Source: a virus | Lineage: Duplodnaviria; Caudoviricetes | Strand: one strand, 5' to 3' | DNA length: 47,108 nt | Virus record (IMG/VR): IMGVR_UViG_3300010376_000053 | Coordinates: 1-47,108 of that record | Made by a program: the position numbers and the translations under genes | The notes under the pieces: generated by a model | The model's input: only the letters and a program-made list of their open reading frames with translations | What the model was told of the DNA's origin: nothing | The model's database searches: none | Shown here: positions 1-47,108 of the stretch, piece after piece | Layout of the letters: every line of letters begins with the position of its first letter | Position numbering within the stretch: position 1 is the first letter of the stretch

Positions 1-32
1 ATCTAATCCGCAACAACGAGCCCCGCGCGCTC

Positions 33-407
33 GTGCCAGTTAGGACTGGCTTGGAGTATCGCGTGCACGCTCGCACCAAACGCGAGCCCAAGCGAGTCTG
101 GCCCGACAAGCCTACCTACAAGACCTGGCTCGGTAATCGCACTGATAACGACGCTCATCGCGAGGGCTATCAAGCCTTTCGTCGCGAGAATCTCTCGCAA
201 GCCCAACAAGACGAATATTACCGCCTGCTCGATCGCGTCCACACATTGCTCAAGCAACGCACCGAGATCGATCGCGAATATTCCAAGGCCCTAGACGCCC
301 TCGCGGCCTTCGGCTCGGTCCCAATCGGGTTCGAAAACGAGCAATCCGCAAAGGTCAAAGACGCAATCCGCATCCGCAAACTGGGCCTCCGGCCCGAAAA
401 GGAGTGA
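33..407 (+). CDS. hypothetical early protein
   Basis: 124-aa ORF; GTGA overlap with the next gene; start uncertain. Confidence 0.6.
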   Translation: MPVRTGLEYRVHARTKREPKRVWPDKPTYKTWLGNRTDNDAHREGYQAFRRENLSQAQQDEYYRLLDRVHTLLKQRTEIDREYSKALDALAAFGSVPIGFENEQSAKVKDAIRIRKLGLRPEKE

Positions 408-640
408 TCAAGATGAGACCAGCAAGTGACTTCGACAACGTGCGCTGCGAGTGCGAGCATATCGCCCACACCGATCGCCACGCACAAACCCCAAAAGGCA
501 ATCCCGGCCACCGATACGGCCAAACCTTCAAGCGATGGTACATGGCAGAAGTCGACACGATCTTCGGCCCATTCTACGTCTGCAGCGACTGTGCCAGGGA
601 TTGCGAACTAGATCTCGACACCGATACGAGGAAATCATGA
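404..640 (+). CDS. small Cys/His-rich (zinc-binding) protein
   Basis: AAGGAG just upstream; CEC..H and CSDC motifs; ATGA coupling to 637. Confidence 0.65.
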   Translation: MIKMRPASDFDNVRCECEHIAHTDRHAQTPKGNPGHRYGQTFKRWYMAEVDTIFGPFYVCSDCARDCELDLDTDTRKS

Positions 641-933
641 GAATCTACGACGCTTGGTCCGACCTATCCCTAGAATTCGAGGTCGAACTCTCAGGACGCT
701 CCGACCCATTCATGGTCGAAGTCTCCGGCGTATGCCAGTCCTACGGCTCTATCGACGAGGAAGGCTTGCGCTACCCCGGATGTGACGAGATGTTCGAGTT
801 CCGAGTCTTCGCCTACAATGACCTCGTCCAAAACTACGAGATTGATGTCACAGACACCATGAGCGATCTCGAGAATGCCCACATCAACCGCCAGGCCCTC
901 GAAGAGTGGATCTCCACCATGCCGGACGAATAG
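637..933 (+). CDS. acidic hypothetical protein
   Basis: ATG 637 after GAGG, MRIYDAWSDL...; the upstream part of ORF 451..933 is rejected. Confidence 0.7.
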   Translation: MRIYDAWSDLSLEFEVELSGRSDPFMVEVSGVCQSYGSIDEEGLRYPGCDEMFEFRVFAYNDLVQNYEIDVTDTMSDLENAHINRQALEEWISTMPDE

Positions 934-935
934 CC

Positions 936-1052
936 ATGATCGCCCACGCATTCATCTGGTTCGTAGTCCTCCTGCTCGTTCTCGTGCGCGAGCCCGTCAA
1001 AGCCACGGTGCTCGCGATATTCTACTTCCTGTTCCTCATAATCCTATCGTGA
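936..1052 (+). CDS. 38-aa two-helix membrane peptide (not in ORF track)
   Basis: MIAHAFIWFVVLLLVLVREPVKATVLAIFYFLFLIILS*; begins 3 nt after the previous stop. Confidence 0.55.
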   Translation: MIAHAFIWFVVLLLVLVREPVKATVLAIFYFLFLIILS

Positions 1053-1142
1053 TTCCTCCCCAAGGCGACACTCGTGCGATGAGCGTCGCCGTGGGAGCAA
1101 TCCCGCTCCGCCTGGGCTACATGCCCAACGAAAGGATCCATA

Positions 1143-1340
1143 ATGGTAATCTGCGACATTTGCAACCGACAAAGGGACCCCCACCAGTGGAACGTCGCGA
1201 TAGCCCGCGTCACGATCTGCGAGATCGACGAGCAGGGGCTTCGCAAGCTCTCCAAGGAGCAAGCTGTCGACGTGTGCCGACTCCACCTTCACGGCCTAAC
1301 CTCCAAGCTAGACAAGGCCACCGAGGTCGAGAATGGCTAA
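1143..1340 (+). CDS. CxxC...DVCxxH zinc-binding protein, paralog of the N-domain of 4655..5041
   Basis: AAAGGA SD; ICDIC..RDP..VA..EQAVDVCRLH. Confidence 0.7.
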   Translation: MVICDICNRQRDPHQWNVAIARVTICEIDEQGLRKLSKEQAVDVCRLHLHGLTSKLDKATEVENG

Positions 1341-1548
1341 ACATTGGCTAGGCGGTCCACCCGAAACCTGTGACATCTGCACGAAGCCCATCGTCCACTC
1401 CTTCATCGATGGCAAGACAACCAGCGGCCCATGGGCCCTCATGTGCGAACACTGCCACAAGGCTCACGGCGTTGGTCTCGGCCTCGGACGTGGCCAACGG
1501 TACGTCCTCCATCTCGGAACCAACAAATTCATGAAATCCGAAGGCTGA
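1333..1548 (+). CDS. small zinc-finger protein
   Basis: CDIC...WALMCEHC; GAGG SD; overlaps the previous stop. Confidence 0.75.
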   Translation: MAKHWLGGPPETCDICTKPIVHSFIDGKTTSGPWALMCEHCHKAHGVGLGLGRGQRYVLHLGTNKFMKSEG

Positions 1549-1562
1549 CGGACCGCAGCAAC

Positions 1563-1621
1563 GATGGCTCCGGGAGCCCGGAGCCATCCATGGTGCAATC
1601 CGCACCCACGGGCAAAGCCCG
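1563..1621 (+). other. three tandem GC-rich hairpins before a strong SD
   Basis: GATGGCTCCGGG/CCCGGAGCCATC (12-bp inverted repeat), GGTGC/GCACC and CGGGC-AAA-GCCCG, followed by AAAGGAG. Confidence 0.6.
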
Positions 1622-1637
1622 AACTAAAGGAGCAATC

Positions 1638-1922
1638 ATGGTAATCAACGTAGAGAAGCTCAAGAAGGCGGGGATGACAGTCAGGATCTTCGAGCAGTAC
1701 GACAATGACGACCAGCGCCCGGTCAAGAACCTAACTGGCGTCAACGTTCTCATCGAGATCTATCCCAGCACGGGCGAGGGCCTCAAGGAAGGCACGCTCG
1801 AGGACGTCCGTTCAAGGCTGAACACCCCCGAGTACCAGGACGTGACCGTGGACGGCCTAATCCGGCGCGTCCAGACGTTCCAGGTCCTCGAGACCATCGA
1901 AGCCACCAGCAAAGATGCCTAA
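1638..1922 (+). CDS. hypothetical protein
   Basis: AAAGGAG SD, ATG 1638 (MVINVEKLKK...). Confidence 0.75.
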   Translation: MVINVEKLKKAGMTVRIFEQYDNDDQRPVKNLTGVNVLIEIYPSTGEGLKEGTLEDVRSRLNTPEYQDVTVDGLIRRVQTFQVLETIEATSKDA

Positions 1923-2073
1923 GCACAAGCGCGTAGGCAAGGGCACGAAGCGCTTTAGGGCCCTCGCCATGAAGATGGCTACCCGCGGCACAATGGCCCA
2001 CAGCTCCAAGAACAAGCAAGAGATAGTCTCAACACCCAGCGGACTCAAAATCAAGATCCGCCCAAAGGAGTAA
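1915..2073 (+). CDS. 52-aa basic protein (not in ORF track)
   Basis: MPKHKRVGKGTKRFRALAMK...KIKIRPKE*; fills the gap between flanking genes. Confidence 0.6.
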   Translation: MPKHKRVGKGTKRFRALAMKMATRGTMAHSSKNKQEIVSTPSGLKIKIRPKE

Positions 2074-2075
2074 CC

Positions 2076-2378
2076 ATGGAAGACACAACCAACAAATACA
2101 AGCGCGCCCTCCGCATCACCCTCGAATTCCTCACGGACGCAGACCTCTACGGAGAAACCCAGGACCAGAAGCAGCACGATGAGCTGGTTCAGTGCCTCCG
2201 AGACTGGGAGGAATGGATCACGAGCGACACGCCCGAGGACGAGGGCATCGTCGCGCTTCGCGAGATCGTGTACCTCTGTAGCGATTTCCCGTTTGACAAG
2301 ATACTCGCGAAGATCCGAGACATAGCAGCCACAGCGCATAACAAGATGCGCTTCGAACACGACACAACGGAGGACTGA
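2076..2378 (+). CDS. hypothetical protein
   Basis: AAGGAG SD; TGATG coupling. Confidence 0.75.
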   Translation: MEDTTNKYKRALRITLEFLTDADLYGETQDQKQHDELVQCLRDWEEWITSDTPEDEGIVALREIVYLCSDFPFDKILAKIRDIAATAHNKMRFEHDTTED

Positions 2379-2659
2379 TGCCCCAATTCAAAGTAACCCT
2401 CGAGGTCCCAGTCTGCGTGACCGCACACTGCGACATCACCATCGGAGCCCAAGACGAAGAGCAAGCATGGGCCCAAGCGCTCGACGCATACAAGGGTATC
2501 GTCGCAGCGTACGACAAAGCCATGCGTGAGTACCGGCAGGCCCCAGCGAGCCACAAATGGCCCGACCCCACCTACTATTGGCACGTCGATGACGATGACA
2601 TCGAATCCAACCTGGACGAAACCGAGATCGACGTAGGCACCATCAGGGAGATCAAGTAA
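2378..2659 (+). CDS. hypothetical acidic protein
   Basis: GGAGG SD; coupled to the previous gene. Confidence 0.75.
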   Translation: MPQFKVTLEVPVCVTAHCDITIGAQDEEQAWAQALDAYKGIVAAYDKAMREYRQAPASHKWPDPTYYWHVDDDDIESNLDETEIDVGTIREIK

Positions 2660-2763
2660 GATAAGCCCACACTGGGTACTTCAAGCAATTGAAGTACCCA
2701 GACAGGGACTATCTTGTCCCAAACACGAAAGGAGAACCACGATGGAAGAAGGAGACCCAGACG

Positions 2764-2976
2764 ATGGCGCGCCTCAGATCTAGCACGATGAAGCGACTCT
2801 GCCAAGCAGCAGATGTCGCCGAGTACCACACACCCGATGGCGGGACCTTGGCCTACGGTTCATGCAAGAAACATGGCTACTTCATGGCTATGATCCATTG
2901 CTCCACCGCAGACGTTCGCAATCTCGCCAAGGCCCTCCTCGAGGCAGCAGATCACGCAGAAGCGAAGAAACACTAA
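2764..2976 (+). CDS. hypothetical protein
   Basis: AAGGAG before ATG 2764; start uncertain. Confidence 0.55.
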   Translation: MARLRSSTMKRLCQAADVAEYHTPDGGTLAYGSCKKHGYFMAMIHCSTADVRNLAKALLEAADHAEAKKH

Positions 2977-3030
2977 GTTGTGGCTAACATGGGAACCAGG
3001 GCGCGCGAAGGACGCCCGTAAAGCTCAAGG

Positions 3031-3321
3031 ATGAAAAAGAAGACAATCGAGAAAGAACAGAAAGCGGCGCTCAGCGCCGACGAATTCTACCGAGCGAAGC
3101 TGATCTTCAATGTGCAACCAGAACCCGAGGTTACGCTGTCAGTCCGGATAACCGAGGCCCTGCGCGATGAGATGCGCGCATTCTGTCGCACGCACAACAT
3201 CCAGCAACAATACTTCATCACCGAGGCCGTAAAGGAAGTTCTCTATCGAATCAAGCGTGAGATGGCCGAAACCGCCGAACTCGAGGATGCGCGCCAAACC
3301 GCGCGCAAGGAGGTCTCGTGA
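3031..3321 (+). CDS. ribbon-helix-helix DNA-binding protein
   Basis: VTLSVRITEALRDEMRAFC...QQYFITEAVKEVL fits the RHH pattern. Confidence 0.65.
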   Translation: MKKKTIEKEQKAALSADEFYRAKLIFNVQPEPEVTLSVRITEALRDEMRAFCRTHNIQQQYFITEAVKEVLYRIKREMAETAELEDARQTARKEVS

Positions 3322-3578
3322 CACTCAGCACCTCAACCAGAAGACCCAACATCTCCCTAAGTTTCGTCGAAGCGGAGAAACTCTGCCGGTGGCTTGAAGA
3401 GATCGCAACACTCGCCCCTAACCAGAGCGCTAGCACTTGTGAGAAGCTCGCGGACATGCTCCACGAAATAATCATGGGAGAGGAGGACTACAGTGGCGAA
3501 TCTGATACGAAACGCGCCCGAGCCGCCCAAAAACCGTCTCGTCTTCAACACAAAGCCCGCAAAGGCCGAGCTGGTTGA
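3318..3578 (+). CDS. hypothetical protein
   Basis: AAGGAGG SD, GTG start overlapping the previous stop. Confidence 0.6.
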   Translation: MTLSTSTRRPNISLSFVEAEKLCRWLEEIATLAPNQSASTCEKLADMLHEIIMGEEDYSGESDTKRARAAQKPSRLQHKARKGRAG

Positions 3579-3879
3579 GCGAGCCCACAAAGCCCTCGAG
3601 AAAACAGACGCACAAGACATCGTGCTCGACAGAGTAAGCTACCATATCCAGCAAGCGATGCAGGAAATCCGAGACGACCCGTGCGGATCCTATGAGTTCG
3701 AGAAGTATTGTAACGAGATCTACCACCATCTGTATGTGGCCATGAACATAGTCGTAGCCGGCGTCCCCAAGCCGCCGAGCTGCCTCCAGAGCGATCTTGA
3801 CGATGTGATGGGAGGAGTGGCAGATGGAACTACCGACGTGTCCGAAGTGCAAAACCGGCCCCCTACTACCTCTGAGTGA
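3493..3879 (+). CDS. hypothetical protein
   Basis: GAGGAGG SD before GTG 3493. Confidence 0.65.
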   Translation: MANLIRNAPEPPKNRLVFNTKPAKAELVERAHKALEKTDAQDIVLDRVSYHIQQAMQEIRDDPCGSYEFEKYCNEIYHHLYVAMNIVVAGVPKPPSCLQSDLDDVMGGVADGTTDVSEVQNRPPTTSE

Positions 3880-4075
3880 CTACGCAGCCGATGGCTCATC
3901 CGTCATCTTCAAGTGTTGGGCGTGCCCCAACACGGACTGCGGCTTCGTCCTCAGGATCGACAAGGGCTCCTGCTCTTACGATCGAGTCACCCCCGCCGTA
4001 CCAGATCCAGACAAGTCTCGGCGGTCGTACATTAACCATCCAAGTCCGAGGCCACCAAGTGTCCCCAGACGATGA
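3824..4075 (+). CDS. zinc-ribbon protein
   Basis: GGAGGAG SD; CPKC...PLSDY...WACPNTDC. Confidence 0.7.
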   Translation: MELPTCPKCKTGPLLPLSDYAADGSSVIFKCWACPNTDCGFVLRIDKGSCSYDRVTPAVPDPDKSRRSYINHPSPRPPSVPRR

Positions 4076-4208
4076 GATCATCTTCGATTACCAAGCATAC
4101 GATGAAGAAGAAGACTGCATCTTCGTGCCCACCGGGGACCAAGCTCGAGCCATCTGGAACATCTTGATGGCAGATCTGGAGAGCATACATGACACCAGCC
4201 GAAGTTGA
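3876..4208 (+). CDS. hypothetical protein (probably only the 3' half is coding)
   Basis: The acidic C-terminal half fills the 4075-4189 gap; start unresolved. Confidence 0.35.
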   Translation: MTTQPMAHPSSSSVGRAPTRTAASSSGSTRAPALTIESPPPYQIQTSLGGRTLTIQVRGHQVSPDDEIIFDYQAYDEEEDCIFVPTGDQARAIWNILMADLESIHDTSRS

Positions 4209-4347
4209 TAAGATCACCGCCGAGATCCTCACCAACGCCGCGAAGCTACAAGATGACACGCCGAGACAACTGTTCTGCCTAACCCAAGCAGTATGCCTAC
4301 TCGCTGTCATCCTAATCAGGAGTCCAAACACAGGGTTGGGGCACTAA
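4189..4347 (+). CDS. 52-aa hypothetical protein (not in ORF track)
   Basis: GGAG SD; MTPAEVDKITAEIL...LGH*. Confidence 0.55.
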   Translation: MTPAEVDKITAEILTNAAKLQDDTPRQLFCLTQAVCLLAVILIRSPNTGLGH

Positions 4348-4389
4348 CGCCCCTACAACCGGCGCAATGCGCCGACAAAGGAGAATCAT

Positions 4390-4743
4390 GTGGAGAATCA
4401 AGCGCTGTGCCGCGCAGTAGGCACGCATAGTTGGACCATTAAAGGTCCTATCATCGTCCTCAAAGGCGATGCGCGGCGCATTATGCTGCACTGCGCCCGC
4501 TGCAACACGTGGCGTGCCGACACATGGCGCATGAACGGCGGCGCGATCCTAGGCCGCTTATACAGACAAGATCCCGGCTATCACCGATTCATCCGGGAAC
4601 ACAACCGGGCAGAAGCCCGAGTCTCGCTCCTAGCGAGCATAAAGGATGTACGTAATGAGACAGACAATCCTCGTGTGCGACCTGTGCCGGGACCCAAGAA
4701 CAAACGCCGTCGCAACCCTCGGACTCACAAACGGGCGCGGTAA
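4390..4743 (+). CDS. hypothetical Cys/His protein
   Basis: AAAGGAG SD; C..H...CARC. Confidence 0.65.
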   Translation: MENQALCRAVGTHSWTIKGPIIVLKGDARRIMLHCARCNTWRADTWRMNGGAILGRLYRQDPGYHRFIREHNRAEARVSLLASIKDVRNETDNPRVRPVPGPKNKRRRNPRTHKRAR

Positions 4744-5041
4744 GCAACAGGCTGCGATCGATGTTTGCGTACTCCATCAGAAGCGCGTCCTCAAGATCTT
4801 CAAGCCGGCCACTCACGGTCCCGCACCCGTGCTGATCAGAGATCCCAGCAGCACCACAAAAGATCTCGACAAGAAGATCCTTGCGGTCCTCAAGGGTACA
4901 ATGAGCGCCAAAGAGATCCAAACGAAGCTCAGCCCAAGCTTCCACATCACCACAATTCTCAGCTACCTCAGGGGGCTAATCAAGGCCGGCAAGATCAAGC
5001 GCGAGGGCGAACGTAAGGGCACAAAATACAGGAAGGCGTAA
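4655..5041 (+). CDS. zinc-binding (Lsr2-N-like) domain plus C-terminal winged-helix DNA-binding protein
   Basis: VCDLC...IDVCVLH; KKILAVLKGTMSAKEIQ...YLRGLIKAGKIKREG..KGTKY fits a wHTH. Confidence 0.7.
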   Translation: MRQTILVCDLCRDPRTNAVATLGLTNGRGKQQAAIDVCVLHQKRVLKIFKPATHGPAPVLIRDPSSTTKDLDKKILAVLKGTMSAKEIQTKLSPSFHITTILSYLRGLIKAGKIKREGERKGTKYRKA

Positions 5042-5557
5042 ATGGTTCTCCGAGCTTTCAGGTGCCAGCGCCGTGGCTACAGCCATGAACGCGAAATCCT
5101 CGCATCCATCTGTGCGGAACTCTACTACCAGGGCCGCTACGTGTGGATGCGAAGCTGCCGGAACATCAACCTGACAGCAATCGATGCACGCGGGCCTAAC
5201 CGGATCCGGTACCGACTCGTCAGTACCACGAACTACAAGTGTCTTCCCTTGTCCTCAAGGGATAGGCGGGTATCACTCGGCACCGACTCCGCACTGGCCG
5301 CGATGCCAGTCATCAAGAACAGGCGACGAACCATGTTCCTGTTCGTGCGCCCAGAATTCATGTCTGACCATCGGTGGGACACCGCCTCAAGCAACATCCT
5401 GAGCCCCGAGGAGATCATGTTCCTCGTGGGCAAAGAACAACCCGCCGACCTCGAGCTAGTCGTCTGTGCGCTGTGCCGCTTCCGGCAACTCATCGATGGC
5501 TACGGCGCGCTCACGAAGGAGGGACGCAGGATCTTGACGCATTACGTCAATTTGTAA
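5042..5557 (+). CDS. hypothetical protein
   Basis: 171-aa ORF starting right after the previous stop. Confidence 0.65.
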   Translation: MVLRAFRCQRRGYSHEREILASICAELYYQGRYVWMRSCRNINLTAIDARGPNRIRYRLVSTTNYKCLPLSSRDRRVSLGTDSALAAMPVIKNRRRTMFLFVRPEFMSDHRWDTASSNILSPEEIMFLVGKEQPADLELVVCALCRFRQLIDGYGALTKEGRRILTHYVNL

Positions 5558-5755
5558 AATTTAATCTCCGCCGTAGCCGGCCTGGCCAGCCGGAAATCCA
5601 TCGTGCATGGTTAGTAAGGGAGCGGGCTGTTACCCCGCGTTGATACGAACCCCATGTGGGCTGATCAGATGGACGCGGAAGCAAGGCGAGGCTTCCATTC
5701 CTAATGCTTCAAATTTTTGAACTGGATGCGTGGTGGACCTCATGCAAGAGGAGCA

Positions 5756-6187
5756 ATGCACAATGACTCGCGGCAACTGTCACCACTTCTCGATCGCTTT
5801 TACCACCTCACCCGGCGTTACGCCCACCCACCTGGTCGCAATGCGAGCGCCGACGCGCGCCGTCACTTCGACCAAGCTCAGATCGAACTGTTCCACCTTG
5901 CGCAGGCAATCTGCGCGCTCCTAAACCCTGAAGTCCAGCTCCGCCTCGATCTCCTTCGCGAGGAGATAATGGCACAGCTGCGCCTCGAGCTTAGGACATG
6001 CGCCACCGGCGCATTTGTGGTCCGACGCAAACACCCTCGCCCCGTCCTGTGGTGGGAGTATCAGATCACCCCTGAGCTTACCCATGACCCGACAATAGTC
6101 GGCAACGCGGTCCTGCGCCCCTACGTAAGCCGTCTTAAGACAGCCCTGCGCGACCAAGCTGCCGTAATCAAGGCCCGTCTGCCATAA
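5756..6187 (+). CDS. hypothetical protein
   Basis: GAGGAG SD before ATG 5756. Confidence 0.65.
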   Translation: MHNDSRQLSPLLDRFYHLTRRYAHPPGRNASADARRHFDQAQIELFHLAQAICALLNPEVQLRLDLLREEIMAQLRLELRTCATGAFVVRRKHPRPVLWWEYQITPELTHDPTIVGNAVLRPYVSRLKTALRDQAAVIKARLP

Positions 6188-6200
6188 CGCCCGACCCAGT

Positions 6201-6216
6201 TGGCACCGAAATTGCA
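6201..6216 (+). promoter_or_regulatory. sigma54 (-24/-12) promoter heading the replication module
   Basis: TGGCAC-CGAAA-TTGCA, exact GG-N10-GC spacing, intergenic, 55 nt before ATG 6271. Confidence 0.75.
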
Positions 6217-6270
6217 ACCATTCGGGTAGCCCTGCCGGGCAAATTTTGAAACCCATAGAAAGGGGATTTC

Positions 6271-6564
6271 ATGGCAGAAATCACAGTTCCCGATAAGCAC
6301 AATGCACAGTTCAAGACCGTTACCCTCAAGGTCTCGACCAAGGCTGGTGGCGACGAGAAGTCCGAACAGGACTTCCAGGCTGACCTCCCCGCATCGCTTG
6401 GCGATGCTGTCGCTCTTCTTGGCGAAAAGGCAGTGTTCCGGCGCTTCATCAACGCGCACGTCGTGTACCTCCAGGGCGTCGAGCGCGCCAAGCTCATGAA
6501 GGCCGCCGACACCGAGCCCAAGGAGCGCAAGCGCGCCCAGTACCTCGAGTCCCTCGGGCTCTAG
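6271..6564 (+). CDS. hypothetical protein
   Basis: AAAGGGG SD; clean 97-aa ORF. Confidence 0.8.
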   Translation: MAEITVPDKHNAQFKTVTLKVSTKAGGDEKSEQDFQADLPASLGDAVALLGEKAVFRRFINAHVVYLQGVERAKLMKAADTEPKERKRAQYLESLGL

Positions 6565-6735
6565 TTACGGCAAGGTCTCCTCACGGTGTTCGCGCGCCGG
6601 CCTAGCACCTATAGTCCGGGTAAAGCGAGGGGATAATTCCCGGACACACCCATGATCTTATGGGAAACAAACAACGGTCCACGACCTTACGGCACCACAA
6701 CCCGTGAGATAGGCTACTATCGATGGTGGCTCAAG

Positions 6736-6909
6736 ATGACCAAAACGATCGATGAGATGACCGAGGACGAGCTAATCGCTGCGATCACGCAGCTACAGCA
6801 AACACGCGTCCCAAGCGAAAAGCCCAAGACACCCCACCGATTAGATGATCGCCCGAAGAAAGACCCGGCCAAGCGGACCTGGCGCGACGAGCTCTTTGGT
6901 GACGATTGA
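6736..6909 (+). CDS. small hypothetical protein
   Basis: MTKTIDEMTEDELIAAI...; start 6736 preferred over 6652. Confidence 0.6.
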   Translation: MTKTIDEMTEDELIAAITQLQQTRVPSEKPKTPHRLDDRPKKDPAKRTWRDELFGDD

Positions 6910-6919
6910 GGTCTCACCA

Positions 6920-7180
6920 ATGCTCACAACACAGCGCATAATGCGCGAGATGGAGCTGCTTGACTGGTCCGGCCACGTAGAGCTACCCATAAATGACATG
7001 CAATGGCTCGCGAGCCAACTCTGCGCGCGCCTCAACAGTACCAGCGTCGAGGTATGCGAGGTGTGTAACAAGCCCGCACCCATCGTCGTGACAACCCGCC
7101 TAGGTCCCATCTGCGCCGAGTGCGTAGAGGATATGAACGACAACGTAGACCAGATCCGTGAGGTCCTTGACACAGAATGA
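6920..7180 (+). CDS. zinc-finger protein
   Basis: GAGG SD; CEVC...CAEC. Confidence 0.65.
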   Translation: MLTTQRIMREMELLDWSGHVELPINDMQWLASQLCARLNSTSVEVCEVCNKPAPIVVTTRLGPICAECVEDMNDNVDQIREVLDTE

Positions 7181-7187
7181 GGTCATT

Positions 7188-8114
7188 ATGGACGAACATG
7201 GGCCTGAAGTCTTCTGGCTCGACAACTCCAAAATCGAAACCTTCATGCTTTGCCCGCAGAAGTACGCTTTCCGCTTCGAGGAACACCTAGTCCCCGTTGA
7301 GCGCAAGCGCGACTCTGCCCTGATGTTCGGCGGGGCCATCCACAAGGCCCTCGAGACCATCTACAAAGGCACCGGATTCGAACGAGTCCAGTGCCCCCGC
7401 TGCCAAGGGGGCTACTGCGTCTATTGCAAGGGCGGTACCATGCTAAAGATGGCAGCGATCTTTCTCGCCAACTACCAAGACGATCCCGAAGATCCAAAGG
7501 AGATTCGCACGGCAGATCGCGGTCTCGACCTACTCGCCCAATACCTGGGCAAGTGGCGTCGCGAGCCCTTCAAGACAATCGCCGTCGAGATCCCCTTCGA
7601 GCTACCCTTCTCGCTTGCGGGCCTAACCTTCAACTACGTTGGCCGCATCGATCTCTTCGTGGATTGGGAGGGCATCCCATTGGTGGTGGACCACAAGACC
7701 ACCACACGCTTCGGCATGCTCTTCGACTCGAGCTTCAAACTCAACGGCCAGTTCACAGGATACATGCGTGGTGCTGAGCAGAAGTTCAATCGACCTGTCT
7801 TCAATGCCCTCGCCAACGCCATGCGCGTGACCACCAAAATCGACGACAACTCGTTCGCTCGCATCTACACCCAACGCACCCCCGAAGACTTCGAGGCGTG
7901 GGAGCGCCAGGTCAAGCATGTTGCAACAGAAATACTTCAGATGCGAGCGACCGGCTTCTTCCCCAAGTCCGCGCCCTTCGCCTGCGGAGCCTACAACCGC
8001 ATGTGCGAATACTACCCGCTGTGCATCAGCGCAGCGCAGACCCAGAAGACCCTAAAGCAATCCTCGTACGAGCGCATCCCATGGGAGCCCCGAAAGGACA
8101 GCGACGATGAATGA
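7188..8114 (+). CDS. PD-(D/E)XK (RecB/Cas4-like) exonuclease
   Basis: CPQKY, FGGAIH, E..F, GRIDL, VVDHKT, Q..GY, C-terminal C..C.Y..LC; CPRC..CVYC insertion. Confidence 0.88.
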   Translation: MDEHGPEVFWLDNSKIETFMLCPQKYAFRFEEHLVPVERKRDSALMFGGAIHKALETIYKGTGFERVQCPRCQGGYCVYCKGGTMLKMAAIFLANYQDDPEDPKEIRTADRGLDLLAQYLGKWRREPFKTIAVEIPFELPFSLAGLTFNYVGRIDLFVDWEGIPLVVDHKTTTRFGMLFDSSFKLNGQFTGYMRGAEQKFNRPVFNALANAMRVTTKIDDNSFARIYTQRTPEDFEAWERQVKHVATEILQMRATGFFPKSAPFACGAYNRMCEYYPLCISAAQTQKTLKQSSYERIPWEPRKDSDDE

Positions 8115-8880
8115 ACTTGACAACGTCAGACACGTCACCGAGACCGTCAGCTTGGGTAGCTCGTACCTATTCTACGGCGCACCAGGCGTTGGCAAGACAA
8201 CCTTGGCCGCCATGCACCCTAGCAAGCGCAAGCTCTGGCTAGATATGGACCAGAAGCTGCACGAGATGACCCAGCTCCCCAATCGCGGAGCCATCAGCGT
8301 GTGGACCCCGCACGAACCACTCGGCAATCCCGATCGCATAGACATACCGTGGTCCCCGGACCCCAAGAACGTGCAGTCTGGCCAGATCCCATCAAAGAAG
8401 CCCCAGGGATACGAGAGGCTCGTAGCCGTCACCAACGAACTCCTAAGGAACGCGCGAGGCGGCAAGCTCGATTACGACTGCGTCGTGCTCGACACATTCA
8501 CGAGCGTCGGGGACCACTGGACCAGGCTGCTCATGTACACGCACCGAGTCAGCTTCATGACCGAGCGCCTATGGGGCATCTACCTTGCCGGGATGATGGA
8601 GTACCTAAATGGATTCCTTACTCTCCCTTGTGATCGAATTGTCATCTGTCACGAGAAACGAAGAAATGATGAAGATACTCGACAAGATATTGTCAGACCC
8701 TCAGTTGCTGGGCAGATGGGCGACAATCTCATTCGATTTTTCTCGGAAGCTTACTGGCTTACCGGGCGAGAGCGAAGCGGGAAGTACAAGCTTCAAACTG
8801 TCACTGCAAATGGTGCCTCCGCTCGAACTTCAGTTGGTCTCGAGCCGGAAGTGATTGCAGGTCCTGAGATATTCGCCTAA
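8107..8880 (+). CDS. AAA_24 / Sak4-like ATPase (recombination)
   Basis: Walker A YGAPGVGKT, Walker B VVLDT, ICHE; lies between exonuclease and SSB-like gene. Confidence 0.85.
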   Translation: MNELDNVRHVTETVSLGSSYLFYGAPGVGKTTLAAMHPSKRKLWLDMDQKLHEMTQLPNRGAISVWTPHEPLGNPDRIDIPWSPDPKNVQSGQIPSKKPQGYERLVAVTNELLRNARGGKLDYDCVVLDTFTSVGDHWTRLLMYTHRVSFMTERLWGIYLAGMMEYLNGFLTLPCDRIVICHEKRRNDEDTRQDIVRPSVAGQMGDNLIRFFSEAYWLTGRERSGKYKLQTVTANGASARTSVGLEPEVIAGPEIFA

Positions 8881-8936
8881 CCGGCCGGGCAAACCGGCCT
8901 TAAATGGCGTGCGGTAGCACGCTCAGGAGGGTAGGT

Positions 8937-9332
8937 ATGTCAGAAGAAGGCTTCATCAAGATCGATCTCAACGAAGTGGAGGATGGGTCCGACCCCATCC
9001 CGCCGGGCCTGCAGAAGGTCCGCGTAAAGGCTGCCTTCAAGAAGCACAAGGAAGGCAGCGAGTATCCCTACATCGATGTGCGGCTGAGCCCGCTGGAAGC
9101 GGGCGCGAAGTATGACAACCGCATCCTCTTCCTCACCCTCAGCTTTCACCCCCAGGCGCTCTGGAACATGAAGCTCTTCATGAAGAAGGCCCGCGTTCCT
9201 TTCGACGCGGACGGCTTCCACATCGGAGACTTCATCGGGCGGGAGTTGTACGTGACCGTCAACCACCGGCCCGACCGGAACGATCCTGAGACAATCAGGG
9301 CGGAGGTCAACCCGCCCTACGCCGCAGCATAG
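8937..9332 (+). CDS. DUF669-like single-stranded DNA-binding protein
   Basis: AGGAGG SD; DPIPPG..KVRV...YPY, DFIGREL.VTV; typical Sak4 neighbour. Confidence 0.65.
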   Translation: MSEEGFIKIDLNEVEDGSDPIPPGLQKVRVKAAFKKHKEGSEYPYIDVRLSPLEAGAKYDNRILFLTLSFHPQALWNMKLFMKKARVPFDADGFHIGDFIGRELYVTVNHRPDRNDPETIRAEVNPPYAAA

Positions 9333-9341
9333 AACACGATG

Positions 9342-9401
9342 GAGCCCGGGGGCTCCGATGTCCCCCATCGGCAATTGGCTCCCACCATAGCCCCCGGGCT
9401 C
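9342..9401. other. intergenic three-way-junction structure
   Basis: 13-bp inverted repeat GAGCCCGGGGGCT/AGCCCCCGGGCTC enclosing two hairpins with TCCC loops. Confidence 0.55.
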
Positions 9402-9419
9402 TATTCTAAGGAGTGACTG

Positions 9420-10850
9420 ATGCCAGATGAATTAATACCCATCAAGGATATCGTGGTCGGGAACCGAATGCGTAAGTTCTTCGGTGACATCGAGGCGCTC
9501 GCCAACAGCATCGCCCGCTTCGGCCTGATGACGCCCATCGTCCTGGACGAAAATAATAACCTGATCGCTGGCCATCGCCGGATCAAAGCGATGCAGCATC
9601 TAGGTAAGCCCGACATAGCCTTCAGGCGCATGTCCCAGCTGGATGACATCACCAGGCAGGAGTTGGAACTTGAGGAGAACATTCGTCGGAAGGACCTCGA
9701 ATGGCCGGAGGAAGTCATCGGTCTCTATAAGCTCTATACCGCCAAGCAAGCTCGCTATGGGGACAAGGGTAGTACTCTGGCAAGCAACGGCGGTTACGGT
9801 ATCGAAGATGCCGCTCGTGAGCTTGACCGATCAGGCGGCTCGATATCTATGGATCTCGCTTTGGCGCGTGGTTTGTACGAGTATCCTGAACTGACAGAGG
9901 AGAAGACCAAAAGTGCCGCCTTCAAAAGATACCGACGGCTCAAGGAAACGGCCCTACGCTCGGAACTTGCGAAACGAAAGCAGACCGCGACAACTGAGCC
10001 AGAGCCCGAAGAAGACGAAGAGGCTTTTGACGATGAGGAACCTGCAACTGGAGGCGGAATACAACGCCAGCCAATCCGTAAGGCACTATGGAAGGGTCTT
10101 GGAGTCTTCTACCACGCAGACGCCCGCGACGTTCTACGTCAACTCCCAGCGGCATCGGTGGACCTGATCGTCACAGATCCTCCCTATGGGATAGGGATGT
10201 ACCGGGAGGGCGCCCCAGTCAGCTCGTCGAAGTTCGCCTCGAGCCAGGGCACAATGTACGGCGACAATCCCAAAGAGATCATGGACATGCTCGACGAAGT
10301 CTTCATGCACGCGGCCAAGGTCCTTAAGCCCGACGGACATGCCTACGTGTTCTTCCACATGACTCGCTACGAGCCTGTCTACATCATGCTCCGCCGCCAT
10401 TTCGGGACGTGTGAGGCAACGCCAATCATATGGCTCAAGCAAACATCGGGCATCGGGGATCCAAACCGCAACTGGATCTACACATACGAGCCGTGTTTTT
10501 GGGTCAACAGAGGACGCGGGCTGGTCAAGCCACAGCCCTACAACGTGCTCAAGTATGACACGGTCTCGAAGAAGATACACAGCGTTGAGAAGCCCGTCGC
10601 ACTCATGCGCCACATCATCGAAGCGTCAGCCGTCAAGGGTGAGCTCGTCATGGACCCATTCGCCGGAAGTGGCAGCACATTGGTTGCTGCGGCGCAGCTT
10701 GGCTGTAGGTTTGCGGGAGTCGAGAAACATGCTGACTTTTGGCGCTCAGCTGTGGATCGCGTATCGCGTGATCTGGCTTCTCAGGCCGAAGCTGACGCGG
10801 TACCAGCTGATAGCGAGCCTGATAGCGGTGCTGATGCACCAGTCGACTAG
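9420..10850 (+). CDS. ParB/Srx-domain + HTH + N6-adenine/N4-cytosine DNA methyltransferase (beta class) fusion
   Basis: LANSIARFGLMTPIV..LIAGHRR (ParB); TDPPY, H..EKP, DPFAGSG (MTase). Confidence 0.9.
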   Translation: MPDELIPIKDIVVGNRMRKFFGDIEALANSIARFGLMTPIVLDENNNLIAGHRRIKAMQHLGKPDIAFRRMSQLDDITRQELELEENIRRKDLEWPEEVIGLYKLYTAKQARYGDKGSTLASNGGYGIEDAARELDRSGGSISMDLALARGLYEYPELTEEKTKSAAFKRYRRLKETALRSELAKRKQTATTEPEPEEDEEAFDDEEPATGGGIQRQPIRKALWKGLGVFYHADARDVLRQLPAASVDLIVTDPPYGIGMYREGAPVSSSKFASSQGTMYGDNPKEIMDMLDEVFMHAAKVLKPDGHAYVFFHMTRYEPVYIMLRRHFGTCEATPIIWLKQTSGIGDPNRNWIYTYEPCFWVNRGRGLVKPQPYNVLKYDTVSKKIHSVEKPVALMRHIIEASAVKGELVMDPFAGSGSTLVAAAQLGCRFAGVEKHADFWRSAVDRVSRDLASQAEADAVPADSEPDSGADAPVD

Positions 10851-10882
10851 GCTCCAGCTCTGTGCGATCGGCAAGTTCGTCT

Positions 10883-13144
10883 ATGAGCCTAAACGGAACC
10901 ATCGTCCCGCCAAGCGGGTCGCCCTACGGCACGATAGCTATAGTGGCGGCCCGCCCAGGGGAAAATGAATGCCTCACGCACATGCCCCTCACGGGTCCCT
11001 CGGGCAATCTATTGTGGCGCCTTCTCGGAATCCCACGGACGGAGGTATACGTCACCAATGTTCGGAAGGACTTCAGCGAACGTAATTCCGTTCCAACCCC
11101 AGCGGAGATCGACGAGGCGTTGCCGGGGCTGCGGGACGAACTTGCCAAAACGTCTGCCACTCTATTCGTGGCTCTCGGCGCACAAGCACTCTACGCTCTT
11201 ACTGGGAAGTCGTCGATTGAGCAGTGGAGGGGTTCTGTTATACCTTGCAGTCTACTGCCGGGCCGAAAGGTCCTGGCAACCTATCACACGGCTCATGCAC
11301 TCCGCGAGTACCCGACGACTTATATCATAGAACACGATCTACGACGAGCAAGACATGAGTCGCTTTATTCGGATATCCGTAAACGTCCGCGCCAGTTTAT
11401 CATCGACGCCCCCCTTAAGCAAACTGTTGAGTATCTCGACAACCTTGGCGACCCTCTTTCGGTGGACATCGAGACTATCAGCTTTGAGACAATTGACTGT
11501 GTCGGTATCAGTGATAATCCCGAGCGAGCAATATGTATCCCATTTATCGGAGGTCGTCTCACAGCTTCAGAGCTCGCGTATGTTTGGCGTCGGCTCTACA
11601 ATCTCTTTCTGTCCCGTCGAGTCATTGGACAGAACATCCAGTTTGATCTCACCCGGCTCGAGCGATATGGGTTCCGATTCCCACACATCTTCTTCGACAC
11701 CATGCTTGCGCATCATCTCCTCTACCCAGAGTTTGACCACGACCTCGGGTTCATCGTAAGCATCTACACGAAGGAGCCAGCGTACAAACATGAGATCTCA
11801 ACGAACCGCTGGGAGTACAACTGCAAGGACGCGGCGTTCACGTACGAAGCGTACGAAGGACTCTCCAAGGAACTCAAGCAAGCGGGGCAATGGGACTACT
11901 TCTACGAGCACACCATGTCCCTCATTAGACCTGTCATGGCGATGCAATCCGAAGGTTTCGTCATTGACAGACCTGCCCTACATGCTACGAAGAGACGCTT
12001 GGATCTTGAGCGAGAATACTTGCAGCTTATGCTCGAGAAAGAGGTTGGTTATCCTATCAACGTACGGTCGGGGCCCGATCTGCGTAGATTGCTGTATGAA
12101 GATCTACGGCTCCCTGTTAAAAAGCGAACTAAGAAGGCACAAGCCCCAGCCACTGATGAAGAGCTTATTCGCTCCCTTGCTTTTGACTTTCCTCAACACG
12201 CTGGCGTGCTACGCGCAGTGCTCGAAGTGCGCGAACGTCGCACAATGCTGTCTGGTTTCCTCAACTTGGAAGCGGACTCTGACGGTCGCTATAAAGCCAA
12301 CTACTTGATCCATGGGACCAAGAGCGGTCGCTTAAGTAGCCGTGGGCGTGGTGAAGGCCCCCAGCTACAGAACATCCCGCTGATGGCTAGGAAGATGTTT
12401 GTGGCGAGCCCTGGCCATACCTTAATCCAGGGGGATCTCAAACGTGCCGAAGCTATGTTTGTCGCGTTTGATTGTGGTTCGGCGAAGCTCCAGAATCTCT
12501 ACACTAACCCAAAGATCAATCCGTACTGTGAGTTCGCCACCGAAGTCATGCACCGACCCATCACCAAAGCCGATGAGCTCATCTACAAAACCTTCAAACA
12601 AGTGACGCATGCCAGCAATTACGGTATGGCTTGGAAGAAGCTCATCATTGTACTTCGGCTCGCTGGTATCAACATCGAAGACCTCGAGATCCGTGGTCTT
12701 TTCGGTGGAAAGAAGAAAGCCGAGTTCCTCATCGAGAGTTACCATGCTTCGTACCCGGAAATACGACACACTTGGCACCGACGGATCAGAAGTATCGTAC
12801 GACCTACCAGGTGTATTCATGATGCGTTTGGTCGGCGACGTTTATTTCTCGATCGTATGGACGAAGATTTGTTTCGCAAAGCGTACGCCCAGCGACCCCA
12901 ATCTAGTATCGTAACGGTCGCCAACATTGGGGTCCGCCGCCTCGTTGCTCAGGGCTACCGAGTCGTCGCTCAAGTGCACGATTCAATCGTGGTCGAAGTC
13001 CCCGAAGAGGACGAGCACGCCAGTCTGGTAGCCCTCAACGAGGCGATGACAACCCCAGTAGAATCATGGGGTGGCACGTTCACAATCCCAGTGGAGCTTA
13101 AGAGTGGCCACAGCTGGGGCGACTTGCACGAGGTCGAGATATGA
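10883..13144 (+). CDS. polA: family A DNA polymerase with N-terminal uracil-DNA-glycosylase-like domain and 3'-5' exonuclease
   Basis: UDG-like PG..E....P.TGPSG.LL..YVTN; exo DIET / NIQFD / YNCKD; polymerase TKSGRLSS, QNIP, DLKRAE, K...HASNYG, VHDS. Confidence 0.92.
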   Translation: MSLNGTIVPPSGSPYGTIAIVAARPGENECLTHMPLTGPSGNLLWRLLGIPRTEVYVTNVRKDFSERNSVPTPAEIDEALPGLRDELAKTSATLFVALGAQALYALTGKSSIEQWRGSVIPCSLLPGRKVLATYHTAHALREYPTTYIIEHDLRRARHESLYSDIRKRPRQFIIDAPLKQTVEYLDNLGDPLSVDIETISFETIDCVGISDNPERAICIPFIGGRLTASELAYVWRRLYNLFLSRRVIGQNIQFDLTRLERYGFRFPHIFFDTMLAHHLLYPEFDHDLGFIVSIYTKEPAYKHEISTNRWEYNCKDAAFTYEAYEGLSKELKQAGQWDYFYEHTMSLIRPVMAMQSEGFVIDRPALHATKRRLDLEREYLQLMLEKEVGYPINVRSGPDLRRLLYEDLRLPVKKRTKKAQAPATDEELIRSLAFDFPQHAGVLRAVLEVRERRTMLSGFLNLEADSDGRYKANYLIHGTKSGRLSSRGRGEGPQLQNIPLMARKMFVASPGHTLIQGDLKRAEAMFVAFDCGSAKLQNLYTNPKINPYCEFATEVMHRPITKADELIYKTFKQVTHASNYGMAWKKLIIVLRLAGINIEDLEIRGLFGGKKKAEFLIESYHASYPEIRHTWHRRIRSIVRPTRCIHDAFGRRRLFLDRMDEDLFRKAYAQRPQSSIVTVANIGVRRLVAQGYRVVAQVHDSIVVEVPEEDEHASLVALNEAMTTPVESWGGTFTIPVELKSGHSWGDLHEVEI

Positions 13145-13353
13145 GCACAGACCAGCCGGATCGCTCGGGCGCGGACGCCCTCGCTCCGGAGGGCTTGGTA
13201 GGGGAAGAACCGATGGGGCGAAGAACGAGCCTACCGTGGAACTTTCGCTGCATGGAAGACCACTGGCATACGGTGAGCAATGTCACTGAGCTAGTTCACA
13301 ATGCGCCGCGCTGCCTCCTAGAAAGGATCGCGCTCGAATGGGCAATGCTATGA
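13141..13353 (+). CDS. hypothetical protein
   Basis: ATGA overlaps on both sides. Confidence 0.55.
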   Translation: MSTDQPDRSGADALAPEGLVGEEPMGRRTSLPWNFRCMEDHWHTVSNVTELVHNAPRCLLERIALEWAML

Positions 13354-13562
13354 TTCCGTGGGACGAGATCAACGACGCAATACTAGCGACCCTAACGCCA
13401 AGAGAAGAATACGTGCTTCGTAAGTACTTTGGACTCGGGTGCGACAAGGTACCTACCGTCAAGATAGGAGAGTACTTCCACATAGGTCCAAGCGGGGTGG
13501 ATCATATACGCAAGAAGGCTCTCAAGAAGATCGAAGCCCGGTTTGGGAGGATAAATGGATGA
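13350..13562 (+). CDS. stand-alone sigma70 region-4 HTH protein
   Basis: LATLTPREEYVLRKYFGL...IGEYF.I....V..IRKKALKKI matches RpoD region 4. Confidence 0.8.
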   Translation: MIPWDEINDAILATLTPREEYVLRKYFGLGCDKVPTVKIGEYFHIGPSGVDHIRKKALKKIEARFGRING

Positions 13563-14688
13563 GTCATTCCTTGACACCTATCTCCGCTACACCGAAAAGC
13601 AAGAGTCGCCGGCGGAGTTCCACCTATGGGTTGGGATCACAATGGTGGCGGCAGCTATGGGACGCAAATGCTTTATTGAACGAGGATATTACCGACTATA
13701 TCCAAACCTCTTTACAATCCTCGTCGCAGGATCAGCTCGTTGCCGTAAGTCCACTGCTATTAACATCGGTGTTAATCTCCTTAAGGGCGTCCCGACAACT
13801 AGAGTCATTAGCGGTAAGATCACTCCAGAAAAATTCATCAACGAGATCGGTCCCATCCCCGGCCGCGCCGCACCCAACGTGCTGGTGCACAGCGGAGAAC
13901 TCTCAGTCTTCCTCACCAAGCAACAGTACGGCGAGCCCCTGATTCACATCCTGACGGACATGTATGACTGCCCCGAGTCATGGAGCTACAAGACCAAGAA
14001 CCGTGGGGAGGTCACCCTGAGTGATCTATTTCTGTGCATTATTGCTGCTACCACCCCTGACGGCGTTAGTCGTGGCATTCCCCCGTCGGCGCTCGAGGAT
14101 GGGTTTGCGTCGCGTGTTCTCTTCGTCTACAAAAACGACACTACGCGCCGCAACGCTATGCCGTCCCTTACCCCGGAGGAGCACGAAGTCAGGCTCGAGC
14201 TTATCAACAAGCTCGCCGAAATAGGCCAGATGGAGGGCGAGTTCACGCTTGATCCCACGGCCCGTGAGTGGTACGTACACTGGTACGAGAACATGAAGCC
14301 ACCCACTGACAAGCGGATGGAAGGCATGTGGGGACGCAAGCACGATCACCTGTTACGCGTCGCAATGGTTCTTGCTGGCGCAGCAGGACACAGGCTCATT
14401 GAACAGCACCAACTCGAAGCATCGCTCCTCGCCCTCGAGTCGGTCGAGGAGAATACCCATTATGCGCTCAATGAGATCGGTGGGGACAATAATACGCAGT
14501 TCTTGACACGGGCTGCAACCACTGTGCAGCGGCGCATTCGGATCGGCCATTCTGAACTCCTCCGCTCTGTGTACCCATGCCGCGCGGACGTGTTCAAGAA
14601 TATCGTGGAGACCTTGATCGAGTCAGGATTCATGGATCGCGACGTCACGAAACCAGATATGTACGTGTGGTCGGGGAGGCCCCTCTGA
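13555..14688 (+). CDS. DUF3987/YfjI-like P-loop ATPase (putative replicative helicase)
   Basis: ESPAEFHLW, PNLFTILVAGSARCRKST, LTDMYD, GFASRVLFV. Confidence 0.75.
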   Translation: MDESFLDTYLRYTEKQESPAEFHLWVGITMVAAAMGRKCFIERGYYRLYPNLFTILVAGSARCRKSTAINIGVNLLKGVPTTRVISGKITPEKFINEIGPIPGRAAPNVLVHSGELSVFLTKQQYGEPLIHILTDMYDCPESWSYKTKNRGEVTLSDLFLCIIAATTPDGVSRGIPPSALEDGFASRVLFVYKNDTTRRNAMPSLTPEEHEVRLELINKLAEIGQMEGEFTLDPTAREWYVHWYENMKPPTDKRMEGMWGRKHDHLLRVAMVLAGAAGHRLIEQHQLEASLLALESVEENTHYALNEIGGDNNTQFLTRAATTVQRRIRIGHSELLRSVYPCRADVFKNIVETLIESGFMDRDVTKPDMYVWSGRPL

Positions 14689-14912
14689 TGGAGCATGTGA
14701 ACATCGCTGCGCGCATCCCGAAAAGTCTGTGGAAGGAAGCCAAGATCCGCGCGTTCGAGCAAGGCATAACTCTTAGCGATTGGGTAACGGAGGCCCTTAA
14801 TGAATACCTGGCAAGAAATTCCGGGTCTGGATATCCCCGAGGAAATATGGCAGCAGGACCTGGGCGAGTGGTGGAACTGGCAGCCAGAAGAGGAAAGTCC
14901 CCCAGAGGGTAG
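14688..14912 (+). CDS. small ribbon-helix-helix protein
   Basis: VNIAARIPKSLWKEAKIRAFEQGITLSDWVTEAL; TGATG coupling. Confidence 0.7.
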   Translation: MEHVNIAARIPKSLWKEAKIRAFEQGITLSDWVTEALNEYLARNSGSGYPRGNMAAGPGRVVELAARRGKSPRG

Positions 14913-14961
14913 GGACGAACCGTCGGGAGATCGCCTTACCCATCCCTCAGGGGGACTTTAG
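14800..14961 (+). CDS. 53-aa Trp/acidic peptide (not in ORF track)
   Basis: GGAGG SD; MNTWQEIPGLDIPEEIWQQDLGEWWNWQPEEE... Confidence 0.4.
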   Translation: MNTWQEIPGLDIPEEIWQQDLGEWWNWQPEEESPPEGRDEPSGDRLTHPSGGL

Positions 14962-14989
14962 CTCTATACGTTTCAGTTCGTTGAAGCTG

Positions 14990-17101
14990 CTAGCGGACCA
15001 TCTTCACAGGACCTTGCCCGCCCATCTGCGATGCAATGTCTTGACTCAGAGCCCCGCGGGCCGCTTCGGCTGCCCGATGCATCCATGGTAGCTTGCCTTC
15101 CTCGAGTTGCTGTCGCATCTCTTGGATGTCCTGCGTGCCAGCCGCACCAGATTGCATCAAGAATGCCTCGGGCGTAGTTCCTAACGCTTCAGCAAGGTAG
15201 GTCGTCAGCCGAGATAGTCGCCCAGGCCCCACCCGATTTGCCATCCCCTCTGCAAGTTTGGTTGCCAAGTCTGCTGCATGGGGATTTGTCATGATACGGC
15301 CCAGCACCGCTGGACTGGCCAGGAGACCCGCGGCAGCCGCCGCGGTCCGTATAGGAACGCTGTGGGACGTGAAAGCCTCGAGCGCACTGCCAAAGCCAGC
15401 GGCGGTAGCTGCCGTGCCCAGGCCAATCCTCACACCCTGGGTGTCCTTCATGCGGGTGTTCAACAGATCCATCGCGTCGGCTAGCTTCTCGTACTTCTGG
15501 ACGGTATCCTTGCCCATCACCGTCTCGAGGAACTGACGCCCATACTTACCATTCTCCTCAAGCTGCAACCTCATGAGATCGGGCCGCATGATCTCACCTT
15601 TTACGGCACCCTTAGCTACCTGCTGCCACATCGAGGCTCTCACAGCGTTGGCGACATCCGGTCCAGCGGCCGCTTCGAGCTTCAAGAAATTCCCGGCATT
15701 TGAGTCCCTCAGGATCTTCTTGGCATACTCGTCGTAGGAACCCGTCCGACCTAGGAGTCCCTTCACGAAGTCAGTATTGAACTGGCCCTCGTTGAGTTGC
15801 ATGTCAGCATCGGACCACTTACCATAATTCTTGGCTACCTCTTTGGGCAACTTCGCCATCACCCGGCGATCTAGATCCTGGGCAGCAGCCCGAGCCTGAT
15901 CCTGAGCCCACTGCGGCACATTCGCATCGTGGGCAATGACACCCAGTTGCTCCCTTGCGTGCTGAACTTCGCTAAATGTAGGCGACGTTCCAAGGGCGCC
16001 GATCAACGACCCAGGTGAATCTCTGTTTAGAGCAGAATAGCCCTTGCTTATACTTTGGTCGAACCTAAAGCCCTCAGGAAGAAAGCCATTGATCGCGTTA
16101 ATACCAGCTCGACGAGCCGCGATCAAGGGGCTGTAGCGACCGTCCACGGCATTCGAGATCGCTTCACCCAAACGCTCTCTAGGAAGAACCTCGCCAAAAG
16201 TGTCACCCAAATTGTTGACAGCCATCCCGAGCATCTTTGCCCGAGTTCCTTTGAATTTATCTATGAACGACCGACCAATCGTCGAGCTGTTAGCTACCTT
16301 CTGCAACAGCGTGTAGAGACTCTTGTCCGAGGCCTCCGCAACAGTTTGGGGGTTTCCCATCGCAACGAACCGGGCCTCACGAGGATCTAGACCTGCCTTG
16401 CGGAGATTTGCGGCGGCTGCAGTCGCGTCAACATCCGTCTCAGGCGACGACCATCGTTTGAGTGGATTCCAGCTAATTTCGCCCGGGGGCTTCCCGGTGA
16501 TCTTCTCGTACACACCTTTCAAGCGGTCCGTCATGTCCGTCATGTTAGCCATCTCTTCGGGAGACAGCTGCTTCTTGAACGGAACAAGAACACCCTTGAT
16601 TAGTGGATTGGCTATCTGCCCGTAGGTCTCTGCGAGGGCCGTGTCGGTGCCCGCCGCCAAGCTGTGCGCAAGCGACTCGCTAAATGAATCCGAGCCCTCG
16701 CCACCCGTGATGCCTAGGCGACGCTTGGTCTCCTCGAGGGTCATCTGGGCACCAGTCGAAGCGAGCGCGCCACCCGTGATGGCGCCCCCAGCAGCGGCTA
16801 CCTCCGGAACCGGGTAGGGTAAATTCTCAGTGTACCTATACGCCGCTGCTGCGCCCTTCTCGGCGCCCTTCATACCCGCATAGATTGCCGGAGCCTTCCT
16901 CACGAGGCCAGCAATGATGCCGTCCCCACTAGGCTGGAACATCGGGGGCAGATTCGGGTCCTCAGAAGCCAAGAAAGCCCCACCCGGCGGGGTAGCCTGA
17001 ACGGATGGCGGAGCGGGCGATGCTCGACTCTGACGAACTAACTCCTCCTGAAGTAACTTGAGGCGAAGGAGCCTATCCTCAGAAGACAGATCCTCCGCCA
17101 T
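14990..17101 (-). CDS. internal virion / DNA ejection protein
   Basis: 703 aa, Ala/Gly-rich helical, last gene of the late operon as in podoviruses. Confidence 0.65.
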   Translation of the reverse strand: MAEDLSSEDRLLRLKLLQEELVRQSRASPAPPSVQATPPGGAFLASEDPNLPPMFQPSGDGIIAGLVRKAPAIYAGMKGAEKGAAAAYRYTENLPYPVPEVAAAGGAITGGALASTGAQMTLEETKRRLGITGGEGSDSFSESLAHSLAAGTDTALAETYGQIANPLIKGVLVPFKKQLSPEEMANMTDMTDRLKGVYEKITGKPPGEISWNPLKRWSSPETDVDATAAAANLRKAGLDPREARFVAMGNPQTVAEASDKSLYTLLQKVANSSTIGRSFIDKFKGTRAKMLGMAVNNLGDTFGEVLPRERLGEAISNAVDGRYSPLIAARRAGINAINGFLPEGFRFDQSISKGYSALNRDSPGSLIGALGTSPTFSEVQHAREQLGVIAHDANVPQWAQDQARAAAQDLDRRVMAKLPKEVAKNYGKWSDADMQLNEGQFNTDFVKGLLGRTGSYDEYAKKILRDSNAGNFLKLEAAAGPDVANAVRASMWQQVAKGAVKGEIMRPDLMRLQLEENGKYGRQFLETVMGKDTVQKYEKLADAMDLLNTRMKDTQGVRIGLGTAATAAGFGSALEAFTSHSVPIRTAAAAAGLLASPAVLGRIMTNPHAADLATKLAEGMANRVGPGRLSRLTTYLAEALGTTPEAFLMQSGAAGTQDIQEMRQQLEEGKLPWMHRAAEAARGALSQDIASQMGGQGPVKMVR

Positions 17102-18846
17102 TACTTCTCCCCCGTTGTCACCTCAGGCGACATAGACTGGAGTTCCTTCCGAATCTGGTCAGGAGTCATCTTAGCGATCTCCTCACGCATCTTGTCTTCC
17201 TTGCTAGGCGGCGGAGTCTCTGGCTGCTCTGGTGGCACAGGAGTCATCCCAAGACCCGAGATTCCTGCCTGTTGCTTGTCGGCTCCCATCTGATTGTCAC
17301 GGAACTCACCGACGCCCCCAATTTTCAACCCGCGAGCGACATCTTGTTTCCGTAAGATATCTAGGCCAATAGCCATGTCCCTCACAGTTTGGGGTGGAAC
17401 ATATGCGTCATTGAACTCCAACCCAGGCAGGCTCTCGCCACCTCGGATGACATCCGCGGGATCCCGTGGTGTGATCCCCGGAGTATCGATCCCGAACATC
17501 TTCAACGCACCCGCTCGGGTCTGGACATCCGTGACCATATGCTTACGCATGGACCGAAGAACCGACTCGAAGGTGGCCGCGGAGTCCACGTCGCTAGGTA
17601 GGGAGTTCTTAATGAATTCCATTTCCTTTTCCATATATCGACGCCCATGCATCAGGGTCATGTATTGCGACACCTGGAGGTTCAGCAGCTTCCGGAACCC
17701 CTCCACGTCGGCGTTGTTCACGCCGAGATCGCGCAGTGTGTCTAGGATAGGCTTGCGCAACACACCTGTGGGATACAATCCACGACCCCTTAGATCATGC
17801 CATTGCTCCAACAACTCGTTCTGTGTCTGAATCAAAGCCAACCGATCTTGCATGTCGGTGGTAGACTTGGCGGATGGCTTGTTGGGCTTACCGCCACCCT
17901 CTTTCGTCTGAAAGTCCTTCATCAGGTTGATAGCCTGGGGATAGGCTCCCACGTCCACCAAACGCTGGACCAAATCTCCCTGGATCTTAGGAACAGTGGG
18001 AGAATACATTGCAGTCAGACCAGCAGTTGCAGCGTGCTTCATGTATTCCGAAGATGTTGGATCCTCCAGGATATCGCGAACGTCATGCAATTTGCGCCCA
18101 AAATCAGATTCGGGCTGCTGTAGCTTACGGATACCCTCCGCTAGCTTTGTCGTGGGCATACCCTTCTGGTCGACAATGGGGAACTGCTGAGCTACGGTCT
18201 TTGGATCATAGTTCCATGATCCGTCGGGATTGCGAGGCACATCAAAGAATCGATCATCTCCAAGATGCCGCGCGTTCGCCACGAACTTATCCGTCTCATC
18301 CTTGTCGAATTTATGGCCCCCCTGGGCCATCGATATGGCGAAGTTGTAGCCTCGCTCTGAATCTTTCACCAAAGCATCCGCGGCGTCTCGTGCGTTCTTT
18401 GCACTTAGGCCCTGTGCCTCGAGCTTGTTCTTCTCGGTTGCTGCCGCGCGCTCGAGCGCAGCAGCATGTGAAGCCTCAGCGGCGGCGCTAGCCGCGCCTG
18501 TCTGCGCACGCATCAGATCGATCTTCGGCTGCATCTGCCGCTCGGCGCGGTCACTCGCTTCCTTACCGCGAGCGATCTGCTCGTCTTCCATCTTCTGCCG
18601 TTCCTGCTCAGCAGCGATATATGCACCAGCCCGCTCCCGACTAATACCCAAGCGGGCCGCTGAGTCTGCCTGGCGCGCTCGAGACTCCGCCAGCAATCGT
18701 TGCTCAGCTAGATCCTTGCGAGCCTCGTCAGACTGCCGGTCTATCTCCCTTGTCAGATCGTACCGATTCTTGTTGCCATATAGATCATTGAACATGCTCA
18801 TGTAAAGAGCACGTTGCGCCGCACCTAGATCAATCAACTGAGCCAT
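17101..18846 (-). CDS. internal virion / DNA ejection protein
   Basis: 581 aa, coiled-coil Ala/Glu/Arg N-half; position in the operon. Confidence 0.65.
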   Translation of the reverse strand: MAQLIDLGAAQRALYMSMFNDLYGNKNRYDLTREIDRQSDEARKDLAEQRLLAESRARQADSAARLGISRERAGAYIAAEQERQKMEDEQIARGKEASDRAERQMQPKIDLMRAQTGAASAAAEASHAAALERAAATEKNKLEAQGLSAKNARDAADALVKDSERGYNFAISMAQGGHKFDKDETDKFVANARHLGDDRFFDVPRNPDGSWNYDPKTVAQQFPIVDQKGMPTTKLAEGIRKLQQPESDFGRKLHDVRDILEDPTSSEYMKHAATAGLTAMYSPTVPKIQGDLVQRLVDVGAYPQAINLMKDFQTKEGGGKPNKPSAKSTTDMQDRLALIQTQNELLEQWHDLRGRGLYPTGVLRKPILDTLRDLGVNNADVEGFRKLLNLQVSQYMTLMHGRRYMEKEMEFIKNSLPSDVDSAATFESVLRSMRKHMVTDVQTRAGALKMFGIDTPGITPRDPADVIRGGESLPGLEFNDAYVPPQTVRDMAIGLDILRKQDVARGLKIGGVGEFRDNQMGADKQQAGISGLGMTPVPPEQPETPPPSKEDKMREEIAKMTPDQIRKELQSMSPEVTTGEK

Positions 18847-19475
18847 TAGTGTGCGTAGCTCCCCGCTCCAGGCTGGTTAGCTCCCCATTGCACGCCCACG
18901 CTAGCGAACGGCGGGACAGACGACTGCTTCATGTAGTCCTGATACGCCCGAGCCATAGCTGCCTCACGGCTCCCTAGCTCAGCCGTCGCAACGCCAGCTT
19001 GGGCTCCAAGGAGTCCCGTCTGGCCCTGCTGGTAGATTCCCTGGCCCTGTTGGTACACATTCTGGGCTCCCTGGCGGAGCTGCTCAAGGTTCTGTTGGTA
19101 CTCCGCGGCTTTGCTGGCCAGATCCGTAGACGTCCGCTCGCGGAGCGCTGCCTGGGCGTTCAGGTTGGCGCTAGAGTAGAGGGCTCCCCGAGAGCCCATC
19201 GTCTCCCCTATTTGGCCCGCCTGCTGATTCGCAGCCTGGTTCGTGACGTCCACATACTTCTGGAACATATCTTGGAAGTGAGGCGCCATACTCTCCTGGC
19301 CAAATTGCTGGACTTGTCCCCCATATTGCTGCATCTGGTTCCAGCCCTGCCCAATCATTTTGGAGTAGTCCAGGCCCGCCTGACCACCACCCACATAGTA
19401 GGGCTGGATCGTCTGGTTGACCTGTGGCGTGGCCGTCTGCTGCCCGAAGGTCGGTTGCGAAGATTGTTGCGGCAT
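18846..19475 (-). CDS. Gln/Gly-rich ejection (pilot) protein
   Basis: Q-rich; SRGALYSS motif typical of podoviral ejection proteins. Confidence 0.6.
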   Translation of the reverse strand: MPQQSSQPTFGQQTATPQVNQTIQPYYVGGGQAGLDYSKMIGQGWNQMQQYGGQVQQFGQESMAPHFQDMFQKYVDVTNQAANQQAGQIGETMGSRGALYSSANLNAQAALRERTSTDLASKAAEYQQNLEQLRQGAQNVYQQGQGIYQQGQTGLLGAQAGVATAELGSREAAMARAYQDYMKQSSVPPFASVGVQWGANQPGAGSYAH

Positions 19476-19484
19476 AGTGGACTC

Positions 19485-20186
19485 CTAGCCAGCGGGAGTG
19501 TTGGCGGTTCCGCCCATGCTCACCGGCGTGGTTCGTGCACCACCAAGCTGAGCTGATTGCCTACCCAGAATGTTCTGCTGCTTCGTCTGCAGCCTACCAA
19601 GCTTATTCTGCTGCTGGTGGGTCAGATTGTCCATCCCCTGCAACCTAGCAATATTTGCGTTCACCTTGTTCAGGTTCTGCTGCGTTGTTATGATCCGGTT
19701 GGCCCACGGGCCCACAGGTTGGCCCTGCGCCTGGGCTTGACGAGCCCTCTCCTGAGCCATGTAGAATGTCTGGTCGGGGCTCAGGTTCATGCCCGTGGGG
19801 CCAGCGGCTCCTGGCGCCGTCGTTTGGGACGCCTGGGCCGCTTGAGCACTGACGTACGGAATCGTCTCTCCGTGTCCACCCACGAACCCGAGGCCGGCAG
19901 CCTCGTTAGGAGTTAGGCCGGGCTGGATCAACGGGAACTTCGCCTTCGACATGTCCCCACCGGAGGCGATAATGCTCTGGAAGCTCGGCGGCATCTGGCC
20001 CTGATTCGCCACGGTCATCCTAGCGTAGTACTGACGCATGGCCTGGGAGACCGGATCCTGTGGCAACTTCGAGATAGTTGGGGTCGCCCCCGGTCCACTA
20101 GGCGTTTGGCTTGCTTGGTATGCACCCATACCAACCGTGGCCGCGGTGCCCACGCCCGCGATAACCGCTGCTGTTATTGCCGCCAT
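19485..20186 (-). CDS. ejection protein with hydrophobic Ala/Gly N-terminus
   Basis: MAAITAAVIAGVGTAATVGMGAY; GGAGG SD. Confidence 0.6.
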   Translation of the reverse strand: MAAITAAVIAGVGTAATVGMGAYQASQTPSGPGATPTISKLPQDPVSQAMRQYYARMTVANQGQMPPSFQSIIASGGDMSKAKFPLIQPGLTPNEAAGLGFVGGHGETIPYVSAQAAQASQTTAPGAAGPTGMNLSPDQTFYMAQERARQAQAQGQPVGPWANRIITTQQNLNKVNANIARLQGMDNLTHQQQNKLGRLQTKQQNILGRQSAQLGGARTTPVSMGGTANTPAG

Positions 20187-20195
20187 ACGTACCTC

Positions 20196-20765
20196 CTAAT
20201 CAAAGAAACTGAGGAGGATCAACCGACTATCCTCGCGATCCTCACCATATCCGTGCCGGGGAATTGCTGCGTGCATCAAGTCCCCACGCATCACGAGTGC
20301 TCGATTTGGGGCACCCGGGAACTCGCCCACGACGCGCCAAGCCATCTCGTCGTTGTGATCTTCTTTCCACGCTTGCAGCTCCGCTTCAGTGCTTGGATGT
20401 GTTCGCATGCCTGTCTGGCGATGCTCGAGCAAGACCGTCGACGAGGGCCCAGGGTTAATATAGCAGAAGAATGCATACTGGCAAATCTCCGCGTCCGTGT
20501 GAGCCCACTGGGGCGGGTCGGTCCCACGTGGGCTAAGCCTAAATGCACTCTGCTTCTCTATCACCCGGTATCCTAGGACCCACGTCATCCCATGGATGAT
20601 GCGCTCCATCACCGAGCTTGGCACTGGGAGCCCAATGTTGGGGTAGGTGATATGATCGTGCGGGGACTCCACGGGACCATACTCAAGCTCGCGCGCATAA
20701 GCCTGCAACAGATGGAACTCATAGCCAGGGAAGAAGTCATCTATCATGTACACATATGGATTCAT
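20196..20765 (-). CDS. 2OG-Fe(II) dioxygenase
   Basis: IDDFF, HTD (HxD), YIN, NRALV...H, distal R (SRLI). Confidence 0.8.
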   Translation of the reverse strand: MNPYVYMIDDFFPGYEFHLLQAYARELEYGPVESPHDHITYPNIGLPVPSSVMERIIHGMTWVLGYRVIEKQSAFRLSPRGTDPPQWAHTDAEICQYAFFCYINPGPSSTVLLEHRQTGMRTHPSTEAELQAWKEDHNDEMAWRVVGEFPGAPNRALVMRGDLMHAAIPRHGYGEDREDSRLILLSFFD

Positions 20766-20878
20766 TGCGGAACCTGAGGAGCCCCAGGCTTAGCTACGGT
20801 TGTTGTCGTGGTTGTGCCTTCCTGTGGTCGATACCCCGTGCAACCAACGAGCAGAAGGAGAACAAGCAAGAATTTCAT
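20762..20878 (-). CDS. 38-aa lipoprotein (not in ORF track)
   Basis: MKFLLVLLLLVG-C lipobox, Thr/Pro-rich tail; ATGA overlaps at both ends. Confidence 0.7.
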   Translation of the reverse strand: MKFLLVLLLLVGCTGYRPQEGTTTTTTVAKPGAPQVPQ

Positions 20879-21375
20879 AGCAACTTCACGTAATGCGTCT
20901 CGAAGGGAGCGTAGCCCTTCTTCTCATAGAAATGGGCCAATCGTTCGGGCATATTGTGGAGCATGTACGCCATCGTTACCCGTGTGGCCTTACGGCTTCG
21001 AGCCCACTCCTCGAACGCCTCGAGCAAAGCCGTGCCGCCCCCAGCGGCAGCACCTGGCCAAACGTACCAGAAGAGTTCGGTCGCGCAGGGCTCCCCATCG
21101 AACACGTTCTCATACAGGACCCCCGCTATCGCCCCCCTCAGGTCCCACCTGTTCTCGTACAGGCACAACACTATTCCCTGGCCAGCCTGCATGAACTCCC
21201 TCATCTTCCTCGTGAACACGCTCGCTCGGAACTTCATTAGGCTCTTCCCGTACATGTTCGCGAACACGTACCCCATCTCCCCCAACTGTTCGAGGTCGTG
21301 CTCCGTTGCCGTAGAGATCCTGAAGTTCCTCTCTGAGGATCCCAAAGACGTGGTAGTCTCGGTAGATTCCGTCAC
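20875..21375 (-). CDS. GNAT acetyltransferase
   Basis: ATEHD, ELFWYVWP..AGGG..LLEAFEEWAR, FYEKKGY; start uncertain (GTG). Confidence 0.8.
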   Translation of the reverse strand: MTESTETTTSLGSSERNFRISTATEHDLEQLGEMGYVFANMYGKSLMKFRASVFTRKMREFMQAGQGIVLCLYENRWDLRGAIAGVLYENVFDGEPCATELFWYVWPGAAAGGGTALLEAFEEWARSRKATRVTMAYMLHNMPERLAHFYEKKGYAPFETHYVKLL

Positions 21376-21850
21376 GTAGATGCGCCTTTCTTATAATGCC
21401 CTCGGGCTGGAAGCCCAACCTTAGGACGAGTTTAATCGCAACCTTGTTATCCTCGGGCAGCAGGGCCGTCAGCCGACGGAGCTGCGCTCGGTGCATGAAG
21501 TCGCCCATAGCGATCCTTATCGATTCTTCGCGGCCCCGGAGCCTTCGATCAAACATCACTAAATGAACGTTCGCGTCTAGCCACGGGCGCACATTCGTCG
21601 CTGCCGCCAATCCAATGATGTCATCCCCCTGAAAGAACTCGTAGAACTGGTTCTGCGGGGCCATCAAGCTGTTCTTGAACTCCTCGAATGTGCGGGGGAT
21701 CACGTCATCAAAAACCTGCGGGAACTGTCGCATGTGCTCCCACAACCATTCCATCTTGCCCTTAGTCAATATGAGTGGGCGGAACGAAAGGGTCGCGGGG
21801 ATTGACGGCTTTTCGGGTAGGGAAGAACTCACCACTGGGGACATAGACAT
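21110..21850 (-). CDS. RimJ/RimL-like GNAT acetyltransferase
   Basis: RRLTALLPEDNKVAIKLVLRLGFQPEGIIRK....DG...D..VFGILREE. Confidence 0.8.
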   Translation of the reverse strand: MSMSPVVSSSLPEKPSIPATLSFRPLILTKGKMEWLWEHMRQFPQVFDDVIPRTFEEFKNSLMAPQNQFYEFFQGDDIIGLAAATNVRPWLDANVHLVMFDRRLRGREESIRIAMGDFMHRAQLRRLTALLPEDNKVAIKLVLRLGFQPEGIIRKAHLRDGIYRDYHVFGILREELQDLYGNGARPRTVGGDGVRVREHVREEPNEVPSERVHEEDEGVHAGWPGNSVVPVREQVGPEGGDSGGPV

Positions 21851-23378
21851 CGGTGTACGCTCGCAAGGTTGGTCTCGCTGATCCGTTTTCCTTGGGATAG
21901 AAGAATCGGTACCGTCTAACATTCGAGGTTATGTTCATGTCCACGAAGTCAAAGCCCAGATAAGGCCCAAAAGGCTTGAGCGCTCTTTGATAGGGAAATG
22001 AGTTCCCACGGTCAACGCTCACCTCAAGCTTGAAGGCCGGGCCGTCCGGCGTCGGGTAGTCATCCGAGACCATCACGCGCTGAAGCGTCGCGTTCTGGAG
22101 CGCAGTTTGGTCATAAAACATGTCCGGCGTGTCCACAAACATGTCCATCCCACCATCATCTGGACGCCAGAACCAATCCCCGCAGATACGCTCGTCGATT
22201 AGAAAGTACCCGTTATCGGACGCTGCCAGGAGTTGTGGGTAATTCTTCGGATAACCATGCTCATTGTAGCCCGACGTACCGACTGCTCCGGGCAGAATGT
22301 GCTCCGCCAGCGCGTTCAGGTTGTGGAACGAATCGCGAGTCCACGAGTTGCGGAAGTAGTCGAATATTAGGGCTGTCCACTTTCCACACACTTGATCGGG
22401 TATGACAAGCCAGTACTCCTTGAAGCCCATAAACGCCGCCGCAAACGGCATATTCTGCCAAGTATAGGCAATGGACGGATCGAACATCTTGCGTAGGTAC
22501 GAATGGATGGGGGACCCGATAGGGTTCAAATTCACACCATCCCACGAATACACATTGAAATCGTTCGCCACGAAGATGTGGGCCTGCCCGACACTCACCA
22601 GGGACCAAGGTAACATGCACCCTATCCCGTACACTTTGCCTTCGGGAATGAAAGGGGCGCTAGCATCACCAGTTGCAGAGAAGTCCACGATGGAGCTGTT
22701 CCGATAGACCACTAGCCGATCGTTGAGGAGCTTCCCACCCGTGATGGGCTCAACTGTTCCTTCATACAAGTCAACGAAGCCACCTCGGTAATGACCCGTC
22801 CCGTCGAGCCCAACCGCCCAGTCGGCGTAATTACCCAGGGTGCTCCACTGCACACGATTCGGCATCGGACCCATCGGGTTCGGTGAGTTCGTATCGGCCA
22901 CGATGTTCATCAGGAAGACATGGTTCTTGAAATACTCGATAAACATGCCCGCGGGGCTAGCCACCTGGGTGATGCCGCTGGGCGACAGCGCAGATATCTC
23001 GCTCGCCCGCACAATCAAGAGCTGCTCCTCGCCCGCTGTCCAGCTAAAACGGCTGTCGCGACGCGGATACATCTGCAACGATCGCGGAGCCCCAAACTGG
23101 TGGGTAGCCACATCATACGCAAGAGCAGAGTTGGTGCCATCCAGCCCATAGATCGTCTTGTTGCCAGAAGCGTCAGTCTGCTCCGCAAACCCAAGTATCG
23201 GGCTGCCCAGAGTCTGAAGCGAAATCGATCGGCCAGGAGCCCTCATGATCTTACCGAAGCGGAAGCGGACATTCTGGCACCACGGCGAATACTCGGGTCC
23301 GATCGAATCTGCCGGAGCCGAAATCCAGAGACCCTTCTGTGGAGTAAGCTGTCGTGTGAACTTTTCCTGTGCCATCAA
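21762..23378 (-). CDS. tail nozzle / tail tubular protein B-like (beta-propeller)
   Basis: CQNVRF, RVQWS..G...W, 538 aa, follows the adaptor gene. Confidence 0.7.
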   Translation of the reverse strand: MMAQEKFTRQLTPQKGLWISAPADSIGPEYSPWCQNVRFRFGKIMRAPGRSISLQTLGSPILGFAEQTDASGNKTIYGLDGTNSALAYDVATHQFGAPRSLQMYPRRDSRFSWTAGEEQLLIVRASEISALSPSGITQVASPAGMFIEYFKNHVFLMNIVADTNSPNPMGPMPNRVQWSTLGNYADWAVGLDGTGHYRGGFVDLYEGTVEPITGGKLLNDRLVVYRNSSIVDFSATGDASAPFIPEGKVYGIGCMLPWSLVSVGQAHIFVANDFNVYSWDGVNLNPIGSPIHSYLRKMFDPSIAYTWQNMPFAAAFMGFKEYWLVIPDQVCGKWTALIFDYFRNSWTRDSFHNLNALAEHILPGAVGTSGYNEHGYPKNYPQLLAASDNGYFLIDERICGDWFWRPDDGGMDMFVDTPDMFYDQTALQNATLQRVMVSDDYPTPDGPAFKLEVSVDRGNSFPYQRALKPFGPYLGFDFVDMNITSNVRRYRFFYPKENGSARPTLRAYTDVYVPSGEFFPTRKAVNPRDPFVPPTHID

Positions 23379-23987
23379 TTATTTGAAACGGACACCTATG
23401 GTTGACTCATAGTTGTCCTCTTCTAGCATCAAGTTGTCCTGCCTGCTCAGCATGTCCGCATCAATCATCTGCCTGTACCCAGCGGATTCCTCAAATCGCT
23501 GGAGCGAGCTGAGGCCCTTCGCGACCGTCAATGTGATGAGCAACTCGTGCCACTCTCGCTCAAGTGGGATAATCAATCCGGGAGCCAATGGCGGGAGGCG
23601 GCGCCGGTACCTAACCTGAAGTTCGTGGCGCCGATCGGGGATTGGATCAAACTCGATGTAATCCTTGTACCGCGCGTATCTGACTGGTATGCCATGGCTG
23701 CGATAGACCCGATCGATTACCTGCCAATGAACCTGTTCGAATTTGCGCCACTTATCCCTTATCGATAGAATGAACCAAAAATCCGCCGGGACAGTTATGT
23801 TCCTCTGGTCAGGATGGAGCGTTACCTCGTAGAGCGCATCCAGCTCACGGAAGCTAGCCTTCGGGGCCTGTGTCAGCTCCGTAAAGGCGTCCATCGCCCA
23901 CTGGTCCACCCGGCTGTCCAAGTCGGTCCGGTTCCCCATCCGTTGGATGATCTCCGCCTTCAGGTCGTCGTATAGTTGCGGATTCAT
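23379..23987 (-). CDS. head-tail adaptor / tail tubular protein A-like
   Basis: PADF, G.P.RY, F.P.PD...L.VRY, IP.EWHELL pattern. Confidence 0.75.
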   Translation of the reverse strand: MNPQLYDDLKAEIIQRMGNRTDLDSRVDQWAMDAFTELTQAPKASFRELDALYEVTLHPDQRNITVPADFWFILSIRDKWRKFEQVHWQVIDRVYRSHGIPVRYARYKDYIEFDPIPDRRHELQVRYRRRLPPLAPGLIIPLEREWHELLITLTVAKGLSSLQRFEESAGYRQMIDADMLSRQDNLMLEEDNYESTIGVRFK

Positions 23988-24114
23988 TCATCATCTCCCT
24001 CAGGGTCAAGATGGCGCCCTCGAGCTGGTGACATTCGCGCTGTACTTGAACGAGCATATTTCGCCGCTCCTGTAGGCGCTCCTCGTATGCCTTGCATCGT
24101 TCCTCTATCGTCAT
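23854..24114 (-). CDS. small coiled-coil protein (fibre chaperone candidate)
   Basis: AGGAG SD; MTIEERCKAYEERL...LEGAILTLREM. Confidence 0.6.
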   Translation of the reverse strand: MTIEERCKAYEERLQERRNMLVQVQRECHQLEGAILTLREMMNESATIRRPEGGDHPTDGEPDRLGQPGGPVGDGRLYGADTGPEG

Positions 24115-24122
24115 GTTCACTC

Positions 24123-25241
24123 CTAAGCAAATTCTGCAACCATCAGCCAGCCGCCCTGGACATTGCAAGCCCCGACCACTCGGTCAATCGAGGAGGCGCT
24201 GATCTTCACACGCGCGGGGCCAGTGGGCGCTCGGGCCGTCTGACAGGTAGTCAGGGTGTAAGGAAAGAAGCTGATTCCGCTCGAGGAGATCACGCTGCTG
24301 ACGCCATTTCCCCCAACGATCGTCCCATCTGGCACGCCTGGATTGCCCCCGGTCCAGATCAAGGAGTGGATTCCGGGGGTGGGCATAGAGCCATCGGAAC
24401 CGATGACACCATTGATACTTGCCAGCGCAAGAAAGTAGCCCCCGCGCCCGGTCCAGTCCATCTCGGCAAGGAAGGTCTCGTGGCCCAAGACACCTAGGTC
24501 CGCTTGCTGGACCCCCGTAGCCAAGATGAAATAGGTCGCTACACCAAGGCCCAATTGCGCGAAGCCAATCGAGCTTCCAGCAAGGCTAGGATTCGGGTAC
24601 GAGCCTGTCAGGGCTCCCCCCGCGGCCCCACTCGGTGGAAACGACGTAGGCGCCCCAGCTATCGCCGAATAGTTTATCGCCGAAGAATTGATGCCAGGGT
24701 TCGGGTAGCTTCCAGTCAGGCCCCCACCAGCAGGACCTATCGGCGGGAGTCCAGCCGGAATCCCAGGCGTCGTGGGCTTGTTACTAATCAGGTTGTAATC
24801 AACGCCAGGATTCGGATATGTGCCCGTCAACGCACCACCAGCCGGACCATTTGGAGGTAAGCTGGTCGGCACCGTCGGTGCACCCGTAACCTTAGACCAA
24901 CTCACAGATGCGATGTTATAGTCGGTGATTGTGTTCGCAGCGATCTTACCGCCAGGGCCACCCGTGACAGCCCCAGCTCTAATGGTAGGAGCCGGATACG
25001 ATCCAGCCAAATCGCCCTGACCTGCAGGAACAGCTCCTATGGGTATGCTCGACCATACAACCGTCTCCCCAGGACCAGGAACGTATACGCTGTTAAGCAT
25101 CGAATTGGCCAGTGCGTACATTTGCTCGAGGTCAGCATCTAGTTCACTGGCCCAAATATCCGTGAATCCACGGTTATACTCTTCGTCAAACGTGCGGACA
25201 TTGCCACGCTTGATCGATCGCTGCATAATAACCGTGCTCAT
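24123..25241 (-). CDS. tail fibre with four G(G/D)xLxGxYPxP repeats
   Basis: GDLAGSYPAP, GGALTGTYPNP, GGGLTGSYPNP, GGALTGSYPNP. Confidence 0.75.
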   Translation of the reverse strand: MSTVIMQRSIKRGNVRTFDEEYNRGFTDIWASELDADLEQMYALANSMLNSVYVPGPGETVVWSSIPIGAVPAGQGDLAGSYPAPTIRAGAVTGGPGGKIAANTITDYNIASVSWSKVTGAPTVPTSLPPNGPAGGALTGTYPNPGVDYNLISNKPTTPGIPAGLPPIGPAGGGLTGSYPNPGINSSAINYSAIAGAPTSFPPSGAAGGALTGSYPNPSLAGSSIGFAQLGLGVATYFILATGVQQADLGVLGHETFLAEMDWTGRGGYFLALASINGVIGSDGSMPTPGIHSLIWTGGNPGVPDGTIVGGNGVSSVISSSGISFFPYTLTTCQTARAPTGPARVKISASSIDRVVGACNVQGGWLMVAEFA

Positions 25242-26368
25242 TTGCTCTCCAGAGCTGCCACCCTATTACCTAGTTCCTTCACCGCGTTGACCAGTGCGAT
25301 CAAGATTTCATGAATGTCAAGCGCAAGAACATCAGTCTCCTCAGCATCCCCTGGGCGAAGTTTCCGTCGACTACTAGTCACACTTTCAGGAAAAACGTGG
25401 CGAACGGCCTCAGCATCGAAGCCCGATGCCTGCACACCCTGTGGGGTCCCTGCTAGCCCATTTAGAGTATAGCGAATTGGTTCAAGCTGAAGAATCTCCG
25501 CGAGGCCATGTGGATAAGGCTCAACGTTGTCCTTCAGCCGAGGATCGCTCGGATTCGCCCAGGTCGTGCCACTAGCTTTCGTCGCTACTGCGCCGTTAAT
25601 AGTGAGGTCCCCATTCGGAGGGACCACCCTGAGGAAGGGAATCCAGGCAGTGCTCGCGCTGCCGGGTACCCGATAGTCCAGTTCGAACGTGCCCCCACTC
25701 GAATGGACCGACATGTCTAGCGACCAGGACGCAAACGTTAGGTCGTCGATCGGAGCGATCGACGGCGTGTTGATACTCCACTCGGCATCGTGTCGCCCGT
25801 CCTTGTTCTTGTAATGGATCAGCCGGCTGGAGATGAGCGACCCCATGGATTGCAGCGCCAGCTGGCTGGCCACGTCGACCACACCCGCGGCCGGATAGTG
25901 AAACATGGTGAACGTGGCCGGCCCCCACCACGTGAGAAGCTCCCCGGGTGCCCGGTACGAGATCCCGAAATTGCAGAGGGTGTTCTCGGATCCTGACTTC
26001 CCAATCCCCGTCGAGAGGTCGACTGTGAGCGACGGCTCCGTCAGCACATCGATGCCCGGCTCCGAGGTCACGGACGTCGAGCCATCCCAGAAGAAGTTGT
26101 AGGCCAGCTCGGCGCCCGTAGGGTAGCCATAGAGGCGCGTCTTCGCCACCCCCGGCGGCCCCACCTCGATACCATCGATGCCCTTCGGGCCGCCAGTCGC
26201 CACCGCCGGGTCCATCGCCAGGGTCATCTTTGGATAGTTAGTCACCCAGGCTTGGCTCTCGTAAAGGGGATCAAGATCAGCATCCATTTCGGAGTTGAGA
26301 ATCGGTACATTGGGTGGGTTCAGCTCCGAGTATCGACGCACACCACCGCGTTTTGTAGGACGTTGCAT
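25238..26368 (-). CDS. tail fibre/spike with C-terminal peptidase S74 intramolecular chaperone
   Basis: WANPSDPRLKDNV...GFDAE.V..VFPE...LVNAVKEL. Confidence 0.85.
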   Translation of the reverse strand: MQRPTKRGGVRRYSELNPPNVPILNSEMDADLDPLYESQAWVTNYPKMTLAMDPAVATGGPKGIDGIEVGPPGVAKTRLYGYPTGAELAYNFFWDGSTSVTSEPGIDVLTEPSLTVDLSTGIGKSGSENTLCNFGISYRAPGELLTWWGPATFTMFHYPAAGVVDVASQLALQSMGSLISSRLIHYKNKDGRHDAEWSINTPSIAPIDDLTFASWSLDMSVHSSGGTFELDYRVPGSASTAWIPFLRVVPPNGDLTINGAVATKASGTTWANPSDPRLKDNVEPYPHGLAEILQLEPIRYTLNGLAGTPQGVQASGFDAEAVRHVFPESVTSSRRKLRPGDAEETDVLALDIHEILIALVNAVKELGNRVAALESK

Positions 26369-26369
26369 T

Positions 26370-27536
26370 CTACTCCCTCCCGCTCAGTCCCACTTCTAGA
26401 AATTTTACTCGATCCGCAAGTTCCTTAATCGCGTTTATCACCGCCACGGACATAGGGTTCATATCGAAGGTGAGGTAATCTTCACCATCAATATTTGTGG
26501 ATCCGATGCATTCCGGGAGAACAGATTTCACGGCCTCCGCATCGAAACCATGACAAAGTAGACTCGGGTTCGATTTTAGACGGTATGTCTTTGGCTCGAT
26601 CCGAGCGATCTCAGCGAGGCCAGCGGTATATGGGGCAATGTCAGTCTTCAGTCGTGGGTCCGAAGGATTGACCCACGCGGTCCCACTGGCCTTCGTGGCA
26701 GTGGGGCCAGAAATCGTGAGGTTGCCGCTGAAGTCAAGGGTGCCGATCACACCAGTCCAGTTGCTAAACTGCACGACCCCACTCACGTGAGGGAAGACAA
26801 CAAATGGGGAGAACCCGGCTGGATTACTACCAGTCCACCCAAGGGGCTTGCAGCTAACACTCCAACTCGTAGCAGCCGGAGCAACGTTAAAATCGAGCGA
26901 CCAAGTAGACCTGGTAGAATCATACACTGTTGAGTATTGATTGTTCATAGTGAGCTGTGCATCTTCCCCGAAATGTATCAGTTCCATTGGAATTGACATC
27001 GAGGAGTGCCCAAGACCAAAGTGAGTGCCACCGCTCGCTTGCATTTCCAGCCAAAATGTTGATCTCCAGCTATCAGGCAACCCCGAAGCACCGGGAGGCG
27101 CATAGGAGCCATTCAGTGCCCACAGCCGATTCGGGTTTTTGGCACTGGCAGCACGCCTATTCCCTGTGTTCAAATCCAGTGTGAGACACGGTTCTGACGG
27201 ATCATCGTAGATAACATAAGTCGCCGCGGCACCCCAGTGCATATTATAGGTGAGTTCGGCGCCCCCATCATAATTGTAAAGGCGAGTTTTACCCAGATAG
27301 CCCGCATCAGGATTACCGATCTCAATCCCATAAAGCGCGGGATTCGTGGGACCAGGCACCGATGGAGGACTCACCAAGGAGGCCGTTTCACTCGTAAGGT
27401 TAACGGTCCACAATCGCTCAGCAGCCCAAAGAGGATCAAGGTCGGCGTCCATCTCAGTCCTAAGGATCGGAACATTGCTCGGACTTAGATCCGAGTAGCG
27501 AGTGACACCACCACGCTTGGCAGGACGCGTCGCCAT
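26370..27536 (-). CDS. tail fibre/spike with C-terminal peptidase S74 chaperone (paralog)
   Basis: WVNPSDPRLKTDI...GFDAE.V..VLPE...INAIKEL. Confidence 0.85.
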   Translation of the reverse strand: MATRPAKRGGVTRYSDLSPSNVPILRTEMDADLDPLWAAERLWTVNLTSETASLVSPPSVPGPTNPALYGIEIGNPDAGYLGKTRLYNYDGGAELTYNMHWGAAATYVIYDDPSEPCLTLDLNTGNRRAASAKNPNRLWALNGSYAPPGASGLPDSWRSTFWLEMQASGGTHFGLGHSSMSIPMELIHFGEDAQLTMNNQYSTVYDSTRSTWSLDFNVAPAATSWSVSCKPLGWTGSNPAGFSPFVVFPHVSGVVQFSNWTGVIGTLDFSGNLTISGPTATKASGTAWVNPSDPRLKTDIAPYTAGLAEIARIEPKTYRLKSNPSLLCHGFDAEAVKSVLPECIGSTNIDGEDYLTFDMNPMSVAVINAIKELADRVKFLEVGLSGRE

Positions 27537-27538
27537 AA

Positions 27539-27877
27539 TTACCTCCTACGCTCACTCATAGCTTGGCCTGAGCAATTCTCGTCGCCAGGATCGTACCATT
27601 TGCCTTCATAGAAGCGGCCCTCATACCAACGCGTCCCAACGACCTCGCCCTGACACGTGACAGGCTGCTCCGACACGATTCGGCGATTAGCTTCCGCTTC
27701 AGTTGGTATCGTCGTCTCGGCCATGATCTCGAAGTGGGCCTTCTGGTCGTCACAATTCTTATCAACCAACCGCTGGCTCCGATAGTGTCTTATGCCCTCA
27801 CTAAGTGGGAAATAGAACCCACAAATCCAACACTCGAACCACCGATCGCCTACACTAGGATGAGTTGGGACTCCCAT
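27539..27877 (-). CDS. hypothetical protein (CxxC)
   Basis: ECWICGF...VDKNCDD; C-terminal aromatic W/F-YEG repeats. Confidence 0.65.
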   Translation of the reverse strand: MGVPTHPSVGDRWFECWICGFYFPLSEGIRHYRSQRLVDKNCDDQKAHFEIMAETTIPTEAEANRRIVSEQPVTCQGEVVGTRWYEGRFYEGKWYDPGDENCSGQAMSERRR

Positions 27878-27878
27878 A

Positions 27879-28073
27879 TCAGATCCTTGGTGGGGGCATC
27901 GGAACCTGCATCGGGAAGTTCACGGCAGTCAGCAGCACGTTCGTGATGATTCGTACCTTACGGATCGCGGCATCTGTCTCCGCGTCATATTCGCCTTTGC
28001 CGGCGTACGTCACGGCCTCGTGAATTAGATTCATCGCCATTGTCTCAAATTGGGCCACCGGATCATCTGCCAT
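27879..28073 (-). CDS. hypothetical protein
   Basis: GAGGTG SD; tight packing. Confidence 0.6.
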   Translation of the reverse strand: MADDPVAQFETMAMNLIHEAVTYAGKGEYDAETDAAIRKVRIITNVLLTAVNFPMQVPMPPPRI

Positions 28074-28084
28074 TGCTCACCTCG

Positions 28085-30751
28085 CTAGTCTAGATTGACC
28101 CACGCGCTGCCGTTGAATCCCTGGAACCGGCCATTGGCAAATTGAATCGTTCCCGCTCGTGCTGGACTATCGATGAGCGGACCAATTGCCACAGCGTGTG
28201 AAAAGACTGCCTGGCCGTGCCAGATCTCTAGTCCATCGAGTCCCCAGGCACCAGCCCAGCCGGTGTTGAAGCGCATCCAGATCCTGCAGGTTGTTGCGCT
28301 GTCCCATAATCCATCGCTAAAGAACTGGATGCCGGGCTCGTTGTACGTCGTGCTGCCCGTCCATCCCCCAGACGCGGAAATGCGGATCGCACCGAGCTGT
28401 TTCCCCGCGGCCAGTGCGCCGGGCTGTCCGAGCCAGAGGATGGCAGCGTCCCAGTAATTGCCGCCTCCGTTCCAGATTGCTACGTTCCGGGTAGGATTCG
28501 GTATGAGTGGGTATATCGGATATCCACCAATCTCCCACCCGCTCACTGCGGGAGTCTGCCATGCGATATCTTGATCCCAGGTCGACCGCTTCGTGAGCAC
28601 CTGACCCGTTGTCCCACCATTTGGCACAATCGAGTACCACGTGACGTCTCGATCAGTGCTCGATGACTTGGTGAGCACCTGAAATTGTGTGCCACCAGTT
28701 GGTACCAGGCCAGCGGCCGGTGCACCACCACCAGCAAAGTCTACCCACTTCGCGCCATCATACCCTTGAAACGCGCTCCCGGTGAATTGCACTGTGCCTG
28801 AAAGCGCACTGGTCGCCGCGCCAATGCGGACGCTTCCACCGACCTCGAGGGGCATCGAGAAGATCGAACGCGCGTGGTTGACCTCCAGACCATCCAGTGC
28901 CCACGGACCCGCATAGCCAGTATTCAGCCGAATGTAGACAGTATTGTTGGTATTGCCTGCCCACGCCTGGTCCGTCACGAAGGCGATACCGGCAGCATTA
29001 TTCTGGACGGCCCCATACGACCCAGCCCCACCGAGCAGGATCCGTCCCAACGTGACGCCATTCGAAACAGCCGTAGTTTTCCCGAGCGTGAGCGTGGCCG
29101 GATCGTAAAATGTCTGGCCGTCGTTTATCACCCACGCCGGTCGGTTCCCGGTCGAATAGATCCCGTAGGCGTTGGAGGTCCATTCGCCCGCGCCGGCTGG
29201 CGCTGCCCACGTCGTGGCAAAATCCGCCGCGCTGCTCTTCGTCAACACCTGCCCGGTGGTTCCACCTGCCGCCACGCCCGGACCCGCTGGTCCCGTTGCG
29301 CCAGCCGCGCCGGTCGCGCCGGGGGTCCCGGCAGCACCAGTATCGCCCTTCGCACCTTGCGCCCCTGGTGTCCCGGGATCACCTTTCGGGCCGGGGACTG
29401 TCGACGCGGGGCCGGCTGGTCCCGGGTCGCCTTGGGGCCCCAGGGGGCCGCGCATGTTGGTGCGCAGCGTCCACGCGTTGCCAGACGTCTTCTCGTACAC
29501 ATCGCCGTTCGTGGTGTTGAGGTACCAGTTGCCCTGCGACCCGAGGTTGCCCGCAGGCACCGTCGCGCCACTCATCATCGCCCCGGAGGCCGTGCCGGCT
29601 GGCCCTGTCGCGCCAGTCGCCCCGGTTGCTCCGGCGGCACCTGTGAGTCCACGAATATTCGTTCGCAGCGTCCAGGCGTTCGCGCCGGTCTTCTCGTGGA
29701 CGTCGCTGGTATCGGTGCGGAGGTACCAGTTGCCAACAATACCAAGCGCGTTTGCCGGCACACCCGTACCGGAGAGCCAGCCGGGTCCTTGCGGACCCGT
29801 GGGACCAGGCACGGTGGAATCTGCTCCGGTTGGCCCAGGTGGACCAGTGTTACCCTGCGGACCAGGTGGCCCCGGAACGGTTGAGGCAGCTCCAGTCGGA
29901 CCGGGTGGCCCAGTGAGACCAATATCGCCCTTCGCTCCCGGTGGACCTGGAACAGTCGAGTCAGCGCCTGGAGGCCCGGGATTACCCTGCGGACCAGGAT
30001 CTCCTTTTGCTCCTGGGGGACCTGGAACCGTTGAGTCGGATCCCGGAGGTCCAGGCAGACCCATCAGTCCTGGGTCGCCTTGCGGTCCTTGCTGTCCTGT
30101 CGCGCCTGTCTGACCAGTTGGACCAGGTGGGCCCGTTGGGCCAGCAGCTCCGGTATCGCCTTTCGCTCCAGCGGGGCCAGGTACAGTGGAATCTGCACCG
30201 GGCGGACCCTGTGGTCCTGTCGAGCCAGGAGGTCCAGGAACGGTTGAATCTGCACCAGGCGAGCCTGGAGGTCCAGCGGAGCCTGTCTGTCCCGGAGGTC
30301 CCGTTGGTCCCACATTTCCCGTGTCTCCCTTGAGTCCTGTAGGACCCGCCGGCCCTGTGCTTCCCTGTGGACCAGGCACAGTCGAGGCGGGGCCCATCGG
30401 TCCGATAGGACCCTGCGGACCCATGGGGCCTTGGAACGGCCCCACATCGGTCCACGCAGTGCCACTCCACACATTTAGGTGGCCGTTGTCCTGCGTGATC
30501 CAGGCATCGCCGATTGTTGCACCCAAAGGGAGGGCCGCAGCATTTGCGACGGTACCCTTGATTGCGGCCCCAGCACCACCCACGCCACCAATAATCGCGC
30601 CCTGAGCGATCTGGGGCTTCGCTCCCATGAAGATGTCTTGCAGTGAATCGACCAGCTGGCGCGCCCACCGCAGCAGGTCGGCATCGCCAATCAAGCGAGG
30701 GAGCGATGGCCTCACAACGTTAGCCACAACGCTCGCCCCACCGCTGAGCAT
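28085..30751 (-). CDS. collagen-like fibre protein with duplicated C-terminal domain
   Basis: Long Gly-X-Y (GPP/GPQ/GPT) tracts, [10 protein letters not shown] motifs; start may be 30751 or GTG 30727. Confidence 0.85.
29270..30440 (-). repeat. collagen Gly-X-Y repeats with recurring (AD/A)STVPG interruptions
   Basis: Read directly from the translation. Confidence 0.9.
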
Positions 30752-30908
30752 CGCAGAATCGGCCCAGGTAATCGTCCTGCGCGAACTCAGCTGCGCTAAC
30801 TGCTTCAATTAGATTTTCGTCTCGCACGATCAATCCAGGTAGCTTGGGGAAGCTGACGACCCAGACTTCCCCATCATGTTCAATTTCAATTCGGTATCGC
30901 GGATCCAT
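30720..30908 (-). CDS. HicB-like antitoxin domain protein
   Basis: [22 protein letters not shown]......IEAV..AEFA...YL; TGATG coupling to the upstream gene. Confidence 0.7.
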
Positions 30909-32425
30909 CAGAAATTCATTGTAAACGGGATCGCATTTGACACGATCACATAGTCCGACCAGTCCATGCGCCACAAACCCACGCTGAGCATGACGGTATG
31001 GGTTGACCCTGGCTCGGGATAAACGGTAATGTTTCCTCGAGTCGGAATTCCGAAGCCACGGGGATCCAGGCGCATAGTAGTTTGGGTCGCCTCCCAGACA
31101 GAATCAAACCATCCGTTCCAGGCAATCCCATTGATGAGGACTTGCTGAGAGTTCGTTCCCCAGTCGTTGGGCGGAGGCGGGGACACCGGAAATGTCCCAG
31201 TAAGTGTCAAGGCGGTACTGAGGCCACTGTCTCCTACCGCCCATGGATTGGGGCTAATACTGGTGAGCATCAGTTTATTTGGATTTGTAACCGCGACGAG
31301 AGACACTTGCACGTTCTCGCCATTGATCCACGGAGGCTGCGGAGGACCCATGACCGTCCCAATGTGCGGCCCGGTCCATGTGCCACCATTAGCCCACATG
31401 AGGGGAACGGGCGCATTTATGAGATAGTCAAAGGTGAACGGTCCCGTGAGTGTATATGTTGATACAGCGCCACTGGTTTGTCCGGTGAGAGTTATCTTGG
31501 TGCCAGCATCCAAGGTTAGAAACTCGGCGGTGTGATCCTTTCCAGCGTTATCAACGACGGAGATGGCCCAGCGATCTACGGTCCCCATATTCCTCAACTC
31601 GCCAGGTGCCATGTCGCTCAGAGATCCGTTGGCGGCCATAAGGGTATAGTGGGCCGACTCCAGGCCACCATTGGGGCCGGCCCCACCACCGCTACTAATC
31701 GAGCACCAGCCAGGGATTGTATCAGCCTTCAGGGAGCCCCCAGAATAGTACCACGCCATACCATTCCAGTTTGCATCCACAAACCCGATAGCTGCCGTTG
31801 GGCCCGAAGAATTGATCACAACACAGTTAGGGGGCTTCAGGCTAGCAGCTCGCTGCAACGGCGTGTCAACTAGAATCGTGCGGCCCTTTAGATAACGGCC
31901 CTGAGCACCACTCGGCGCGAAGTTAGCCTGCGCGTTGCCTGCATCCTGCGCGAGCCACTGGGACTCGCCCCCGAAACCCAAAGTCATCATGGTCCCATTG
32001 TCGAGCACATACAGATATAATATACTGCTATAACCGGACTCAGTAATCATGAGACCCAGGGCGGGCGCATAACCTGGCGTAGGGGTAATCATCACATCGC
32101 TGACCACGCGCGGGGTTCCATACACAAGAAAGCCATCAGGAGGCACACGCGGTGGATTAAAAGGCACAGGAGTTGCCGTAGCTTGAAAGATGGCAGCACC
32201 ACCCGTTGGATTTGTGGTCACCTCCTTCACGCCGCCAAACCGCAGCTGCATCGGTGAGGTGCCAGTGACGTACAGGTATGCCTCATTACCCCGCGAGGTC
32301 TCGAAGACCAGTGATCCCTTTGTCCCAAGCTTAGACAAAATGGTCAGAATGCTAGGAAATTTGTCCGATCCCAGAACAGAGCAACATCTGGGATAGACGT
32401 CTGTAGTTGGAGCTGGAACTGGCAT
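30908..32425 (-). CDS. virion structural protein (head fibre/decoration, C-terminal IPT/Ig-like domain)
   Basis: Directly after MCP; repeated YLYV....M.L.FGG motif; LTSISPN...LTLTGT. Confidence 0.55.
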   Translation of the reverse strand: MPVPAPTTDVYPRCCSVLGSDKFPSILTILSKLGTKGSLVFETSRGNEAYLYVTGTSPMQLRFGGVKEVTTNPTGGAAIFQATATPVPFNPPRVPPDGFLVYGTPRVVSDVMITPTPGYAPALGLMITESGYSSILYLYVLDNGTMMTLGFGGESQWLAQDAGNAQANFAPSGAQGRYLKGRTILVDTPLQRAASLKPPNCVVINSSGPTAAIGFVDANWNGMAWYYSGGSLKADTIPGWCSISSGGGAGPNGGLESAHYTLMAANGSLSDMAPGELRNMGTVDRWAISVVDNAGKDHTAEFLTLDAGTKITLTGQTSGAVSTYTLTGPFTFDYLINAPVPLMWANGGTWTGPHIGTVMGPPQPPWINGENVQVSLVAVTNPNKLMLTSISPNPWAVGDSGLSTALTLTGTFPVSPPPPNDWGTNSQQVLINGIAWNGWFDSVWEATQTTMRLDPRGFGIPTRGNITVYPEPGSTHTVMLSVGLWRMDWSDYVIVSNAIPFTMNF

Positions 32426-32473
32426 AAAGTTGGCCCTCCTCTGTGCGCTTCAAATCATTGAAGCGTCACGCGA

Positions 32474-33382
32474 TTAGGCCCCCTGTGAGCCGTAGACGCC
32501 GCGCCACTCGCCAGCACCCACACTGAAACGCTGGAAGCTCTTGAACTTCGCGTCGCCGGTATCGAAGTCATCTCCGTTCTGGAAGCGCTCCGGCTGCCTC
32601 TCGAAGAAGTTCAAGTCGTGATCGCCCTTCCCAGCGAGCAGGAACCACGAGTCTGGATCCACGATGTAGTGGCCCACCATATAATCGAGGCCCTCTTCGC
32701 GAATCGCGTTGATCTCGTTGTTGCTGGTGTACGGCCGGAACTCCGACCCCAGGATCTCTCGAGCAGTCATCTTGAGCTGAGGCCCAACTAGCAAGAGCTT
32801 GGGCTTGATGACCACCGGGATATCCATCTCGTCCGAGAGCACCTCGAAGCTGATAATCGCGGCCTCGAGACTGGTTGGGCTAAGATCCGCGTCGGTGGTA
32901 GCCCGGTTGCTTCCAGTCCCGCCACCTAGCTTCGTGTGGGTTGACGCAATGATTGGCTCATTGTTCCCGAACTTTGGGAAGCCATACTCAATCGTGAACC
33001 CATTGTTCAGCATGTTGAAGAACGCGACCTCCCTGGCGTTGCGGGCTGCCTTGGCAAGCTCGCGCGTGTTCTTCTTCATGACGTTGTATAGGTCGTCTTC
33101 CATCATCTCCAGCGTGACCCGGAAGCCGAGCCCATACGTCAAGTGCGTGTAGCGCTTCTTGCCGCCTTGCCGGAAGTCCTGGTACTGAATCCCACGACCC
33201 TCGGGCTTGACGGGCATGGATCCGAGTCCACCCACCTCGAGGTCTTCCTCGTAGGCGCGCTCGCTCGTCTCTTCGTTGGCGATTCTGCTATACTCGGGTG
33301 GCCGCTCGTCCAATAGCTGGAAGAAGACTTTGCGGAGTCCCGGCGCAAGCAGGAATGAAAATGCACCAGTTACGTTTACCAT
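32474..33382 (-). CDS. major capsid protein
   Basis: LAPGL, S.RAYEE, K.EG, YTH.TY.LGF.VT.E..EDDLY, SNNEIN: Mu gpT-like HK97-fold capsid pattern. Confidence 0.9.
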   Translation of the reverse strand: MVNVTGAFSFLLAPGLRKVFFQLLDERPPEYSRIANEETSERAYEEDLEVGGLGSMPVKPEGRGIQYQDFRQGGKKRYTHLTYGLGFRVTLEMMEDDLYNVMKKNTRELAKAARNAREVAFFNMLNNGFTIEYGFPKFGNNEPIIASTHTKLGGGTGSNRATTDADLSPTSLEAAIISFEVLSDEMDIPVVIKPKLLLVGPQLKMTAREILGSEFRPYTSNNEINAIREEGLDYMVGHYIVDPDSWFLLAGKGDHDLNFFERQPERFQNGDDFDTGDAKFKSFQRFSVGAGEWRGVYGSQGA

Positions 33383-33383
33383 C

Positions 33384-33848
33384 TCATGCCGCCTTCGCTA
33401 GCTGGCAAGCCGACTCGAGGAACTTGCCGACGGCACATATCACCCCGCTAGGCCGCTCGGTGTAGATATAGTACACCAAGAAGGTGCCCGCGGTGGCCCG
33501 GTCAGCTGCCCACAACGCACCAGTCTTAACGATTGACACGAGCTTTCCCACGTCGGCCTGAACGCCACCGTTCATCTGCACGCCAAATAACGTATCGTCA
33601 TTGGCCACCCACACCGTTACCGGCTGACCCGCCGGGGGCGGAAGGTAGCGGGACATGCCAGCTCCGTTGGCAGGCATGGCCGCTATCCCTATGAGAGACG
33701 CCGCGGGCGAAGCCGCCTCCTGAACCGTTCCCGTCGCGCTGAGTACCACTGGGGCGCCCACCTCGAAGGTCTGCGCCGCCGCCTCAGGAAAAGTCAACGT
33801 GAGCGGACTGTTGCCCGACACGGTCTGCTGTTGCGTTAGTTGTCTCAT
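33384..33848 (-). CDS. capsid cement/decoration protein
   Basis: EAAAQTF.VG.PV; immediately upstream of MCP. Confidence 0.6.
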   Translation of the reverse strand: MRQLTQQQTVSGNSPLTLTFPEAAAQTFEVGAPVVLSATGTVQEAASPAASLIGIAAMPANGAGMSRYLPPPAGQPVTVWVANDDTLFGVQMNGGVQADVGKLVSIVKTGALWAADRATAGTFLVYYIYTERPSGVICAVGKFLESACQLAKAA

Positions 33849-34297
33849 TTCTCATCCTCCAGTTCCACGTCATCCCTAGACACGGATCCCGGATAAGCCC
33901 CAGTGTCGCGGTGCTCCTCATATCCGCGGTCGCCCACCTGCGCCTTGAAGCTAGCTGAGACGCCCGTCGCAAGGGCCCGGATCTTCGCTGCGTTGCGGCG
34001 CCGGTACTCCTCGTGCAGTTCCTTAGGAATGCGGGCCAGAACAAGGTCACCCACCTCGACTGCGCCGGTTGTCAGCTCGCCCGCCTTCATTGGTGTGTTA
34101 TCCGTGCAGACTCCCTGCTCTGGCCCGCCCTGCACGATCTCGTACTTGAGGAAATCCCGCTTACGAGTCAAATTCAGCCGCTCCTTGCGGAGCCACCGAT
34201 AGTGAAAGTTTGGATCCTTGTTCTTGACATGCAGCGGATCGTAAACGCCCGCTGCGATTTGCTTGTCCTTCTCATCCTTGACGAATTCTACGCTCAT
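33845..34297 (-). CDS. head-module hypothetical protein
   Basis: DPNFHYRW...VGDLVLARIP; between scaffold and cement genes. Confidence 0.7.
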   Translation of the reverse strand: MSVEFVKDEKDKQIAAGVYDPLHVKNKDPNFHYRWLRKERLNLTRKRDFLKYEIVQGGPEQGVCTDNTPMKAGELTTGAVEVGDLVLARIPKELHEEYRRRNAAKIRALATGVSASFKAQVGDRGYEEHRDTGAYPGSVSRDDVELEDEK

Positions 34298-35004
34298 GCG
34301 GCCTTACCTCGCTTTGGTGGCTTTGGCGGTCTCTCACCCGCCTTTGTTCCCCACTTGTGCCAATCGTCTTCGTCCATGTCTTTGAAGCCAAGCTTCATGA
34401 CTTCCTTCTCCTCCCTCGATAGAACCTGTTTTCGGTCCCTATCGGGCTCGGCGCGACTGGCACCCTCGGGCTGGGAAATCCGTTCCCGTTCGGCCTTACG
34501 TGCATCTTCCATCTCATCATCGAAGTGCTGGGATCGCACGTACTTGAGCGCCGCCAAATACGATCCGGGTTTTGCCTTCACGTCGAGCGGCATGTCCTTC
34601 ATGAACTCGTCCACTTCTGGTCCGTACTTCTTGAACAGCTCGGGTTCCACCTGATACGCGCTGGCGCGCTCGGTGTCCGCCGTGCGCCCGAAGTACTCCT
34701 GCACGATTGGCCCGACCCGCATGGTGACCAAGTCGTTCATAGCCTTCACCGGATCTTCATCGAAGGACTGGCGAAGGCTCTTGACGGCGTTCTCGGCCTC
34801 CTTCTGCGGGATCTCGCCCTGTGCAGCGGCGCGCTGGATCTGATCAAGGATAACCTGGACCTGAGCCCTCGCCCCGGAAGCCTCTTCGAGGCTACGCTGG
34901 GCAACAGCCTTGAACTCCTGGTTCTCCTTATTGAGGCGCTCTATCTCAGCCTGGAGGTCTTTTTCCTCAGCCTGTGTAGCCGCCTTGTCTTCCGTATCCG
35001 GCAT
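34294..35004 (-). CDS. capsid scaffolding protein
   Basis: Acidic coiled coil, C-terminal LS.EEK motif, between portal and MCP. Confidence 0.7.
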   Translation of the reverse strand: MPDTEDKAATQAEEKDLQAEIERLNKENQEFKAVAQRSLEEASGARAQVQVILDQIQRAAAQGEIPQKEAENAVKSLRQSFDEDPVKAMNDLVTMRVGPIVQEYFGRTADTERASAYQVEPELFKKYGPEVDEFMKDMPLDVKAKPGSYLAALKYVRSQHFDDEMEDARKAERERISQPEGASRAEPDRDRKQVLSREEKEVMKLGFKDMDEDDWHKWGTKAGERPPKPPKRGKAA

Positions 35005-35251
35005 CGTCTTCCCCTTGTCTCTGCTTAGCTTCCTCTAGTCGATCCAGTAAGTGGTCTCCGAACTGGATGAACACATTGATTCCGTTAAGTTCCCCACGGA
35101 TCTCGAGAAACTGCTCCCAGCTACTGACCGCCGACAGGCGCAAAAGGCAGTCCTGGCGTGCTAGCAGCAGGTGGTCCCACAGAAGTTGCCACTCCGGGCT
35201 GTGCTGCACCCGGTGGAGCGCCTCCTGAAGTACCTGGCGGTCCTGGTCCAT
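34967..35251 (-). CDS. small helical protein downstream of portal
   Basis: SPEWQLL...IRGELNGI; GGAG SD. Confidence 0.65.
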   Translation of the reverse strand: MDQDRQVLQEALHRVQHSPEWQLLWDHLLLARQDCLLRLSAVSSWEQFLEIRGELNGINVFIQFGDHLLDRLEEAKQRQGEDDAGYGRQGGYTG

Positions 35252-37016
35252 TTTGCATGTTCTCCACGATGCTTGGCGGCAAAATCGTATCGACGGCCCG
35301 GATCTCGTATGTCTGGACGATCATCTTCATCAGATACCGAGCGCCATCGGCCATCTGAAGCGCAAGTTGTTGGATCGGCGGTGGCGTTGCCGGATTCATC
35401 GCGACACCACTGATCTGCAAGAGCTGTTGGTAATATTGGGTCAGTTGACCCATCATTGCCATCAGGCCCTGTTTCTCTATCTCTCGGTTAATCGTTGCGG
35501 TGGACGCAGTAAGCTCAATCCCGATGCCATCCGCGATAAACTCATCAGGCAGGCTGAGAGCCTGCTCGATAAGTTGACCGTCGCTTCCCTTAACGAAGTA
35601 CGCCATCCCTGCAGGCCGAAACTGTGCATTAAGCAAGAGCAGTTTTTTACCCACACCTCCGAGGCACTCCCGAATATCGCGAACATTAAGATCGAAACGA
35701 CGATTACCCTCCTGGATGAGGGCCAGTGTGCCGGTCGCCGTCGCGCGATTTCCGATAACTGAGCTCTCGCGGCCCAGCTGATAATCTGCAATACCGCTCC
35801 GACGCTCAGAGTACGCGAGGCACGATTGCTCGAGTTGCTGCATGCTGGGATATATGTCTGCCATCGGCAATGTGATGACATCTTTCCCGGGCTCAGGTAC
35901 CGTCAGGAATCGACCAGGCCAGATACGAGTACCATTACGAACAACGCCGCGACGGCCAACAAAAAAACGAGTATTGGCCAGTGTGGCATTATCCACTTGT
36001 TGGTTATGTATCGTGCTGATTTCCTCTTGAATGAGCTGAAGCTGTCTCGAGATCCCAATGCCCTCACGCTTTCCTTCACGATCTATAAACTTGGCCTTGA
36101 AGAAAGGACGCTGGCCCGTTATGTCAGGATTATAGACGCACCTGGCAACGGTCCTTGTCTCCTTATGGAAGGTGATCATTACAGGCACAGGCAACTTCGA
36201 GCCAGCCAAGGGTAAATCCGCGTAGACTTCATACAGCGTATTCAGCTTCTCACGGGGGCGTCGAACTTCGCGCTCAAACTGGTTCTCCTCTAACTTCTCC
36301 TGCTCAGGCGTGGGATGTTCTTTTGAGCGAATAATCGCGTCTACGCCGTCGTACACCCGATCGTGCTTGCGCCAGGCTAACTCTCCATCGCTCAGCCGGA
36401 TGCGTTGGGCGATCCACTCGCTCTGCATTAGCTCATCTTCGATGCCAGACTGGCATATGATATCCTGCAGTAGGATATGCTCGACTGCGGGCTTACGAAC
36501 AATTGTATCAACCGGGCGGGCTGCGCCGCTCTGGATCCGAAAGGTCCTCTGGGTGAACGATGTCCAATAAACCTTCATGTACGCCCACCCATGCTTCACG
36601 ACCTCCATGATCCACGAACGGGTCTGCATGTACATGTCCAGTTCGTTCACACGGGACCACTCCATGAAGTCCTGCAATGGATGCACGACGGGCTCGAGGT
36701 CCTTGATTAGCGCCTCACTTGACCAGAATGGCTGGACGGCAAAGATCGTGTTCATTATCCGGGCCACGATCGAATCGACCGTGATGCCCACCAGCGGCAC
36801 AACTAGATTTGCTGCGCCGTCCCATGGGAACGACTTGCGTTTGCTGAGCGGATCGCCAAGATACAGTCGGTTAGATTCGTCGATCCACTCTAGTTTGCGC
36901 TCATGAGCCCGCAGCGCCTCCTCAAACTCGCTATCGAGATAAGCTGGAAGCCACTTCCTATCTTGCTCCGTGAGGGCTACTGGAGCGCCCGGAATGACAC
37001 CCGAAACGACCGGCAT
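35121..37016 (-). CDS. portal protein (P22-like)
   Basis: KSFPWDGAAN, EG.GI...L..IQ....HNQ.VDN, RSGI, TATG; Pro/Gly-rich tail. Confidence 0.88.
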   Translation of the reverse strand: MPVVSGVIPGAPVALTEQDRKWLPAYLDSEFEEALRAHERKLEWIDESNRLYLGDPLSKRKSFPWDGAANLVVPLVGITVDSIVARIMNTIFAVQPFWSSEALIKDLEPVVHPLQDFMEWSRVNELDMYMQTRSWIMEVVKHGWAYMKVYWTSFTQRTFRIQSGAARPVDTIVRKPAVEHILLQDIICQSGIEDELMQSEWIAQRIRLSDGELAWRKHDRVYDGVDAIIRSKEHPTPEQEKLEENQFEREVRRPREKLNTLYEVYADLPLAGSKLPVPVMITFHKETRTVARCVYNPDITGQRPFFKAKFIDREGKREGIGISRQLQLIQEEISTIHNQQVDNATLANTRFFVGRRGVVRNGTRIWPGRFLTVPEPGKDVITLPMADIYPSMQQLEQSCLAYSERRSGIADYQLGRESSVIGNRATATGTLALIQEGNRRFDLNVRDIRECLGGVGKKLLLLNAQFRPAGMAYFVKGSDGQLIEQALSLPDEFIADGIGIELTASTATINREIEKQGLMAMMGQLTQYYQQLLQISGVAMNPATPPPIQQLALQMADGARYLMKMIVQTYEIRAVDTILPPSIVENMQNGPGPPGTSGGAPPGAAQPGVATSVGPPAASTPGLPFAPVGGQ

Positions 37017-37174
37017 TAGACTTTCTTAGCCACTCCCCACACCTTCGAACTGCGCGATTTACCCAGATCGCCAGACTTACCTGTGCTGGATAGATTACCC
37101 CTTAACTCAGGGGACTTCGTCGCTGCCTTCTGGACGTTGCCCCCACGGCGTTCGTTCCGCTGTGACCTTGACAT
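37016..37174 (-). CDS. 52-aa basic protein (not in ORF track)
   Basis: MSRSQRNERRGG...WGVAKKV*; TGATG and TAATG couplings. Confidence 0.6.
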   Translation of the reverse strand: MSRSQRNERRGGNVQKAATKSPELRGNLSSTGKSGDLGKSRSSKVWGVAKKV

Positions 37175-37647
37175 CACCGATACCCCATCTGTGACATGAT
37201 CGATTGAGCAACCTGCGGCTGGAATGTTGCTGGGATCCCCGCCACGCCACCTGACGCCTGGCCGGCCCCCATAGCCGCGATGGGCCTGATCCGGCCCTTC
37301 ATCAAGCGCTGGAGGATAGTGCTCTTGTTAATCTGATCGCCCATCTTGCCAAGCTGATCTACCAGCGACGCGAACGCTCGAGCATTAGCAGTACGTTCCT
37401 GTGGTGTGTCGCCCATCGACATTGCCATGTTGTTTAGGTGTTGCATACCCGCATACGCATCGGCGAGTTGACTCATACCCTGTGGCTGGCCCATACTTGG
37501 ATCGGTTGGCGCGGGACCACCCCCGACTGCTGTGGAGCCAGTTGCCCCGCCTGGCACGTCCATCGAATATCCGACGGACATGTCAGGCAGCGCTCCTGGC
37601 GAGCCGCCACTACCACCCGTAAGTCCACTTAGCATTTGTCCCATCAT
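37174..37647 (-). CDS. Gly/Met/Gln-rich hypothetical virion protein
   Basis: GGAGG SD; low complexity. Confidence 0.6.
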   Translation of the reverse strand: MMGQMLSGLTGGSGGSPGALPDMSVGYSMDVPGGATGSTAVGGGPAPTDPSMGQPQGMSQLADAYAGMQHLNNMAMSMGDTPQERTANARAFASLVDQLGKMGDQINKSTILQRLMKGRIRPIAAMGAGQASGGVAGIPATFQPQVAQSIMSQMGYR

Positions 37648-37913
37648 TTCCTCCCGTTTATCATAAATGCCTGAAATGGTGAAGCGTGCATATTTTGGAA
37701 CACTTTGTACATGCCCGCACGATCGGTCACGCCGGCATTCTGCAACATTTTCATGCGCTGGCTAGCCGTCAGGCCCTGGGCCATCTGGCGATTGCGATAA
37801 GCCGTGAGCCCAGTGTTCGGGTTCCACGCCGGCGTCCCGAGGCCCATCTGGGGTGTCAGATTGGTTACACTGTTCGCCAGTTGAAGGAACATTTGATGCT
37901 CAGCTTGTGTCAT
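37644..37913 (-). CDS. hypothetical protein
   Basis: ATGA overlaps. Confidence 0.6.
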   Translation of the reverse strand: MTQAEHQMFLQLANSVTNLTPQMGLGTPAWNPNTGLTAYRNRQMAQGLTASQRMKMLQNAGVTDRAGMYKVFQNMHASPFQAFMINGRK

Positions 37914-38641
37914 AGCAAAAACACCATAATATCACCGCTGATGTTCATACTGAACGTTATCCCCGTGCATACGCTATAAGTACCATTGAGACCATCGCCG
38001 CCTACGTACCCACCGCCGTTGCCGCCGGTGCCACCACCACCATTTGTAGATCCACCGCTGCCCGTACTATTCCATATCGCATTATTCCAGGTACCGACGT
38101 TCCAGCCACCTTGCCCAGGAGTAGGAGGAGTCACGGCACCATCCCACGGCTCAGTGTCCCAAAGACCGACATCCCATCCATCCTGCCCGCCGGGACCGGG
38201 TGAAGGACCGGGTGTGGGACCGACGCCTCCGAGGTAGGTCCTGGGAAACAAGAGGGCTATCTTACGCGCTCGCTTGCCCGGAACATCGACTATCCACTGA
38301 CCACCTATGGGACCATTCGCGCCAAATGGCTGAATCCCGGCCTTCCCATCCGCTGCCTTCCAGCCACTTGCGATCAGGATGAAGATATACGACTCTTCAA
38401 GAACATCCCAATTGAAATGCCATGTAGAATCTCGAGTCGGCTCGAAGTGCCAACTCATCTGCCGCCCGAACTGCGAATTGCAGAACCAGTCAAGGGTAAA
38501 GTCAACCGACGATGGAACTATCTCGTCGGTTTGAGTCATGTCGACGCGGATGATGGAAGGCATCACTGGCCTCCGGCCGGCTCTTGTATCTGTTCTTCCT
38601 GCGGAGCTTGTTGCATCTGCTGCCACGTCATCTGTTGCCAC
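37910..38641 (-). CDS. hypothetical protein with GW(D/N)VGxW repeats and Gly/Pro linkers
   Basis: GWDVGLWDTEPWD, GWNVGTWNNAIWN; start uncertain. Confidence 0.6.
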   Translation of the reverse strand: MATDDVAADATSSAGRTDTRAGRRPVMPSIIRVDMTQTDEIVPSSVDFTLDWFCNSQFGRQMSWHFEPTRDSTWHFNWDVLEESYIFILIASGWKAADGKAGIQPFGANGPIGGQWIVDVPGKRARKIALLFPRTYLGGVGPTPGPSPGPGGQDGWDVGLWDTEPWDGAVTPPTPGQGGWNVGTWNNAIWNSTGSGGSTNGGGGTGGNGGGYVGGDGLNGTYSVCTGITFSMNISGDIMVFLL

Positions 38642-39075
38642 GTCTGCATCGCGCTGAGGATCCGGTCGGTTGCATGCTGCCCTAATGGGACACTTGAGTA
38701 GAGATCACCGTTCTGATCAACGCGCAATGCGCCACTATCTAGCAGTTCTCTGACCCTCGCATCAAAATTATCTACTGTACCACGTTTTAAATCGTAGTTG
38801 AAATCGCCCAGCAGACGGATGTGCTGGTGCCGTTTGGCTCGCTCAGTGGCAACCTGGAGACCATAATTAGCAATATCACGCTCGAACATTCGTCGTGCCA
38901 GCTCATCCTCAGCGCGAGTTGTGCGCCGCCCAACCGATGGCTCTTCTACTTTGGGCTCTTCTACCTTAGGCTCTTCTACCTTAGGCTCCTCGCCACTAGG
39001 CTCGTTATAGAGATACCATGTCTTTGGGTCGAGCTTCTTCCATACAATGTCGCCGGTTGTCGATGAGGCTGGCAT
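38563..39075 (-). CDS. hypothetical protein with EEPKV repeats
   Basis: TGATG coupling to terminase. Confidence 0.65.
   Translation of the reverse strand: MPASSTTGDIVWKKLDPKTWYLYNEPSGEEPKVEEPKVEEPKVEEPSVGRRTTRAEDELARRMFERDIANYGLQVATERAKRHQHIRLLGDFNYDLKRGTVDNFDARVRELLDSGALRVDQNGDLYSSVPLGQHATDRILSAMQTWQQMTWQQMQQAPQEEQIQEPAGGQ
38939..38991 (-). repeat. 15-bp tandem repeat (EEPKV x3 + EEP)
   Basis: GGCTCTTCTAC(C/T)TT(A/G) units on the + strand. Confidence 0.85.
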
Positions 39076-40604
39076 CAGTACCCCGTATAGGCATTGACGC
39101 CCTCGAATTTGGGCGGTCTATCGTCGTCGGGTTCGGTCTGCAGTAGATCCGGCCCATCCGGAGCTACCCAGACTTGTGGTCCATATCCGAGGGCGTCAAG
39201 CAGGTCTACAGTCTCACCTAATGGGAAGCTCTCGAACTCCTCCACGAGCAACTTGCAAGTGCTGCGCCGCAACCATAGCTTGCCGCGCTCGGCGTAGGGT
39301 TGGAGGCCACGTATCCGTGTCTCTTTCCCCTCGCGGCTGCCAGGCCGCACTTCCCGTATGTTCAGCCACCGCTTGCGGCGCAGACACTCAGCTTCCATGA
39401 ATCCCTTAAGAGCACGTTGGTACGCGACGCCCTCGACGGCTACGAGCATGGGATCCCACCGCTCAGCCATCTCGAAGACCTTGTCGATCATCTGAAGAGG
39501 CTGGCACCGCTCGGCCCACGCCTCGAGCACAAAGATGCGCTCAGTCTCGTCGAGGCCCGCACAGACCACCGCGGATCGAGCGGCGTAACTCTTCTCGCTG
39601 ATTGCGGGGTCGATCAGGATAACGGGCACAACCTTGGACGGCTTGGGCTGCCCGATCACGCTCAGGAGCTGAGCGCCGTCGTCATCGGGCGCCCACCCCG
39701 ACAATTCGTAGAAGCGGAGCCATCCCGGATCGAAGGTCATGTGCTCCGGGTCGAACGGCTCGTTCAGGTACTGGCATGAGAACTTAAAGGAGCCGATCTT
39801 GGCCCTGATCCGGTTCAGCTCGTCGAGTGGGAAGCGCTCGGGCCACAGCACGCGACCACGCGGATCGATCGCCTTACGGTGGAACAAGTCAACGTCTATC
39901 TCGTGCTCCTGGATCCACGAGTAAAGATCTTTGAAGGTCCAGGTGGTACCATACACGTCGATTGGATTCGTGGGCTTCACAAGCAGGGATTCGGTATAGA
40001 GGTACCAATCGATCGTCTTCCGCATCACATCCACCGACTCACTAGCCTCCTTGCCCACCAAGTCATCAAGCTTAATGTGAGTGTAGTGGCGAGAGACCAC
40101 AGCTCCACCCACCCCCATAGCCTCGACCGTAGACTCGGGGAAGTCTTGGGAACGAGGTACAAGCATCTCGGTCTCGCTCCACTTCGTCTTCTGCGGATCC
40201 GGGATAATCTCAGGGAATAGCCATCGGAAAAGCTCGCTCCGTTCGAAGACAGCTTGGATGCGTCGGAGGAAATGTGCAGCGTTAGTCGCGGTTTCATTCC
40301 CGATCAAGATGCGGATGTTTGGGTCCACGGCTATCCGTCGGACCGTGTCCGCGATGGTCCAGATGGATGTTTTGAGGTGGTCTCGTGGGACCAGTCCGAG
40401 TTTTCGACGGGTGGGTCTCTCGATCCATCGACACATATCGCCGTGAATACCAGGGACCAGATCCTCGAAGCCCACAATTGCCTTTCCCATGACGTAGGTA
40501 GATCGCTGGGATTGGAATCGCAAGGACTGGCGCACACTTTCGGAGTGGTCATCATCTAGGCCCTCCGCTGCGGCCATCCCAGCATATTCGAAGTCGCTCA
40601 GCAT
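39075..40604 (-). CDS. terL: terminase large subunit
   Basis: PRDHLKT (Walker A variant), IKLDDLV (Walker B), GT.W...DLY, LWPERF, FSCQYLNEP, IDPA, DLLDAL. Confidence 0.92.
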   Translation of the reverse strand: MLSDFEYAGMAAAEGLDDDHSESVRQSLRFQSQRSTYVMGKAIVGFEDLVPGIHGDMCRWIERPTRRKLGLVPRDHLKTSIWTIADTVRRIAVDPNIRILIGNETATNAAHFLRRIQAVFERSELFRWLFPEIIPDPQKTKWSETEMLVPRSQDFPESTVEAMGVGGAVVSRHYTHIKLDDLVGKEASESVDVMRKTIDWYLYTESLLVKPTNPIDVYGTTWTFKDLYSWIQEHEIDVDLFHRKAIDPRGRVLWPERFPLDELNRIRAKIGSFKFSCQYLNEPFDPEHMTFDPGWLRFYELSGWAPDDDGAQLLSVIGQPKPSKVVPVILIDPAISEKSYAARSAVVCAGLDETERIFVLEAWAERCQPLQMIDKVFEMAERWDPMLVAVEGVAYQRALKGFMEAECLRRKRWLNIREVRPGSREGKETRIRGLQPYAERGKLWLRRSTCKLLVEEFESFPLGETVDLLDALGYGPQVWVAPDGPDLLQTEPDDDRPPKFEGVNAYTGY

Positions 40605-40613
40605 CTATGGACT

Positions 40614-40715
40614 TCAATCTTTTGAAGTTTCCTCTTCGTCTTCGGTGTCTTCAAGCTCGCTGAGTTCTTCCTCGGATGCCTCGTCGGCTGTCGGCTCGTC
40701 CTCGGGGGTCTTCAT
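40614..40715 (-). CDS. 33-aa highly acidic peptide (not in ORF track)
   Basis: AGGAGG SD; MKTPEDEPTADEASEEELSELEDTEDEEETSKD*. Confidence 0.55.
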   Translation of the reverse strand: MKTPEDEPTADEASEEELSELEDTEDEEETSKD

Positions 40716-40723
40716 GTGTCCTC

Positions 40724-40978
40724 CTAAAGTTTCTTGAGCCCAACACGGGCTGATCGCTCCATCATGTCGGGGAAGTCCTGGTAGGGCGTAGACTGAAGGA
40801 TTGGCGTGTTACGGGCGTTGCCCATGGCCTTGTCAACTATGCCAAGCGATCCCTCGAGCGTAGCCTGGGGATCCTGCCGCCACTCCGACCGATCGTACCA
40901 CAACCGCTTCCGCGATATGCGCGGGGTGTTGCGAGGATACTTCAATGTGACGTGACGGATATTATTGAGAGCCTTCAC
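40724..40978 (-). CDS. basic hypothetical protein
   Basis: GTGA overlap with the upstream gene. Confidence 0.55.
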   Translation of the reverse strand: MKALNNIRHVTLKYPRNTPRISRKRLWYDRSEWRQDPQATLEGSLGIVDKAMGNARNTPILQSTPYQDFPDMMERSARVGLKKL

Positions 40979-41175
40979 CCGGCACCCCCGCCGCCTGCAC
41001 CGGCCCCACCCGCGCCACCATCACCTCCGCCGCCGTAGCCGCCTAGGCTCCCACCAGGCCCCGACGCGCTCGCAACACGGGTGCTTCGGGGCACTTTTTT
41101 GCGCGCCTTCGGCGTCTTCATCGACCGGACCGAGGAGACGAATTCCTTCTTCTGGGCCTTGGTGTATCTTTTCAT
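40975..41175 (-). CDS. small basic protein with poly-Gly tail
   Basis: K/R-rich N-half, G-rich C-half; ATGA coupling. Confidence 0.55.
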   Translation of the reverse strand: MKRYTKAQKKEFVSSVRSMKTPKARKKVPRSTRVASASGPGGSLGGYGGGGDGGAGGAGAGGGGAG

Positions 41176-41348
41176 TTACGCATTCCCTTTAGCGTTTGCG
41201 CCAACCTAGCCCGCTGACCGATCTTTCCACCCTTCGCTGCCGCCGCTGCTATCTTCTTCGCTGGGATCTTCTGGCCCTGTGGAACCCCCAAATCTCGATG
41301 GAGCTGGCCAGGTTTCTTGATCGCTCCCTGGATCCACTTCTTCGCCAT
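41172..41348 (-). CDS. 58-aa basic protein (not in ORF track)
   Basis: AAGGAGG SD; MAKKWIQGAIKKPGQLHRDLGVP...RARLAQTLKGMRK*. Confidence 0.75.
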   Translation of the reverse strand: MAKKWIQGAIKKPGQLHRDLGVPQGQKIPAKKIAAAAAKGGKIGQRARLAQTLKGMRK

Positions 41349-41826
41349 TATACCTCCTTGGCGACACGTCGATTGCCTGGTGCTCTCTCAGGACTTGGGC
41401 CACCCGGCCCAACGCGTCCGCATCAATTGTGTGGGTTACCTCGGTCTGAATCTTGGTTGGCGCCCGCTTCCCCGCGCGATCTAGGATGTCTTGGGCGGTC
41501 GTGGCTGCGCCCAACTGGGCACGGATGCTCTCCTTCTGCTCGAACAACCGCTCCATCACTTCCTTCTCGATGACGAAAGCTCGATTAGCTGTGTGCGTGA
41601 TCGCCTCGTCGAGAACTTTGGCACCATTTCTGATATCGTTCGCAAAGGTAGATTCGATGGCAAGCAAATAACGAGCCACACGCGGGCGATTGAGGATTGC
41701 CTTGATTGTCATGTAATCGACATCAATGAAATGCCCAATCGTCTGCTCGGACATGCCTGCGGAGCGCATGAGCGCTATGCGTCGCTCGAGCGGCTCCAGG
41801 TCTCGATAGTCGAGGTGTCGGCTCAT
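41206..41826 (-). CDS. putative terminase small subunit (N-terminal HTH)
   Basis: HTH-like GMSEQTIGHFI; AA..ILDRAG motif; upstream of terL. Confidence 0.6.
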   Translation of the reverse strand: MSRHLDYRDLEPLERRIALMRSAGMSEQTIGHFIDVDYMTIKAILNRPRVARYLLAIESTFANDIRNGAKVLDEAITHTANRAFVIEKEVMERLFEQKESIRAQLGAATTAQDILDRAGKRAPTKIQTEVTHTIDADALGRVAQVLREHQAIDVSPRRYNGEEVDPGSDQETWPAPSRFGGSTGPEDPSEEDSSGGSEGWKDRSAG

Positions 41827-42524
41827 ATGCTGTACTCTTCTGCGGCTGCCCGGCGCTGGTCCACGGTGTTGGCCAGTGTCAATGGCCGCTCAACATATCG
41901 GCCGAACCGCTCTGCCATATCTGCCGCTGACCCTCCACGTCCAAAAGCGTTTTGATAGGCTCGACGCTCGTCAGTCCCGCCATACACGACGGATTGGCCG
42001 TTGCGCTCCATGTTTATGTAATCCATCTGGACTTCAGGGTCCTTCCAGTCACGACCGAACGCTAGGCCATAACGCTGGAGACCCGCCAGACGATCGCCAT
42101 TCCATTGCATGAGGCCAAAGCTCTGCTCACCTGGACTAAGTGACTTGATGCCTGGAAAGAATCCACTCTCTACGTGAACATTACCAGCAGCCGCGGCAGC
42201 TTCGGCAGGAGTCCACCCACGATTTATCATGCCCTGTACGAAGTTGTGACCCGCCATGCTGGTACGTATCACCGGTGGGAGCTTGGCTCTGTAGCCCAGA
42301 GCTTTCGCTTCGGGCTTCGCTTGTGGCTTCTCTTGTGGCTTCTCTTGAGTTTTTGGTTCTGTTGGCTCCTCCTCTTGATCAACAGGCGGAAAGCTTGATG
42401 GGCCAAGCAAGTATTGAGGAGGGTTTCGCGGCTGGTTCTGCGCCCTAAACATGTCTTGGAGCACACGCTGTAGTAGCGCAGTGGCAATCGGATCACTTAG
42501 GTCTATGTACTTGGTTTCAGCCAC
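41823..42524 (-). CDS. phage tail lysozyme (Phage_lysozyme2-like)
   Basis: AAAAGNVHVESG, GLMQW.G.R..L, Q.DYI..E, F.RYVERP. Confidence 0.82.
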   Translation of the reverse strand: MAETKYIDLSDPIATALLQRVLQDMFRAQNQPRNPPQYLLGPSSFPPVDQEEEPTEPKTQEKPQEKPQAKPEAKALGYRAKLPPVIRTSMAGHNFVQGMINRGWTPAEAAAAAGNVHVESGFFPGIKSLSPGEQSFGLMQWNGDRLAGLQRYGLAFGRDWKDPEVQMDYINMERNGQSVVYGGTDERRAYQNAFGRGGSAADMAERFGRYVERPLTLANTVDQRRAAAEEYSI

Positions 42525-42690
42525 AGGTAGTTAGTAGGGTGACGTCGTGGAGATCTAGGCCGGGGACGACCTGTCTCTGTGTCTTCCCATGACACGACAC
42601 GACATACACGACGTCACCCGTGAAATAGTCGAGGTATCGGTCGACACGTTCGACCCCATGCCCACACGCGGCGCACAACGGCCACTCCAT
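42517..42690 (-). CDS. 57-aa CxxC...CH protein (not in ORF track)
   Basis: MEWPLCAACGHGVERV...VVSCHGK...; TGATG coupling. Confidence 0.6.
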   Translation of the reverse strand: MEWPLCAACGHGVERVDRYLDYFTGDVVYVVSCHGKTQRQVVPGLDLHDVTLLTTCG

Positions 42691-42872
42691 CACATGGGCG
42701 GAGTCTTGCCTGGCTTTAGAGTCGATGAGCCCACTCCTCGAGCTTTGGCCGTGCGGAGTCCAGCCTTCGATAACAGGCCTGCAGGGCGCTTCGGCCCCAC
42801 TCCAGCAAAGTTGGGAAGCTTTGATGTAGCTCCAGTGGCGATGCTCTTCCCGATGCGCCGCTTAACATTCAT
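42690..42872 (-). CDS. small basic protein
   Basis: AGGAG SD; K/R/G-rich. Confidence 0.6.
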   Translation of the reverse strand: MNVKRRIGKSIATGATSKLPNFAGVGPKRPAGLLSKAGLRTAKARGVGSSTLKPGKTPPM

Positions 42873-43084
42873 CGGCTTCTCCTAAGGACAGCCGCTCGAG
42901 CTTGAACGGCCTTGCCACTCGTGGGCTTGCCAGCCTTGACGTGTCCTGGTAGCTTTGAGGTCTTTGTGCCAGCGAAGTCCTTGAGTTGTTGTTTGGTCAT
43001 CTTCACCTTCGTGGGCTCGCCGGCTTTCTTCTTGCCGTACTCCATGCCCATGAAGTGTTGTTGGGCCTTGCTTACCGCTGGCAT
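42869..43084 (-). CDS. small basic protein
   Basis: MPAVSKAQQHFMG...QLKDFAGTKTSKLP. Confidence 0.7.
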   Translation of the reverse strand: MPAVSKAQQHFMGMEYGKKKAGEPTKVKMTKQQLKDFAGTKTSKLPGHVKAGKPTSGKAVQARAAVLRRSR

Positions 43085-43087
43085 GGC

Positions 43088-43153
43088 TTACTTCTTTGTT
43101 GGCTTGGGCTTTTTCTTTTCTTGCTCTTCTTCTTTCGCAGTATCCTTTGCCAT
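43088..43153 (-). CDS. 21-aa charged peptide
   Basis: GGAG SD; MAKDTAKEEEQEKKKPKPTKK*. Confidence 0.4.
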   Translation of the reverse strand: MAKDTAKEEEQEKKKPKPTKK

Positions 43154-43157
43154 ATTG

Positions 43158-43259
43158 CTACTCCGTCGGTTCGTCAGGCAACTCTACGTCGCCATGTCCA
43201 CAATCGCTCTCATCGAGAGCATCATCAATTTGACCTACGTCCAATTCTTCTTCTTCCAT
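43158..43259 (-). CDS. 33-aa acidic peptide
   Basis: GAGGT SD; MEEEELDVGQIDDALDESDCGHGDVELPDEPTE*. Confidence 0.5.
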   Translation of the reverse strand: MEEEELDVGQIDDALDESDCGHGDVELPDEPTE

Positions 43260-43265
43260 GTTACC

Positions 43266-43508
43266 TCACTCGGTTGCTGGGCCTTCGGTCTTGATAGCCT
43301 CGGCAAGTTGCATACAGGCTGGAACCTGTTCCTGCACCTGAGCCGTGAGTCCACGAATCTGGACCAAGCACTTATAGGCAGTCTTCACATTCTCGGCAGT
43401 AATCTGATAGGTATCGAGATGCTGGCAAGCCATTATCCCACGGGCTACCACAAAAGCTACTGCCATTGCTACGATGACTCTTATACCTATCTTCCACATT
43501 GTGGGCAC
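43266..43508 (-). CDS. membrane-anchored protein / possible spanin or lipoprotein
   Basis: N-terminal TM segment followed by IMA-C; adjacent to endolysin. Confidence 0.5.
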   Translation of the reverse strand: MPTMWKIGIRVIVAMAVAFVVARGIMACQHLDTYQITAENVKTAYKCLVQIRGLTAQVQEQVPACMQLAEAIKTEGPATE

Positions 43509-43963
43509 CGCGCTGGTGGTGTTTCCTTAGACCAGCCCCACGGGCTAGCGTCGTCATAGAATCGAGCTGGATGGCGTACAGAAACATGTGTGTGGTTGAT
43601 ATGCGGATTTGAGCCGCTGTACGATCGCCATAAGCCGGCCCTATGGGCCTGGCCGTGGCCGCTCATGATTCGCCGGTTGCAGATTACGTATTTGACTCTT
43701 TGTTCTCCTGCGAGGATTCGCTCTCGGAGCCATTCTGCGAATTTGTGGGCGTCGAAGCCGCCTCGTGGATCATGCGTAAAATCGCGCGCCGTGACGACCC
43801 GACAGCACTTGCAGGGATTGTGGTCTGAGGTGCTTGCGGCGTGACGGGCATCTCCGATGCCGCCATCGGAGACTTTGGACCGGGCGGGAGCGGACGCATT
43901 GATTTCTCCTAAAAGTCCGAGGGTTCCTGTTGCGCCTAACGACTTAGCGAGTCGCCAGCTCAT
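43487..43963 (-). CDS. endolysin, Zn-peptidase (M15-like)
   Basis: GIGD..H...SDHNP, ARDFT, YVI.NRRI, Y.G.NPH..H.HVS. Confidence 0.8.
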   Translation of the reverse strand: MSWRLAKSLGATGTLGLLGEINASAPARSKVSDGGIGDARHAASTSDHNPCKCCRVVTARDFTHDPRGGFDAHKFAEWLRERILAGEQRVKYVICNRRIMSGHGQAHRAGLWRSYSGSNPHINHTHVSVRHPARFYDDASPWGWSKETPPARCPQCGR

Positions 43964-43964
43964 G

Positions 43965-44147
43965 CTAGCCGCTCGTGACGCGAGCCGGTATCAGACCGAC
44001 AAGCGAAAGCAACCACAGGATCAAAGCGACCACGATGACTACCCGGATGATCTGCTTGATCTGTGGATCTATGGGTAATAGGGTCTCTACCAGGTAGAGG
44101 GCCAACCCGATCACGATCAAAACCACAATCAACTGCATTAGTGGCAT
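43965..44147 (-). CDS. two-TM membrane protein (holin candidate)
   Basis: GAGG SD; MPLMQLIVVLIVIGLALYLV..LPID..IK.II.VV.. Confidence 0.7.
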   Translation of the reverse strand: MPLMQLIVVLIVIGLALYLVETLLPIDPQIKQIIRVVIVVALILWLLSLVGLIPARVTSG

Positions 44148-44149
44148 CG

Positions 44150-44428
44150 CTACCTCTTCTGCGCCGCTATGAACTCTTTCAGGAGAGCGGTCTGGTCGCG
44201 CAGTTCCCTGGTGTGCTCCTTCATCTCCTGGAGTTGGCTGCTCTGTACCTCGGCGTTGGCTTCCATGCGAACTGCGATGTACCTGATATCCTCGGTAAAG
44301 CGGCCCAACATGAACCACAGTAGGACGGCAGCCACCACTATGGGGAATCCAACCTGGATGATGACGCGGGTCGCAACATCGACCCAACCCGCACCAGGCA
44401 CGACCACTTGTGGCTGATTCCCATCCAT
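44150..44428 (-). CDS. single-TM + coiled-coil holin-like protein
   Basis: IQVGFPIVVAAVLLWF then a helical tail; in the lysis cassette. Confidence 0.65.
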   Translation of the reverse strand: MDGNQPQVVVPGAGWVDVATRVIIQVGFPIVVAAVLLWFMLGRFTEDIRYIAVRMEANAEVQSSQLQEMKEHTRELRDQTALLKEFIAAQKR

Positions 44429-44632
44429 TTATGGTATCGGTCGCGTGTTGTCGTCAGTGGTCCACCTTGTGACGACAGTTGCTGGGGTATTGATGTATTG
44501 GCCCTTCCATGGGAAGAGGTTATAGTTCGGGAAGATAGCCGCGTTTCCACCCTTGCCCAGCCAGCGACGTATCATGCAGGGCCAGTGCGAGACTAGCTCG
44601 GCTATGCCTGGGTCTGGGGTTGGCGCTGCCAT
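44429..44632 (-). CDS. hypothetical protein
   Basis: TGATG coupling. Confidence 0.55.
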   Translation of the reverse strand: MAAPTPDPGIAELVSHWPCMIRRWLGKGGNAAIFPNYNLFPWKGQYINTPATVVTRWTTDDNTRPIP

Positions 44633-44973
44633 CAGGCGGCCTTAGTTGCTTCGGCGAGCGCGGCGTCCACCAGGCCGGGGACCGCGTCAGTGTCCTTGAG
44701 CTTGTTCTTTAGTTCGCCCTTGTCGTCAAGCTCCACGAGCTTAAGGAGGACGGACTGCGCATCGACCGGGGCAGGCTGGGGCCGCAGGGCCGTCATGTAC
44801 TCCGTCGCAGCTCGAGTGATCTGGTTCGGTGTGAGCGCGTCGCCGGTCGCGGTCGCCTTGTTAATGGCTTTCTTCGCGTCATCCTTGTTCGTGGCCTTCG
44901 GGGCGTTTGGGTTGGTGCCTCCCACGTCCATCCGTTCCTGCGGGGGCGTCTCCGCCCCATGCTTCGTCGCCAT
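44632..44973 (-). CDS. first gene of the late operon, hypothetical
   Basis: GAGGAGG SD before ATG 44973 (MATKHGAE...). Confidence 0.75.
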   Translation of the reverse strand: MATKHGAETPPQERMDVGGTNPNAPKATNKDDAKKAINKATATGDALTPNQITRAATEYMTALRPQPAPVDAQSVLLKLVELDDKGELKNKLKDTDAVPGLVDAALAEATKAA

Positions 44974-44998
44974 GTTGGACCTCCTCACCGGCAAGGCA

Positions 44999-45014
44999 TG
45001 CAAGTTCGGTGCCA
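44999..45014 (-). promoter_or_regulatory. sigma54 promoter heading the late operon
   Basis: Minus strand TGGCAC-CGAAC-TTGCA, 26 nt upstream of ATG 44973. Confidence 0.78.
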
Positions 45015-45161
45015 GCTTGAGGACAAGCTTCAAGCATTGAAACGTAACGAGATCTGCTTTCGTGCAGATTACCGTTTTTTGTTGCGCGATTGGAGGGGGG
45101 TGTACCCTGCGGGTCCCCCGGTTGCGACGCCTCGTGGGGGGTATCAAGCTAAGGCTCTCGC

Positions 45162-45457
45162 CATGGCACTTAATATAGCACTTTATATATGCCAGCATAA
45201 AAAAAATGCTCAGGCAAGATACCCCCCCCATTGTTTATAGCACTCCCTATCGATGAACTTATAGCAAACTTATCGTAATAGTTTATAGCACGTTATAAGG
45301 CACGTGTCTAGTACGCGTGACCTATGGCATCACCCTTGCACGATGCCATAACTGTTTGCCATAGTCGCAGCGTATGGCATCGAGTATGGCATCGACCTTA
45401 GGCCTATGGCTTCGAGTATGGCATACCATTAAGGCATCGTGCCAAGCTTGTGCTATA
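45162..45457. repeat. array of about 15 TAT(A/G)GCA-type heptamers, often 12 bp apart
   Basis: Copies at 45162, 45174, 45236, 45260, 45284, 45296, 45323, 45373, 45385, 45405, 45417, 45430; inverted at 45344, 45357, 45451. Confidence 0.8.
45325..45340 (+). promoter_or_regulatory. sigma54-like promoter inside the repeat array
   Basis: TGGCAT-CACCC-TTGCA. Confidence 0.5.
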
Positions 45458-45466
45458 TCACAAGAT

Positions 45467-45506
45467 AAAGAAAATGGGGACCACCTTGCGATGGTCCCCA
45501 TCTTTT
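45467..45506. terminator. bidirectional intrinsic terminator
   Basis: ATGGGGACCA/TGGTCCCCAT 10-bp stem flanked by AAAGAAA and CTTTT. Confidence 0.75.
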
Positions 45507-45517
45507 GCTATGCGCTA

Positions 45518-45838
45518 TTACTTGGTCTCTGTGGTAGCGTCCTCCCTGGTCTCGGCCTCAGCAGGCTCCGTGGACTCGGCCTTGATCTTCTCCACATACT
45601 CTGCCAGGTTCTGCGTGTCGGTCTGGAGCAAGGCGTTCGCTAACTCGATGCCCATAGACACCACCATCTCACCGACCTTCCTAACACCTGCGTCAGCACG
45701 TGGGCTATCAGGGTCGAAGTCCAAGGCCTTCATAAGAGCCTTAAACTGTGCCTGGGTCTCGCCTGACATCCTGATATAGGATGAGCCCTTGATCTGCTCC
45801 TTAGCAGGCCTGCCCTCGTTGAACTTTAGATTTGCCAT
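45518..45838 (-). CDS. monocistronic hypothetical protein in the control region
   Basis: AGAGGA SD; MANLKFNEGRP...; has its own terminator. Confidence 0.7.
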   Translation of the reverse strand: MANLKFNEGRPAKEQIKGSSYIRMSGETQAQFKALMKALDFDPDSPRADAGVRKVGEMVVSMGIELANALLQTDTQNLAEYVEKIKAESTEPAEAETREDATTETK

Positions 45839-45960
45839 ATCATCTTCCTCTTTCTGGATGCTATGCATCCTGTTGTGGTTTGCTCGGGCGGTTCTTGCCC
45901 GGCACTGTTGAACGTACCACATGGAGCGCCATCTGTCAAGGGGCACACGAAAATATTTGT

Positions 45961-45976
45961 TGGCACGGAACCTGCT
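45961..45976 (+). promoter_or_regulatory. sigma54-like promoter
   Basis: TGGCAC-GGAAC-CTGCT, GG-N10-GC. Confidence 0.55.
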
Positions 45977-46053
45977 AGGCAATCGCGTACTTGATCAACG
46001 CCTTACGAGCACCCTGGTTGCGCAATGCTCTGCCGCGCCCTGCTGGCAGCCCT

Positions 46054-46136
46054 GGCCGCTGGTCAGGCCGACAGCGCGGCCGCTGGTCAGTTGCTCGAGG
46101 CAGTTCTGCAGCTAGGCAGATGGTCTGGCCGCTGGT
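46054..46136 (+). repeat. three GGCCGCTGGT direct repeats
   Basis: Copies at 46054, 46078, 46127. Confidence 0.75.
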
Positions 46137-46466
46137 TGGATTCGTTGCGCTTCAATTCTTGAACTCGCAACATAGAACAACCACAACTGCCCATTTGTTA
46201 TTGATAACTGTCTGGCATTCTTATGGGCTCTTCTGTGGGGTGCGGCTCCAGCTCGAGCGCTCTCGTGAAATATACTATCCTATTACTTCAAAAAAATATT
46301 AAAAAGAACACATAGTACTATACACAGAGAGGATTCACGAGAGCAACAATCTTAACCATCATCCACACACAGACAAAGCGTGCATAAGAATGCCGAACAA
46401 ATAGCACCAACAAACAGACATACGCGAATTCGTCCACGATGTCAAGTCTCACGGACCCAAAATGCC

Positions 46467-46482
46467 TGGCACCAAACTTGCA
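46467..46482 (+). promoter_or_regulatory. sigma54 promoter heading the early genes
   Basis: TGGCAC-CAAAC-TTGCA, 50 nt before ATG 46532. Confidence 0.75.
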
Positions 46483-46531
46483 TGTACCATCGGTTATAAC
46501 CAGCGTCGCAGACGCCACACAGGAGACCACA

Positions 46532-47035
46532 ATGGCAGACATAGAACGTTTATTCCCACACGTACTCCGACGCAACTACCGACACCGTGCCAGGTTGACC
46601 AAAGCCCTACAGGACCTCGGCGTAACCGACCACCTATTCCCATTTGACTTCTTTCGTCGGCACTGGCGCGACCAACAAAACTACATAGAGCAGATTCTCG
46701 AACTCAAATTCTGCCCCCGCTGCAAACTGCCAGCCCCATATCTCGATGGCATGCTCTGCGTCCCATGTGCAGAGAACAACATGCGAACCTGGCAATCCAC
46801 CATGGCATATCGCGAACGCGCGGCCCATCGCTCCCTCACCGACCGACCAGTTATCGACACAGACATCATGGAGCGATTCCAGGAAGGCAAGGACGACGTC
46901 AAAGCTCAACGAATGGCTCGAGAGTACGGCATATCCGAGGAAGACGCACGCACGATCCTAAACGATCAGAAACCGAAGCCCGAGCCGAAGACATCCGTCG
47001 CCGATATACTCACGAAAGCCCGCAAACCAGCCTAG
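46532..47035 (+). CDS. early protein with zinc finger
   Basis: AGGAG SD; CPRC...CVPC. Confidence 0.75.
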   Translation: MADIERLFPHVLRRNYRHRARLTKALQDLGVTDHLFPFDFFRRHWRDQQNYIEQILELKFCPRCKLPAPYLDGMLCVPCAENNMRTWQSTMAYRERAAHRSLTDRPVIDTDIMERFQEGKDDVKAQRMAREYGISEEDARTILNDQKPKPEPKTSVADILTKARKPA

Positions 47036-47108
47036 GCTGGTGCCTCTCTACGGATTTCAAATCCTTGATCTAACACGCTATAAGGCCAGCGATCGACCCA
47101 CGCGACCC

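Follow-up and report, generated by a model that had tools for sequence, protein, structure and literature searches.

Sigma54-type promoter sites before the early, replication and virion units of a soil phage lacking a recognizable activator gene

Each of the three large transcription units of the podophage-type genome described here, namely the early, replication and late (virion) units, is headed by a site of the sigma54 (RpoN) -24/-12 type. The reading that we prefer, with a probability of roughly 0.6, is that host sigma54 polymerase, opened by a host enhancer-binding protein (bEBP), drives all three units. Below we set out the evidence for the sites, the absence of a recognizable phage activator and the alternatives that have to be weighed.

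Three sigma54-type sites in the phage genome

The window that we analyzed comprises an entire virus record of 47,108 bases, which CheckV estimates to be 99% complete, and the sequencing runs that contain this sequence are soil metagenomes. Podophage-type virion genes occupy the minus strand (14990-44973), and the early and replication genes lie on the plus strand. The pattern TGGCAC-N5-TTGCW has three exact matches in the window (Table 1). In 1500 dinucleotide shuffles, it occurred 0.048 times on average and at most twice, and the same two blocks placed at any other spacer length from 2 to 9 give one match in total in the window. All three exact sites are intergenic and point at the first gene of a unit, with a ribosome-binding site and a gene at a promoter-like distance downstream; the gaps to the ATG are 54 nt for the replication unit, 49 nt for the early unit and 25 nt for the late unit. 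An initial annotation of this DNA had described the three strong sites as non-coding, correctly oriented and close to a start codon, and had proposed a scan against shuffled controls; both the description and the rarity of the motif stand, with exact matches nowhere else in the window. Contigs of run X2, a run not flagged as the origin of the record, cover 44654-45096 and 46409-46983 with no differences and thus repeat the late and early sites.

Table 1. Features of the phage genome discussed in the text (window coordinates)
Feature	Position	Strand	Remarks
Sigma54-type -24/-12 site, late (virion) unit	44999..45014	-	predicted start 44988; first ATG 44973
Sigma54-type site, early unit	46467..46482	+	predicted start 46493; first ATG 46532
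Sigma54-type site, replication unit	6201..6216	+	predicted start 6227; first ATG 6271
Weaker sigma54-type site	45961..45976	+	back to back with the sigma70-type promoter candidate; counterpart kept only by the closest relatives
One-mismatch site in the TATGGCA/TATAGCA array	45325..45340	+	array at about 45160-45460
Sigma70-type promoter candidate TTGACA-N17-TACGTT, extended TG	45911..45939	-	faces the small divergent gene
Gene of a 106-aa protein	45518..45838	-	between the late and early sites; likely ribbon-helix-helix DNA-binding protein
Terminator-like hairpin	45471-45504		behind the 106-aa gene
Gene of the conserved 135-aa protein	5717..6187 (core 5780-6187)	+	last early gene; directly before the replication promoter
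Dyad GCTTCAA-N3-TTGAAAC	45027..45043		12 nt upstream of the late -24 element
Dyad	46149..46165		about 320 nt upstream of the early site
Dyad (N4)	5706..5723		precedes the 135-aa gene; replication site about 490 nt downstream
Conserved GGGTACCCTGCGGGTCC element	45095..45120		almost unchanged in six relatives; late promoter about 100 nt away

The same annotation had listed two weaker copies, at 45325 and 45961. Both exist, but they are two of seven one-mismatch sites in the window, and the only ones outside genes. The 45325 copy is likely a by-product of the repeat array in which it sits, and no counterpart was seen when it was looked for in the relatives; counterparts of the 45961 copy were found in G001 and L006 and, inverted, in G002. 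The other five one-mismatch sites, all on the minus strand and inside genes (581-596, 7425-7440, 23124-23139, 27015-27030 and 41663-41678), had no counterparts in the relatives in the same scan. Counted with a relaxed motif, the window holds nine sites against 0.72 in shuffles.

Two further features lie near the late promoter. The array contains a 49-nt imperfect inverted repeat, is longer than in the relatives and resembles end-adjacent arrays. The GGGTACCCTGCGGGTCC element is a candidate genome-end or packaging signal.

Conservation of the sites among relatives

Relatives were collected from viral contigs by searches with the terminase and the first replication gene, and the comparison set consisted of nine near-complete ones (G001-G006, G008, G009 and contig C612) with terminases 50-87% identical. 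Together with the window they make ten genomes, which are related and not independent, and equivalent sites were found at 29 of the 30 positions. The early site has an equivalent in all nine relatives, degenerate in G002 and C612, and the late site in eight of the nine, that of G008 having been looked for and not found. For the replication site, TGG-N9-TGC stands upstream in all 15 loci with the first replication gene, nine of them located by pattern search and six read off the sequences. The conservation in related contigs that had been suggested as a check is therefore present.

TGG and TGC-W occur in all 29 syntenic sites, the invariance of GG and GC being partly by construction because the search patterns demanded them, and 27 different 5-nt spacers are found among these 29 sites. 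Thus, the C(G/A)AA(C/A) spacer that the initial annotation regarded as common to the strong sites is indeed shared within this genome but not across the relatives, and we can rule it out as a signal. RpoN promoters typically have two conserved blocks separated by a spacer that is free in sequence but fixed in length, and the sites agree with the RpoN consensus at both elements and in spacing.

Independent support for the sites comes from their fixed spacing and the low background. Pooled over the ten genomes, the relaxed motif is found 33 times at spacer 5, compared with 1, 0 and 2 times at spacers 4, 6 and 7 and with 2, 6 and 8 times at spacers 2, 3 and 8; per genome, 1-9 relaxed sites were observed against 0.5-0.75 in shuffles. 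Strong sites number 24 in the 230 kb of the 15 clade loci versus 4 in the 969 kb of 73 unrelated viral loci (88 loci in total), and the same layout occurs in three more distant phages among the 15. Overall, the sigma54 reading is strongly supported by where the sites lie and which way they face, by their fixed spacing and by their persistence in relatives with terminases as little as about 50% identical, and on these sequence grounds we consider the three sites very probably to be sigma54 promoters.

As regards more distant loci, L071, L074, L077 and L078 (terminase 27-29% identical) carry a sigma54-type site pointing away from the terminase gene, L071 having three such sites, and most of the 43 distant loci have no outward-facing site.

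The replication region has some features of its own. Its first gene (6271-6564) is 59-92% conserved and has no family match, and G008 and G009 carry extra paralogues of it at the head of the early unit. In six genomes, a small protein (6742-6909) has a near-invariant C-terminal tail, KDPAKRTWR(D/E)(D/E)LFG, which may be a docking peptide. Further downstream (10862-13144), a Family A DNA polymerase is fused to an N-terminal uracil-DNA glycosylase-like domain, and in two relatives an inserted HNH-like reading frame separates the first replication gene from the replication promoter (G002, 32298-32510; G003, 22440-22662).

Absence of a recognizable phage activator

Sigma54 polymerase requires an AAA+ bEBP, whose GAFTGA loop contacts region I (PMC7175178); activator-free sigma54 transcription is described as rare in vivo in E. 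coli (PMC4551910). We found no GAFTGA-like motif in the six frames of the window or in the long frames of the ten genomes, and none of the 77 window ORFs matched an RNA polymerase family (PHROGs, Pfam), so that the initial annotation, which had seen neither, was right on both counts. The Sigma54_activat profile (PF00158) matched none of 26 phage records (0/5 and 0/21, 11 of them at least 90% complete), and it matched in all 14 control genomes used as a positive control. The RpoN profile matched none of the ten genomes. Among the NTPases, the terminase, a Sak4-like protein and a DUF3987 primase/helicase-like protein are conserved, and their genes lie downstream of the sigma54-type sites. As far as motifs and profiles can tell, the absence of a recognizable sigma54 activator holds across the clade; a divergent one may be present among the 703-aa and 581-aa virion proteins or in the DUF3987 ATPase.

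A host-driven scenario and the putative host

Since the phage has no recognizable enhancer-binding ATPase, it is likely that a host activator opens the three sites. We suggest that, upon DNA entry, sigma54 holoenzyme would form a closed complex at each of the three promoters and that a host bEBP would open them, either without an enhancer, as FlgR, CtcC and Rrp2 do, or via a site upstream of an A/T-rich tract; such a stretch lies near 46290-46310, between the 46149 dyad and the early site. Opening by a host bEBP would consequently tie the start of infection to a host signal. Because the early unit is itself of the sigma54 type, the first activation would require the host, an injected protein or the assistance of a small protein made from a sigma70-type promoter (see below). 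Moreover, as the three promoters are of one class, the order among them must come from elsewhere.

Two groups come into question as hosts. One relative was binned in genome G026, titled uncultured Acidobacteriota, in which rpoN is present and 25 full-length bEBP matches exceed 200 bits; that a phage contig falls into a bin is weak evidence of its host. An early zinc-ribbon gene of the phage (3824-4075) has 4095 homologues, and the named members of the six large clusters examined are mostly Candidatus Binatia, at 59-65% identity, whereas 300 other Acidobacteriota genomes gave one weak, stop-interrupted match. For these reasons, we somewhat favor Binatia over Acidobacteriota as the possible host. 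The zinc ribbon itself is a phage copy of a conserved 60-aa bacterial protein (Binatia-like), kept in eight of the ten clade genomes; at the host locus L164 its gene comes after a prkA-yhbH-spoVR cluster. We rejected it as a sigma54-linked host gene, a sigma54 site being found upstream in 0 of 76 host loci. A search for a cultured close relative gave no nucleotide match in the phage collection, and the best terminase match was 40.5%.

A small divergent unit and a phage dyad

Not every unit of the phage is of the sigma54 type, as there is a small gene between the late and early sites with a sigma70-type promoter candidate of its own. The initial annotation had the whole lytic program running on sigma54, which is maintained for the three large units but not for this gene. 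In nine of eleven sequences, a -35 element matching at 5-6 of 6 positions and a 17-nt spacer are found 78-126 nt before the small gene, with a -10 element matching at only 2-4 of 6; the generic sigma70 scan did not list the candidate. The 106-aa product falls into an Atlas MetJ cluster at 0.91 with 142 shared features, a match that we take as a lead, and no ribbon-helix-helix family was matched in Pfam or PHROGs; its profile reaches five of the ten genomes. It is likely a ribbon-helix-helix DNA-binding protein, and we predict it to be an immediate-early regulator.

A second motif, the dyad GYTTCAR-N3/4-YTGAARC, counted in the form GYTTCAA-N3/4-TTGAARC, occurs seven times in the window against 0.08 in shuffles, a contrast that is inflated because the pattern was derived from the same genomes. 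Besides the three copies of Table 1, it is found at 2678, 14970, 32447 and 40611, all at gene junctions, and its settings include the converging operon ends and the regions upstream of the terminase gene and downstream of the capsid gene. The relatives hold 6 (G001), 7 (G002), 4 (G005), 7 (G006) and 8 (C612) copies, and 1 (G003) and 2 (G004) at the threshold used. In the seven relatives examined, the dyad of the early site is similarly placed (about 315-490 nt upstream), and in some relatives a copy lies inside the replication leader. Copies with N4 predominate in the window, G001 and G002, and copies with N3 in the other genomes; the outer flanks are biased as well (S in 54 of 54 and T in 40 of 54 unselected flanks), so that the element spans about 30 bp in all. 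In distant members (G008/G009, L259/L291) the dyad has diverged, with lineage-specific variants.

Host DNA contains few such elements: there are 3 in 677 kb of host-lineage DNA and 14 in the 7.4-Mb G026, 4 of the latter being on its phage contig. In IMG/VR, the combination of dyad and promoter gave two matches, both from this clade. An RNA hairpin was rejected, the sense strand having no G-U bias (10 G-U, 10 A-C), and a host enhancer is unlikely, as the ten non-phage matches of G026 have no strong sigma54 site within 250 nt. Examined as an upstream activating sequence, one copy does precede the early site by about 320 nt, yet the dyad also stands at non-promoter junctions and is phage-enriched. 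We read it as a predicted DNA site for a phage protein. Its half-site resembles a parS half-site; a ParB-methylase fusion is encoded at 9420-10850.

The phage likely adds a timing layer of its own, consisting of the sigma70-driven ribbon-helix-helix-like protein, which may bind the dyads, and of the ~30-bp dyads at the late promoter, in or before the replication leader and at junctions. With BosR at the Borrelia rpoS promoter as a model, the small protein and the dyads could set the order among the three promoters.

Alternative readings

It is tempting to suppose that the sites are sigma54 promoters for which a phage protein supplies or redirects activation, although we regard this as rather unlikely. 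Here the early unit would be started by the sigma70-made small protein or by a virion protein that is injected. For the replication and late promoters, the task would fall to the 135-aa protein, whose gene immediately precedes the replication promoter and which would either act on sigma54 or recruit a host bEBP and turn it on. This protein is the best candidate for a phage-made co-activator: all ten clade genomes have a member of its family, it stands alone as a family with 111 representatives, its structure is confidently modeled (pLDDT 96), and a same-strand sigma54-type site follows its gene by 8-788 nt in 15 of the 15 viral loci carrying it, while three distant terminase relatives with complete genomes (G016, G017 and G019) lack the family. 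Such co-occurrence, however, follows shared ancestry, and 12 of the 15 loci were already known as close relatives. The protein has no P-loop. Its gene lies downstream of the early sigma54 site and hence cannot start the cascade unless it has a promoter of its own. L071, L074, L077 and L078 have an outward site, and among these distant relatives the one with a searched record (G024, 53% complete) gave no match to the family. We know of no natural sigma54 activator that is independent of ATP.

Attempts to place the 135-aa protein gave little. No Pfam or PHROGs family is shared among the 114 members of its family (at most two members per family), and Foldseek gave no match for either model at E 0.001 (PDB, BFVD). 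VIA reached a best Z of 7.0, over a helical hairpin, and 4.9 with the better model; on such models, the missing fold match does not make the fold new. Searches of PDB sequences with three conserved unknown proteins returned nothing under E 0.08. A DUF2357/McrC identity, an Atlas lead at low recognition, found no support, as PF09823 matches 0 of 114 members (Pfam, E 0.01), and an ELFG/GAF-like spacing is not conserved. The predicted complex with the RpoN of G026, taken as a stand-in host, scored 0.00, which is uninformative either way.

More doubtful still is the version in which a non-AAA+ phage factor, be it the 135-aa, an injected virion or the ribbon-helix-helix protein, controls the whole program on host sigma54 polymerase; it would relieve the sigma54 block directly, or capture a host bEBP at the dyads and switch it on. 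Phage-supplied activation as first described finds a parallel in Htm (Gp204) of an E. coli phage, a host-modulating AAA+ protein without a GAFTGA loop that has been proposed to act on sigma54 polymerase (preprint 10.64898/2026.10.06.757011); there the sigma54 link is a hypothesis, and the accessible part of the preprint describes no phage sigma54 promoter set.

An improbable reading has the sigma54 holoenzyme as a silencer, with stable closed complexes imposing dormancy and productive transcription left to sigma70 or other promoters that overlap the sites. In E. coli, sigma54 has been documented to repress (PMC4551910), the 45961 site is back to back with a sigma70-type promoter, and TTGACA directly precedes the replication site in G003-G005. 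Nevertheless, none of the three units had a sigma70 promoter at its head in the generic scan, sigma70 promoters were rarer overall than in shuffles (3 vs 4.2; 4 vs 6.8), and the way in which all three window sites face a ribosome-binding site and a gene is that of promoters. Least probable of all is that the motif belongs to a phage-specific sigma factor or activator and merely resembles the RpoN consensus: the conserved motif of phage YuA does need extra phage factors (PMC10914365) and a small sigma70-region-4-like protein is encoded at 13338-13562, but the latter has a counterpart in only one relative (G003/L111), both elements and the spacing conform to the consensus, and the motif stayed fixed across genomes in which the dyad drifted, as expected for a signal read by the host.

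Comparison with known systems and significance

Activation by the host, the reading that we prefer, finds parallels in chromosomal systems. PMC7175178 describes bEBPs without a DNA-binding domain, and PMC3037356 describes Rrp2 as needing no specific binding while a non-ATPase DNA-binding cofactor, BosR, acts beside the -24/-12 site. FlgR, CtcC and Borrelia Rrp2/BosR (PMC7175178, PMC3037356) thus offer a model of enhancer-free activation with a non-ATPase protein beside the promoter; for this phage, both the cofactor and the matching host protein are hypothetical. With bacterial RpoN promoters served by AAA+ bEBPs such as NtrC and PspF (PMC7175178), the phage sites have in common the two elements, the fixed spacing, the free spacer and the position before an operon; the difference is that here they head phage early, replication and virion units, with no cognate bEBP gene or enhancer identified. 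Among phages, P015 of Pseudomonas phage YuA is a sigma54-like promoter found by start-site mapping (PMC10914365); it is the one promoter of this type there, the others being mostly of the sigma70-like and phage-motif kinds, whereas in our phage all three main units are concerned. A literature search, with most subscription journals outside its scope, returned no description of a phage in which the early, middle and late units are all preceded by sigma54 promoters.

Placing early genes on sigma54 promoters would mean either that a host signal decides when infection starts or that there is another way to open sigma54 complexes, because sigma54 polymerase cannot start without an ATP-driven activator. 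If the host activator proves true, these soil phages of uncultured bacteria would possess a simple means of sensing the state of the host. If, instead, a phage factor is at work, it would be a new kind of sigma54 activator and would speak to the long-standing question of whether non-AAA+ natural activators exist.
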